Positions 1 to 42,993 of a stretch of 42,993 bases of DNA are shown here, in pieces (the first letter of the stretch is position 1; each line of letters opens with the position of its first letter). The DNA is from a virus (lineage: Duplodnaviria > Caudoviricetes). The DNA lies in IMG/VR virus record IMGVR_UViG_3300033168_000003, positions 1 through 42,993 of that record. The stretch is one strand, 5' to 3'. A program made the position numbers and the translations under genes. Under the pieces are notes generated by a model. That model ran no database searches and had not been told where the DNA came from. It worked only from the letters and a program-made list of their open reading frames with translations.

Positions 1-1
1 T

Positions 2-193
2 CCCCGGCGGATCGCCTACGTCGCCTGCGACCCCGCGTCCTTCGCCCGGGACCTGCGGGTCTTCCTGGACGCCGGCTGGACCATGCCCTCGCTGCGGGCC
101 TTCGACATCTTCCCGATGACCGAGCACACAGAACTCGTTGCGATCTTGGAACCGCCCAGGTCAGAGGGTGTCTCCGCAGGTCAGCGCGGGTGA
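2..193 (+). CDS. 3' end (partial) of host RlmD/TrmA-family SAM-dependent RNA (uracil-5)-methyltransferase; codons after 127 are phage-supplied
   Basis: Frame 2 translates PRRIAYVACDPASFARDLRVFLDAGWTMPSLRAFDIFPMTEHTELVAILEPPRSEGVSAGQRG*. YVxCDPxxxARD and DxFPxTxHxE are the C-terminal motifs of the family. Confidence 0.9.
   Translation, partial: PRRIAYVACDPASFARDLRVFLDAGWTMPSLRAFDIFPMTEHTELVAILEPPRSEGVSAGQRG
109..127 (+). repeat. att core, left copy (19 bp CTTCCCGATGACCGAGCAC)
   Basis: Exact direct repeat of 41962..41980, which lies just downstream of the integrase. Confidence 0.95.
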
Positions 194-250
194 CGGGGCT
201 AGACGAGTGTCTGTGGGGATGTGTGGGCATGTGCCGGTTCGTGGCGTGCT

Positions 251-272
251 TGTGGCAGATCCGTGGCAGACG
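251..272 (+). promoter_or_regulatory. Putative integrase arm-type binding sites (left)
   Basis: TGTGGCAGATCCGTGGCAGACG, tandem GTGGCAG at 11-bp spacing; 20/22 identical to 41874..41895 near the other att core. Confidence 0.65.
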
Positions 273-354
273 CGACGGCTCGCGGGGGCAATGCGCAGGC
301 GACACGAAACGGCCCGCCAGTGCGTAGCATCCCGAGCATGCGGGGACTGTGGCG

Positions 355-684
355 ATGAGCTGGTGGGTAGGTGTCGACCTCGACGGCGACGGCGACGAGC
401 CTGTGGACGATGATCACCGCAACGTCACCTACAACGTGAGCAAGCTGCTGCGGCTGGTCCTGCCGCACAAGGATGGGCTGTGGGGCTACGCCGGGGCACC
501 GGCCTCCGAGGCCGGTGGCATCTTCGCGAAGGCCGCCGTTGAGCTTGCTGCACTCCCGACCGAAGTGGTCGCGCCGTTGGAACCGTCGAACGGTTGGGGC
601 AGCAGGACTAGCGCAGTGGAGGATCTGCGCTGGCTGGCCGAAGCGTGCGCCTCCGCCCCCAAGGGCAACGTGTACGTGCACTGA
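355..684 (+). CDS. Phage hypothetical protein (moron-like, opposite to late operon)
   Basis: 109-aa ORF MSWWVGVDL...NVTYNVS...PSNGWG...; protein-like composition with GC-rich third positions. Confidence 0.75.
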   Translation: MSWWVGVDLDGDGDEPVDDDHRNVTYNVSKLLRLVLPHKDGLWGYAGAPASEAGGIFAKAAVELAALPTEVVAPLEPSNGWGSRTSAVEDLRWLAEACASAPKGNVYVH

Positions 685-690
685 GGGCAG

Positions 691-732
691 CACGAAACGG
701 CCCGCCCCATCCGGTGAGGGTGAGACGGGCCG
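691..732 (-). terminator. Rho-independent terminator for leftward late transcript
   Basis: Minus strand CGGCCCGTCTCA...TGGGGCGGGCCG forms a 12-bp stem (with G-U pairs) followed by TTTCGTG. Confidence 0.65.
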
Positions 733-757
733 CGAACGTGCGCGAGAGGCTGAACAG

Positions 758-892
758 GTGAGCGAAGAAGACTACGGCGAGGAGTACACCAGCTTCGTTG
801 GGCCTTGCACCTGCGACCACACCGAGGAGCAGCACAGTTGGGGTGACTGCGACTACGGGGGCTGCAAGTGCGAGGCCGGGTGGGAGGAGTGA
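758..892 (+). CDS. Small acidic Cys/His-rich protein (44 aa)
   Basis: GTG start after GAGAGG; VSEEDYGEEYTSFVGPCTCDHTEEQHSWGDCDYGGCKCEAGWEE. Confidence 0.55.
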   Translation: MSEEDYGEEYTSFVGPCTCDHTEEQHSWGDCDYGGCKCEAGWEE

Positions 893-958
893 CCTAGTGC
901 GTGAGCACGAGCACGAGGTGTAGCTCGATGTCGGCGGGGCTTTCCCCTGTCTGCCCGT

Positions 959-1555
959 CTAGGCCTGCTGCGCGGCGAACGCCGCACGGGCCACGGGGTG
1001 AGTAGCGTCGAGTTCCTGCCCGTCGTGGTGCTTCCCGCTCGGGTCGTACAGCACCCGGACAGCAGCGACACCGGAGCCTCGCGGGGCGACTGGCGCGACC
1101 GCTACCCCGTCCACGAACAACACAAAGTCGTCGTGTTTGAAGGTCTCGATGTCCGTTATCGGAGTCGGATAGTGATGGAGGCCGGCGGCCTTGGGTAGCA
1201 CCCCAGTGTGAAGTCCTGCTGGGAGCGGAACGGACGCGTTCCAGAACGAGTCTGTCCAGGCTGCGACGCTGGCCGCGTCGGTAATCGGCGTGTGCAGGAT
1301 GGCGACGTCTGCCGCGGTCATACCCAGCTCGGAGACGTAGGCAGGCTCGGTCAGTGGGAACCCTGCGACCAGGCGCTCAGCGACTAGCCTGAGCCGCTCG
1401 ACCTTCGCCGGGTCGGCGCAGAACTGTGCCGACCACTCGATGCCGGCGAGGTTCTTGACCATGAACCAGCCGGTGGAGTCCCGCAGCCACGCGCCGCCGC
1501 CGTGGTGGCACTGAACTGCTACCAGGGTCATCCCTGGTGGTATCTTAGTAGTCAT
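959..1555 (-). CDS. C-terminal part of split DUF6424-like protein
   Basis: QCHHGGGAWLRDSTGWFMVKNLAGIEWSAQFCADPAKV...WTDSFWNASVPLP...HHYPTPITDI resembles DUF6424 as I recall it. Possible starts are ATG 1555 (GAGGCAGG upstream) or ATG 1531. Confidence 0.65.
   Translation of the reverse strand: MTTKIPPGMTLVAVQCHHGGGAWLRDSTGWFMVKNLAGIEWSAQFCADPAKVERLRLVAERLVAGFPLTEPAYVSELGMTAADVAILHTPITDAASVAAWTDSFWNASVPLPAGLHTGVLPKAAGLHHYPTPITDIETFKHDDFVLFVDGVAVAPVAPRGSGVAAVRVLYDPSGKHHDGQELDATHPVARAAFAAQQA
1538..1546 (+). promoter_or_regulatory. Extended -10 element (TGgTATCTT) of putative leaderless promoter for HNH gene
   Basis: TGnTAnnnT located 7 nt before the ATG at 1554, with no SD; typical actinobacterial leaderless layout. 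Confidence 0.55.
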
Positions 1556-2045
1556 GAGAACCTGCCTCGATTGCGGAGTCACGTTGACTGGTCACGGCGA
1601 CGCCGTGCGATGCAAGCCCCATTCCATTACCTACTGGCACCGGCAACGGCGAGGCCAAGACGCTTTGCTTGGGTCGGTCTCGCCGAAGGGTTACCGGCGG
1701 ATCAAGGTGAACGGACGGCTAGTGATGGAGCACCGCTACGTCATGGAACGGCACCTCGGCCGCGCCTTGGGTCGCAGCGAGGTTGTGCACCACATCAACG
1801 GCGACCGGCTCGACAACAGGGTGGAGAACCTTGAGGTCAAGGGCAGTCAGGGGGAACACCTGCTCGAGCACCAGCCCAAGGCGCAGTGGCTCTGCCTCAG
1901 GTGCGGAGAGCCGTTTGCGTCGAAGCCGTCAGCTCGTCAGAAGTTCTGCTCGAGGTTGTGCTACCACAAGGCGCATCAGGGAGTGGCACCTGCCGGCGCA
2001 TCATTCGGGGAACCCGCCGCGGTCATCAGCCCGCCGCCGAAGTAG
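1554..2045 (+). CDS. HNH homing endonuclease with Zn-finger modules, antisense inside a split gene
   Basis: GYRRI...EHRYVMERHLGR.L...EVVHHINGDRLDNRVENL is an HNH_3-type motif; CxxC/FCSRLC modules flank it. Confidence 0.9.
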   Translation: MRTCLDCGVTLTGHGDAVRCKPHSITYWHRQRRGQDALLGSVSPKGYRRIKVNGRLVMEHRYVMERHLGRALGRSEVVHHINGDRLDNRVENLEVKGSQGEHLLEHQPKAQWLCLRCGEPFASKPSARQKFCSRLCYHKAHQGVAPAGASFGEPAAVISPPPK

Positions 2046-2194
2046 AAGTCCGGGCCGGCCAGCCCTAGCGCCGTGATCATGTGCTTGCGGCTGCGGCCGT
2101 ACAGGGGTGTGTCGGCCCGTTTCGGGTGGTCCCCGATGTTGATGGTCCAGCCGTGGTCCTCGGCCTCAGTGTGCGTGCCCTTCATGGTCGTCAC
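1976..2194 (-). CDS. N-terminal part of split DUF6424-like protein
   Basis: GTG start overlaps the peptidase stop (GTGA); GTHTEAEDHGWTINIGDHPKRADTPLY..SRK; same reading frame as 959..1555. Confidence 0.65.
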   Translation of the reverse strand: MTTMKGTHTEAEDHGWTINIGDHPKRADTPLYGRSRKHMITALGLAGPDFYFGGGLMTAAGSPNDAPAGATP

Positions 2195-4218
2195 AGTTCC
2201 CACGCCTTTCGGAGGAGTCCGTTCACGACTGAGCGGAGGCTGTGGCGGCGTCGGTGCGCCCGGTCGGTCGCCTCGGCCCACACGTCGTCATCGAGGATGA
2301 CCGCGTGCGGGTGCGGCGTGGGAGGCTGGACAGGTGACGGAGCAGGCGGTGCAGGCGGTGCAGGAGGCGATGGAGGCACGGTTGTTGGCGCGGGACCGGG
2401 AGGACTGGGAGGCACGGGAGCGGGCGGCTCGGGCGGAGTAGGAGCGGGCGGAGCGGGCGGCGCGACAGCGACCGGGAACGGCCGGCCCGTCAGGCTCGTG
2501 AACGCTGCGGCGAACCCAGCGAGGTCCAGGTGGTCCCGCAAGCCGGGGTTCTCGACCTGCGCCTTCGTCAGGATGAACCACGCTTCCTCGACCTGAGCGC
2601 TGACGAACGCGGGGGTCATCTCGACCACGGCACCCCACGAGACGGTCTCGTCCTTGGCGTCCTGCTGGTAGCCGACCCACGCCGTTGCGTGCCCGCCTAC
2701 GACAGGTGAGGCCGGGTCGACGTCCCATACCTGCGCACCGAGCTGCGACTGCTTGAGCGTCTCCCCGGTGACGATTGCCAAGCCGAGGTAGGTCGCGGCC
2801 TGCACGACATCGGGCCGGGTGAAGTCGACGGCGGCGAACGCGAGGATGTCGCCTTGCTTCGTGAGGTAGGCCAGGAAGTCCTGGACGAGCATCCCGCCGT
2901 CGTCCGCGCTCCCCGCGCCGTGCTGCGCGCTGGCGGGGTCGAACTGGGGGTTCTGCGTCTTGTACAGGTTGATGATCTCGGCGTCGGTCCAGCCCGGCCG
3001 GGTGACACCGACCACGGCCATGATGGTCTGCAGCGCATGGTCGGCGGCGGCGACGACGCAGTTGTGGGTTACGATGCCGTTAGCGACGAACCATCGCGTC
3101 GCCGTAGAGAGGTCGTAGACATGCCCGTCGTACCACTCGCGGTGAACACCGACGATGCGATCCGGCGCTACGAGGCCGGGGAAGCGCTCCTCGAGATCTC
3201 CGGCGAGATGGGGGTCAGTCTGGGCACCCTCACTCGACGGATGAACGCTGCTGGCCACAAGCGACGTTCGATCGCGGAGTCCACTGCCATAGCCGTTCGC
3301 CGGCGCACTCCCGACCTGACGCCGTTCTTTGACCGCTACGTTGCCGGGGAGGCGTCCTACGTCGACTTGGCTCGCGAGGCTGGAGTGGGCCAACCGCTGT
3401 TCCGAAGACTGCTTGTCGAAGCTGGCATCGCTGTCCGGTCGCAGCCCGTCAGCCTCAGCATGAGGTACGCACAAATGACGGTCTCGGAACGGCACGAGCG
3501 GGTTGCTGCCGCTCATGACGCGACCCGAGGCAAACCTGCCTCTCCGTTTCGCTTGGAACATCGCGCACAGACCATGGAACGCACCCTGCAGCTTTCCAGC
3601 CGGCAGGATCTCATCCTCGCCGTTTGGCTTGCGCAGCGCGGGATCGACTTCACGCTGCAGAAGGCTGTTGGGCCGTACAACGTCGACATCGCCGTCCATG
3701 AACCGGCCGTCGCCGTGGAAGTCGACGGCGCCTACCACCTGCCGGAACTTCGCCAGCTCTCCCGATCCCGCAGTACCCCGGAGCAGCGCCGCGAACTTCT
3801 CCTCGACCGGGGCTATCGCTTCATCTCCGTCCTGACCAAAGATGCCGGTGGCGACTTCCTCAGTCCACTCAGCGCCGACCGCGTAGTCACCCTGCTTGAG
3901 GAAGCGCGCACGGATGAACCCTCGTGGGGTCAGTACTGCGTGATTGGGCGTAACGGTGAGGTGTCTCCCGGAGGCAAACCGTAGAGCCACGACAGGGCCG
4001 TCGTACTTCACTCGATAGCCGGCCTCGACGTTCGCTGCCCCCACTTCGGTGCCTTCGGTGAGGCACGTCCCGTACTTGTCGTTCAGGTCCATCGGCCACG
4101 ACAGTCCCGGTGCGGGGTCCGCGATGGGGTGGTCCGGGACAGCGGTGAGGAACGCCGCGAGGTCCAGGCGGGCTTTGTGGAGCTGCGCGGGCCTACGCCC
4201 GAGCATCCGGTCAGTCAT
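2191..4218 (-). CDS. Papain-like cysteine peptidase containing an intein, with Pro-rich linker and RHH-like C-terminal tail (675-aa precursor, ~340 aa spliced)
   Basis: Start ATG 4218 with GGAGA SD and TGATG coupling to the holin. Exteins join to LNDKYGT-CVVAA; GGHATAWVGY and SWG motifs match a papain-like Cys/His arrangement. Confidence 0.8.
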   Translation of the reverse strand: MTDRMLGRRPAQLHKARLDLAAFLTAVPDHPIADPAPGLSWPMDLNDKYGTCLTEGTEVGAANVEAGYRVKYDGPVVALRFASGRHLTVTPNHAVLTPRGFIRARFLKQGDYAVGAEWTEEVATGIFGQDGDEAIAPVEEKFAALLRGTAGSGELAKFRQVVGAVDFHGDGRFMDGDVDVVRPNSLLQREVDPALRKPNGEDEILPAGKLQGAFHGLCAMFQAKRRGRFASGRVMSGSNPLVPFRDRHLCVPHAEADGLRPDSDASFDKQSSEQRLAHSSLASQVDVGRLPGNVAVKERRQVGSAPANGYGSGLRDRTSLVASSVHPSSEGAQTDPHLAGDLEERFPGLVAPDRIVGVHREWYDGHVYDLSTATRWFVANGIVTHNCVVAAADHALQTIMAVVGVTRPGWTDAEIINLYKTQNPQFDPASAQHGAGSADDGGMLVQDFLAYLTKQGDILAFAAVDFTRPDVVQAATYLGLAIVTGETLKQSQLGAQVWDVDPASPVVGGHATAWVGYQQDAKDETVSWGAVVEMTPAFVSAQVEEAWFILTKAQVENPGLRDHLDLAGFAAAFTSLTGRPFPVAVAPPAPPAPTPPEPPAPVPPSPPGPAPTTVPPSPPAPPAPPAPSPVQPPTPHPHAVILDDDVWAEATDRAHRRRHSLRSVVNGLLRKAWEL
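2316..2341 (+). repeat. 26-bp direct repeat, copy 1 (GCGTGGGAGGCTGGACAGGTGACGGA)
   Basis: Identical to 4310..4335; encodes SPVQPPT in both the peptidase and the holin. Confidence 0.9.
3061..4065 (-). mobile_element. Class 1 intein, 335 aa
   Basis: Block A CLTEGTEV, block B LTVTPNHAVLT, block F YDGHVYDLST, block G FVANGIVTHN followed by Cys+1; no LAGLIDADG motif in frame. Confidence 0.93.
3121..3984 (+). CDS. Vsr/DUF559-like endonuclease with tandem HTH-like modules, encoded antisense within the intein (287 aa)
   Basis: AGAGAGG SD then ATG 3121. Two RYxAGE...G..RS HTH-like repeats; QKAVGPYNVDIA...VAVEVDGAYH...RELLLDRGYRFI nuclease motifs. Confidence 0.85.
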   Translation: MPVVPLAVNTDDAIRRYEAGEALLEISGEMGVSLGTLTRRMNAAGHKRRSIAESTAIAVRRRTPDLTPFFDRYVAGEASYVDLAREAGVGQPLFRRLLVEAGIAVRSQPVSLSMRYAQMTVSERHERVAAAHDATRGKPASPFRLEHRAQTMERTLQLSSRQDLILAVWLAQRGIDFTLQKAVGPYNVDIAVHEPAVAVEVDGAYHLPELRQLSRSRSTPEQRRELLLDRGYRFISVLTKDAGGDFLSPLSADRVVTLLEEARTDEPSWGQYCVIGRNGEVSPGGKP

Positions 4219-4655
4219 CAGCTGGTCTCCTGGGCGGGGAAAGGGACGGGGGTGACCTGGACGCTTCCGCCGGCCGCGGGGGGCGTGTCCGGGTAGGCGT
4301 CGGCCGGGAGCGTGGGAGGCTGGACAGGTGACGGAACCGGTGTCGGAGTGGGTGCAGGAGCAGGGATGGGCGTGGGAGCCGGGTCTTCGGGACGAGCAGC
4401 GCTGATCTGTTCCGGTAGCCCTGATGGGTCTGCGAGGTCGGGCCGGGATGTGTGCGGCGCCACGTAGCCGCTGACGCCCTGAACGACGACCAGTAGGGCC
4501 GCGCCCAACGCCGCGAGGCTGATGGTTTCCTGCGCTGTTGGGTGGAACCACCCGAACGCCAGGACGGTGCGGTAGGCGGCTGCCCCGAGGGTGCCGGTGA
4601 GGGCGGTCGCGACGAGCGGGACCGCGACCTTCAGTTCGACGTTGCCGAGTTTCAT
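4218..4655 (-). CDS. Putative holin with Pro-rich C-terminal tail
   Basis: Two hydrophobic segments followed by GYVAPHT; ATGA-coupled to the endolysin. Confidence 0.7.
   Translation of the reverse strand: MKLGNVELKVAVPLVATALTGTLGAAAYRTVLAFGWFHPTAQETISLAALGAALLVVVQGVSGYVAPHTSRPDLADPSGLPEQISAARPEDPAPTPIPAPAPTPTPVPSPVQPPTLPADAYPDTPPAAGGSVQVTPVPFPAQETS
4310..4335 (+). repeat. 26-bp direct repeat, copy 2
   Basis: Identical to 2316..2341. Confidence 0.9.
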
Positions 4656-5629
4656 CGGGTTGCCTCCGGGAGAGCGGCGAGCGCCGCAGAGTTGGGCAGG
4701 ACACGGACGGCGGCGCGTTGTAGGCCCCGGGCGTGCCACTCCGGGCTGGTGACGTGCCGGATCTCCCACACGGCGGGCTGGCCGGCGAACTGCGCGAGGA
4801 ACGCCACAGACGGCGCCGCGGGAGGCGGTGGGGCGTGCGGTGTAGGTGGCTTGGGGGCGTACAGGACCGCACCAGTCTCCAGACCAAAGAGTCCGTCAAC
4901 GACGAGCCCGTGCGCGGCTTGGAACCGCTTCACCGCGGCTTCAGTCCCCGGTCCGAAGTAGCCATCCGCGGGCGTGACTCCGAGCGCGGTCTGCATGATG
5001 CGGGTGTGTACGCCCTGGCACCACAGTTGCAGCGGGAGCGTCTCCGGGTGGTAGGTGCCCATCGGCGGGCCGGCAGGCGCACCGCCAGGGCCGAGGAGCA
5101 GCATGAAGCGGTCCCACGGGAAGTTCGGCCCGGGGTCGGTGTGGTCGCTCTGGTGGAACGCGTTGCTGACGTCCACGTGTCCGCGCTGACCGCCGTGGTT
5201 GGCCCGCACCTCATCGACGGTGCAGCGGTGGATCGGGATGCCGTACCGGATCGCGTCAGCCTTGACCTCGGCTGCGACGCGGGCGACGGCCGGCCACACC
5301 TCCGGGCTGAGCCACTGGTCGCGGGTGTACCAGCTCTGACCGCAGATCTCGTAGCCCAAGGTGCGGATGTTCACGGGAGCGTGCCAGCAGATCATGTCGT
5401 CGGGGGCGCACCGCACCGACGTGGCGACGTCGCACACCACATGGGCACTACCGCCAGACGCCTGGCTCTTGAAGTAGTCGGCGGTCCCTACTGCCATGCC
5501 GGCCTGCGACGACCAGGACCACGGCACGTTGGACGGCTGGCCGGGGCAGGTCGCGTGGATCGTTTGCGCGAACGGCGGGAGGTTGCTGCCCGAACTGAAG
5601 TGGGCAGGCGGGCCGAGGTAGATGCTCAT
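4652..5629 (-). CDS. Endolysin: N-acetylmuramoyl-L-alanine amidase (Amidase_2) plus peptidoglycan-binding domain
   Basis: IHAT, SAH, WHA..N..T.GYE, GH, HTDPG motifs; DGYFGPGTEAAVKRFQAAHGLVVDG (PG_binding_1). Confidence 0.92.
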   Translation of the reverse strand: MSIYLGPPAHFSSGSNLPPFAQTIHATCPGQPSNVPWSWSSQAGMAVGTADYFKSQASGGSAHVVCDVATSVRCAPDDMICWHAPVNIRTLGYEICGQSWYTRDQWLSPEVWPAVARVAAEVKADAIRYGIPIHRCTVDEVRANHGGQRGHVDVSNAFHQSDHTDPGPNFPWDRFMLLLGPGGAPAGPPMGTYHPETLPLQLWCQGVHTRIMQTALGVTPADGYFGPGTEAAVKRFQAAHGLVVDGLFGLETGAVLYAPKPPTPHAPPPPAAPSVAFLAQFAGQPAVWEIRHVTSPEWHARGLQRAAVRVLPNSAALAALPEATR

Positions 5630-6084
5630 GCGTGATCCTTCCCGAGTAGGTTGAGGACGTGTGGCCACAGCGCCTCGACGGTGCAGGTGGGGTACAGCGG
5701 GTCGAAGCTCAGCCGGTCCCATTCCGCGAACCGGACAGCGGCGCTGTACCAGCCGTTGCCGCGGTGCCTGTTCGCGGAGTGGGTGCCGTGTACCGCGTTG
5801 TGCTGGAACTCGCCGTGGCTCCCGAGGACAGCTTCCGCGTCGGCGCTGAGCCGGTCGGCGAGCAGCACCGCGACGGCTTCCGGGTGCGTTGCTGGGGCGA
5901 GGGTGTGCATGACGTCGTGCAGGAGCGCGACGGCGATCCATTCGCTGCTGGCAGCGTCGCGTAGGGCGCGGGACGCGGTCTGCCGGGAGTGCATAAGGCT
6001 AGTGACAGCACTACGGGCAGGGTTGGGGTCGCGGTGGGTGTCGAGGTCCCCGAGGAGCACCCGCAGCAGACCGGCGCGGTTCAT
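5626..6084 (-). CDS. HD-domain metalloenzyme (PhnZ/TmpB-like branch)
   Basis: HSRQTA...ALLHD...H...HGEFQ...WDRLSFDP.Y; ATGA overlaps at both ends. Confidence 0.75.
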   Translation of the reverse strand: MNRAGLLRVLLGDLDTHRDPNPARSAVTSLMHSRQTASRALRDAASSEWIAVALLHDVMHTLAPATHPEAVAVLLADRLSADAEAVLGSHGEFQHNAVHGTHSANRHRGNGWYSAAVRFAEWDRLSFDPLYPTCTVEALWPHVLNLLGKDHA

Positions 6085-6257
6085 CGTGTATTGACCACCG
6101 ATGGGTGCCCTAGCACGCAATGCGCGCCGTTGTCCCACGTCACCCCGCCGCGAGCGTGGCAGCGATTGCTGCTTGCGTCGTCCCGCACAACGTAAAAGCA
6201 GATCACCGCCACAACTGCCGCTACCCATACACCCACGTACAGCCCGCGCAAGGTCAT
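6081..6257 (-). CDS. Small membrane protein (58 aa)
   Basis: N-terminal TM segment GLYVGVWVAAVVAVICFYVV; overlapping start and stop with neighbours. Confidence 0.65.
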   Translation of the reverse strand: MTLRGLYVGVWVAAVVAVICFYVVRDDASSNRCHARGGVTWDNGAHCVLGHPSVVNTR

Positions 6258-6781
6258 GCGTTCCACCCGTGGTCCAGGTCGAAGGCGGTCCAGTCCCCGG
6301 GAGTGACGGACCGCAGTGAACGTCGATCCGGGCACTCAAGGCCGTAGTGCGAGTACAGCCACGCTGCGTACGACGAGCAGACGACGTGTGCCGGCGGGCC
6401 TTGGCCGTGCCAGTTCTGCGCCCACAGGTGCGGGGCGCCGATGGCGTCCATGCCGTCCGCAACGATGCCGACCCAGTCATACGGCGTGCCCAGCAGAGCC
6501 TCAGCGCCGACTGCGATGTTGTACCGCTGGGTGTCCGTCTTAGGCTGGGCGCTGTTGCTGATCGTGTAGGAGCTGTGCAGGTACCGGGCTAGGTCCACCT
6601 GCCCGACCCCGCCCGGGCGGCCCTCCAGTCCCCACCAGCGGCCGCCCGCGTCTTGGTGGTGCACGACGACGACGTGGTTGTCGAGATTGGGCTGGCCGCC
6701 GAGGGCCGCGCCGAACCGGATCAGCCGGGCCGCCCAACCGGTGGTACGGACCGACCAGACGTCACCGACCGCGATCCTCAC
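6254..6781 (-). CDS. Permuted NlpC/P60 (YiiX/YebB-like) papain-fold enzyme
   Basis: NHV early, GTPYD, then VCSS late (His before Cys order); GTGA overlap. Confidence 0.75.
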   Translation of the reverse strand: MRIAVGDVWSVRTTGWAARLIRFGAALGGQPNLDNHVVVVHHQDAGGRWWGLEGRPGGVGQVDLARYLHSSYTISNSAQPKTDTQRYNIAVGAEALLGTPYDWVGIVADGMDAIGAPHLWAQNWHGQGPPAHVVCSSYAAWLYSHYGLECPDRRSLRSVTPGDWTAFDLDHGWNA

Positions 6782-7437
6782 GGCATCGGCCGGTGGCAGG
6801 TAACGGGCTGCCGGGCGACCGGGGTCAGCAGCACGCCGAGGTTCCGGGCGAGCAGCGAGCCAGAGCGGGACCTCTGCACAGCCTCGTTGAGCTTGCCGAG
6901 GAAGGCATCGGACTGGGCCTGCGCCGCGTTCCTCTCGTTGCACGCCTTGTAGTTCTGGACTTGCTGCTCATGGATGATGAGCGCACCCGTCCCAGCGAGC
7001 ACGAGGGCGAGCGCCGCGAGCGCGGATGCGATCCAATACACCCTGCGTCGGCTTGGGTTCGCAGCGGCTTCCGTCTGCGCCCGGTCCGCCTTCTCCATCG
7101 TCGCCAAGATCAGGTCGTGGAGTTCCGCGACGCTCGCCGCGAGGTCAGCTACTGACTTGCCTAAGCTGACCACATCGGCGCGGGACGCGGCCGCGCTGCG
7201 CCGGGTTTCGGTCCGGTCGATGTCAGCTTGCGTCCGATCAGCGGTTGCCCGCGTCCGGTCGGTCGTGGCTTGGTCCCGGTCGGTCGTGGCCTGCGCCCGG
7301 TCCGTGGTGGCCTGGGTCCGGTCAGTCGTAGCCCGATCAACACCAGCGTCCTGTTCGCGGGCTTCTGCGAGGTGCTCATCGACCTCATCGGTCCAGCCAG
7401 CACCGGTCGGTGGTCCCGCGTCGGGAAGGTCAGTCAT
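6778..7437 (-). CDS. Membrane-anchored coiled-coil protein with 7-aa repeats
   Basis: (Q)ATTDRx repeats; TM segment WIASALAALALVLAGTGALII; GAGAGG SD. Confidence 0.75.
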   Translation of the reverse strand: MTDLPDAGPPTGAGWTDEVDEHLAEAREQDAGVDRATTDRTQATTDRAQATTDRDQATTDRTRATADRTQADIDRTETRRSAAASRADVVSLGKSVADLAASVAELHDLILATMEKADRAQTEAAANPSRRRVYWIASALAALALVLAGTGALIIHEQQVQNYKACNERNAAQAQSDAFLGKLNEAVQRSRSGSLLARNLGVLLTPVARQPVTCHRPMP

Positions 7438-7588
7438 CGGTGTCCTCTCGAACGGAGTCGGGGTCGAGGGTGTCCTCAAGGTTGCTGACAGCGAGTTCCA
7501 GCCGGCCGGTGAGGTCGTCAAGGCCGTCGAGCAGCTTCCTCATCTCGGGTGAGAGAGACCCGGCGAATACCTCTGGCCGCCCGGCCAT
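7430..7588 (-). CDS. Small hypothetical protein (52 aa, not in ORF track)
   Basis: MAGRPEVFAGSLSPEMRKLLDGLDDLTGRLELAVSNLEDTLDPDSVREDTDD*; TGATG coupling and fills the gap between neighbours. Confidence 0.65.
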   Translation of the reverse strand: MAGRPEVFAGSLSPEMRKLLDGLDDLTGRLELAVSNLEDTLDPDSVREDTDD

Positions 7589-7953
7589 CAGTGGAACCCG
7601 CCAGCGGACGCGACGGCGACGATCAAGCTGCCGGCGACGGTGACGGCACCACCGATGCCTATCCGGATCAGCGCTGTCCGGTTCTCTTTCGCGGCCTTGT
7701 CTGCTGCTTGGGCGGCCTTGTCCGCGGCGTCCATCCGGCGGGTCAGGTCCGTGGTTGTGACCCGGACCGCTTGCTCGGCCGCGAGAGCGACCCCGGTGGC
7801 GTTCGTGCGGTCCCGGTCGTAGATCTCTTTCCGAACGTACGTGCCGTCGAGCGCTCCCAGCACCGTCTCGAACCGCCCGATGGTCTGGTCCAGCCGGGTC
7901 GTGAGGGTCTCCAGGATGTAGCGCATGACCTCCGGGTCGGAAGTTCCGGGCAT
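7588..7953 (-). CDS. Coiled-coil protein with C-terminal TM segment (lysis region)
   Basis: GGGAGG SD; C-terminal IGIGGAVTVAGSLIVAVA. Confidence 0.75.
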   Translation of the reverse strand: MPGTSDPEVMRYILETLTTRLDQTIGRFETVLGALDGTYVRKEIYDRDRTNATGVALAAEQAVRVTTTDLTRRMDAADKAAQAADKAAKENRTALIRIGIGGAVTVAGSLIVAVASAGGFH

Positions 7954-8004
7954 CTGGCCTCCCTCAACGGTCGAATGGGCAACGAGGGGGTACGGGGGTG
8001 AGGG

Positions 8005-10029
8005 CTAGAACGCGAGGGCGGCAGCGAGGCTTGTGGGGCTCAGCAGGAGCGTCACGGTCCAGCCGGTCACCCGGTCCACGGTGTGGGTGATCTTCTCGAC
8101 GTGGCAGTCCATGCTGATCGTGGGGATGGTCCGCTGGGTGACGTGCACCCGCGAACCCCGCTCGAGACTCAGGGCCGCGAGCCACGCGTTCGGGCACACC
8201 GTCGGGTCTAGGTGGGACGGCTTGAAGGTGAGCTGCCGGATGCGTTGCCGCGGGTCCTTGTACGTCGCGAGCAACGCCGAGACCCGGTTCTGGACGGCGA
8301 CGTCGGTGGCGTAGGCGTCGAGGTTCGTGCTCAGCGCGAGGGGGCGGGTGCCGTAGCGGCGCTGTGACGTGAGGTCCGCCCGGTCCAGCGGCGTGGTGAT
8401 CCGACACCCAGTGACGCTGACGTCGTTGTAGACCAGCGTCGGGTCGAAGTCGGTCGCGAGGTCGTGTTCGACGGGGATCTCCCCGAGGTCAACGCGCTCC
8501 CCGAAGGTGAACGCGACCGCCCCGGTCACGGTCCGGCTGTCACGTTGCCGGAAGGTGAGGACCCCGGCGGCGTCCGCGTAGAACGTGCCGATCTCGTCCA
8601 TGTCCGCGGTCGTCAGGACCGCGGACAGGCAACCCCCGCCGTTCGACACGACATCGACGGTGGACAGGCCCCGATCGAGGCTGACTTTCGGTGTGGGCAG
8701 GTCGGGTGTCTTGAAGTTGGTGTAGTCCAGCAGCCGGGCGATTCGAACGCCGGTCGTGTCACCCGCGAAGCCGGTCTTGCCGGCGAGGTACAGGGCGGTG
8801 TGCCGCAGGGTGCCGTTCGGCGCCGGGGTGGTCGGGATCGTGGTCGTGCGGAGGACAAGGTGCGCCACGGTGCCGATGAAGTTGCTGAAGTAGCCCCCCC
8901 CGGCGTAGATGCTGGTGATGGTCAGAATGCCGGGGGCGGCGCGTGGAGCGGCGTAGGGCGGCAGGTTGTCAACGAACGCGGTGTAGGTGCCGAACTCGAC
9001 GTTGAGGCTAACGAGGTGCGACAGGCCGTCGTGAAGGTTCCCGGAGTTCGCGGCTGGCAGCGTCGTCGTAAGACCACTGCCACCATCCGTGATCTGCAAG
9101 CGCCCGGTAGAAGGGTCAATCGTAAACGAGAAAGCGATGGCACCGTTGCCATCGAGCAGACACATGGGGCTGCGCTGAGAGTCGGCGGTTGTTGTTGCCA
9201 GCCACAGGGAAGCGCTGATCCCGGCCGTGGCGCTGACCCTCGGATAGCCACCTGCCTGCAATGCGACGTTCGCGTAGGTAGCCCCATCGAGTTGTACGGC
9301 CTGCCCGCTGTCACCCTTGGGAACGATCGAGGCGACTGACGTGTAGCCAGTGCCGTTGTTGAACCTTAGCGGCGCGTTCCACGTCCCGGCGTCAGTCTTG
9401 GCGCTGTTGACCGACGTAGCTGGACTACTCGGGTTCGGGGAGCCGACTGCCGCGAGGGTCCAGTAGTACAGCGGATTGTCGGCCAGGGTCGTGTCCTGCA
9501 CCGCCGAGCGGAACGACGCCTGCGCGAGAATGGCGAGCGCATCCACGCACACGAGGTCGGACTGCCCGAACCTGCCGCCCCGCGTCCATGCGGTGGGCCA
9601 CCGTTCCACGAACCCGGTGAATACCGGGCGGGTCACGCCTTGCCAGGTGCTGAGGATGCGGATGGGCCGGTACGGCAGGACGTACCCGGCGTAGGGGCTC
9701 GCGCCGTTCGCCGGGTCCAGGGCGCCGTCGCGGTTATCGACCGGGACCGTCATCTCACCCGTTTCGGTCCGGCCTAGTTCGTACGGCGCCCCGCGGTGCG
9801 CGGTCCACCTACCGACGACACGGCTGGTGATGTCAATCGCGCCGGTCCAGTTGATCAGGCCGCCCTTGTCGTTCGGGTCGGAGTAGGCGGCGAGCTGGAA
9901 CTGCAGGGTCGGCCAGTTCGGGTAGGCCGGCGGCGCAGCGGGGAGCGCACCGCCGTTGCGGGCGCCGAGGCGCAGCAGACCGGGGCGGGCTGGGCCGACG
10001 CCGAGACGGTCGCCCGTCAGGACGGCCAC
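8005..10029 (-). CDS. Minor tail/baseplate protein with central LamG-like domain
   Basis: DITSRV...DNRDGALDP.N..SPY, P.YYW.L and beta-rich middle region; located downstream of the TMP. Confidence 0.8.
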   Translation of the reverse strand: MAVLTGDRLGVGPARPGLLRLGARNGGALPAAPPAYPNWPTLQFQLAAYSDPNDKGGLINWTGAIDITSRVVGRWTAHRGAPYELGRTETGEMTVPVDNRDGALDPANGASPYAGYVLPYRPIRILSTWQGVTRPVFTGFVERWPTAWTRGGRFGQSDLVCVDALAILAQASFRSAVQDTTLADNPLYYWTLAAVGSPNPSSPATSVNSAKTDAGTWNAPLRFNNGTGYTSVASIVPKGDSGQAVQLDGATYANVALQAGGYPRVSATAGISASLWLATTTADSQRSPMCLLDGNGAIAFSFTIDPSTGRLQITDGGSGLTTTLPAANSGNLHDGLSHLVSLNVEFGTYTAFVDNLPPYAAPRAAPGILTITSIYAGGGYFSNFIGTVAHLVLRTTTIPTTPAPNGTLRHTALYLAGKTGFAGDTTGVRIARLLDYTNFKTPDLPTPKVSLDRGLSTVDVVSNGGGCLSAVLTTADMDEIGTFYADAAGVLTFRQRDSRTVTGAVAFTFGERVDLGEIPVEHDLATDFDPTLVYNDVSVTGCRITTPLDRADLTSQRRYGTRPLALSTNLDAYATDVAVQNRVSALLATYKDPRQRIRQLTFKPSHLDPTVCPNAWLAALSLERGSRVHVTQRTIPTISMDCHVEKITHTVDRVTGWTVTLLLSPTSLAAALAF

Positions 10030-10032
10030 GGG

Positions 10033-10797
10033 TCAGTCTCCGAGGCGGACGACGGACAGGAACGGCAGGCCGCCACCGAGGTTCGTGGGCGCCGCGGTCG
10101 TCGTGTACACCGACATGACCAGCGTGTCCCCCACGGCTAGCTGCTGCTGATCCGAGTCGCCGAGGACAACCAAGCCGTTGGTAGTCGTGGTGAACGTTAT
10201 CGGCGCGATGCGTGAGGCACCCGCCGTGACCCCGTTCTTCGTGATCCACCCGTAGGTCGAGATCGTCGCGACCGGGTTGTTGAAGCCCAACCCACCCCAC
10301 GACACCAGATACAGGCCGGCACGGCGGATCGTCGCCGTGTTCGCCGGACCAGGGTCCAAGCCAGCGCTGTCGAAGTCAAGGGTGTCGAGGGCGATGGTCG
10401 TTGTGGTGTTCGCCGGGATCGACTGCGTCACCGTCGCGTGCCTGCGCCACTTGTGCAACAGGTTCTGCTGCACTGTGCCCATCGCCCCGGCCGTCAGGTC
10501 ATGAGCCACCCGTGTCCCGACCGGCCACACCCCCGCCGGCAACGCAACGGCGTCCTCAGCCTGCCGAACCAGCGTCAACGTCGTCGTGCGGCTGTCGGTG
10601 CAGATGAACCGCTCCAGGACGGTCCCTGAGCCGTCCAGGAAGCTCCCGCGCCACTGGGACGCCGGGAACGCCGTGGGGTCCGCTACAGGCAAACCTGCGA
10701 CCGACGTGAGCACCGCTGAAGTCGCCGCTGCCGACGCGAGCGCCACCGTCAGTGTCGGATCGGTCGCGGGGGCGTTCGCGAAGACCTCAACAGGCAC
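10033..10797 (-). CDS. Tail fibre/receptor-binding-like protein (C1q-like C-terminus)
   Basis: TIRRAGLYLV...LAVGDTL C1q/TNF-like pattern; located after the TMP. Confidence 0.6.
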   Translation of the reverse strand: MPVEVFANAPATDPTLTVALASAAATSAVLTSVAGLPVADPTAFPASQWRGSFLDGSGTVLERFICTDSRTTTLTLVRQAEDAVALPAGVWPVGTRVAHDLTAGAMGTVQQNLLHKWRRHATVTQSIPANTTTTIALDTLDFDSAGLDPGPANTATIRRAGLYLVSWGGLGFNNPVATISTYGWITKNGVTAGASRIAPITFTTTTNGLVVLGDSDQQQLAVGDTLVMSVYTTTAAPTNLGGGLPFLSVVRLGD

Positions 10798-13477
10798 GAC
10801 TGCTCCCCCTACTCATCGTTGTCGAGGGATGCGGGTTACGGCCCTGGTACTGCAACTCATGGGTCTGGACGCTGCGGTGGATCTCCCGGCCGTCCAAGTG
10901 GACGTGCATATGCACCACCGCGACCGCCGGCTTGGACTGGCCCGCCCCTGGTTTGCACATCGGGATGCACGCCGGCACCGCGCCGTGGTGCGGTGCGCGA
11001 GCCTGGTGCGGCTGGTGCGGATGCCCCGCGTGTGGCGTGGCGCCGCCACTGTGATGGCGGGGGTGATGAGTTCGGCCCCCGTGGTGTTCGCTGCGGTCCG
11101 CGATCGCATCCCTAGCTGCCTGCACCGCGTCCCGCGCCGCCTCAGAGATCATGCCGTGGGTGGAACGCATGCCGTGCGCATAACCCTGCCCGGCGTGCCT
11201 GCCGAGGTTGTGGAACATCCGCGACGGGCTGTGGGACTGCTGCGCGGACTGAACCGCCGCCATCGCTGCCGCGGCGATGTTCGCCCCAGCGTTCGACGCC
11301 TGCTGGATCATGCCTTGCATGCCGTTGACGTAGCCCTGGCCGGCGTTCTGCCCGAGCTGGTCGAACCCACCGACACTCGACACACCACCCCGGGCGCTCA
11401 TCGCCAGGTTCTGGCCGGCTTGGCCCGCGAGCCCGACGTGCGCCGCTACTCCCTCGACAACACCCGCACCTATCCGCTGACCGCCCGCCCGAACCCGGTC
11501 GAGCTGGGACCGGACGCCAGCGTCAACGGCCTGCGTCATGATCTTTGCCGCATCGCCCGCTGGCAGGCGGGCGTCCCGGAGCACCTGCGGGAGCGTCTTG
11601 CCGTACTTGTCGGCAATCGCCTGATACGCCGGGAGCCGATCCAGGATGCCGGCCTTCAGCGCCTGCCCGGTCAACGCCGACTGGTAAGCGGTCTGCTTCG
11701 CCGCCGCTTCCATTCGGGTCTTCATGCCGTCTTGCAGCTTGCTGATCGTGTCGAGGGCGCCGTCCTTGAACCCGCGGAAGGCGCGGTCGGCCGCTTTCAG
11801 CTTGCCTCCGAGACCCGGCACCCACCCGAGCATTAGAGCGGCTGCGTGCAAGATTCCGCCAGCCGTCTCCAGCCAGAACTCCGCCAGCGTGTGTAGGTAA
11901 CCCAAGATCAGGTAAACCGCGGCGTAGAAGCCAGTCTTAACGACGTCAATGACCTTCAGGACAACGTCCCGGAACGACTCCGAGTGTTGCCACGCGTATG
12001 CGAAACCGGCGACCAGCAGTGTAAGCGCGGCGATGACCGCCAGGATCGGCCAGGTCGCGGCGATAGTGGCGGCGGCCGCGGCGACCATGGAGACGGTGTA
12101 GGCGGCGAGCGCTATCAGCATCGCCCCGCCTAGGAAGCCAGCCAGCGCGGTCGCGGTAGCCGTGTGCTTCCCGAGCCACGCCACGACTTCAGTGACGATC
12201 TGGACAACGCGCCGAAAGGCCGGGAGCAACGCCGTCCCCAATCGGATGGCCAGCGTCGACACGGAAGCCTTCAGCGCGTCGATCGCGAACGCCGCTGTGT
12301 GATGCGTCGCCTCGACGTCCTGCCCGAAGTTCTTCGCCGCGACGCTTTGCGCGTCGAACTTCTGCTTCAGGACGTCCAGGTGCGCGTACAAGCTCATGAT
12401 CGCGGCGCCGGACCGGCCGCCACCGAACGCCTTGGAGATCAGGGTGGCGGCCTGCGACGCGGACAGCCCGGAGTTCGCCAGGTGCGTCTTGAGGTCCTGC
12501 AGCGCGACACCGAGGCCGTTGGGCTGCTTGAGGTCGTGCGAGAGTTGCAGCGTCGTCAGCCCGGACTTCTTCAGCGCCGCGGTCATCGCGCCGGTCCGTG
12601 CGTGTACTTCCTCGGCGCTGATCCCGATGGCCTTCAACAGACCGGCGGCCTTGCCTGAGGGCGCACCGAGCAGGGCGAAGCTCATCTTCAGTCGGGTGGC
12701 GCTCTCGTCCGCCTTCGACCCGCGGTCCGTCAGGTAGGCCAGGGCGGCGCCGGCGGACTGCAAGCTGATCCCGAACGTGTCGGCGGCGGCAAGGAACCCG
12801 GAGCCGATCGCGCCGTTCAGGTCCTGCATCCGCATGTCGCCGGTACCGACGATCGCGTTGAGCTGGGCCATGGTCCGGCCCGCATCGGAGGCTTTCAGGC
12901 CGAAGGTGTTCATCACCGACGTCAGGGCGTAGGTCGTCGCGTCCAGGTCGGCGTTGCCGACCTTCGCGCCGTCAGCGGAGGCCTTCAGCACCTTCATGGC
13001 GTCCGCACCGCGGTAGCCGACGCTTTCGATGTGGTACAGGCCCTCAGCGAGCTTTGTCGGGCCGATCCCGACTGCCGGGGCCATCGCCAGGACCGCGCCG
13101 GTGAGGTTCTTCACCTCGGCCTGCGACGCGCCGGCCTGGGTGTGGATCAGCTCCATCTGCTTCTCGAACTCGACCGCGCTGTAGATCGAACCGACGAAGA
13201 TGGCGGCAGCGGCCAGCCCCAAGCCCTTGAAGGACTGCTTGCCGCGCTCGGCAGCGGCCGTCCACCGGTTGCCGCTTCGCTCCACATCACCAGCGGCCCG
13301 GGCGGCAGCGCCACCAGCGACCGCACTGGCCTCACCCGCACTGACCGTCGCGACCTTCGCCCGCTCGGCAGCGGCCGCGGCTTCGGTGCCGGCAACTGTC
13401 GCCCGTTCATACGCACCGACCGCGGACGTGCTGTTGCCGATGAGGTTGATGACAAGATCGGTGACGTCTTCAGCCAC
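10787..13477 (-). CDS. Tape measure protein (TP901-like)
   Basis: 896 aa, Ala-rich and helical; FEKQM..., LY.I.S.G, SPSRMF, VHLDGREI motifs; hydrophobic segments. Confidence 0.92.
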   Translation of the reverse strand: MAEDVTDLVINLIGNSTSAVGAYERATVAGTEAAAAAERAKVATVSAGEASAVAGGAAARAAGDVERSGNRWTAAAERGKQSFKGLGLAAAAIFVGSIYSAVEFEKQMELIHTQAGASQAEVKNLTGAVLAMAPAVGIGPTKLAEGLYHIESVGYRGADAMKVLKASADGAKVGNADLDATTYALTSVMNTFGLKASDAGRTMAQLNAIVGTGDMRMQDLNGAIGSGFLAAADTFGISLQSAGAALAYLTDRGSKADESATRLKMSFALLGAPSGKAAGLLKAIGISAEEVHARTGAMTAALKKSGLTTLQLSHDLKQPNGLGVALQDLKTHLANSGLSASQAATLISKAFGGGRSGAAIMSLYAHLDVLKQKFDAQSVAAKNFGQDVEATHHTAAFAIDALKASVSTLAIRLGTALLPAFRRVVQIVTEVVAWLGKHTATATALAGFLGGAMLIALAAYTVSMVAAAAATIAATWPILAVIAALTLLVAGFAYAWQHSESFRDVVLKVIDVVKTGFYAAVYLILGYLHTLAEFWLETAGGILHAAALMLGWVPGLGGKLKAADRAFRGFKDGALDTISKLQDGMKTRMEAAAKQTAYQSALTGQALKAGILDRLPAYQAIADKYGKTLPQVLRDARLPAGDAAKIMTQAVDAGVRSQLDRVRAGGQRIGAGVVEGVAAHVGLAGQAGQNLAMSARGGVSSVGGFDQLGQNAGQGYVNGMQGMIQQASNAGANIAAAAMAAVQSAQQSHSPSRMFHNLGRHAGQGYAHGMRSTHGMISEAARDAVQAARDAIADRSEHHGGRTHHPRHHSGGATPHAGHPHQPHQARAPHHGAVPACIPMCKPGAGQSKPAVAVVHMHVHLDGREIHRSVQTHELQYQGRNPHPSTTMSRGSSRAC

Positions 13478-13492
13478 AGCGCACCCCTGCCT

Positions 13493-13909
13493 CTATCGGG
13501 CGCGGAACGCCGCGCGGAACGCGGCCTCAGCGACGGGGACGACGATGGTCTTGAGGAACCGGGACGTGGGGGCCATGAACTCGTAGCCGAGCTTCTCGAC
13601 CCACTTGCCGTACGGCGCGGACCCTGCGACACCGATCCGGGTGGTGAACACGGTGCCTTCGCGGGTCACCCGGTCGTGGGTGACGCTGCGCACTAGATTG
13701 CCGGAGATTCTGGCCGGCCCGGTCTCGTAGCGGGTCGCGGGTGTCTTGGTGCCTTTGCGGTGCGCACCGCTACTGGCGTTGAGCTTCGCCTGTCGTTCGC
13801 CGGCAAGCGCGACCGCCAGGACGGCCTGCTGCATCGCAATGCCCGTCGTGGCCGACAGCCGCGCCTCAAGGCGCACGACGGCGGCGGTAGTGAACTCCTC
13901 AGCCACCAC
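13493..13909 (-). CDS. HK97 gp10-like tail component
   Basis: P..ISGNLVRSV...YGKWVE.G..FM.P pattern. Confidence 0.65.
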   Translation of the reverse strand: MVAEEFTTAAVVRLEARLSATTGIAMQQAVLAVALAGERQAKLNASSGAHRKGTKTPATRYETGPARISGNLVRSVTHDRVTREGTVFTTRIGVAGSAPYGKWVEKLGYEFMAPTSRFLKTIVVPVAEAAFRAAFRAR

Positions 13910-14260
13910 GAGCCTCCTGCGCCGCTACCGCAGCCTGCGCGGCGGCTATCTCGTCCTGGGCGCCTCTGCGGTCCTGGTCGGTCGGCGGGGTCGCGGCTTG
14001 CTGGCGTTCGCTGCGTTCAGCTTCGATGAGGCGCCGGACCATCAGGAACTGGAACCACAGCCGCCGGATCAGCAGCGGTGTTGCCTGTACCTGCTCCCAT
14101 GTCCACCCGAACGCCTCAGCGAGCTCGAAGTCAACGCCGTGCCCAGGCAGTGGGTAGGCGGCGGGGACACCCCGGTCGTCAAGGGCACCGTCCGGGTTGA
14201 GTTCGCCACTCGCCCACCGGCGGTAGTCCTCGGTGATCTGCTCGACGGGGTCTAGAGAGG
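13899..14260 (-). CDS. Tail assembly chaperone C-terminal extension (gpT-like), probably via -1 frameshift
   Basis: Open -1 frame overlapping the end of 14252..14578; LAEAFGWTWEQVQATP is typical of gpT segments; no clear start of its own. Confidence 0.6.
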
Positions 14261-14578
14261 GTCGGAGACGGCCTGGACCTGCGCCACAATCCACCTAGTG
14301 ATCTTCGCTGAGCACAAGGCGATGGTGTGCTCGTCGGGGTCGCCCAGCACCGCCGGGCTGTCGCTCTCGTCGGTGGTGTCGTAGACGTTCCAGTCCACGA
14401 CGAACGAGGCGAGCCACCGGTCCGCTGCCTCTGTCTGCTTACCCCGGTCCTTGATCTTGGAGATGTCGGTCTTGGGGGCGAGTTGCGCGTCGGTGCAGAA
14501 GTCCGGGTTTTTGATCGTCACGTATACGTCGTCGCCGAGCGCCTCGAAGGTTTGGGTGATCGTTCGGTTGCTGCTCAT
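14252..14578 (-). CDS. Tail assembly chaperone (gpG-like)
   Basis: GGAGA SD; VVDWNV motif; ends DPL*; lies between tail tube and TMP. Confidence 0.75.
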   Translation of the reverse strand: MSSNRTITQTFEALGDDVYVTIKNPDFCTDAQLAPKTDISKIKDRGKQTEAADRWLASFVVDWNVYDTTDESDSPAVLGDPDEHTIALCSAKITRWIVAQVQAVSDPL

Positions 14579-14668
14579 CTGCGGTCTCCAGGGTTGGTTG
14601 GTGCTCTCACCCGCCCGCACCTGTTCCTGGAGAAGCCAGGCACGGACGGGTGAGGCGCTACAGGGGGG

Positions 14669-15202
14669 TCAGGCGGAAGCGGGCGGGGTGTAGGCCACCC
14701 ACTCGGCGGACGTGCCAGTGTGCCCGGCGCCGGGGGTGTCGCCGCTGAAGGTGTAAAGCGTCTCGCCGTTCGCGGCGGTCTCGGACGCCTTGGGCCAGGT
14801 GGCGCTGTCGATCGGGGTGTTCCCGACGTGGGTGTAGAGCGGCCGGGAGGGTGCGGCAGGCGGTGTCGCAGGTGTCGCGGGCTGTGCCGTGGGCGGTGTC
14901 GCCGCAGGCGGGGCCGCTGGCGCGGGCGCGTCGGTCTGGAGCCGGGCGACCGCCGCGTCCAAGCCGGTGAAGTCTAGGCTCGGGGCGGCCGGCTGGGCCT
15001 TCAGCGCCGCGACCTCCTTCTCGACGTTGCCTAGCCCAGCGAGCAGGGCCTTGACGTCGGTGTCGAGCTTGTCCTGGTCGGCCATGATGCGTGTCTCCAT
15101 CTGGTTGAATCGGTTGGCAAGCTCCCGCGCCCAGGCAGGCGCAGGGTCGTCGTCGTCGTCGGGGAGTAGGACGACGATCTCGTCGGGGCGGTCGTCGTCC
15201 AT
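14669..15202 (-). CDS. Hypothetical protein with coiled coil and Pro/Ala linker
   Basis: TGATG coupling to the tail tube stop; start position uncertain. Confidence 0.65.
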   Translation of the reverse strand: MDDDRPDEIVVLLPDDDDDPAPAWARELANRFNQMETRIMADQDKLDTDVKALLAGLGNVEKEVAALKAQPAAPSLDFTGLDAAVARLQTDAPAPAAPPAATPPTAQPATPATPPAAPSRPLYTHVGNTPIDSATWPKASETAANGETLYTFSGDTPGAGHTGTSAEWVAYTPPASA

Positions 15203-16143
15203 CAGTAGGCGGTTGCTTGCGGGCCGGTGAGCGTGACCTGCGCGGGGCCGGCGTCGGTGGCGTTGTAGACCCCGTCGATGTTGACGTCCAACGTGGCGTA
15301 CTTCCCGGACATGTCCCGCTTCGCCTTGTTCCACGACGCCTTCGAGCAGGTGACAGCCAGGATCGCGCCGCCCTGCGAAAGGGGCTGGGTGAGGGTGGCA
15401 GTGACGGCCTGCTGCGCGTAGGTCAGGAACCGGTTGAGGTCAGTGTTGTCCTCGAACAGGATCTTGGCGGTGGCGGTGAACCCGAGGCCTTCCGCGAAAC
15501 TTTCACGGGGGCTTTGGATGCCGTCGCTGCCCGCGATCATGTCGACGGCTCGTTTGAAGTTCAGGTCGGTGGTCTCGACGCGGGTGCTGCTGACGCCGCC
15601 GGCGGACCAGGTGAGCTGCCACCCCAACCACGGCTGCAGGGCGGTGAACGGCGGGACGGGAGTCGCGGCGCCGGCGGACGGCCAGCCCATCCATTTCGCG
15701 TCGTAGGTGACCGCGCCCTTCGTGTCGATCTTGATGTTGAGGTCGCTGAGTAGGCAGCCGGGGAACGCCCGGGCCTCCACGAGGTCGTAGTCGGTGAGGG
15801 TGTAGGTGGGTGCTTGGGTGTTGTTGCTCTTGAACAGGTGCCCGCTCAGGGTCGCGGGCGCAACGGGAGCAGTGACCACGTCCGGGCCGATGATGGCCCG
15901 CAGGAAGTTCCCGAACGTGTCCGGGTAGGGCATCCCGGCGATGTCGTAGGTGCTGTCGGCGGCGCCGCCGTACAGGCCTTGCAGGAGGCTGTCGTTGCCG
16001 CGGAAGGACTCGTCCCGCAACGGCGCGATGATGTCTTCCGGGCCGTTCGCGGTCGTCGGCGGGAACACGGTGGGGGCAACCGCGGTCCCCATGACGGTCT
16101 CCTTGCCGAGCCCGACGTATGAGAGCCTGCTGAGCTTGGACAC
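15202..16143 (-). CDS. Major tail tube protein
   Basis: YVGLGKE...GTAVAPT, H.F, TYTL motifs; 313 aa; AGGAGG SD. Confidence 0.88.
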   Translation of the reverse strand: MSKLSRLSYVGLGKETVMGTAVAPTVFPPTTANGPEDIIAPLRDESFRGNDSLLQGLYGGAADSTYDIAGMPYPDTFGNFLRAIIGPDVVTAPVAPATLSGHLFKSNNTQAPTYTLTDYDLVEARAFPGCLLSDLNIKIDTKGAVTYDAKWMGWPSAGAATPVPPFTALQPWLGWQLTWSAGGVSSTRVETTDLNFKRAVDMIAGSDGIQSPRESFAEGLGFTATAKILFEDNTDLNRFLTYAQQAVTATLTQPLSQGGAILAVTCSKASWNKAKRDMSGKYATLDVNIDGVYNATDAGPAQVTLTGPQATAY

Positions 16144-16190
16144 GGGTCCTCCTGGGACAGTCGAGCGAGGTGAAGGTCAGGCGGGCTGGG

Positions 16191-16487
16191 TCAGGCGGCG
16201 GGTGGGGTGTCCGGGGCGATCGGTTCGACGCCGGGGACGGTCGCGGCGGGGTGCGCGAGCTGCGTCGCGTCGGTCAGGACCGGTGCCGGGTCGGTGACGG
16301 GGACTGCGGCGGCCGCATCTGCGTTGCCGGCGGTGACGTCGTCCTTCTTCAGCGCCTTCTCGGTGCCGATCAGGTTGATGTCGGCTTCGACGTTGGCCTC
16401 ACCGACCTCACCGGGCGCCAGGCTCAGCGGCGGGTTGAGCGTCGGGAAGATCAGGGTCTGGTCGGTGACGTTCTTCACGGTCTTCAC
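16191..16487 (-). CDS. Hypothetical virion-module protein
   Basis: AGGAG SD; in operon. Confidence 0.65.
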   Translation of the reverse strand: MKTVKNVTDQTLIFPTLNPPLSLAPGEVGEANVEADINLIGTEKALKKDDVTAGNADAAAAVPVTDPAPVLTDATQLAHPAATVPGVEPIAPDTPPAA

Positions 16488-16495
16488 AGCGGCTC

Positions 16496-16990
16496 CTAGG
16501 CGGTGAGCAGGTTTTCGGTCAGGCCGTACCGGATGACCGCGAGTAGGACCGGGTTGCCCTCGGTGGGCGTGCGCAGCGGGTCTTCGTAGGTGACGTCGAT
16601 ACCGCGGGCGTTGCCGTCTGCGGTATCACCAGCGGACGCGAACGCCCCGCCGTGGGTGTGATCCCCCAGCACCCCACGGATCCGGGCACGTAGAGCGGTG
16701 CAGGCCCCATGCAGATACGCCTGGTCATCAGCGGAGCTGGAGGCGGCGTTCGCGGTCGGCCACGACACCCGCAGGATCACTTGGTGGATGACTTCAGACT
16801 GGCCGTTGGCCTGCCGGCGTTCCTCCGTGCGTTCCAGCCGCAACTCAGCGACTTTCACACCTTCGGCGCGGGTCCGCATCCACGGCAGCACCCCACCGGG
16901 CAGGTAGGCAGTCACGGCCGGGTCGGCGCTCAGCCATGCACATTCCAGATCAACGGCCGTCCCGGTCGGTGGGTTCAGTGGCGCCGTCAC
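16496..16990 (-). CDS. Putative tail terminator/neck protein
   Basis: RIRG...DHTHGGAF motif; position in the module. Confidence 0.6.
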   Translation of the reverse strand: MTAPLNPPTGTAVDLECAWLSADPAVTAYLPGGVLPWMRTRAEGVKVAELRLERTEERRQANGQSEVIHQVILRVSWPTANAASSSADDQAYLHGACTALRARIRGVLGDHTHGGAFASAGDTADGNARGIDVTYEDPLRTPTEGNPVLLAVIRYGLTENLLTA

Positions 16991-17493
16991 TAGTACCGCT
17001 CATAGGCGGTCGTGACAGGCAACGGGTAGCTGTAGGTGCTGGGCTGAGTAATGGGGAAGCTGAACGACGGGGCCGGGGGGCGCTCCGCGTTGCCCTTCCC
17101 ACCCTTGCCGTCCTCAGCGCTGACCGCGTTCGGGTCCCCGGTGGTGTTCGCGACGTCGACGGCTTCCCGCAGCCGGGTCAGCGACGATTGGTAGCGGGCG
17201 TCGAGGTCCTTGTAGGACTGGTCGTTCTCGAAGAACTGCAGAAGCACCAGCGTCGCGGTCCCGAGTTCGACGGCGGTCTGGACTAGGCCAGCCAAGGCCG
17301 GGGGGATGACACCCAGGCCGCCGGTCACGTCAGAAGTGACCTTGCCGATGAGGGCCTGGACTTGCGCGGCGGTCGGAACCGTGGTCGCGTCCAGCGTCCC
17401 GCCGGTGTTGCCGTCCCGCGTACGGATGCGCTGCTGCAGGTAGACCGCGACGTCCCCCGGTCCGGTCGTGCCAGTCGCGACGACAATAGCCAC
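16990..17493 (-). CDS. Putative head-tail adaptor
   Basis: TxPTAAQV..LI motif; position after capsid genes; AGGAG SD. Confidence 0.65.
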   Translation of the reverse strand: MAIVVATGTTGPGDVAVYLQQRIRTRDGNTGGTLDATTVPTAAQVQALIGKVTSDVTGGLGVIPPALAGLVQTAVELGTATLVLLQFFENDQSYKDLDARYQSSLTRLREAVDVANTTGDPNAVSAEDGKGGKGNAERPPAPSFSFPITQPSTYSYPLPVTTAYERY

Positions 17494-17666
17494 AGCAGAT
17501 CTCCTACTCCGTGTCAGGAGTTGCGTAAGTGCGGGCGTCGTGAAGGCCTTCGAGGTAGCCGGCGCGCCACGCGTCGTGCTGCGAGCGGTCTGACCACGGC
17601 AGAACTCTGCTCGCGATGCGCGTCAGCCGCCGGGCGGTGCCAAGGCCCCCGGTGGGCCCTGGGTTG

Positions 17667-18059
17667 CTACTTCTTGACTCGGGCGGCCGGGGTGGCGGCC
17701 GGGTTGTGCTGCTGCTCGACCGGCGTCTGCGGGTCGGCAGGCGCAGCCGGTTCGGGCGGCTGGAACGTCGCCAGGATCTCGCCCCGCACCTCGTCCGGAA
17801 GCGCTGCCAGGTGCGCCTGCATTGACGCGGCCATCGCCTGGGCGCGCATCTTTTCGGCCTCCCCGGGCTTCACGACCGCGCCGGCCGTGACCAGCCGCTT
17901 GGCCTCCGTGACGCTCAGATTCACCACGTCACCCTTCTTGTAACGGGTGAAGTCGAACGGGTCGCTGGGCTTCAACCCGGGCGCGGGCTGGTCGTACAGC
18001 TCGGCGACCAGTTCGTAGTCGCCTGCCTGGATGCTGTTCACGTCCACGGGGGTGGTCAC
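17667..18059 (-). CDS. Hypothetical head-associated protein
   Basis: YKKGDVV.L...EAKRLV.AGAV; GTGA overlap with the capsid gene. Confidence 0.7.
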   Translation of the reverse strand: MTTPVDVNSIQAGDYELVAELYDQPAPGLKPSDPFDFTRYKKGDVVNLSVTEAKRLVTAGAVVKPGEAEKMRAQAMAASMQAHLAALPDEVRGEILATFQPPEPAAPADPQTPVEQQHNPAATPAARVKK

Positions 18060-18991
18060 GGCGCGTTCACCCCCGTGATCCAGCAGGCGGCCAGGGGCTG
18101 GTCGGCCCCCATCGCTCGTTTGTGACTCACGTCTGACCTCCATGACTCGGTGGGACCGCCGTTCGGCCCGTTGCCCTCGCCGTACAACCCGGTCGCCTCC
18201 AGCGGCCGGGTGTCGCTGTAGAAGCCGAGCGTCTTGCGCTCAACGACCAGCGCCCGATCGTTCGGCCAGGACCAGGACAGCAAAGTGTCCAGACCCAGCA
18301 CCTTCTGCGGCAGCCGGCCGGTGTAGCTGATCGCTTCGGATACCAGCGGGCTGTTCACGTAGATCCGGTTGAAGTTGTCGCTGGCCTGCAGCACCGGCAC
18401 GACGCTGTTCGGCAGAACCAGTGTGTCGGCGACGTAGCCGAACACGTCGTCCTGCTGGCTCGCCGCCGGCCTCGCCAAACCCACCTGGAACGCGGCGTTG
18501 GCGATGTCCCGGCGGACCTGGGCGTTCGGGTCCGTCCAGGCCAACGTCGCCGCGATCGTCGGGATGCGCGGGTCCATCAGCGCGGCCCGCAACGCCCGGT
18601 CATCCGCCCGCCGGATCGTGTTGACGAGCTGGGTCAGCTGGAGCGCGACGAACTGCATCTTGTTCTCGTCGCGCATCTCGCGGCTAATTCGGATGCCAAG
18701 CGCCTTCTTCAGCGCGTAGGCGATGCGGGGCAGCCCGAGCTGACCGGCGGCCACGGGGATCTCCGCGAACTCCGCGACGGTCTCCACGTCCTGACCGAGG
18801 TACAGCGGGTTGCTCTCGTGGTACTCGACCAGGCCGTTGGCGTTCGGGCCGGCGTCACGGAAGATCGTGTCGGTGATGAAGTGGTTGGACAGGAGATCCA
18901 AGATCCTGGCCGGGATCAGCATCGGCGCACCGATGAGATCGTTGACGGTGGTACGCGCACCGTCGGAAATGCTGAGAACACCAACAGGCAT
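18056..18991 (-). CDS. Major capsid protein
   Basis: VAEFAEIP, K.ALGIRISREM, ADQPLAACWITGV; 311 aa; position in the module. Confidence 0.9.
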   Translation of the reverse strand: MPVGVLSISDGARTTVNDLIGAPMLIPARILDLLSNHFITDTIFRDAGPNANGLVEYHESNPLYLGQDVETVAEFAEIPVAAGQLGLPRIAYALKKALGIRISREMRDENKMQFVALQLTQLVNTIRRADDRALRAALMDPRIPTIAATLAWTDPNAQVRRDIANAAFQVGLARPAASQQDDVFGYVADTLVLPNSVVPVLQASDNFNRIYVNSPLVSEAISYTGRLPQKVLGLDTLLSWSWPNDRALVVERKTLGFYSDTRPLEATGLYGEGNGPNGGPTESWRSDVSHKRAMGADQPLAACWITGVNAP

Positions 18992-19002
18992 GTCGGCCCC
19001 TT

Positions 19003-19683
19003 CTAGAGGATGGTCATGAGACCGGTGGTCCCGGCGGCGACGCCTGCCGGGGTGGTGTCGGTGCACTTGCCGACGACCGTGCCGGCGGCAGCCGACGTGG
19101 CGGCGACTGCGGCGAGCGTGACGCTGACGCCTGCGGCGGTGGCCGTGGCGTTCGCGCTCATCGTCAGGGACGTCCCGGACTGGACGGACAGTACGGTCGT
19201 GCCCGCCGGAATACCCGCGCCGGAGATACCACGTCCGACGTCTGCGGCGGTGAAGGCGGCAGTGGCGCTGGTCACGACGGCGCTGTTGAGGGTCGTCGCA
19301 CCATCGTTGAACGTGCGGGCCGGGATGGCAGCACTGCCGCCGGGCGCCACCTGCCCGTTCGCGGTCACGACGAGCTGCTGCCCGAGCGTGGCAGCGGCGC
19401 TGTAGGTCACGGGGACCTCCATGCCGCTGTAAGCGACCGCGACGGCGACCGGGGTGAACCCGGCGACCAGCAGCGGCCGGCCGTTGACGACCGTGGTGCC
19501 GAGGGCGACTGCCTCCGGTGCCTCACCGTCGAACAGCGCCACCCCAAGGGTGGTCACGCTGCCAGCGGCGGCCACGCCGATGCGGCCGTTCGGGCGGGCC
19601 TCGACCACCTGCCCACCGAGGATGTTCTCGGCGGGGGTGTAGGTCTTCGGCCCGATCTTGAGGTGGATCGGGATACCGCTCAT
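19003..19683 (-). CDS. Capsid decoration/cement protein
   Basis: GP.TY...I.GGQVVE...AAAGS...LGVA; lies between scaffold and capsid. Confidence 0.7.
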   Translation of the reverse strand: MSGIPIHLKIGPKTYTPAENILGGQVVEARPNGRIGVAAAGSVTTLGVALFDGEAPEAVALGTTVVNGRPLLVAGFTPVAVAVAYSGMEVPVTYSAAATLGQQLVVTANGQVAPGGSAAIPARTFNDGATTLNSAVVTSATAAFTAADVGRGISGAGIPAGTTVLSVQSGTSLTMSANATATAAGVSVTLAAVAATSAAAGTVVGKCTDTTPAGVAAGTTGLMTIL

Positions 19684-21110
19684 CGGCCGGCGCTCCAGTT
19701 CTTGTAGGCGGGGGTCTCGTGGATGGCGGTGACGGTCGCGGCGGCCTGACCGCTCTCGTCGGTGTCCAAGCCCTTTGCGGTCAGCGGGACGGCGATGGGC
19801 GCGAGGGACGCCAGGACGGTCTCGGCTCCGGGGTCGGCGGTGAGCTGGGCGATCCATGCGTCCCGGCGGGCGGGTGGGACACGACCGTCACGGACTGCGG
19901 CGTCGACGAGTCCGGTTCGCTGCTCCACGAGCTGGGTGGCGCGGGCCTGCGCCCCGGCGGCGGCGTCGACGCGGAGCTGCTGGAGCTGGGTGGCGTCGAC
20001 CAGGACCGTGCCAGTCGCGGCCGGTGCGGGTGCGGTGGTCGGGACGGGCGGGGTTGTGTCGGCGCGTTCGGCGAGTGCCTCGTCAAGCGCGGCGAGCAGA
20101 GTGGCCTCGTCGGCGTCGTCGGCGAGGGTGCCGCCGAGTCGCTCCCGCAGACCAACGGACAGAGTGTCCGGCATGGGCTCCTCCAGTGCGGTGGTGGTGC
20201 CACCTGCGGTGGCGACCATCCCGGCGGCGGGTGCCGGCGGGAGCTGTTGGGTGGTGGCCGCTGCCGTCACGGCGCGGCTCTCGTCGTGGGTGGCGTAGGT
20301 GACGGCGGCCGGGGCTGCCTGTGCCCGGGCGGCGACGTAGGTGACCTTGACGTTCTGCCAGTCACCGAAGGTGACTGCCCCGGCGTTGTCGACGGTGTAC
20401 GGCACCCGGCTCAGTCCGGCGTTGTCGTCGTCGGCGACGATCAGCTCGGGGGGGTCGATGAACATCTCCTGGATCCACACGTCCCAGTCCGAGCCGGCTG
20501 GGGTGAGGTAGAACGCGCGCCGCACATCGTCGGTTGTGGTGGCTGCGGTGACCTGAGCGGGCACGGGGCTCTCCTGGTGGGTGAGGGTGACGAGGTGACC
20601 GCCGGGGCTGGCGCTGGTTGCGGCGACGACGCCGTACAGCGCCTGCAGTGACTGGAGCGTCCCGATCGCGGGTCGTTCGATGCCGAGTAGCGCGACGGCG
20701 TGGACGACGAAGGGGTGTTCGTGGCCGAGTTGGCAGTGGTAGGCGTACTCACCTTCGATGGAGCGGTCCGGGTAGGCGCTGGCGAGGATGCTCTGGCCGT
20801 CGGGGTCGGCTTCGGTAAGCCAGGCGGGCATCCCGCGCCAGTCCGAGAGCAAGGTCCGGCCGTTGTCGCCGAGGCGGAGGTTGTCGACGTAGCCCAGTGC
20901 TGGTTCCCCGACGCCGTGGTTGCCGTCGTGCCCGGCTTTCAGGACGGGTTTGCGGACTGCGGGGCAGTCAAGGGCAGCGACGGCTGCGGCGATGATCGCG
21001 GTGGTGGGCAGGAAGGGGCCAGAAGCGGCGACCCACGTCCCGGTGGTGATGAGGTCGACGCCTTCGACGTGGCCGAGGATCGGTGCGGCCAGGACGGTGG
21101 GAGTCGTCAC
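19680..21110 (-). CDS. Mu gpI-like capsid maturation protease/scaffold
   Basis: K.GH, EPALG, YPDRSIE, VALLG...PA; C-terminal AVRDGRVPPARR scaffold segment; GGAGGT SD. Confidence 0.85.
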   Translation of the reverse strand: MTTPTVLAAPILGHVEGVDLITTGTWVAASGPFLPTTAIIAAAVAALDCPAVRKPVLKAGHDGNHGVGEPALGYVDNLRLGDNGRTLLSDWRGMPAWLTEADPDGQSILASAYPDRSIEGEYAYHCQLGHEHPFVVHAVALLGIERPAIGTLQSLQALYGVVAATSASPGGHLVTLTHQESPVPAQVTAATTTDDVRRAFYLTPAGSDWDVWIQEMFIDPPELIVADDDNAGLSRVPYTVDNAGAVTFGDWQNVKVTYVAARAQAAPAAVTYATHDESRAVTAAATTQQLPPAPAAGMVATAGGTTTALEEPMPDTLSVGLRERLGGTLADDADEATLLAALDEALAERADTTPPVPTTAPAPAATGTVLVDATQLQQLRVDAAAGAQARATQLVEQRTGLVDAAVRDGRVPPARRDAWIAQLTADPGAETVLASLAPIAVPLTAKGLDTDESGQAAATVTAIHETPAYKNWSAGR

Positions 21111-21120
21111 GACGGACCTC

Positions 21121-23325
21121 CTACTCGGCGCTGAGACCGTCAGAGGCAGGGGCGAGCAAAGCGCGGATCGCGTCGTCGGCGGGTTGAATATTGCAACGGC
21201 AGCCGACGTGGGCTGGCACGCTGGGTGCGTCAGCGAGGGCGTACGGGCTGTTGGTCTCGTACGTCTCGCACACTTGGTCGACGCGGCTGTCCCCGGCGGT
21301 GGACCAGTCCACCGAGGCGACGTTCTCGCTCTGGTACAGGTCCGCGGCGCCTTGCCCGAGCGCGGTCGCCATCGCGTGGTCGTACAGCACCTCCGCAAGC
21401 GTGCCGTCCTCAATGACACCCTCAAGGGAGCTGAGTAGCTCATCGCGGCCGGTTCCGTCCGTCAGTGCCTGCCCCACGGCGTCACCGAGGGCGCGGGACA
21501 CGACACCGACGTGCTCGGCGAGCCACGCATCGGCTTCGGTCCACAGCGAGTCGAGGTTGTCGGCGGCGGCGACCGCATCAGCGAAGTCAACGCTCATCGC
21601 GGCGAGGTCGACGCCGATCTGGCCGGTCGTGACACTCACGAGCTGCCGCGCCCCGGCCTGACCTTCAGCGTAAGACTGCACCAGGCCGGTGTGCGCAGTG
21701 TCCCGCAGTGCCTGCCCAGCGTTCGTGGTCAGCGAAGACGTCAGGGCCTGCTCCGCGGCGACCTCCGCGGCGAGAGCTCGCGGGTCCGGGCTGGACGGCT
21801 GGACGCTGTCCGCCTGCACGATCCCAGTAGCGGCCAGAACGGCGGTCAGGTCGACCGATGCCCGCCACACCGGCAGGACAGCAGCCAACGAGGTGTTCTG
21901 TGCAACTTCCAAGGCGTGCCTGCGGCGATAGAGAGTGCCCAGTGGTTCGGGGAGGTCATCACCGGCCTCCCCACCATCCCCTGCCGCCGCTGCGGTGACG
22001 CGGTGCGAGGCGGTACGTCCCTGCCTCGCTGCGACCAGCGGGGTGGTGCCGCCACCGAGGCGCTGAACCGGCCGTGGTTCACCGTCCGGGCGGCGGGGGA
22101 GGCGGTAGCGGGTCCGGAAGTATGCCTCGAGGTCGTCGTCGGCGGTGAGGATCCCGGCTTCGGACAGGGCCACGGCCTGCTCCGGGGTCAAGTCCTCGTC
22201 GATCGCGACCTGCGCCACCATCAGCCGGGGTGAGGGAGTGTCCTCGCCGAAGTTGAGGTCGACGATGTCCTCAACGATGTGATCGGTGCCGACATCGGCG
22301 ATGCCCTGACCGATCGCGTCCAATCCGAGGTCGAAGAAGTCCCGGAACACCCCGGCGAGCGCCCGGTTCCCCGACGTCTTCTGCCCGCCGAGTTCCAGGA
22401 ACTGCGCGTGGACGAGCTTGCTCATCGCGGCGTCGTGGTACTGCAACGCGGCGAGGATGTCCGGGAGGTGCCCTTCGACGCCCTTCAGGGCGAGTTTCGT
22501 GCCGTGCGGGATCGACCCGCCGGCCTTGTCGCCTGCCCGCCATTCCTGCGCGAGCTTCGCCAGCATGTCCATGTCGGCTTTGATCGCACCGGGTGGGGCT
22601 TCGATGATCGGGATACCCATGCCGTTGCGCTCCAACGTCATGGCGTTGACCCGGATCAGGCGGTCTTTCAGGAGCCACTCGCGGTACATCGGCCGGAACA
22701 GGCTCACGCCCTGCCAGGCGGCGCCTTCACGTTCGTGGCAGTAGAAGACAAGCCGGTCCACGCCGATGTCTTCGGGGGCGCCGCCTTTCTGGCCGGCGAT
22801 GGTTTGGGTGACGCTTGCCAAGCCGCCGCCGGCGTCGCTGCTGATCTTGCTGATGGTCTGTGGCATCCGTGGGCCGAGCTTGCTGAGGTGCGCGCGGGCG
22901 TTCGGGCCGGACCCGACGATCTGGTAGGTCTGCTCGAACGGCATGAAGCCGTACCGGAGGCTGAGCAGTGCCTGCCGGAGATGGTCCGGCCAGGAGAACC
23001 TGCCTTTGGCCCGGCGGCGGGTGGTGGGCGCGGCGCCGAGGATCGGTAGGCCGAGGTCGTCGGCGACGAACGCCGTCACCTCATCCGAGGCGCCGTTCGG
23101 GTCGATGCTCCACTGCGCCTGCCGGATCGGCAGGGTCACCGCCCGGTACAGCGAAGCGACCTGGGCGTCTTTGCTCATCAGGTCGTAGGTGGCGACTGAT
23201 GCCGGCCACGCCGTTGCCGCGTTCTGCTCGGTGAGGTCGATCGGGTAGGACGACGTCGAGTAGTTCCAGCCGTAGGGCTGGGCGGTGCCGATCTCGGTCT
23301 CGAGGGATGGGCTCAGCTCGGGCAC
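21121..23325 (-). CDS. Portal protein (DUF935/Mu gp29-like) fused to MuF/SPP1 gp7-like domain
   Basis: Portal motifs D.QV.S, YGF..FE, G.SL.R..Y; C-terminal WSTAGDSRV..C and PAHVGCRC. Confidence 0.85.
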   Translation of the reverse strand: MPELSPSLETEIGTAQPYGWNYSTSSYPIDLTEQNAATAWPASVATYDLMSKDAQVASLYRAVTLPIRQAQWSIDPNGASDEVTAFVADDLGLPILGAAPTTRRRAKGRFSWPDHLRQALLSLRYGFMPFEQTYQIVGSGPNARAHLSKLGPRMPQTISKISSDAGGGLASVTQTIAGQKGGAPEDIGVDRLVFYCHEREGAAWQGVSLFRPMYREWLLKDRLIRVNAMTLERNGMGIPIIEAPPGAIKADMDMLAKLAQEWRAGDKAGGSIPHGTKLALKGVEGHLPDILAALQYHDAAMSKLVHAQFLELGGQKTSGNRALAGVFRDFFDLGLDAIGQGIADVGTDHIVEDIVDLNFGEDTPSPRLMVAQVAIDEDLTPEQAVALSEAGILTADDDLEAYFRTRYRLPRRPDGEPRPVQRLGGGTTPLVAARQGRTASHRVTAAAAGDGGEAGDDLPEPLGTLYRRRHALEVAQNTSLAAVLPVWRASVDLTAVLAATGIVQADSVQPSSPDPRALAAEVAAEQALTSSLTTNAGQALRDTAHTGLVQSYAEGQAGARQLVSVTTGQIGVDLAAMSVDFADAVAAADNLDSLWTEADAWLAEHVGVVSRALGDAVGQALTDGTGRDELLSSLEGVIEDGTLAEVLYDHAMATALGQGAADLYQSENVASVDWSTAGDSRVDQVCETYETNSPYALADAPSVPAHVGCRCNIQPADDAIRALLAPASDGLSAE

Positions 23326-23343
23326 GGCGAGGCCTCCCGGCTG

Positions 23344-24861
23344 TTAGAAGGCGGCGCTGAGCAGGTCGTCGGTCAGGCCCCGTCCGGTCCGGTCGTAGTC
23401 CGGCGTCGGGTTCGGGAGCAGGATCCGTTCCGGCCGGTCAGGTAGCGCCATGAGGGCGTAGCGCAGGGCGTCGGCGGCATCATCGCTGGTCTTCGTCAGG
23501 TCTTCGGGGCGGAGCCGGTCGTGAACCAGGTTCGGTAGCTCACTGATGATCCCGGTGCAGGTGGAGAAGATGTGCAGCAACGGGCAGGTGTCCCAGCCTT
23601 GGGCGCGGTGGGAGTCGCAGGCGGGGGCTTCGTTGAGGTAGGTCCGCATCCGGTCCCAGCCGGGGATGCGGCTGATGTCGGCTTGGACCAGCCGAAGGTC
23701 GGCGAGGCGGTAGCGCTCGGCGGCGGTGTGCTGCTCCCCGACTTTGCCCCACAGGTCGTGCCCACCGAAGTGCGTGACCTGCTCACCCGTAGGTGCTTCA
23801 GCTTCGGCGATGAGCCGGCCCTGGTCGTTGATGTTGACACCGGGGCGGTAGATCTCGCGGTAGACGTAGGCCCGTCCGTCGCCGTCCTGCGCAACCCATT
23901 CCACAGCCCATGGGTGGATGTTGCCTTTGTCGACTCCGGCTACGCGGTGCCACTCCCCTGGAACCGAGAAGGGACGGATGACGTGCCGGTCGCGGTTCCA
24001 CTCGGGGAAGTACTGGCCGGCGAAGCTGTCCCACGATCCGTCACGGAACGCGGCACGTTGCGCTTTGGGGAGGCCGTCGAGGTCGGTGAGGTACTCGGCA
24101 TTCAGGTGCGGGTTGTCGGCGGCTCGGCTTGGGATGAACCGGACCTGACGGCCACGGACGTCGGTGTAGGTGCTTTGCCCGTAGTTCGTACCGGGGATGC
24201 GCTGGCCGTTGACGACGGTGTACGCGTCGATGTAGCGGGTCTTCACAGCGCCGTGCCCGACACCGCCGGGGTTCGTGCTCGACCGAATTCCCAGCACCGG
24301 GACGCTCTTGCGCCCTGACCGCAGGCGGCTCTCGAGGTAGGTGATGACATCGGGCGGCATCAGGGTGCGTTCGTCGATGAGCAGGCGTTGGAACTCCCCG
24401 CCTTGCTGCCTGCTGGCGTCTTGGAGGTTCTCGGCGTACCGGAACATCATCACGCTGTTGTTGGGGAACGTCAGGACGCGGTCCGTGCCGTTCCACGACG
24501 CGCCGAGCGCGTGGGCGAACCCGTACTTGCCTAGCTCGGCGATCAGTGAGCTTTGCAGTTCCGGGTAGGAGCGGCGGAACGCTCCAACTCGCAGCCCGGC
24601 GTGGGTGGCGCAGTCATGGATGCCCTGCATCAGCAGAGCGAGGCTCTTCCCGCCGCCGAGGCTGCCGCCGAAAAGCACATCGAACTCGGGAGCGTCGTGG
24701 AACTTCTGCTGCTTCGGTGTCGGCTCGTAGCCCAGGAGCGGGAACACCCGATGCTTCATGCTGTCCGTGTGGGCCTGCCGCAACCGTTCCTGCATCTCGG
24801 CCAGCCGACGGATCTTGTCCGGGGGGGCTTCGATGACGGTCCGGGGGGCGGCTGCTGTCAT
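23344..24861 (-). CDS. terL: Terminase large subunit
   Basis: Walker A GGSLGGGKS, Walker B LLIDE, STNPGG, nuclease GVD.G and DDAADALRY. Confidence 0.95.
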   Translation of the reverse strand: MTAAAPRTVIEAPPDKIRRLAEMQERLRQAHTDSMKHRVFPLLGYEPTPKQQKFHDAPEFDVLFGGSLGGGKSLALLMQGIHDCATHAGLRVGAFRRSYPELQSSLIAELGKYGFAHALGASWNGTDRVLTFPNNSVMMFRYAENLQDASRQQGGEFQRLLIDERTLMPPDVITYLESRLRSGRKSVPVLGIRSSTNPGGVGHGAVKTRYIDAYTVVNGQRIPGTNYGQSTYTDVRGRQVRFIPSRAADNPHLNAEYLTDLDGLPKAQRAAFRDGSWDSFAGQYFPEWNRDRHVIRPFSVPGEWHRVAGVDKGNIHPWAVEWVAQDGDGRAYVYREIYRPGVNINDQGRLIAEAEAPTGEQVTHFGGHDLWGKVGEQHTAAERYRLADLRLVQADISRIPGWDRMRTYLNEAPACDSHRAQGWDTCPLLHIFSTCTGIISELPNLVHDRLRPEDLTKTSDDAADALRYALMALPDRPERILLPNPTPDYDRTGRGLTDDLLSAAF

Positions 24862-24864
24862 CGC

Positions 24865-25350
24865 TTACCCTCCCGCTGGGACCTCCGCATCAAGCGCGGC
24901 CACTTCGGTCTCGAGCCGCCGCAGTTCGGCGTCGACGGCGTCCTCGGTGATGACAGTGATCGTCTGCCGGGCGGGGGCATCCAAGCCGTACAACTTCCGC
25001 AGGCTCTCGGACGTGGTCCGGATCAGGTTCAGAGCGGCGAGGACCGGACCGGCGTCCTGCACCCCAGTCAGCAACCGGCCGGCGCTGACGTACGGGTGGT
25101 CGGCGTGCACGATCTCCCACGCCTTCGCGATCACCGCCGTCAGCCGCTCGGACTCGATCGCGCGGAGTTCGTTGACGGCCTCGACCGGAGCGGACGCGAT
25201 TGCACGGCCAACCATCTTGTACGCCGTGGCGACTTGGACACCCATCTCGGAGCCGATCTGGCGGTACGTGCGTCCCTGTGCCCGTAGATGCGCAGCCTTG
25301 CTGTCCCGTTCTGCGGTGATGATGGTCCGGGTTCGGCGGGCGGCTACCAC
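24865..25350 (-). CDS. terS: Terminase small subunit (HTH)
   Basis: LR.QG.TYRQIG..MG HTH and KLYGLDAP; immediately upstream of terL. Confidence 0.8.
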   Translation of the reverse strand: MVAARRTRTIITAERDSKAAHLRAQGRTYRQIGSEMGVQVATAYKMVGRAIASAPVEAVNELRAIESERLTAVIAKAWEIVHADHPYVSAGRLLTGVQDAGPVLAALNLIRTTSESLRKLYGLDAPARQTITVITEDAVDAELRRLETEVAALDAEVPAGG

Positions 25351-25374
25351 GTTCCCCCCCTCATGGTGTTCACG

Positions 25375-25530
25375 TCATCGCCGGTCGGTGGGGGTGCGGC
25401 TTGCGTGGAGGCACCGGGTGCACGCGAGGCGTTCACAGCGGCGGTCGCAGTGCTTGCACAGCACGGTCATGCCGGCGGTGTGAGTGAGTGGGGTATTGCA
25501 CCCGGTGCAGACCCGGGGAGTCGCCGTCAC
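25375..25530 (-). CDS. Small Cys-rich protein
   Basis: Several CxxC motifs; GTGA overlap. Confidence 0.5.
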   Translation of the reverse strand: MTATPRVCTGCNTPLTHTAGMTVLCKHCDRRCERLACTRCLHASRTPTDRR

Positions 25531-25688
25531 TGTCCGGTCCACCACGTCTGGCACTTCCTGCGCCGGCATCGGTACGCCCAGCGAGTTGGCCGCCACACAC
25601 CATCGGGAGCGAGCTTCATCGGTACGTCCCGCCAGGCGTGCCCGAGTAGCAGACAGCGCCACGGCTCCACCCACACTGAGTGCGTCAC
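25527..25688 (-). CDS. Small protein with C...GH.W...C motif
   Basis: GGGAGG SD; CLLLGHAW...RC...C. Confidence 0.55.
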   Translation of the reverse strand: MTHSVWVEPWRCLLLGHAWRDVPMKLAPDGVWRPTRWAYRCRRRKCQTWWTGQ

Positions 25689-25734
25689 GTCGCCTCCCAG
25701 TTGGTGCCCTGGGCATAGTCGTGCTGTCACGCTG

Positions 25735-25763
25735 AGTGTCTGTGAGCGTGAGGATCTTGTCAA
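25735..25763 (-). promoter_or_regulatory. Putative late promoter TTGACA-N17-GACACT
   Basis: Consensus -35 and 17-nt spacer upstream of the packaging/structural operon; -10 is imperfect. Confidence 0.5.
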
Positions 25764-26713
25764 GCGCGCCGCAGCTGACGCGCCGTAGTCGTGTCGAGTT
25801 CGTGTATGGCCGGGTACCAAACCTGCATGGCTCCGGTAACCGGATCGGGTTCTTGAGGGATCTTGCCTTGCTCGACCCACTGCCGGATTGTCTTCGTGGA
25901 GCGTTGCGCTGCGAAAGAGGCGGCGGCGACGGTGACCCAGCCGAGAGACTCCCGGGCGGTCGTGATCGTGTCGGCCTGCGCCAGCAGGTACTCGGCGGGG
26001 GTGTAGCGGCGGCGGCAGGTCCGGCAGGTCGCGTCGGTGTCGAGGAGCCCGTCGGGTTGGGTGCGGCGGGTCAGGACACCACCGCAGTGGAAGCAGTCGG
26101 TGTTGGTGCGCTCGTCCCGCGTGTGCCGGCAGGTGGCGCGCTCGAGCATCCCGTGCACCTTGCGGAGATCAATCAGGTACCGGTCGAAGCCGGGGAAGCT
26201 GGTAGCCGCCCACTGAGCCTTGCGCTCTAGGTAGCCGGTGATCTGCGTGGCGGACCGCAGCGGCTTACGTTCGCCTCGGAGCTGCCGCCACTCCTCCGCC
26301 CACCAGCCAAGTTCGAAGCTGACGGACAACAGATCGCCGTCTTTCGTGCTGTGCCCGTCCTCGCTGTCCCCGCGGCTGCCCTTCGCGAGCATCGCGAGCA
26401 GGTCCCCGCCGAGGAGCGGCCGGCCGTCGCTGGCGCCAGGCCGGTCGCTGTCGTAGCTCGGCGACCGTAGGTGACCGAGGTGTTGGGGGAGCTCTTGCCA
26501 CATCGTGACGATGCCGGCGAGCAGGACGCGAGCCTCGTTGAGGCACCCGTCGCAGGTGAAGCCGTTCTCGAACTTCTGCAGCGACCTCATGCAGCAGATG
26601 CAGAGGGGGTGATCGGACTCGGCGGCGTGGAAGGCGAGCTGCTCGCGGTGGCCGACCTCAGCAGCAAGCTCGTCGTCAGGGCGCCAGTCGCACCTGCTAC
26701 ACCGAACCGTCAT
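25760..26713 (-). CDS. Zn-finger/HTH DNA-binding protein (possible late regulator)
   Basis: Multiple CxxC motifs; C-terminal TVAAAS....RSTKTIRQW HTH; last early gene before the packaging module. Confidence 0.7.
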   Translation of the reverse strand: MTVRCSRCDWRPDDELAAEVGHREQLAFHAAESDHPLCICCMRSLQKFENGFTCDGCLNEARVLLAGIVTMWQELPQHLGHLRSPSYDSDRPGASDGRPLLGGDLLAMLAKGSRGDSEDGHSTKDGDLLSVSFELGWWAEEWRQLRGERKPLRSATQITGYLERKAQWAATSFPGFDRYLIDLRKVHGMLERATCRHTRDERTNTDCFHCGGVLTRRTQPDGLLDTDATCRTCRRRYTPAEYLLAQADTITTARESLGWVTVAAASFAAQRSTKTIRQWVEQGKIPQEPDPVTGAMQVWYPAIHELDTTTARQLRRA

Positions 26714-26741
26714 GCCGCTCCCCCATCTGTGTGTCGGGTGG

Positions 26742-26963
26742 TCACAGCCGTAAGGTCGGGTCCCACTCGACCCCATAGAGCTTGGTCTCGTCTTCCACGT
26801 CTGAGTGCAAGCAGCGACAGCCGCCGTCAGGGGCCGGGATGCAGTGGTCACCTATCAGTTGGATCATCCACCTGGTGACGTTGCCGTAGATGCCCGGTGG
26901 CGCAGCGGCGGCGATGAGGTCGGCTTCCGTCGCGATGGGTGTCAGCTCGGCGCGTGACATCAC
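26742..26963 (-). CDS. Hypothetical protein
   Basis: GTGA-coupled ORF in the early operon. Confidence 0.5.
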   Translation of the reverse strand: MMSRAELTPIATEADLIAAAAPPGIYGNVTRWMIQLIGDHCIPAPDGGCRCLHSDVEDETKLYGVEWDPTLRL

Positions 26964-27259
26964 GTCTGTGCGTCGTTCTGCGGGCCGTTCGGACCGTCAC
27001 CCTCACCCGACTGCCCACCTACCAGGCCGGGAGGCTGAGCGGGGCGGGTGGGGTGCTTCTCGGGCCAAGCGGCTGCGAGAGCAGCGGAGCGGGTGCGACC
27101 GTCTGCGAGTGGCCGCATGCCGAAGCCGTAGGCAGTCCAGTCGTCATGCCTTGCTATGACGTACCCAAGGTCTGCGCCGGTTGTCCGGTCATGAACGCAG
27201 TACGCCTTGTCGTCGTAGGGGCGCAGGACCAGCCCGGAGGCAGGTGGCTGGCGGGTCAT
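26960..27259 (-). CDS. Hypothetical protein
   Basis: ATGA-coupled ORF. Confidence 0.6.
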   Translation of the reverse strand: MTRQPPASGLVLRPYDDKAYCVHDRTTGADLGYVIARHDDWTAYGFGMRPLADGRTRSAALAAAWPEKHPTRPAQPPGLVGGQSGEGDGPNGPQNDAQT

Positions 27260-27453
27260 GCGCTCACCCGGTTTGCCTCAGCCAGCGCGTCCCACCTGGG
27301 ACGATGCAGGACTACCGCCCAGTATCTCGTCGCGATCGTGGCCATTGCTGGCCAGTAGTCCGCGATGCACCACTGGCCTGCTCGTTGCTCGCACGACCGG
27401 CACGAGTGCTGCAACGCGCTCAGCTCGGAACTGGTCGGTCGGGTTCTGCTCAT
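27256..27453 (-). CDS. Small phage Zn-finger protein
   Basis: CRSC...GQWC...H.PR; ATGA overlap with the helicase stop. Confidence 0.6.
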   Translation of the reverse strand: MSRTRPTSSELSALQHSCRSCEQRAGQWCIADYWPAMATIATRYWAVVLHRPRWDALAEANRVSA

Positions 27454-28706
27454 GCGGCTCCCTGCCAGTCGCTGCGGTAGCTGCGGTACTCCCGCCACGG
27501 CCATTCACCAGGACCGCCGCGGGCGAGATGCTTCGGGAAGTCCCGTTCGTCGCGGGGCCCTCGCCACTCCACCAGGCGCATCACGCCGCTGTCGCCCTCA
27601 GTGTCACGTAGGCCATAGCCGAACTCAGGCCAGCGCATGAACAAGCTGCTACCGATGGGGCGCAGGCTGCGGACCTGACCGGATGGTCCGTGGCCGGCGT
27701 GGGTCTCCATGACGATGGCGCAGCCGTGCGCAGCCCGGATGCTGTCGATGACGGCGGTCAGGGCGCGTGCGGGCTCTTCCAGGTTCATGTCCCGGGCGTG
27801 CATCCGGTACAGCGGGCCGATGACCAGGAGCTCGGGTCGCAGGTGGTCGCACAGCGCCCGGAGCCACGCAGCGTCGTCTGGTCGGGTGAGGTCGATCCCG
27901 GACGGTCGGCTTTCGACGGTGAGCATCCCCGGGCTGACGGGATGGCCGGTGTCGGTGGCTTGCTGCGACAGGGCGCGTAAAGCTCGGCGTAGGTGTCGTT
28001 CGCCGTTCTCAAGGTCCACAAGCAAGACCCGCCGCGGGGTCGTCGCTGCCCGTCCGATCTGGAACGGGTGGACGCCGCTAGCGGTCGTGACGGCCAGCAT
28101 CCGGATCAGCGTGCTTTTCCCGGAGCCTTCGCCGCCAGTAACGATCAGGCGGTCGCCGCGTTCGAACAGTCCAGGGACGAGCCAGTCGTAGCTGTCATCA
28201 CCTGCCATGAAGGTCTCCAGATCTTGACTGGTAGGGGGTCGTGGTGGGTCGGCGCTGTCCGCGAGCGCAGCGGTCTGTACGGCGAGAAGGGCGGCGGCTT
28301 CGTACGGGTCGACGGCGGGGTTGCGGGCTTGTTGCAGTGCCCGGACGGCGGTGAGGGTGAGGGCTCTGCGGGCTGCGAGCGCGAGCAAGGTCCGGCCGTG
28401 GTGGGTGAGACTCCCGGCGGTGCAGCCGTCGCGGTACAGGTCCGCGAGCCACACCGGGTCGACAGCGGGCCCGCGGTTGCCGATGCGGAGCAGTTCGGTG
28501 CGGACCGCGGCGGGGTCGCACGGTCGGCTGTCGGCGGTGAGGTGTTGGCAGGCGGCGACGACAGCGGATAGGTGCGGGTCGTGCCACGTTTCGGCGCTGA
28601 CGGTGAACTCGGCGGGGACGGTGCCGAGGGCGAGCAGGGCGCCGGCGGTGGTGCGTTCGACGTACGGGTCATGCGGCAGCGACATGCCGTCGAGGTCGTC
28701 GGTCAC
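27450..28706 (-). CDS. DnaB-like/AAA_25 replicative helicase
   Basis: N-terminal PHD..VE DnaB-like domain; Walker A GGEGSGKST; VDLEN; GSS...RWPEFG. Confidence 0.88.
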   Translation of the reverse strand: MTDDLDGMSLPHDPYVERTTAGALLALGTVPAEFTVSAETWHDPHLSAVVAACQHLTADSRPCDPAAVRTELLRIGNRGPAVDPVWLADLYRDGCTAGSLTHHGRTLLALAARRALTLTAVRALQQARNPAVDPYEAAALLAVQTAALADSADPPRPPTSQDLETFMAGDDSYDWLVPGLFERGDRLIVTGGEGSGKSTLIRMLAVTTASGVHPFQIGRAATTPRRVLLVDLENGERHLRRALRALSQQATDTGHPVSPGMLTVESRPSGIDLTRPDDAAWLRALCDHLRPELLVIGPLYRMHARDMNLEEPARALTAVIDSIRAAHGCAIVMETHAGHGPSGQVRSLRPIGSSLFMRWPEFGYGLRDTEGDSGVMRLVEWRGPRDERDFPKHLARGGPGEWPWREYRSYRSDWQGAA

Positions 28707-28933
28707 CACTCCTTCCACGGTCGCTTGGCCTTGCTGACACCGGTTCGGATGTCGGCGATCGTGACGATCCGCGTCTCAATCTTGGCGTGGGTCAGGACGG
28801 CGGCCTCAGCCTCGGAGTAGTCCAGGTCAGCGAGCAGCTCGTGCCAGACGGCATCGATCCCGGCGGGCATCGTCATCGCGGGGTAGCAAGCGCGGGCGAT
28901 GGCAAGGAGCCGGGTCGTCTCGGTCGGGGTCAT
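28703..28933 (-). CDS. Helicase loader/inhibitor (G39P-like)
   Basis: MT..E...LL......YP...W..LL.DLDY..A..AV..H...TIADIR. Confidence 0.8.
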   Translation of the reverse strand: MTPTETTRLLAIARACYPAMTMPAGIDAVWHELLADLDYSEAEAAVLTHAKIETRIVTIADIRTGVSKAKRPWKEW

Positions 28934-29805
28934 GGTTTGCCTCCGGTGATGGCTCGGAATGGGGTGATGCCGCTGGCTTCGGCTTGCTGTGCGCGCAGCA
29001 TCGATTGGCGCAGGAACTCGTCGCCTTGCTCGACGTGGCTCTTGGGACGGGGGCCGATGCCGTTGCGTTCGGCGTGTAGCCGGCGGGCTTCGTTGCCGAG
29101 GTCGGCGAACCCGTTGGCGCCGAGGCGTTGGGCGGCTTCGATGAGCACGTCGGGTGGCGCGCCGCCCTTGAGCAGGCTCGCGGCGTCTTTGGCGATGCGG
29201 CCTTTAGCGCGGTTGTCGAGGATGCCCTCGGCTTGTCGGACAGCTTCGACGTAGGCAGCGACGACGGTGCCTGCGTCAGGTGGCCTGGCGTCAGCCGGGT
29301 TCCCGAACGGGCCCTTGCTCCCTTGACCCCTTGCTCCCTTGACCCCTAGAACCTCCCCCGCGTGCGAGGGCCGGAATGGTTCCGGAGCGCCTCCGGAGTC
29401 GTTCGGGAGTAATTCCGGAATGGTTCCGGAGGCGTTCGGGAGTGGTTCGTGAATCGGGCAGGCTGGGATGAGGCTCGGTTGCGGGTGGCTGACCCGCTGC
29501 GAACGGCTCCACTTCGGGGCGTGCATGTACCGCCGGCCGTCCACGACATACCGGCACAGGACAGGTTTGCCGGGCGCGACGGACGTGGCAGCCATCCGGT
29601 CCAGCCAGCCGTCCATCTTCCGGTCGGTGACGTCCCGGTCCAAGGGGAACAGGTCGGCGCGGACCAGCCGCATATCGTCATGACCACGGCCGTGGTCATC
29701 GAGGTATCCCCAGAGCAGCACCCATGCGTAGCGGACCTCACGGGGCCACTCCGCGACCGTGAGGTCCCGTCGCAGCTCAGGCTTCACCGAGCGGATGCGG
29801 GCCAC
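28930..29805 (-). CDS. Replication initiator protein
   Basis: ARIRSVKPE...LW.Y.DD.GR...W.R.QR..HP..S pattern; upstream of loader and helicase. Confidence 0.8.
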   Translation of the reverse strand: MARIRSVKPELRRDLTVAEWPREVRYAWVLLWGYLDDHGRGHDDMRLVRADLFPLDRDVTDRKMDGWLDRMAATSVAPGKPVLCRYVVDGRRYMHAPKWSRSQRVSHPQPSLIPACPIHEPLPNASGTIPELLPNDSGGAPEPFRPSHAGEVLGVKGARGQGSKGPFGNPADARPPDAGTVVAAYVEAVRQAEGILDNRAKGRIAKDAASLLKGGAPPDVLIEAAQRLGANGFADLGNEARRLHAERNGIGPRPKSHVEQGDEFLRQSMLRAQQAEASGITPFRAITGGKP

Positions 29806-30110
29806 TATGTGCGCGCCGGGTGCTTGTCGAGGAGCAGCTTCGTGATCTGGACGACGGCGAGGTCCGGCTCGAGGCCGCCTCGGTGCCATTCCCACCAGTA
29901 GCGCAGGAGCATTAGGGCTTCCTGCTGTTCCCCCCACGTCAGCCCGGCGTTGCCGGTCATCTCAACGGGGACGAACCCGGTGCCGCCACACTCTTGGCAA
30001 CCCTGTTTGCAGGCTTGGCACAGAGTGAACCGGTCGTTCGTGGCGCGAGGGGCGACCCTCTTGTCATCGCGTTCGGGGTGATGCACCATCATGGGCGGGG
30101 TCCTACGCAT
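29805..30110 (-). CDS. Hypothetical protein with CxxC/CxxCGGTG motif
   Basis: TAGTG coupling; CQAC..GCQECGGTG. Confidence 0.55.
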   Translation of the reverse strand: MRRTPPMMVHHPERDDKRVAPRATNDRFTLCQACKQGCQECGGTGFVPVEMTGNAGLTWGEQQEALMLLRYWWEWHRGGLEPDLAVVQITKLLLDKHPART

Positions 30111-30618
30111 CGGCGCCGCTCCAGATCAGCAGGCAGCAGCCGAACGGCGGGCGCTCGTTGGGCCCGACGTCGAGCTGGCCGGCCTTGATGAACCGCATGC
30201 GACCGGGCAGGAACTCGACCCGCAGCCCGGACTCGGCTCGGTCGCGGCGCGGCTCGACCTGCCGCTGCCACCACTTCTGCTCGGTGCGGTTCGCGGGCAG
30301 CAACATGACGATGCCGAGGGTGCGTGGCGCCTCGAGCCACGCCTTACGCACCCACGGCTCGATCGCGCTGTACGGCGGGTTGCACCACACTCGTTCGCCG
30401 GCCCAGGACTGGCGCAAGCCGTCCGTCTGCCGGTCGAAGTAACGCTGGCACTTCGTGTTGTGCGAGGCGGCCGCCACGTCGAGGGTGAACGGACCGAGGC
30501 GCTCGGAGAACTGCCCGAAGTGCAGCGGGTGCGTTGCTCGATCGTCCACGTCGTCCAGCGGCCCCGCAGGCAAGGTCTGCTGCGGGTGGTTCTGCGCCTT
30601 GAAACCGAGGATGCTCAT
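30103..30618 (-). CDS. Phage DNA N6-adenine methyltransferase (Dam-like)
   Basis: FTLDVAA...N.KC, DGL, WCNPPYS, LLPA..., GR..F. Confidence 0.9.
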   Translation of the reverse strand: MSILGFKAQNHPQQTLPAGPLDDVDDRATHPLHFGQFSERLGPFTLDVAAASHNTKCQRYFDRQTDGLRQSWAGERVWCNPPYSAIEPWVRKAWLEAPRTLGIVMLLPANRTEQKWWQRQVEPRRDRAESGLRVEFLPGRMRFIKAGQLDVGPNERPPFGCCLLIWSGADA

Positions 30619-30794
30619 GTCGCGCCGACCCCATGGAGAGCGCGGTGCTGCTTGGCGCGACGCTCAGCTTCAGCCTCGGTCTTCAGGCCGGTGCAACCTC
30701 CACCACACGTGCACCGCCACTCCCACGACGTGGGTTGCACCGTGACGACAGCCGCAGCTCTTCGAGGCGACTTGATTCGCGCCGGCGTCGTCAT
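30615..30794 (-). CDS. Small hypothetical protein
   Basis: WRCTCG...H motif; ATGA overlaps. Confidence 0.55.
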   Translation of the reverse strand: MTTPARIKSPRRAAAVVTVQPTSWEWRCTCGGGCTGLKTEAEAERRAKQHRALHGVGAT

Positions 30795-30895
30795 CGTTGC
30801 GCCTTCCGGTCGAGCCAGTGGCAGACGGCGAGCGTCGCGAAGCTGACGGCGAGCAAGGTCTCGACGCACACGAGGTAGAGGCGCTCCGGGTTCAC
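30791..30895 (-). CDS. Small hydrophobic protein (34 aa)
   Basis: GTGA/ATGA overlaps on both sides. Confidence 0.45.
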   Translation of the reverse strand: MNPERLYLVCVETLLAVSFATLAVCHWLDRKAQR

Positions 30896-31173
30896 GGCGC
30901 GGCCTCGTTGAGCTGCTTGCCCATAAGCCGGACGGCGATGTCGCGTGCCTGCACGAAGGGATAGCGGGTCCGGGCGATGAACGCATCGGTTCGGCCACTT
31001 GGGATCGGTTCGGCCTCCCACCGCTTGCGTCGCTCACACCAGACTCGGATGCCCTGCTTGACGCAGTAGTCCTCGTCGCCGCGCCATGAGACGGTGATCG
31101 CCCGCGTGTCGTACGGGTTATCGTTTGAGCCGACGGTGACCTCGGTGATCCGCATGTTCACTTTGTCGGTCAC
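30892..31173 (-). CDS. Hypothetical protein
   Basis: W..EP.PS.R.D.F.ARTRY phage-type motif; GGAG SD. Confidence 0.65.
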   Translation of the reverse strand: MTDKVNMRITEVTVGSNDNPYDTRAITVSWRGDEDYCVKQGIRVWCERRKRWEAEPIPSGRTDAFIARTRYPFVQARDIAVRLMGKQLNEAAP

Positions 31174-31301
31174 GGCGTGCTCCAGTCTGCGAGTCGGGTC
31201 TGTCGGGGTCCGAGCGCGGCAGTCACCGTGTCGAGGTCGGCGGGTCGCCACACCGCGACCTCACAACCAGCGGCGGCGAGCAGACCGAGCCAGGTGTTCA
31301 C
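31170..31301 (-). pseudogene. C-terminal remnant of VRR-NUC-type nuclease
   Basis: WL.LLAAAGCEVAVWRPADL resembles the VRR-NUC C-terminus; the catalytic N-terminal part is absent. Confidence 0.5.
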
Positions 31302-31579
31302 GACGCGGCCCGGCGGCGTTCTCGCAGATACGCAGCCCAGGCGGCGGTGCAGGGTGCGCACCGGCAACGCCAGTTGCTGTAGGTGCATGCGTTCCCGTGC
31401 GGGGCGAGTGTCGAGTCGGCTGCTAATCGAGCGGCCCGAGACGCTCTCCCTGGCCTATGGGCAGCGCTCTCGGCGTCTGTGCACTCCCGGCATCGGCACG
31501 CAAGATTGACGTACCCGTTGCGGCTCCCATGGCGGGGGTCGCCGTAGGCCAGCGTGTACGGCCAGGCAGTCGGATTCAC
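31298..31579 (-). CDS. Small protein with two HG...Y....CRC..C repeats
   Basis: HGSRNGYVNLACRCREC and HGNACTYSNWRCRCAPC. Confidence 0.7.
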   Translation of the reverse strand: MNPTAWPYTLAYGDPRHGSRNGYVNLACRCRECTDAESAAHRPGRASRAARLAADSTLAPHGNACTYSNWRCRCAPCTAAWAAYLRERRRAAS

Positions 31580-31962
31580 GGCGCTCCTTCGATCATGTCC
31601 GCGACCCGGCGAAGGGCGGCGGCGGGGTTGTCTGGCAGGTCACCTGCGACGGCCTCGGCCCATGTTGCGAGGCTGAGCACGACGTAGGACTGCGCAACTG
31701 ACTGCCCGCGGCGCTTGACGATCACGGCCCACCACGGGGTACGGGCGTTGACGGCCTCGCGGGAGGCTTCGGTCGCCCACCCGGCGAGGTCGAGGGCGCG
31801 GACGGCTTTGCACTCGACGGCCCACCCTGCGACCCCGGCGATGTCGCCCCGGTCAGCACTGCCGTTCATGGCGCGACGCTCGACGTGCGGGAAGCCGTGC
31901 GCAGTGAGGTAGGCGACGACGGCGCTCTCGAAGGCGGTGCCGGTCCGACGTGATGCGCTCAC
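31576..31962 (-). CDS. Holliday junction resolvase (PD-(D/E)XK, Hjc-like)
   Basis: GTAFE..VV.YL, ERR...G..DRGDI.G, VECK. Confidence 0.85.
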   Translation of the reverse strand: MSASRRTGTAFESAVVAYLTAHGFPHVERRAMNGSADRGDIAGVAGWAVECKAVRALDLAGWATEASREAVNARTPWWAVIVKRRGQSVAQSYVVLSLATWAEAVAGDLPDNPAAALRRVADMIEGAP

Positions 31963-32198
31963 AAGGCAGCCCTGTGGTCGCGTTCCAGGTGCCGTTCGCC
32001 TTCGCCGCGGGCTGCGTTCTCGGACATGAGCTCGACTCCGAGCCACCCGCAGGTGTCGCAGCGCCATGCCCAAGCGGGATGGTGGATCGTCTGCGTCCAC
32101 GTCCCGGACTGCACAACCTCGATTGACGCGGCCGTGCTAGCCCGTGCCGGCCCTGGCCTTCCCGACAGGACCGGCACGGAGCTGTGGGCGGCGGTCAT
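31959..32198 (-). CDS. Hypothetical protein
   Basis: WRCDTCG...H...H; overlapping start and stop. Confidence 0.55.
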   Translation of the reverse strand: MTAAHSSVPVLSGRPGPARASTAASIEVVQSGTWTQTIHHPAWAWRCDTCGWLGVELMSENAARGEGERHLERDHRAAL

Positions 32199-32404
32199 GG
32201 CTTGTTCCGATGGCGGTACCAGAGCATCAGAAGGTGGTTCCACTGCCCCGCAAACCTTGTGTGCCGCTGCTTCTGTGCGTGGAGCGCTTCCCACTCGCGC
32301 ACCGTCTTAGCTGTGCCGTCATCAACGCGGCAGCACGGCTGAATGGCGTTGGCAGCGCGGATCATCGCAGCGACGTCGTCGTGAGGGCTGTCGGGTGCAC
32401 TCAT
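32195..32404 (-). CDS. Hypothetical protein
   Basis: ATGA overlaps. Confidence 0.5.
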   Translation of the reverse strand: MSAPDSPHDDVAAMIRAANAIQPCCRVDDGTAKTVREWEALHAQKQRHTRFAGQWNHLLMLWYRHRNKP

Positions 32405-32592
32405 GCCGCATCGCCTGGGTCGCAGCAGTCCCCGTCGTGCAGCCCGGCTTCCTGCGCTGCCAGGACCGTGAGCGGGGTCCGGTGACACAGGCAGGGGCAC
32501 GGTGCGATCCAGTCCCGGTCGGCGTCCCAACCGTCACCGGGGCACGCTCCGCACTTCCCGGCGGCGCAGTCCGGGCTCAGGACGGCGCTCAC
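32401..32592 (-). CDS. Small Cys-rich protein
   Basis: C..GKC..C.G......C.C.CH. Confidence 0.6.
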   Translation of the reverse strand: MSAVLSPDCAAGKCGACPGDGWDADRDWIAPCPCLCHRTPLTVLAAQEAGLHDGDCCDPGDAA

Positions 32593-32861
32593 GACGGCAC
32601 CCGCGCAGCTTGGCCGGCGACGATCTGCACGGAAGCGATGTGCGCGCAGTCAGGTCGGTCGCAGGTACAGGACCAGCCGCCGCGGGGAGTGAGATCTACC
32701 GCATACCGCGGGCCACCTGTGCGAGAGGACTGGACGGCGGCAACCACCCTGTCCGGGGCGACATCCGCTCTGTTTGGGAAGTCGCCCCCTTCGGCGTGCA
32801 GGATCGTCACGCGCCCTTCCCGCAGGCATGCCAGCGCCCGACGGCGCAAGGTGGTGGTCAC
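32589..32861 (-). CDS. SWIM Zn-finger protein
   Basis: Y.V......WSCTC....CAH. Confidence 0.65.
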   Translation of the reverse strand: MTTTLRRRALACLREGRVTILHAEGGDFPNRADVAPDRVVAAVQSSRTGGPRYAVDLTPRGGWSCTCDRPDCAHIASVQIVAGQAARVPS

Positions 32862-33736
32862 GATGGGATCTCTGGCATCGCAGGCCACGACGGCTCGTCC
32901 GGGTCCACGGTCCCGTCCACCGGCCCGGTGACGACACCTGTCTCTGTGTCGAAGGTCGCCGGCTCGGCTGGCTCAATCGCAGCCGGCTCAGTCGCGCCGG
33001 GTAGCTCACGGCGCAGGTCGGTGCCGGAGCGTTCGTCGGCATCCAAGGCCCGGGCGAGAGTCGCGCTCTTAGGCATCAGCTTGAATAGTTGCCGCAGAGC
33101 CGTCTTCTTCTCCATCCAGTGCATCGGGTCCTTGATCTGCCCGGACGGCCCTTCCTTCCCGCCGCGGAGTGCCCGTGTGTCATCCGGGGTCAGAACGATG
33201 AACGACTTCGCACCGCTGCTCAGCACAGCGACGGCGTAGTACGCCACGATCGACCCGCGGTCCCCGATCGCTGGCTTGTGGGTGAGGAACGGGTCTAGGC
33301 CGTAGGCGTAGTCGAAGGTGTCCTTGTGGTAGACGGTCTGCGCGTCTAGGTGCCGGGCCATCGGGTGCTGCCAAAACAGCTTCGCCATCCCGGCGTAGCC
33401 GACGATCAACGTGCACTCGCCGCCGTAGTTGACCAGGTACGCCTCGCCGTTTAGGCCAGGTTCCAAACCGAGGGCAGATGCAGTCAGCAACGCCCCGGCG
33501 AAGCTTTCCTGCGAGCAGTTGACGAGTGCCTTGTCGGGGGTGCGCTTCGCGTTGCAGGCGAGCATGTCGGTGCGGAGCAGGGTGAGCGCGATCCGCGCGA
33601 TCCGGTCCCCGTCGAGTCCCTTCGGCAACGCCCGCTGGATCTCGGGGGTGAGCCGCTCAATGAACGTGCGGAGGCTGGCGGCGTTCTGCTGCTGCCGTTC
33701 GTTCCGGACAGCAACAGCGTTCTGGGTGGTGGTCAT
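32858..33736 (-). CDS. recT: RecT-family single-strand annealing recombinase
   Basis: C...S..GALL....LGLEP...EAYLV.Y, GY.G, M.KKT.LR.L.K.MPKS. Confidence 0.93.
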   Translation of the reverse strand: MTTTQNAVAVRNERQQQNAASLRTFIERLTPEIQRALPKGLDGDRIARIALTLLRTDMLACNAKRTPDKALVNCSQESFAGALLTASALGLEPGLNGEAYLVNYGGECTLIVGYAGMAKLFWQHPMARHLDAQTVYHKDTFDYAYGLDPFLTHKPAIGDRGSIVAYYAVAVLSSGAKSFIVLTPDDTRALRGGKEGPSGQIKDPMHWMEKKTALRQLFKLMPKSATLARALDADERSGTDLRRELPGATEPAAIEPAEPATFDTETGVVTGPVDGTVDPDEPSWPAMPEIPS

Positions 33737-34626
33737 GAGGTCTCCTGCTGGAAGTTGGGGAGGTTCCGGCCGGCAACCAGAAAGGGTGTGCCGGCCCCTT
33801 TGGCTTGGCGTTGCGCGATGGTCTGGTCGAGATACCGGCCGCGCCGTGCATCACCGATCGCGTCGGCGACGAGGCTTTTCGTGTGGGTCTCGTCAGCCTG
33901 TGCGGCGGCGAGCTTGGTTCGGGCGGTGCAGTACGCGACGGTCAGGTCGTAGTCGAGTTCGACGTCGCTGCCGTTGATCGCGGGGTGGAGTTGCTGCACC
34001 GCCTGGTATGTCGCGCCATGCGAGTCGATATCCGGGCGCTGGGGCTTGCTCCCGTCGGGGAGGCTGTCCATGAACGCCTCAACCTGGCCGCGGATGAAGT
34101 CGGCTTCGTCCTGGTCCCAATGCACGATGTACTCGGCGAACTCCAAGTAGGCGCCGAGCATCGCGACGTGGCAGATCGTCGTGCCGGTGCACAACATCTG
34201 CCACACCGTCTGCACCCGGTAGTCCACCGGGATCTCGTCGGTGCCAGGCCGGCCCCACTCCCCAGTCCGGTCGGCGCTGCTCTTGACCTCAAGGCAGCGA
34301 CCCTTGAAGTCGACATCTCGCACGATCCGGTCGAGGGTGGCCGCGAACCGAGCATCCTGCGGGTAGTAGCACGTCTCGCTGTCCAGCACGGTCATCTCGG
34401 GGTGCTGGTCTGCCCACCACGCGACGATTGCCGGCTCAAGGAATAGCCCGCGCCGCAGGATGTCGCTGTCCTCGATCGCAGGGATCAGCCCGGCCATCCT
34501 GTGCCACAGCGAAAAGGGGCTTTCGTAGGGGGACAGCCCGAGCATCGCCGGGACCTTGCTCGCTGTCGCGAGCCGCATCCACTCCGGGCTCCCCGGCACC
34601 AGCACCGGGCTCGCCGTCGCGGTCAT
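33733..34626 (-). CDS. YqaJ-like (lambda exonuclease family) nuclease
   Basis: GSPEW, TAS, SP..LW, G..LEP, ATLD, LEVK, Y..Q..WQM. Confidence 0.9.
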   Translation of the reverse strand: MTATASPVLVPGSPEWMRLATASKVPAMLGLSPYESPFSLWHRMAGLIPAIEDSDILRRGLFLEPAIVAWWADQHPEMTVLDSETCYYPQDARFAATLDRIVRDVDFKGRCLEVKSSADRTGEWGRPGTDEIPVDYRVQTVWQMLCTGTTICHVAMLGAYLEFAEYIVHWDQDEADFIRGQVEAFMDSLPDGSKPQRPDIDSHGATYQAVQQLHPAINGSDVELDYDLTVAYCTARTKLAAAQADETHTKSLVADAIGDARRGRYLDQTIAQRQAKGAGTPFLVAGRNLPNFQQETS

Positions 34627-34832
34627 GGTCGCCTCACGCCATCCACCCAAACCGGACCGGGACCTATCACTGCGACCCATCGGGAGGCGTCAGCCACGCA
34701 CGCCTCACGCGGACAGACACGCGCCGAAGCCATGCGGCCCTTTGCGGCGTGGCTGTCCTTATGGCTGGACACGAGTTTGCTGCCCGGTCCGTGCGCCCCG
34801 CTGTGTTCGCACTTAGGCTCGGGAACATTCAT
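34623..34832 (-). CDS. Hypothetical protein
   Basis: ATGA overlaps. Confidence 0.5.
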   Translation of the reverse strand: MNVPEPKCEHSGAHGPGSKLVSSHKDSHAAKGRMASARVCPREACVADASRWVAVIGPGPVWVDGVRRP

Positions 34833-34996
34833 CGCTGCCCCTCGCAGTACGTGCTGGCGGCGGGGTTGTGCGCCGCGATCAGCCGGTGGCAGCGCAACGT
34901 TTCGCCTTCACTGGCCGCCCACACAAGCGCCGCGCAGGTCGCGGCGAGCAGCAGGACGACGGCGAAAGTCCGGGTCCGCTCACCGCGGCGGGTCAT
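34829..34996 (-). CDS. Small membrane protein
   Basis: TM segment FAVVLLLAATCAALVWAA. Confidence 0.55.
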   Translation of the reverse strand: MTRRGERTRTFAVVLLLAATCAALVWAASEGETLRCHRLIAAHNPAASTYCEGQR

Positions 34997-35229
34997 CCCC
35001 ATACCTTGCCGTTCAATTCGGTCAGGAAGTCGGCTTCGGTCATTGCGTACCCACCGTCGTCCCACAGCTCGGAGGCGACGACGAGCCGAGGGTCAGCCCG
35101 CCGCAGCAACGCCTTGTGAGCAGGGTCGCTCTTTCGGACGAGCAGCAGAAAATGGCCCGTCCACGAGTCCGAGCTCCCGCCGAGCACCCGACACAGGTCG
35201 CTGAAGTCGTCCATTTCTGGCGCGGTCAT
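34993..35229 (-). CDS. Hypothetical protein
   Basis: ATGA overlaps; AGGA SD. Confidence 0.6.
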   Translation of the reverse strand: MTAPEMDDFSDLCRVLGGSSDSWTGHFLLLVRKSDPAHKALLRRADPRLVVASELWDDGGYAMTEADFLTELNGKVWG

Positions 35230-35696
35230 GTCGTGTCCTGGGCGGCGCGCAGGAGGTGCGGGAGGGACCGCAACCGCTCGAGGTCGCAGAGAAGGTCGGC
35301 CTGCGCAGCCCACAGGTTGTCGGTCGGACCGTCCTCGCAGGCGACGCAGCGACCCCTGGGACGGAGCTGGGCGCAGTCGCACTCCCCGCCGCAGCACTCG
35401 TCGTGCCCGCTGATGGCACGGTGCCGGTCCAGGCGGGTGCTGGCGGATGCGAGGTCGTCCAGGAGCGCGGCGGTCTGCTCACTGTCGGCGTAGGCAGCAG
35501 CGATCAGGGCGATGATGGCTCGGTCGTTGTCCGAGGTGAAGCCGCGCCTGTGGGTTATTGACAGCATGGTGGACAGCGCCTCGGTGGTCTCCTGCCGGGT
35601 GTCGAGCCGGACGGCGATGTCGGTGAGGGTGTCCGCGACGCGCTGCCGGGCGTCAACGGACGCGACGGGTGGCGAGGGGGCGGGAAGGACAATCAC
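35226..35696 (-). CDS. Hypothetical protein
   Basis: 156 aa; GTGA overlap. Confidence 0.6.
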   Translation of the reverse strand: MIVLPAPSPPVASVDARQRVADTLTDIAVRLDTRQETTEALSTMLSITHRRGFTSDNDRAIIALIAAAYADSEQTAALLDDLASASTRLDRHRAISGHDECCGGECDCAQLRPRGRCVACEDGPTDNLWAAQADLLCDLERLRSLPHLLRAAQDTT

Positions 35697-36586
35697 GCGG
35701 TCACCTGCGCGGGCACGATCTCGCCGGCGCTGTCGCAGCGGTAGGCGACGCTCGGGAGCAGCCCGTCCTCACCGATGTAGCCGACGGTGATGCGGTCGCG
35801 GCCGCCGTCGTACCAGCGCAGCTCGACAATCCCCCAGTCCCCGGCGGTCGCGGTCCCGTCGCGCCCGGCGGTCGCGGTCCCGTCGCGCCCGGCGGTCGCG
35901 GTCCCGTCGTGCCCGGCGGTCGCGGTCCCGCTGTCCCCGGCGGTCGCGGTCCCGTCGCGCCCGGCGGTCGCGGTCCCGTCGTGCCCGGCGGTCGCGGTCC
36001 CGTCGCGCCCGGCGGTCGCGGTCCCGTCGCGCCCGGCGGTCGCGGTCCCGTCGCGCCCGGCGGTCGCGGTCCCGTCGTGCCCGGCGGTCGCGGTCCCGCT
36101 GCGCCCGGCGGTCGCGGTCCCGCTGTCCCCGGCGGTCGCGGTCCCGCTGTCCCCGGCGGTCGCGGTCCCGCTGTGCCCGGCGGTCGCGGTCCCGCTGTGC
36201 CCGGCGGTCGCGGTCCCGCCAATCACAGCCCGGTTCGGCTCGCCGTGCACCGCCAGGTACGCCGTGGCGCTCATCCGGTCACCGGAGAACACGACCACAC
36301 CTCGGGGGAACTTCACCTTGCCCGTGAGGTCAATCACGTCGGCTGCCGCTACCTCCACGACTTGCCAGCGGGCATCCGTCTCCCACCGGAACAGACCGCC
36401 GGCGCCTTCACCCCACAGGGCGCCGTGGAGGCCGTGGCCGCACTCCGCGGTCGGTTGCCAGTCGGGGCACTCAACCGGGCCGGACTCAGGCCACCGGAAG
36501 TTGTTCCTGCTGGTGCCGTCGGCGTTGCTGGTCCGCAGAATCAGGACGTGGCCGTCTGCGGGGATGGTTGGGGCTTTGCTGGTCAT
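35693..36586 (-). CDS. Phage protein with 16 GTATAGxx octapeptide repeats
   Basis: N-terminal F.WP..G.V.CPDW...CG.GLHG..WG.G...KVKF; C-terminal GYIGEDGL.P...Y; AGGA SD. Confidence 0.85.
   Translation of the reverse strand: MTSKAPTIPADGHVLILRTSNADGTSRNNFRWPESGPVECPDWQPTAECGHGLHGALWGEGAGGLFRWETDARWQVVEVAAADVIDLTGKVKFPRGVVVFSGDRMSATAYLAVHGEPNRAVIGGTATAGHSGTATAGHSGTATAGDSGTATAGDSGTATAGRSGTATAGHDGTATAGRDGTATAGRDGTATAGRDGTATAGHDGTATAGRDGTATAGDSGTATAGHDGTATAGRDGTATAGRDGTATAGDWGIVELRWYDGGRDRITVGYIGEDGLLPSVAYRCDSAGEIVPAQVTA
35840..36217. repeat. 24-bp coding tandem repeat, 16 copies
   Basis: Invariant core CCGGCGGTCGCGGTCCC plus two variable codons per unit. Confidence 0.95.
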
Positions 36587-36666
36587 GTGGCTTCCTGTCG
36601 GTAGGGCGTACCTTTGGGTGGTCGGTAGGCCGCTCGTCCCATAGCCGGGGCGGGCGGCGCCGTCGT

Positions 36667-36996
36667 TCAGGGAGTGGAGAGGTCGGCCTCGGCGTCTGTC
36701 GCGGGCTCGCCGGCGTCCTGCGACTGGGCTTCCTGCACGGCGAGCAGCGGGTGCATGGCGAGGTAGTCGCGGTGTTGCTTGGCGACGTGAAGCTCCCTGT
36801 GGGCCGCGCTCAGTGCGCTGTTGTGCTTGTCGATCTCGACGTGCACCGCACCGAGACGTGCGTCGGCGCGGTCGAGAGCGGCCTGCGCCTTGGCTTTCGG
36901 GTCGTGGCGCTGGCGTGTCTTCGGGGCGACCGCGAGGGCCGGCGCCGCGTCGGGCGGGTCGTCGATGGGCTGGGGTTTGCGGGCGGTACTGGGCAT
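36667..36996 (-). CDS. Hypothetical coiled-coil protein
   Basis: AAGGAG SD; 109 aa. Confidence 0.7.
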   Translation of the reverse strand: MPSTARKPQPIDDPPDAAPALAVAPKTRQRHDPKAKAQAALDRADARLGAVHVEIDKHNSALSAAHRELHVAKQHRDYLAMHPLLAVQEAQSQDAGEPATDAEADLSTP

Positions 36997-37021
36997 GGCG
37001 GTGCTCCTTCGATGCGGTGGG

Positions 37022-37165
37022 TTAGACGTGTAGGTGCAGGGCGAGTAGGGCGAGCAGGAACACCCCGGCCCACAGCGCGGCGATGACAGCGGCGCAGACG
37101 GCGAGGACGGGGCAGGTCAGGCCGCGGGAGAGGGTGAGGTCGCGGTAGGGCTGGACGGGGCTCAC
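37022..37165 (-). CDS. Small membrane protein (47 aa, not in ORF track)
   Basis: VSPVQPYRDLTLSRGLTCPVLAVCAAVIAALWAGVFLLALLALHLHV*; GTGA overlap. Confidence 0.55.
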   Translation of the reverse strand: MSPVQPYRDLTLSRGLTCPVLAVCAAVIAALWAGVFLLALLALHLHV

Positions 37166-37320
37166 GAGTCGAGCCGCACGGACAGCACTTCCATGCCTTC
37201 TGCCTCGGTGAGCAGGTGGCTCCCGTTCATCCAGTTATCGCGGGCTTCCTGCTCAGACGAGGCGTTGACGATGTAGACCTCGCGGCAATCACCCTTCAGT
37301 TCCACCAAGTACTCGCTCAC
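37162..37320 (-). CDS. Small hypothetical protein
   Basis: Y.V.......Y.V.A.SE.EA motif; GTGA overlap. Confidence 0.6.
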   Translation of the reverse strand: MSEYLVELKGDCREVYIVNASSEQEARDNWMNGSHLLTEAEGMEVLSVRLDS

Positions 37321-37565
37321 GACGCCGCCTTGACGGGTGCGGCGTGCCGGCCGCCGTGGACGACGGACCTGGCGATGAGGGCGTCGAGGTCGGCGACCTT
37401 GAACCGAACGACACTGGTGCCGGGAAGGTTCACGACGAGGAGCTGCGCGGGGCCGGTGCCGCGTAGGGCGCTGAGCTTGTAGACGGTGGAGCGGCTGACG
37501 TTGAGGTAGACGGCAGCCTCGTTGACGGTCAGCAGGGCCGGGGTGACCTTGCGGGGGGCGGTCAT
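37317..37565 (-). CDS. Excisionase-like HTH protein
   Basis: LLTVNEAAVYLNVSRSTVYKL...RF...DLDA (HTH_17/Xis). Confidence 0.8.
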   Translation of the reverse strand: MTAPRKVTPALLTVNEAAVYLNVSRSTVYKLSALRGTGPAQLLVVNLPGTSVVRFKVADLDALIARSVVHGGRHAAPVKAAS

Positions 37566-37957
37566 GCGGCGCGACCGTCGAGTCGAAGCTGAATGTCCAG
37601 CCGGGCTGCACAGTCAGCAATCAGCGCTCGGGCCGTGTGCGTCTCGGCCTTCGCCCGGCGTTGACAGGAGGCGATGGCGCTGCGGTAGTCGTCCTCGGTG
37701 AACAGCGCGGTCTGCTTGTACTGCCGGACGGTCCGTCCGCTGCCGGGGTCAGTCTTCTCGACGTTGCCGTACTGCGGGACACCGCGGCTGTCCTTGCGAC
37801 GCAGCGTCGCCCTGATCTCCTCGGTGAACGCCCGTAGGGCGAGCCGTTCGATTTCCTCCGGGTCGAGTAGAGCGAAAGACTCGTGTGCGCGGTCGGCGGC
37901 GTCCTCGAAGGTGCGCCACGACGACAGGACCTCAGCGATGATCTGGGGGGACTTCAC
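37562..37957 (-). CDS. Hypothetical protein
   Basis: YKQ..LFT.DDY motif; GTGA overlap. Confidence 0.65.
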   Translation of the reverse strand: MKSPQIIAEVLSSWRTFEDAADRAHESFALLDPEEIERLALRAFTEEIRATLRRKDSRGVPQYGNVEKTDPGSGRTVRQYKQTALFTEDDYRSAIASCQRRAKAETHTARALIADCAARLDIQLRLDGRAA

Positions 37958-38694
37958 TTCACGCTCCGGATGTGGCGGCGGCGCAGCGCGGCTGCGAGCG
38001 GGGTGAGGACAGCGATAGAGGCGTCGATCTCGTAGAGCCAGTCGCCGGTGGTGTCGATGGGGTCGGTGTCGTGGTCGGCGAGGATCTCGGTGGGCGTTCC
38101 AGCGGCGAGCAGGGCGCGGCGGGCACGTTCGAGGTGTTTCATCGCCTCGCCGGTGACGATTGAGGGGTGCCGGGCGGCTTCGGCGCGGGCGGCGGCAAGG
38201 GTGTCCGGCACGGGCGCGTCGGGCTGGTTGTTCTGCTCCCACTGCTCGGGGGACAGCACCTGGCCGGTGTCGCGCTGCGCGATGAACTGCTCAGCGGTGA
38301 CAGCGGGCTCGGCGACGCAGATGGGGCGAGGTGAAGGGGTGTAGGTCTTGCCGTCGAGACCCGTGACGGGTCGCGGCTCAGGTGGCTGGGTTCCGGCCAC
38401 CTCGCTCAGATCCCGTGCCACGGTCTCGCGGTTCACCCCGAGCGCACCGGCGATGGCACGAGTGCTCATGCCCTCGGCGGCCAGGTCGCGGACGTGCTCG
38501 GCGCGTAGCTCGCGGGGGAGTCGGACCTGCAGGTCGCGGAACTCTGCGTCGCACAGCTCCTGCCAGGTCGTGTAGCCGAGGTCGATCCAGATGCGGCGGC
38601 GCATCGCCTCCTTGACAACGTCCAGGAGGTCACCAGCCTTGGCCTTGATCCGCCCGACGAGGTCGGAAGGAGACGCCGACTCAAGAGCGGTCAC
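37954..38694 (-). CDS. HTH DNA-binding protein
   Basis: W..LGY.TW..LC..EF; GMSTRAIAGALGVNRETVARDL; GLDGKTY. Confidence 0.8.
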   Translation of the reverse strand: MTALESASPSDLVGRIKAKAGDLLDVVKEAMRRRIWIDLGYTTWQELCDAEFRDLQVRLPRELRAEHVRDLAAEGMSTRAIAGALGVNRETVARDLSEVAGTQPPEPRPVTGLDGKTYTPSPRPICVAEPAVTAEQFIAQRDTGQVLSPEQWEQNNQPDAPVPDTLAAARAEAARHPSIVTGEAMKHLERARRALLAAGTPTEILADHDTDPIDTTGDWLYEIDASIAVLTPLAAALRRRHIRSVK

Positions 38695-38948
38695 GACGCG
38701 ACCAGGTCAGCAATGCGGCGGCTGACGAGGGCATCCCGGTCGCGGAGGATCGCGTCAACCGGCACCTTGAGTTGGTCGGCGATCCGGTAGAGCGCCTCGT
38801 CGCTGGCGTCCTTGCGCTCGTTCTCGATGTTGTCCAAATGCGGGTACGACAGCCCGACGAGGTTGGCGAATGCCCCGGGCTTGTGCCCGTCGCGGACGCG
38901 CATAGCGCGGATCGTGAACCCGTTGTGGCGGGTCTGCTTGGCGGCCAT
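38691..38948 (-). CDS. Cro-like XRE HTH regulator
   Basis: IRAMR...G....FA..VGLS..HL.NIE...K.AS....RIA..L.V; divergent from the repressor. Confidence 0.85.
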   Translation of the reverse strand: MAAKQTRHNGFTIRAMRVRDGHKPGAFANLVGLSYPHLDNIENERKDASDEALYRIADQLKVPVDAILRDRDALVSRRIADLVAS

Positions 38949-38954
38949 AAGGAG

Positions 38955-38984
38955 AGAGTAAGAGAGAACCGGCAGCAAGGTCAA
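38955..38984 (-). promoter_or_regulatory. Leaderless early lytic promoter TTGACC-N18-TACTCT
   Basis: -10 ends 6 nt before the cro ATG; no SD. Confidence 0.7.
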
Positions 38985-39128
38985 GTGATGTCCGGCAAGA
39001 ACACGAAATCGCAGGTCAGAGGGCGTGGCGTTCCCGAACTACAGGCGTGATCTTCGGGACGAACCGGACAGGGACCTCTTGCCCCCCTTCCTCGACTCTT
39101 CCGATCTCTTCCTGTCACTCTTCCCCTC

Positions 39129-39518
39129 GTGACTTCCGATCCGTCCGACTACCGACGCCTTGGCCGAGCCGTGCTCCGAGCGCGGCTAGCGGCTGGCTTC
39201 GAGGACACCGAGGTATGGGCGCAGAAGGTGGGGCGGTCCACCCGCACGCTGCTGGGCCTGGAGCGCGGAGAGAAGGCGAGTGCAGGCCCGAAGACGCTGG
39301 CACTGGTCGAGAGCGCACTGGAATGGTCGTCCGGTACCTGCGACGCACTGCTAAACACAACTGCTGCTTCTGTCGGACCAGCCGGCGACGATGCGACCTA
39401 CGTCAGCGACGTCGGCCCACAGCCGGCGCTGTCTGGTGTTGAGGACGAGACGTTGGCCGAGCAGATCCGCGCAGGTTTAGCCGCCATGCAAGAAATGAGG
39501 AGGCGACACGGTGGCTGA
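39129..39518 (+). CDS. Immunity repressor (XRE HTH)
   Basis: LG.AV..AR.A.G......WA..VG.S.RTL..LERGE; divergent from cro. Confidence 0.82.
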   Translation: MTSDPSDYRRLGRAVLRARLAAGFEDTEVWAQKVGRSTRTLLGLERGEKASAGPKTLALVESALEWSSGTCDALLNTTAASVGPAGDDATYVSDVGPQPALSGVEDETLAEQIRAGLAAMQEMRRRHGG

Positions 39519-39915
39519 CCCCTGGCTTGCGCTCGCGGCCCGCCCGCACCTACAGCTCCTGCACGCCCCGATCCCGGAGCGGGGCCGGTACTACCACGAC
39601 CTCCGCACGATCGTGCTTCGCACCGGCCTGCTTCTTGTGGAACAGCGTGCCGTGCTGTGGCACGAGCTGGTGCACGCCGACCGGGGGGACCGACAGGGCT
39701 GCAGTGACGAGCGAACATGTGTGCGGGACGCGGCCCGGCGCGCAATCGACCTGCACGAGCTAGCCGACGCGCTCGCCTGGTCCGAGGATCGACATGAAGT
39801 GGCCGACCAACTCAAGACCACGGCTGAACTGCTCGACGCACGCTTGGCCAATCTCCACCCCTCCGAGCGCGGCTACCTGCAGCGCCGGCTCTCCATGAAG
39901 GAGCACAGCGCATGA
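39511..39915 (+). CDS. ImmA/IrrE-family metallopeptidase (anti-repressor)
   Basis: R.VLWHELVH (HExxH); directly after the repressor. Confidence 0.85.
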   Translation: MADPWLALAARPHLQLLHAPIPERGRYYHDLRTIVLRTGLLLVEQRAVLWHELVHADRGDRQGCSDERTCVRDAARRAIDLHELADALAWSEDRHEVADQLKTTAELLDARLANLHPSERGYLQRRLSMKEHSA

Positions 39916-40520
39916 CCCACCCGAAGTGGAACAACCCCCCGAATTGGCCGGCACCTCCCGCTGGGTGGTCCCCTCCGCGTGGTTGGCAGCCTGACCCCGC
40001 GTGGGGTCCTGCGCCGGCGGGGTGGCAATTCACGGCGCCACGAAAGTCCCGGACCGGGCTCATCGTGGGAGGCAGTCTTGGCGGCGCGATCCTGCTCACC
40101 ATCATCATCGGCGTCTCTGTTGGGGGTAGTGGGACGACCTCTAGCCCGGCGGCGGACAGCGGGTCCTCGTACACGCCGCCAGCCGAGACGCCTTCATCGC
40201 CGGCCCCGCTGTCTCCGGCGATGCTCGCTCAGTTCTTGCACGACAAGGACGCCTCAGACGGGATCGCCACCGAGGACGTCGGCGCCTACGCCACGGCCTT
40301 CGACGCCTTGCTGCCGCACTGCAACAACCCGCCGGAAAAGGTAGCGGCGTTCGCCAGCGCAGCGCAGGACGACCTAGTAGCCCACGGCATCCACGACGAG
40401 ACGCGCCTCACCGTCATGCAGCACCTAGCGGGCAGCGTTCCTAGTGAGGTAGGCCCCACCGACTGCCAGGGGATCTCGGCGGCGTACTTGACACTGCGCG
40501 AGACCCCGGCCGGTGGCTGA
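39912..40520 (+). CDS. Membrane protein with Pro/Trp-rich N-terminus
   Basis: PPNWPAPPAGWSPPRGWQPDPAWGPAP followed by a TM segment; in the lysogeny operon. Confidence 0.75.
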   Translation: MTHPKWNNPPNWPAPPAGWSPPRGWQPDPAWGPAPAGWQFTAPRKSRTGLIVGGSLGGAILLTIIIGVSVGGSGTTSSPAADSGSSYTPPAETPSSPAPLSPAMLAQFLHDKDASDGIATEDVGAYATAFDALLPHCNNPPEKVAAFASAAQDDLVAHGIHDETRLTVMQHLAGSVPSEVGPTDCQGISAAYLTLRETPAGG

Positions 40521-40553
40521 GCACATGTCGCACCTGCTGCTTACGGTCCGCCC

Positions 40554-40784
40554 ATGACCGCGCTCACCGCTGCCGACCTGGCGATGCTCGCGATGGAGCG
40601 CCGGTTCTACGCCCACCCCGGCGGCAAGGAGCAGGCGATCGCGGACGAGCTAGGGCTGACCGCAACCCGGTACTACCAGCTGCTCAGTCAGCTGATCAAC
40701 CGCACTGAGGCGCTGGCAGCCGACCCGGTGACGGTGAACCGACTCCGCAGGCTGCGGGCTCGCAGGCGAGCGCGGGCCGCGTAG
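40554..40784 (+). CDS. DUF3263-like protein
   Basis: E......G.KEQAI..ELGLTATRYYQ.L..LI....ALA.DPV.V.RLRR; TACGGT lies 6 nt before the ATG. Confidence 0.8.
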   Translation: MTALTAADLAMLAMERRFYAHPGGKEQAIADELGLTATRYYQLLSQLINRTEALAADPVTVNRLRRLRARRRARAA

Positions 40785-41866
40785 TGGGCAGCGTCCGCAA
40801 GCAACCGAACGGCAGGTGGCAGGCGATCTACCGCGACGCCGCCGGCCGCCAACACACAAAGGTCTGGCCGACCCGGACAGCCGCCAGGCAGTGGGCCGCC
40901 GACCAGGAAACCCTCGTCAGGGCCGGGACGCACCGCAACCCCCGGGCCGGGCGCCTGCTGCTACGGGACTGGCACAGCCGGTGGATGACTGCGCGGGTGG
41001 TGGAGGCCGCGACCCGCCGCGCTGACGTCACCTACAGCCGGGACGTCCTCGAGCAGTGGGGCGCCCGGCCCCTGGACAGCATCACCCGCCTTGACGTGCA
41101 GGGCTGGGTACGCCGACTTGAGCAGACCGGCCGCGGGCCGGTGGCGATCAGCAAAGCAGTGCAGCAACTCACCGCTGTCCTGGAGGCCGCGGTCCACGAT
41201 GACCTACTGCCCTCTAACCCGGCCCGGGGTGTGCGACTACCCCGGGCACCGAAGCACCCGGACCGCCTGATCACCGCAGCGGAGGAGGTCGCTCTGCTGC
41301 AGGCGCTCCCGAGTGCGCGGGACGTCGCGATGGTGGAGGTGCTGCTCGACACGGGCCTGCGGTACGGGGAGCTCGCGGGGCTACATGGGCACCGGGTGGA
41401 TCTGCTGCGCCGTGAGTTGCACGTTGTGGAGACGTTGACGCAGGCCGGGCAGGTGAAGGCCTACCCGAAATCCGTCCGGTCGCAGCGGGTCGTGCCGCTT
41501 GAGGAGCGAGCGGTGCTGGCGTTGGCGCGGGCGATGGAGGTGCACGGCCGAGATGGGCTGGTGTTCCGGGCGCACCGGCGCTCGCCGGGCAGGCAGACGT
41601 TCGGGCCGGTGGTGGGTGCGAACTGGCGCTCGTTGGTGTGGCAGCCGGCGCTGGTCCGGGCGGGGATCGCGGAGCCGTGGCCGACCCCGCATGACTGCCG
41701 CCACACTTGCCTGTCGCGGCTGGTCGCAGGTGGTGCTGACCTTGCGCTGGTCCAGGCCTTAGCCGGTCACGAGAGCCTGCAGACGACGTCCCGGTACGTG
41801 CATGCGGCGGGGCTGGTGCAGGACCGGCTGCGGGCCGGGATGAGGGCTGTTGCGGACGGTTCCTGA
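40784..41866 (+). CDS. int: Tyrosine integrase
   Basis: TGLRYGEL, HDCRHT, AGH...TT.RY catalytic motifs; adjacent to the att core. Confidence 0.95.
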   Translation: MGSVRKQPNGRWQAIYRDAAGRQHTKVWPTRTAARQWAADQETLVRAGTHRNPRAGRLLLRDWHSRWMTARVVEAATRRADVTYSRDVLEQWGARPLDSITRLDVQGWVRRLEQTGRGPVAISKAVQQLTAVLEAAVHDDLLPSNPARGVRLPRAPKHPDRLITAAEEVALLQALPSARDVAMVEVLLDTGLRYGELAGLHGHRVDLLRRELHVVETLTQAGQVKAYPKSVRSQRVVPLEERAVLALARAMEVHGRDGLVFRAHRRSPGRQTFGPVVGANWRSLVWQPALVRAGIAEPWPTPHDCRHTCLSRLVAGGADLALVQALAGHESLQTTSRYVHAAGLVQDRLRAGMRAVADGS

Positions 41867-41873
41867 CGGCTCG

Positions 41874-41895
41874 TGTGGCAGTTCTGTGGCAGACG
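41874..41895 (+). promoter_or_regulatory. Putative integrase arm-type binding sites (right)
   Basis: TGTGGCAGTTCTGTGGCAGACG, 20/22 identical to 251..272. Confidence 0.65.
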
Positions 41896-41961
41896 GCCTC
41901 GCGGGACCTGCTGCAAAGGCGCATCGTCGCAGGTCACAGCCTTAGCCGGTTCGGTGCGCCC

Positions 41962-41980
41962 CTTCCCGATGACCGAGCAC
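41962..41980 (+). repeat. att core, right copy (19 bp)
   Basis: Exact repeat of 109..127. Confidence 0.95.
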
Positions 41981-42016
41981 GTGGAGCTGGTCGCGATCCT
42001 CGAGCCGCCCGCCTGA
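41963..42016 (+). pseudogene. Displaced original 3' end of the host methyltransferase gene
   Basis: Reads FPMTEHVELVAILEPPA* in GC-rich codons. Confidence 0.88.
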
Positions 42017-42092
42017 CCCGCGCCCCCCTGGCCTGCCCGCGCATGCACGACCCCTGGTCAGCGCGTCCCCTGCGAGTCCTGCGCGGCCGCCC

Positions 42093-42239
42093 GCCGGCCC
42101 GCGCGCCCACCCGCTTGGCTGCCAGCCGGCCCGCGCGCCCACCCGCTTGGCTGCCAGCCGGCCCGCGCGCCCACCCGCTTGGCTGCCAGCCGGCCCGCGC
42201 GCCCACCCGCTTGGCTGCCAGCCGGCCCGCGCGCCCACC
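42093..42239. repeat. 32-bp perfect tandem repeat, ~4.6 copies (host side)
   Basis: Unit GCCGGCCCGCGCGCCCACCCGCTTGGCTGCCA with no spacers. Confidence 0.92.
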
Positions 42240-42480
42240 TTCATGTCCGCCGCACCCGCCGCGTTGACCTACTCGCCGGCGCGTTCCGCCTGCCGCCCCG
42301 GGCGTCCGCCTGCTTGGCCGCCGCGCCAGCCGCGAGCTGGTACCTGTCTTGCGCCGTAGGGACGTGTCTGCTGGCGTGACGCACCGGCGGTCCCGGTCGA
42401 GCGTGGCCCCTGGCGGCCGTACGACATGGCAGCAGACAGGTTCATCCGCGAGCAGACACGGCTTGGTGGCCCCGTGCCGG

Positions 42481-42840
42481 CCTCCCTCCGTCCCTCCGTC
42501 CCTCCGTCCCTCCGTCCGTCCGTCCCTCCGTCCCTCCGTCCGTCCGTCCCTCCGTCCGTCCGTCCCTCCCTCCCTCCGTCCCTCCGTCCGTCCGTCCCTC
42601 CGTCCGTCCGTCCCTCCCTCCTTCCGTCCCTCCCTCCGTCCGTCCGTCCCTCCCTCCTTCCGTCCCTCCCTCCGTCCGTCCGTCCCTCCGTCCGTCCCTC
42701 CGTCCCTCCCTCCCTCCGTCCCTCCGTCCCTCCGTCCGTCCGTCCCTCCGTCCGTCCGTCCCTCCGTCCGTCCGTCCCTCCCTCCTTCCGTCCCTCCCTC
42801 CTTCCGTCCCTCCCTCCGTCCCTCCCTCCGTCCCTCCTCC
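42481..42840. repeat. Mixed CCGT/CCCT tetranucleotide microsatellite, ~360 bp (host side)
   Basis: The plus strand contains no A over ~360 nt. Confidence 0.92.
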
Positions 42841-42993
42841 CATGGCGCGCCGTTGCGTGACCCCGCCCGATCTGTGGAGCGAGCAGACGCCCTGTGGACG
42901 GAGTGCTCCGGAGGCAACCGAGTGCAGCAGGCTCGCGGCATGACGGATGTCGTGCAGACAGGGTTTCCGCTCGACGCGGCCGGCCCGCGGAAG

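Follow-up and report, generated by a model that had tools for sequence, protein, structure and literature searches.

A phage intein that shares its codons with a predicted antisense Vsr/DUF559-like nuclease, with signs of selection in both frames

A papain-like peptidase gene of a high-GC temperate phage is interrupted by an intein whose DNA also carries, on the opposite strand and in the same codon register, a predicted Vsr/DUF559-like nuclease gene. The window analysed here is the phage's whole 42,993-nucleotide stretch (IMG/VR record IMGVR_UViG_3300033168_000003), in which terminase, portal, capsid, tape measure and integrase genes are present; the features under discussion are collected in Table 1. 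Judged from sequence, the arrangement is probably a two-strand intein: a spliced protease precursor on one strand, an antisense homing nuclease on the other, and two short islands of the overlap that may belong to the splicing fold. In the proposed mechanism, the minus strand would give the host-protease precursor, from which the intein is likely spliced out, restoring the catalytic Cys, and the plus strand would give a separate nuclease that likely cuts intein-free alleles, so that the element would spread by homing. Expression of the nuclease would require an antisense transcript. The islands may fold back on the splicing domain and replace about 30 residues (an I-E-D-V helix and a G-D turn) missing after block A, which would bind the splicing fold to the DNA that encodes the active site of the nuclease. 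The homing-intein reading itself is very likely correct.

Table 1. Features of the intein-bearing peptidase gene and of the opposite strand (positions in the window)
Feature	Positions	Strand	Remarks
Host gene P0019, papain-like (C1-type) cysteine peptidase precursor	2191..4218	-	675 aa including intein; Pro-rich tail
N-extein	4066..4218	-	51 aa; C-terminal residues N-D-K-Y-G-T; junction identical in intein-free allele P0139
Class-1 intein	3061..4065 (read 4065..3061)	-	335 codons, no stop
Block B TPNH, His at residue 42	3940..3951	-	dual-coded, VIGR on + strand
Island 1, intein 85-91, family T-R-I-E-D/E-V-F	3793..3813	-	opposite nuclease E-L-L-L-D-R-G; E88 covaries with G5
Island 2, intein 114-131, DFHGDG...DVDVV	3673..3726	-	opposite nuclease D189 and E200; D128 covaries with R18
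Shadow peptide, intein 133-230	3376..3669	-	no intein-frame constraint; predicted disordered
Antisense nuclease gene	3121..3984	+	287 aa and TAG; same codon register as intein
Predicted nuclease ATG start	3121..3123	+	reverse complement of block-F His codon CAT
Shine-Dalgarno-like GAGGT, 7 nt before ATG	3109..3113	+	reverse complement of block-F D-L codons
+1 Cys	3058..3060	-	splice nucleophile and likely catalytic Cys of peptidase
Likely catalytic His of peptidase (GGH)	2689..2691	-	invariant H175, aligned with 3OIS GGHA

The host protein has the Cys and His catalytic pair of a peptidase and the motifs G-x-C, GGH and S/T-W-G. C52, H175 and W193 are invariant among 48 intein-free homologues, and a profile built from these homologues matches the cysteine protease PDB 3OIS (E 4.1e-5), with C52 aligned to the Cys of its G-S-C. 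Among the Atlas neighbours of the host protein, one cluster has Peptidase_C1 (PF00112) on 20% of its members; the intein-free P0139 and P0184 have no Pfam match. Another papain-like peptidase, P0022, has a second, canonical-looking intein near its C-terminus.

The intein frame carries the residues of a class-1 intein (C1, T39 and H42 in TPNH at 39-42, VYDL, D318, H334 and N335, then the +1 Cys). Pfam Intein_splicing matches it above the cut-off (E 6.3e-10), and its blocks are those of a HINT fold. A preliminary description had put an intein with intact blocks at these positions, and coordinates, motifs and Pfam match agree on it. The N-terminal part is unusually compact. In canonical class-1 inteins (Mtu RecA, gp41-1, PRP8) the block B His lies at about residue 63-73, whereas here it lies at residue 42, some 31 residues earlier than in the Mtu RecA intein, and at 41-43 in 151 of 164 family members. 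The Pfam intein model is matched only from model position 30-33, and about 30 residues after block A are missing relative to solved inteins. The missing segment is where solved inteins have (I/V)-E-D-V-x-x-G-D; in the canonical inteins this motif follows block A, whereas here a similar motif follows block B.

On the opposite strand, the nuclease ORF begins at the His codon of block F, intein residue 315, and reaches to residue 28. Its layout, much as had been described from the letters alone, is two helix-turn-helix (HTH) repeats, a helical linker and a Vsr/DUF559-like domain; the domain has D163, Q180, D189, E200, H206 and R223. DUF559 matches above its cut-off (E 2.1e-4, 21.6 bits against 20.6), MTES_1575 matches below its cut-off (E 3.5e-5), and the HTH matches are weak. 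A structure prediction proposed as a check of the plus-strand frame gave a confident fold (pLDDT 91), with the catalytic fold of Vsr-like enzymes. Codon boundaries coincide, as had been noticed: DFHGDG (3706-3723) lies opposite AVAVEV and DVDVV (3676-3690) opposite YNVDI. The ORF had also been said to overlap blocks B and F; it covers block B wholly, but only the first part of block F. In 78 of 83 family members the end of the ORF falls within intein codons 2-32, so that overlap with block B is usual. D163, D189, E200 and H206 take the places of the first acid, D196, the extra Glu and H213 of EDxHD enzymes. D189 and E200 are conserved in 78 of 78 sequences and H206 in 66 of 78; the first acid is Asp in the window and Glu in 82% of the family. 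As described for I-Bth0305I (PMC3239194), equivalents of D196 and H213 and an extra Glu are present. Unlike in that enzyme, whose D222 binds metal, the nuclease family has no conserved Asp at the aligned place (the window has T-P-E-Q-R), and overall the nuclease is closer to DUF559 (3HRL).

With the window's codon usage, an antisense frame of this kind would be open by chance with P ~0.11, and therefore relatives had to decide; the case for the antisense gene rests on homology, predicted fold and family. A viral scan confirmed 498 of 582 stretches, and in 79 of the 80 examined the opposite frame was open in register (L081 passed later). Scans with intein patterns found 28, 30 and 2 loci, one of them the window itself; these loci were confirmed by comparison with the complete intein, and so the scans are not entirely independent of the nuclease. 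The antisense middle was open in all 43 complete loci found in this way. Sixteen incomplete loci were left out: 13 showed the nuclease frame in the part present, and three were other inteins. From 111 complete inteins, 88 were unique and 83 remained under 80% identity. In these 83, TTA, CTA and TCA occur 0 times in 21,685 middle codons, against about 483 antisense stops expected. The suggestion that high GC makes the overlap feasible does not survive this comparison: 24 members below 50% GC, in which about 280 stops are expected, are equally open. An enlarged set spans 40-70% GC; it lacks 24 of 159 new loci, and a few of its ends are mis-cut. Of its 164 non-redundant members, 163 keep the antisense frame open. 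The exception, L167, has an internal stop in the HTH region and is possibly a decaying copy.

In the middle, divergence concentrates at the third codon position of the nuclease; towards the ends it is the third position of the intein codons that diverges. Family codon data and predicted fold thus bear out the earlier proposal of a separate, predicted Vsr/DUF559-like nuclease under its own purifying selection, and homologous inteins, suggested as a check, do have an open antisense frame. At E 1e-30 a profile search picked up 2,216 cluster representatives, including HTH-only ones. This is an old and large family. Short members (about 260-275 aa, among them L018, L059 and L127) have a nuclease with one HTH repeat fewer and L115 is longer, and the DNA-binding part varies without a frameshift on either strand. 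The P0032 and L235 hosts (L235/L236) each have two inteins of this family.

What the overlap means for the intein frame can be read from how the nuclease codons are used. The third base of conserved nuclease codons is in most cases free (the commonest base accounts for 32-77%); at E200 (GAA, 71 of 83), V199 (GTG, 73 of 78) and A198 (GCC, 75 of 78) it is fixed. A column-wise test of the intein residue given the nuclease residue picks out two islands, residues 85-91 and 114-128, with z up to 15, a value that, like every P and z here, is inflated by the relatedness of the sequences. In the same test 0 of 98 columns of residues 133-230 are constrained at z 4, with a background taken from residues 140-265 and so partly circular for this region; a weak signal runs on from there to about residue 283. 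Predicted structure follows the same division: pLDDT of the intein frame is 77-90 in blocks 81-100 and 111-130 and mostly below 50 in 133-230. The islands contain the family motifs P-T-R-I-E-D/E-V (84-90) and F-H-G-D (116-119). The earlier view of the insert as a shadow peptide therefore holds for 133-230, by constraint and by pLDDT, but not for DFHGDG and the two islands, which appear to be selected in the intein frame. From these sequence patterns, residues 85-91 and 114-128 are likely functional there.

Covariation across 292 sequences (effective number 246), in which plausible HINT pairs come out on top, suggests where the islands belong. In canonical HINT domains Gly5 contacts the I-E-D-V helix, and here the pair G5-E88 ranks fifth (ranks 3-6 in four half-sets) and R18-D128 tenth (ranks 7-53). 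Among the top 40 pairs, 10 link residues 1-66 with the islands and one links 1-66 with 133-180, the possible numbers being about equal; the pairs 16-94, 16-91 and 3-87 are unstable in split halves. The coupling shows in the shared DNA too: opposite residue 88, the nuclease has its Leu codon as CTC in 55 of 56 sequences with Gly5 and in 22 of 36 with Asp5. Where codon 5 falls outside the nuclease ORF, the G5-E88 coupling is weaker (P 0.002, n=76), and it is absent in the 23 members with an ORF that stops after residue 19; most of these carry both residues. The island sequences match no intein in PDB or Pfam. It is about an even call whether the islands, whose place in the fold is read from covariation, stand in for the missing HINT element. 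No higher standing can be given to the fuller model, a rearranged HINT domain in which the helix and turn after block A would be replaced by segments from behind block B encoded by the nuclease active-site codons, and in which block F would double as nuclease ribosome-binding site and start.

Block F, G-H-V-Y-D/N-L-Q/S, reads on the opposite strand as GGAGGT or GAGGT, seven bases and ATG. His precedes the block-F Val in 73 of 83 members and is encoded by CAT in 59 of these 73 (144 of 362 in the exteins), and the block-F Leu is CTC in 63 of 80 (378 of 1457 in the exteins); a Shine-Dalgarno match of at least 5 bases occurs at 51 of 83 nuclease starts versus 67 of 1030 internal antisense start codons, member L029 being mis-anchored in these counts. 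The evidence for a start signal is the codon bias and not the His itself, because a GH(I/V)YDL motif (GHIYDL) is found in the KlbA intein too; the His may predate its use as a nuclease start. A predicted start codon and Shine-Dalgarno site of the nuclease, conserved as a signal, is thus written into block F.

A less demanding account keeps the homing intein and treats the insert (about 66-283) as a neutral shadow within a compact HINT domain, the frozen FHGD and I-E codons being a DNA or RNA element (promoter, operator or nuclease binding site) or a mark of shared ancestry. It would explain why a stretch of 11-13 nt is nearly invariant from 40 to 67% GC and why the first base of G120 is 93% G although the residues vary, and it fits both the lack of a sequence match between the islands and HINT domains and the alignment of 106 HINT residues without the islands. 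Yet third bases vary where both proteins allow it (D119 is GAC in 117 and GAT in 53), intein-frame replacements are conservative (H to Y, via the rare ATA in 4 of 4 Ile cases, and G to N), and 60-nt windows give no folding signal (mean z -0.05 and -0.55). With the long-range coupling to residues 5 and 18 and the pLDDT of the island blocks, these points make the neutral account unlikely. Far less plausible still is that the antisense ORF simply results from GC-rich coding and is not expressed. The chance probability for the single window and the lack of any sigma-70 promoter found for the antisense gene speak for it, but domain matches, confident fold and start signals speak against it, and it is contradicted because stops are absent family-wide, also at low GC, and the nuclease frame is under selection.

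The antisense protein could instead be a DNA-binding regulator, or a nicking or anti-competitor nuclease acting for the phage's benefit, in an intein that is vertically inherited and lost. Its two HTH repeats resemble a CRISPR-repeat binding protein (2LVS), one EDxHD residue is not conserved, many intein-bearing peptidases form their own clades, and Gosselin et al. (bioRxiv 10.1101/2025.01.02.630785) report vertical patterns for some Vsr-like groups. This is nonetheless improbable. The catalytic D and E are invariant, every nuclease match in the 159 further loci lies opposite an open intein-like frame, and the same cassette occurs in unrelated hosts at different conserved sites: by rough regular expressions, the junctions of 223 inteins are 152 MuF-like, 16 papain-like and 55 other. 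Presence is also patchy among near-identical alleles. The alleles P0139-P0141 lack the intein and show 87-89% identity over the C-extein; P0139 also has the same junction residues. In a quick tree they group with the window's extein (SH-aLRT 99). Sequencing run X2, which may be the window's source, has one contig of 1290 nt (depth 93.9) that spans 2977-4266 and another of 285 nt (depth 4.3) that connects 4107-4266 with 3060 and below; their difference of 1005 is the intein length and, with 41 letters not shown, points to precise absence. By P0139-P0141 and this length difference the insertion is in frame and precisely absent from homologues, and homing remains the preferred reading, since the element bears apparent signs of mobility. 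Runs X1 and X2 also contain another phage contig, divergent and similar in depth, with a match to the upstream gene (window 4282-4700); it seems to skip the whole peptidase gene, the joint 2361-4282 being weak with 20 letters on one side.

The layout as such is of a published kind and not novel, a point for which a literature check had been advised. Gosselin, Arsenault and Gogarten (bioRxiv 10.1101/2025.01.02.630785) describe an anti-sense VSR-like HEN in full inteins of actinobacteriophages. Their non-canonical inteins are in genes for DNA polymerase, minor capsid, terminase and thymidylate synthase. According to the preprint, a second ORF typically falls outside the splicing domain, no structure is recognisable in the in-frame middle, the elements are rare, and antisense ORFs are expected to decay fast once homing stops. 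The present element resembles their anti-sense inteins in being contiguous, with a Vsr-like ORF opposite that has a long helical N-terminal part and resembles 1CW0 and 3R3P. It differs in its papain-like peptidase host (absent from their 19 listed hosts), in an ORF that spans block B to block F with part of the middle selected in the intein frame, and in family size, the 498 confirmed stretches coming from one viral scan. The words protease, peptidase, ribosome binding and start codon are absent from the preprint's main text. MuF inteins of the Gordonia phages Vivi2, Fosterous, Affeca and Angelicage match both frames, PhagesDB-type Gordonia minor-capsid inteins matching at 33-35%, and in Vivi2 the corresponding unannotated ORF likewise starts at the block-F His; these may be the preprint's cases.

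Other relatives share single traits. I-Bth0305I (PMC3239194) and the fractured-gene ORFs (PMC2677866) are described with the same order of N-terminal HTH-type repeats and C-terminal Vsr-like domain. EDxHD enzymes are reported there from group I introns or from between split-intein halves, with overlaps of 6-69 bp (PMC3239194; Dassa et al., PMC2677866), whereas here the ORF runs from block B to block F of a contiguous intein. The ShiLan insertion (PMC11855218) is likewise presented as a homing insertion in a phage gene with the host frame open and the nuclease in another frame, but it is not identified there as an intein and its nuclease is HNH. A literature search turned up neither this host class nor the size of the family, and neither the start signal in block F nor dual coding across the nuclease core. 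What sets this case apart is how the two genes constrain each other, even across the predicted nuclease active site.

Here two predicted folded domains, both likely enzymes, are encoded by the same codons read on opposite strands and have been maintained in hundreds of divergent phage sequences, which makes sense-antisense co-coding measurable. If the rearranged fold is true, intein and nuclease would be genetically inseparable: deleting the DNA of the catalytic domain would break splicing and block decay to a mini-intein. The overlap offers a testable answer to why antisense nucleases escape the decay predicted by the homing-cycle model and the preprint, and intein engineers would have an interest in a rearranged HINT domain. 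In annotation, DFHGDG in phage 'minor capsid' or hypothetical proteins flags an unannotated candidate nuclease gene on the opposite strand.

Several further observations were made along the way. In the window, a DUF6424 protein is encoded at 959-1582(-) (E 1.6e-49), and a free-standing HNH_3 ORF at 1554-2045(+) (E 2e-10) follows immediately downstream of the intein-bearing gene, on the other strand from the late genes. The ORF list also places tandem repeats encoding a T-A-T-A-G repeat protein at 35669-36644 and a simple-repeat stretch at the contig end (41934-42993). In L139, a terminase-like gene (473-3361(+)) has two inteins of canonical N-terminal length, with an HNH_3 ORF opposite each (1127-1750(-), E 8.4e-13; 2375-3085(-), E 1.6e-8); antisense HNH is not among the four non-canonical types of the preprint. 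In L113, a MuF-like gene has two inteins; the first has an antisense ORF (1370-2209(-)) that combines zinc-finger repeats with DUF559 (E 2.4e-13) and appears to be a second antisense Vsr-like nuclease of different build.
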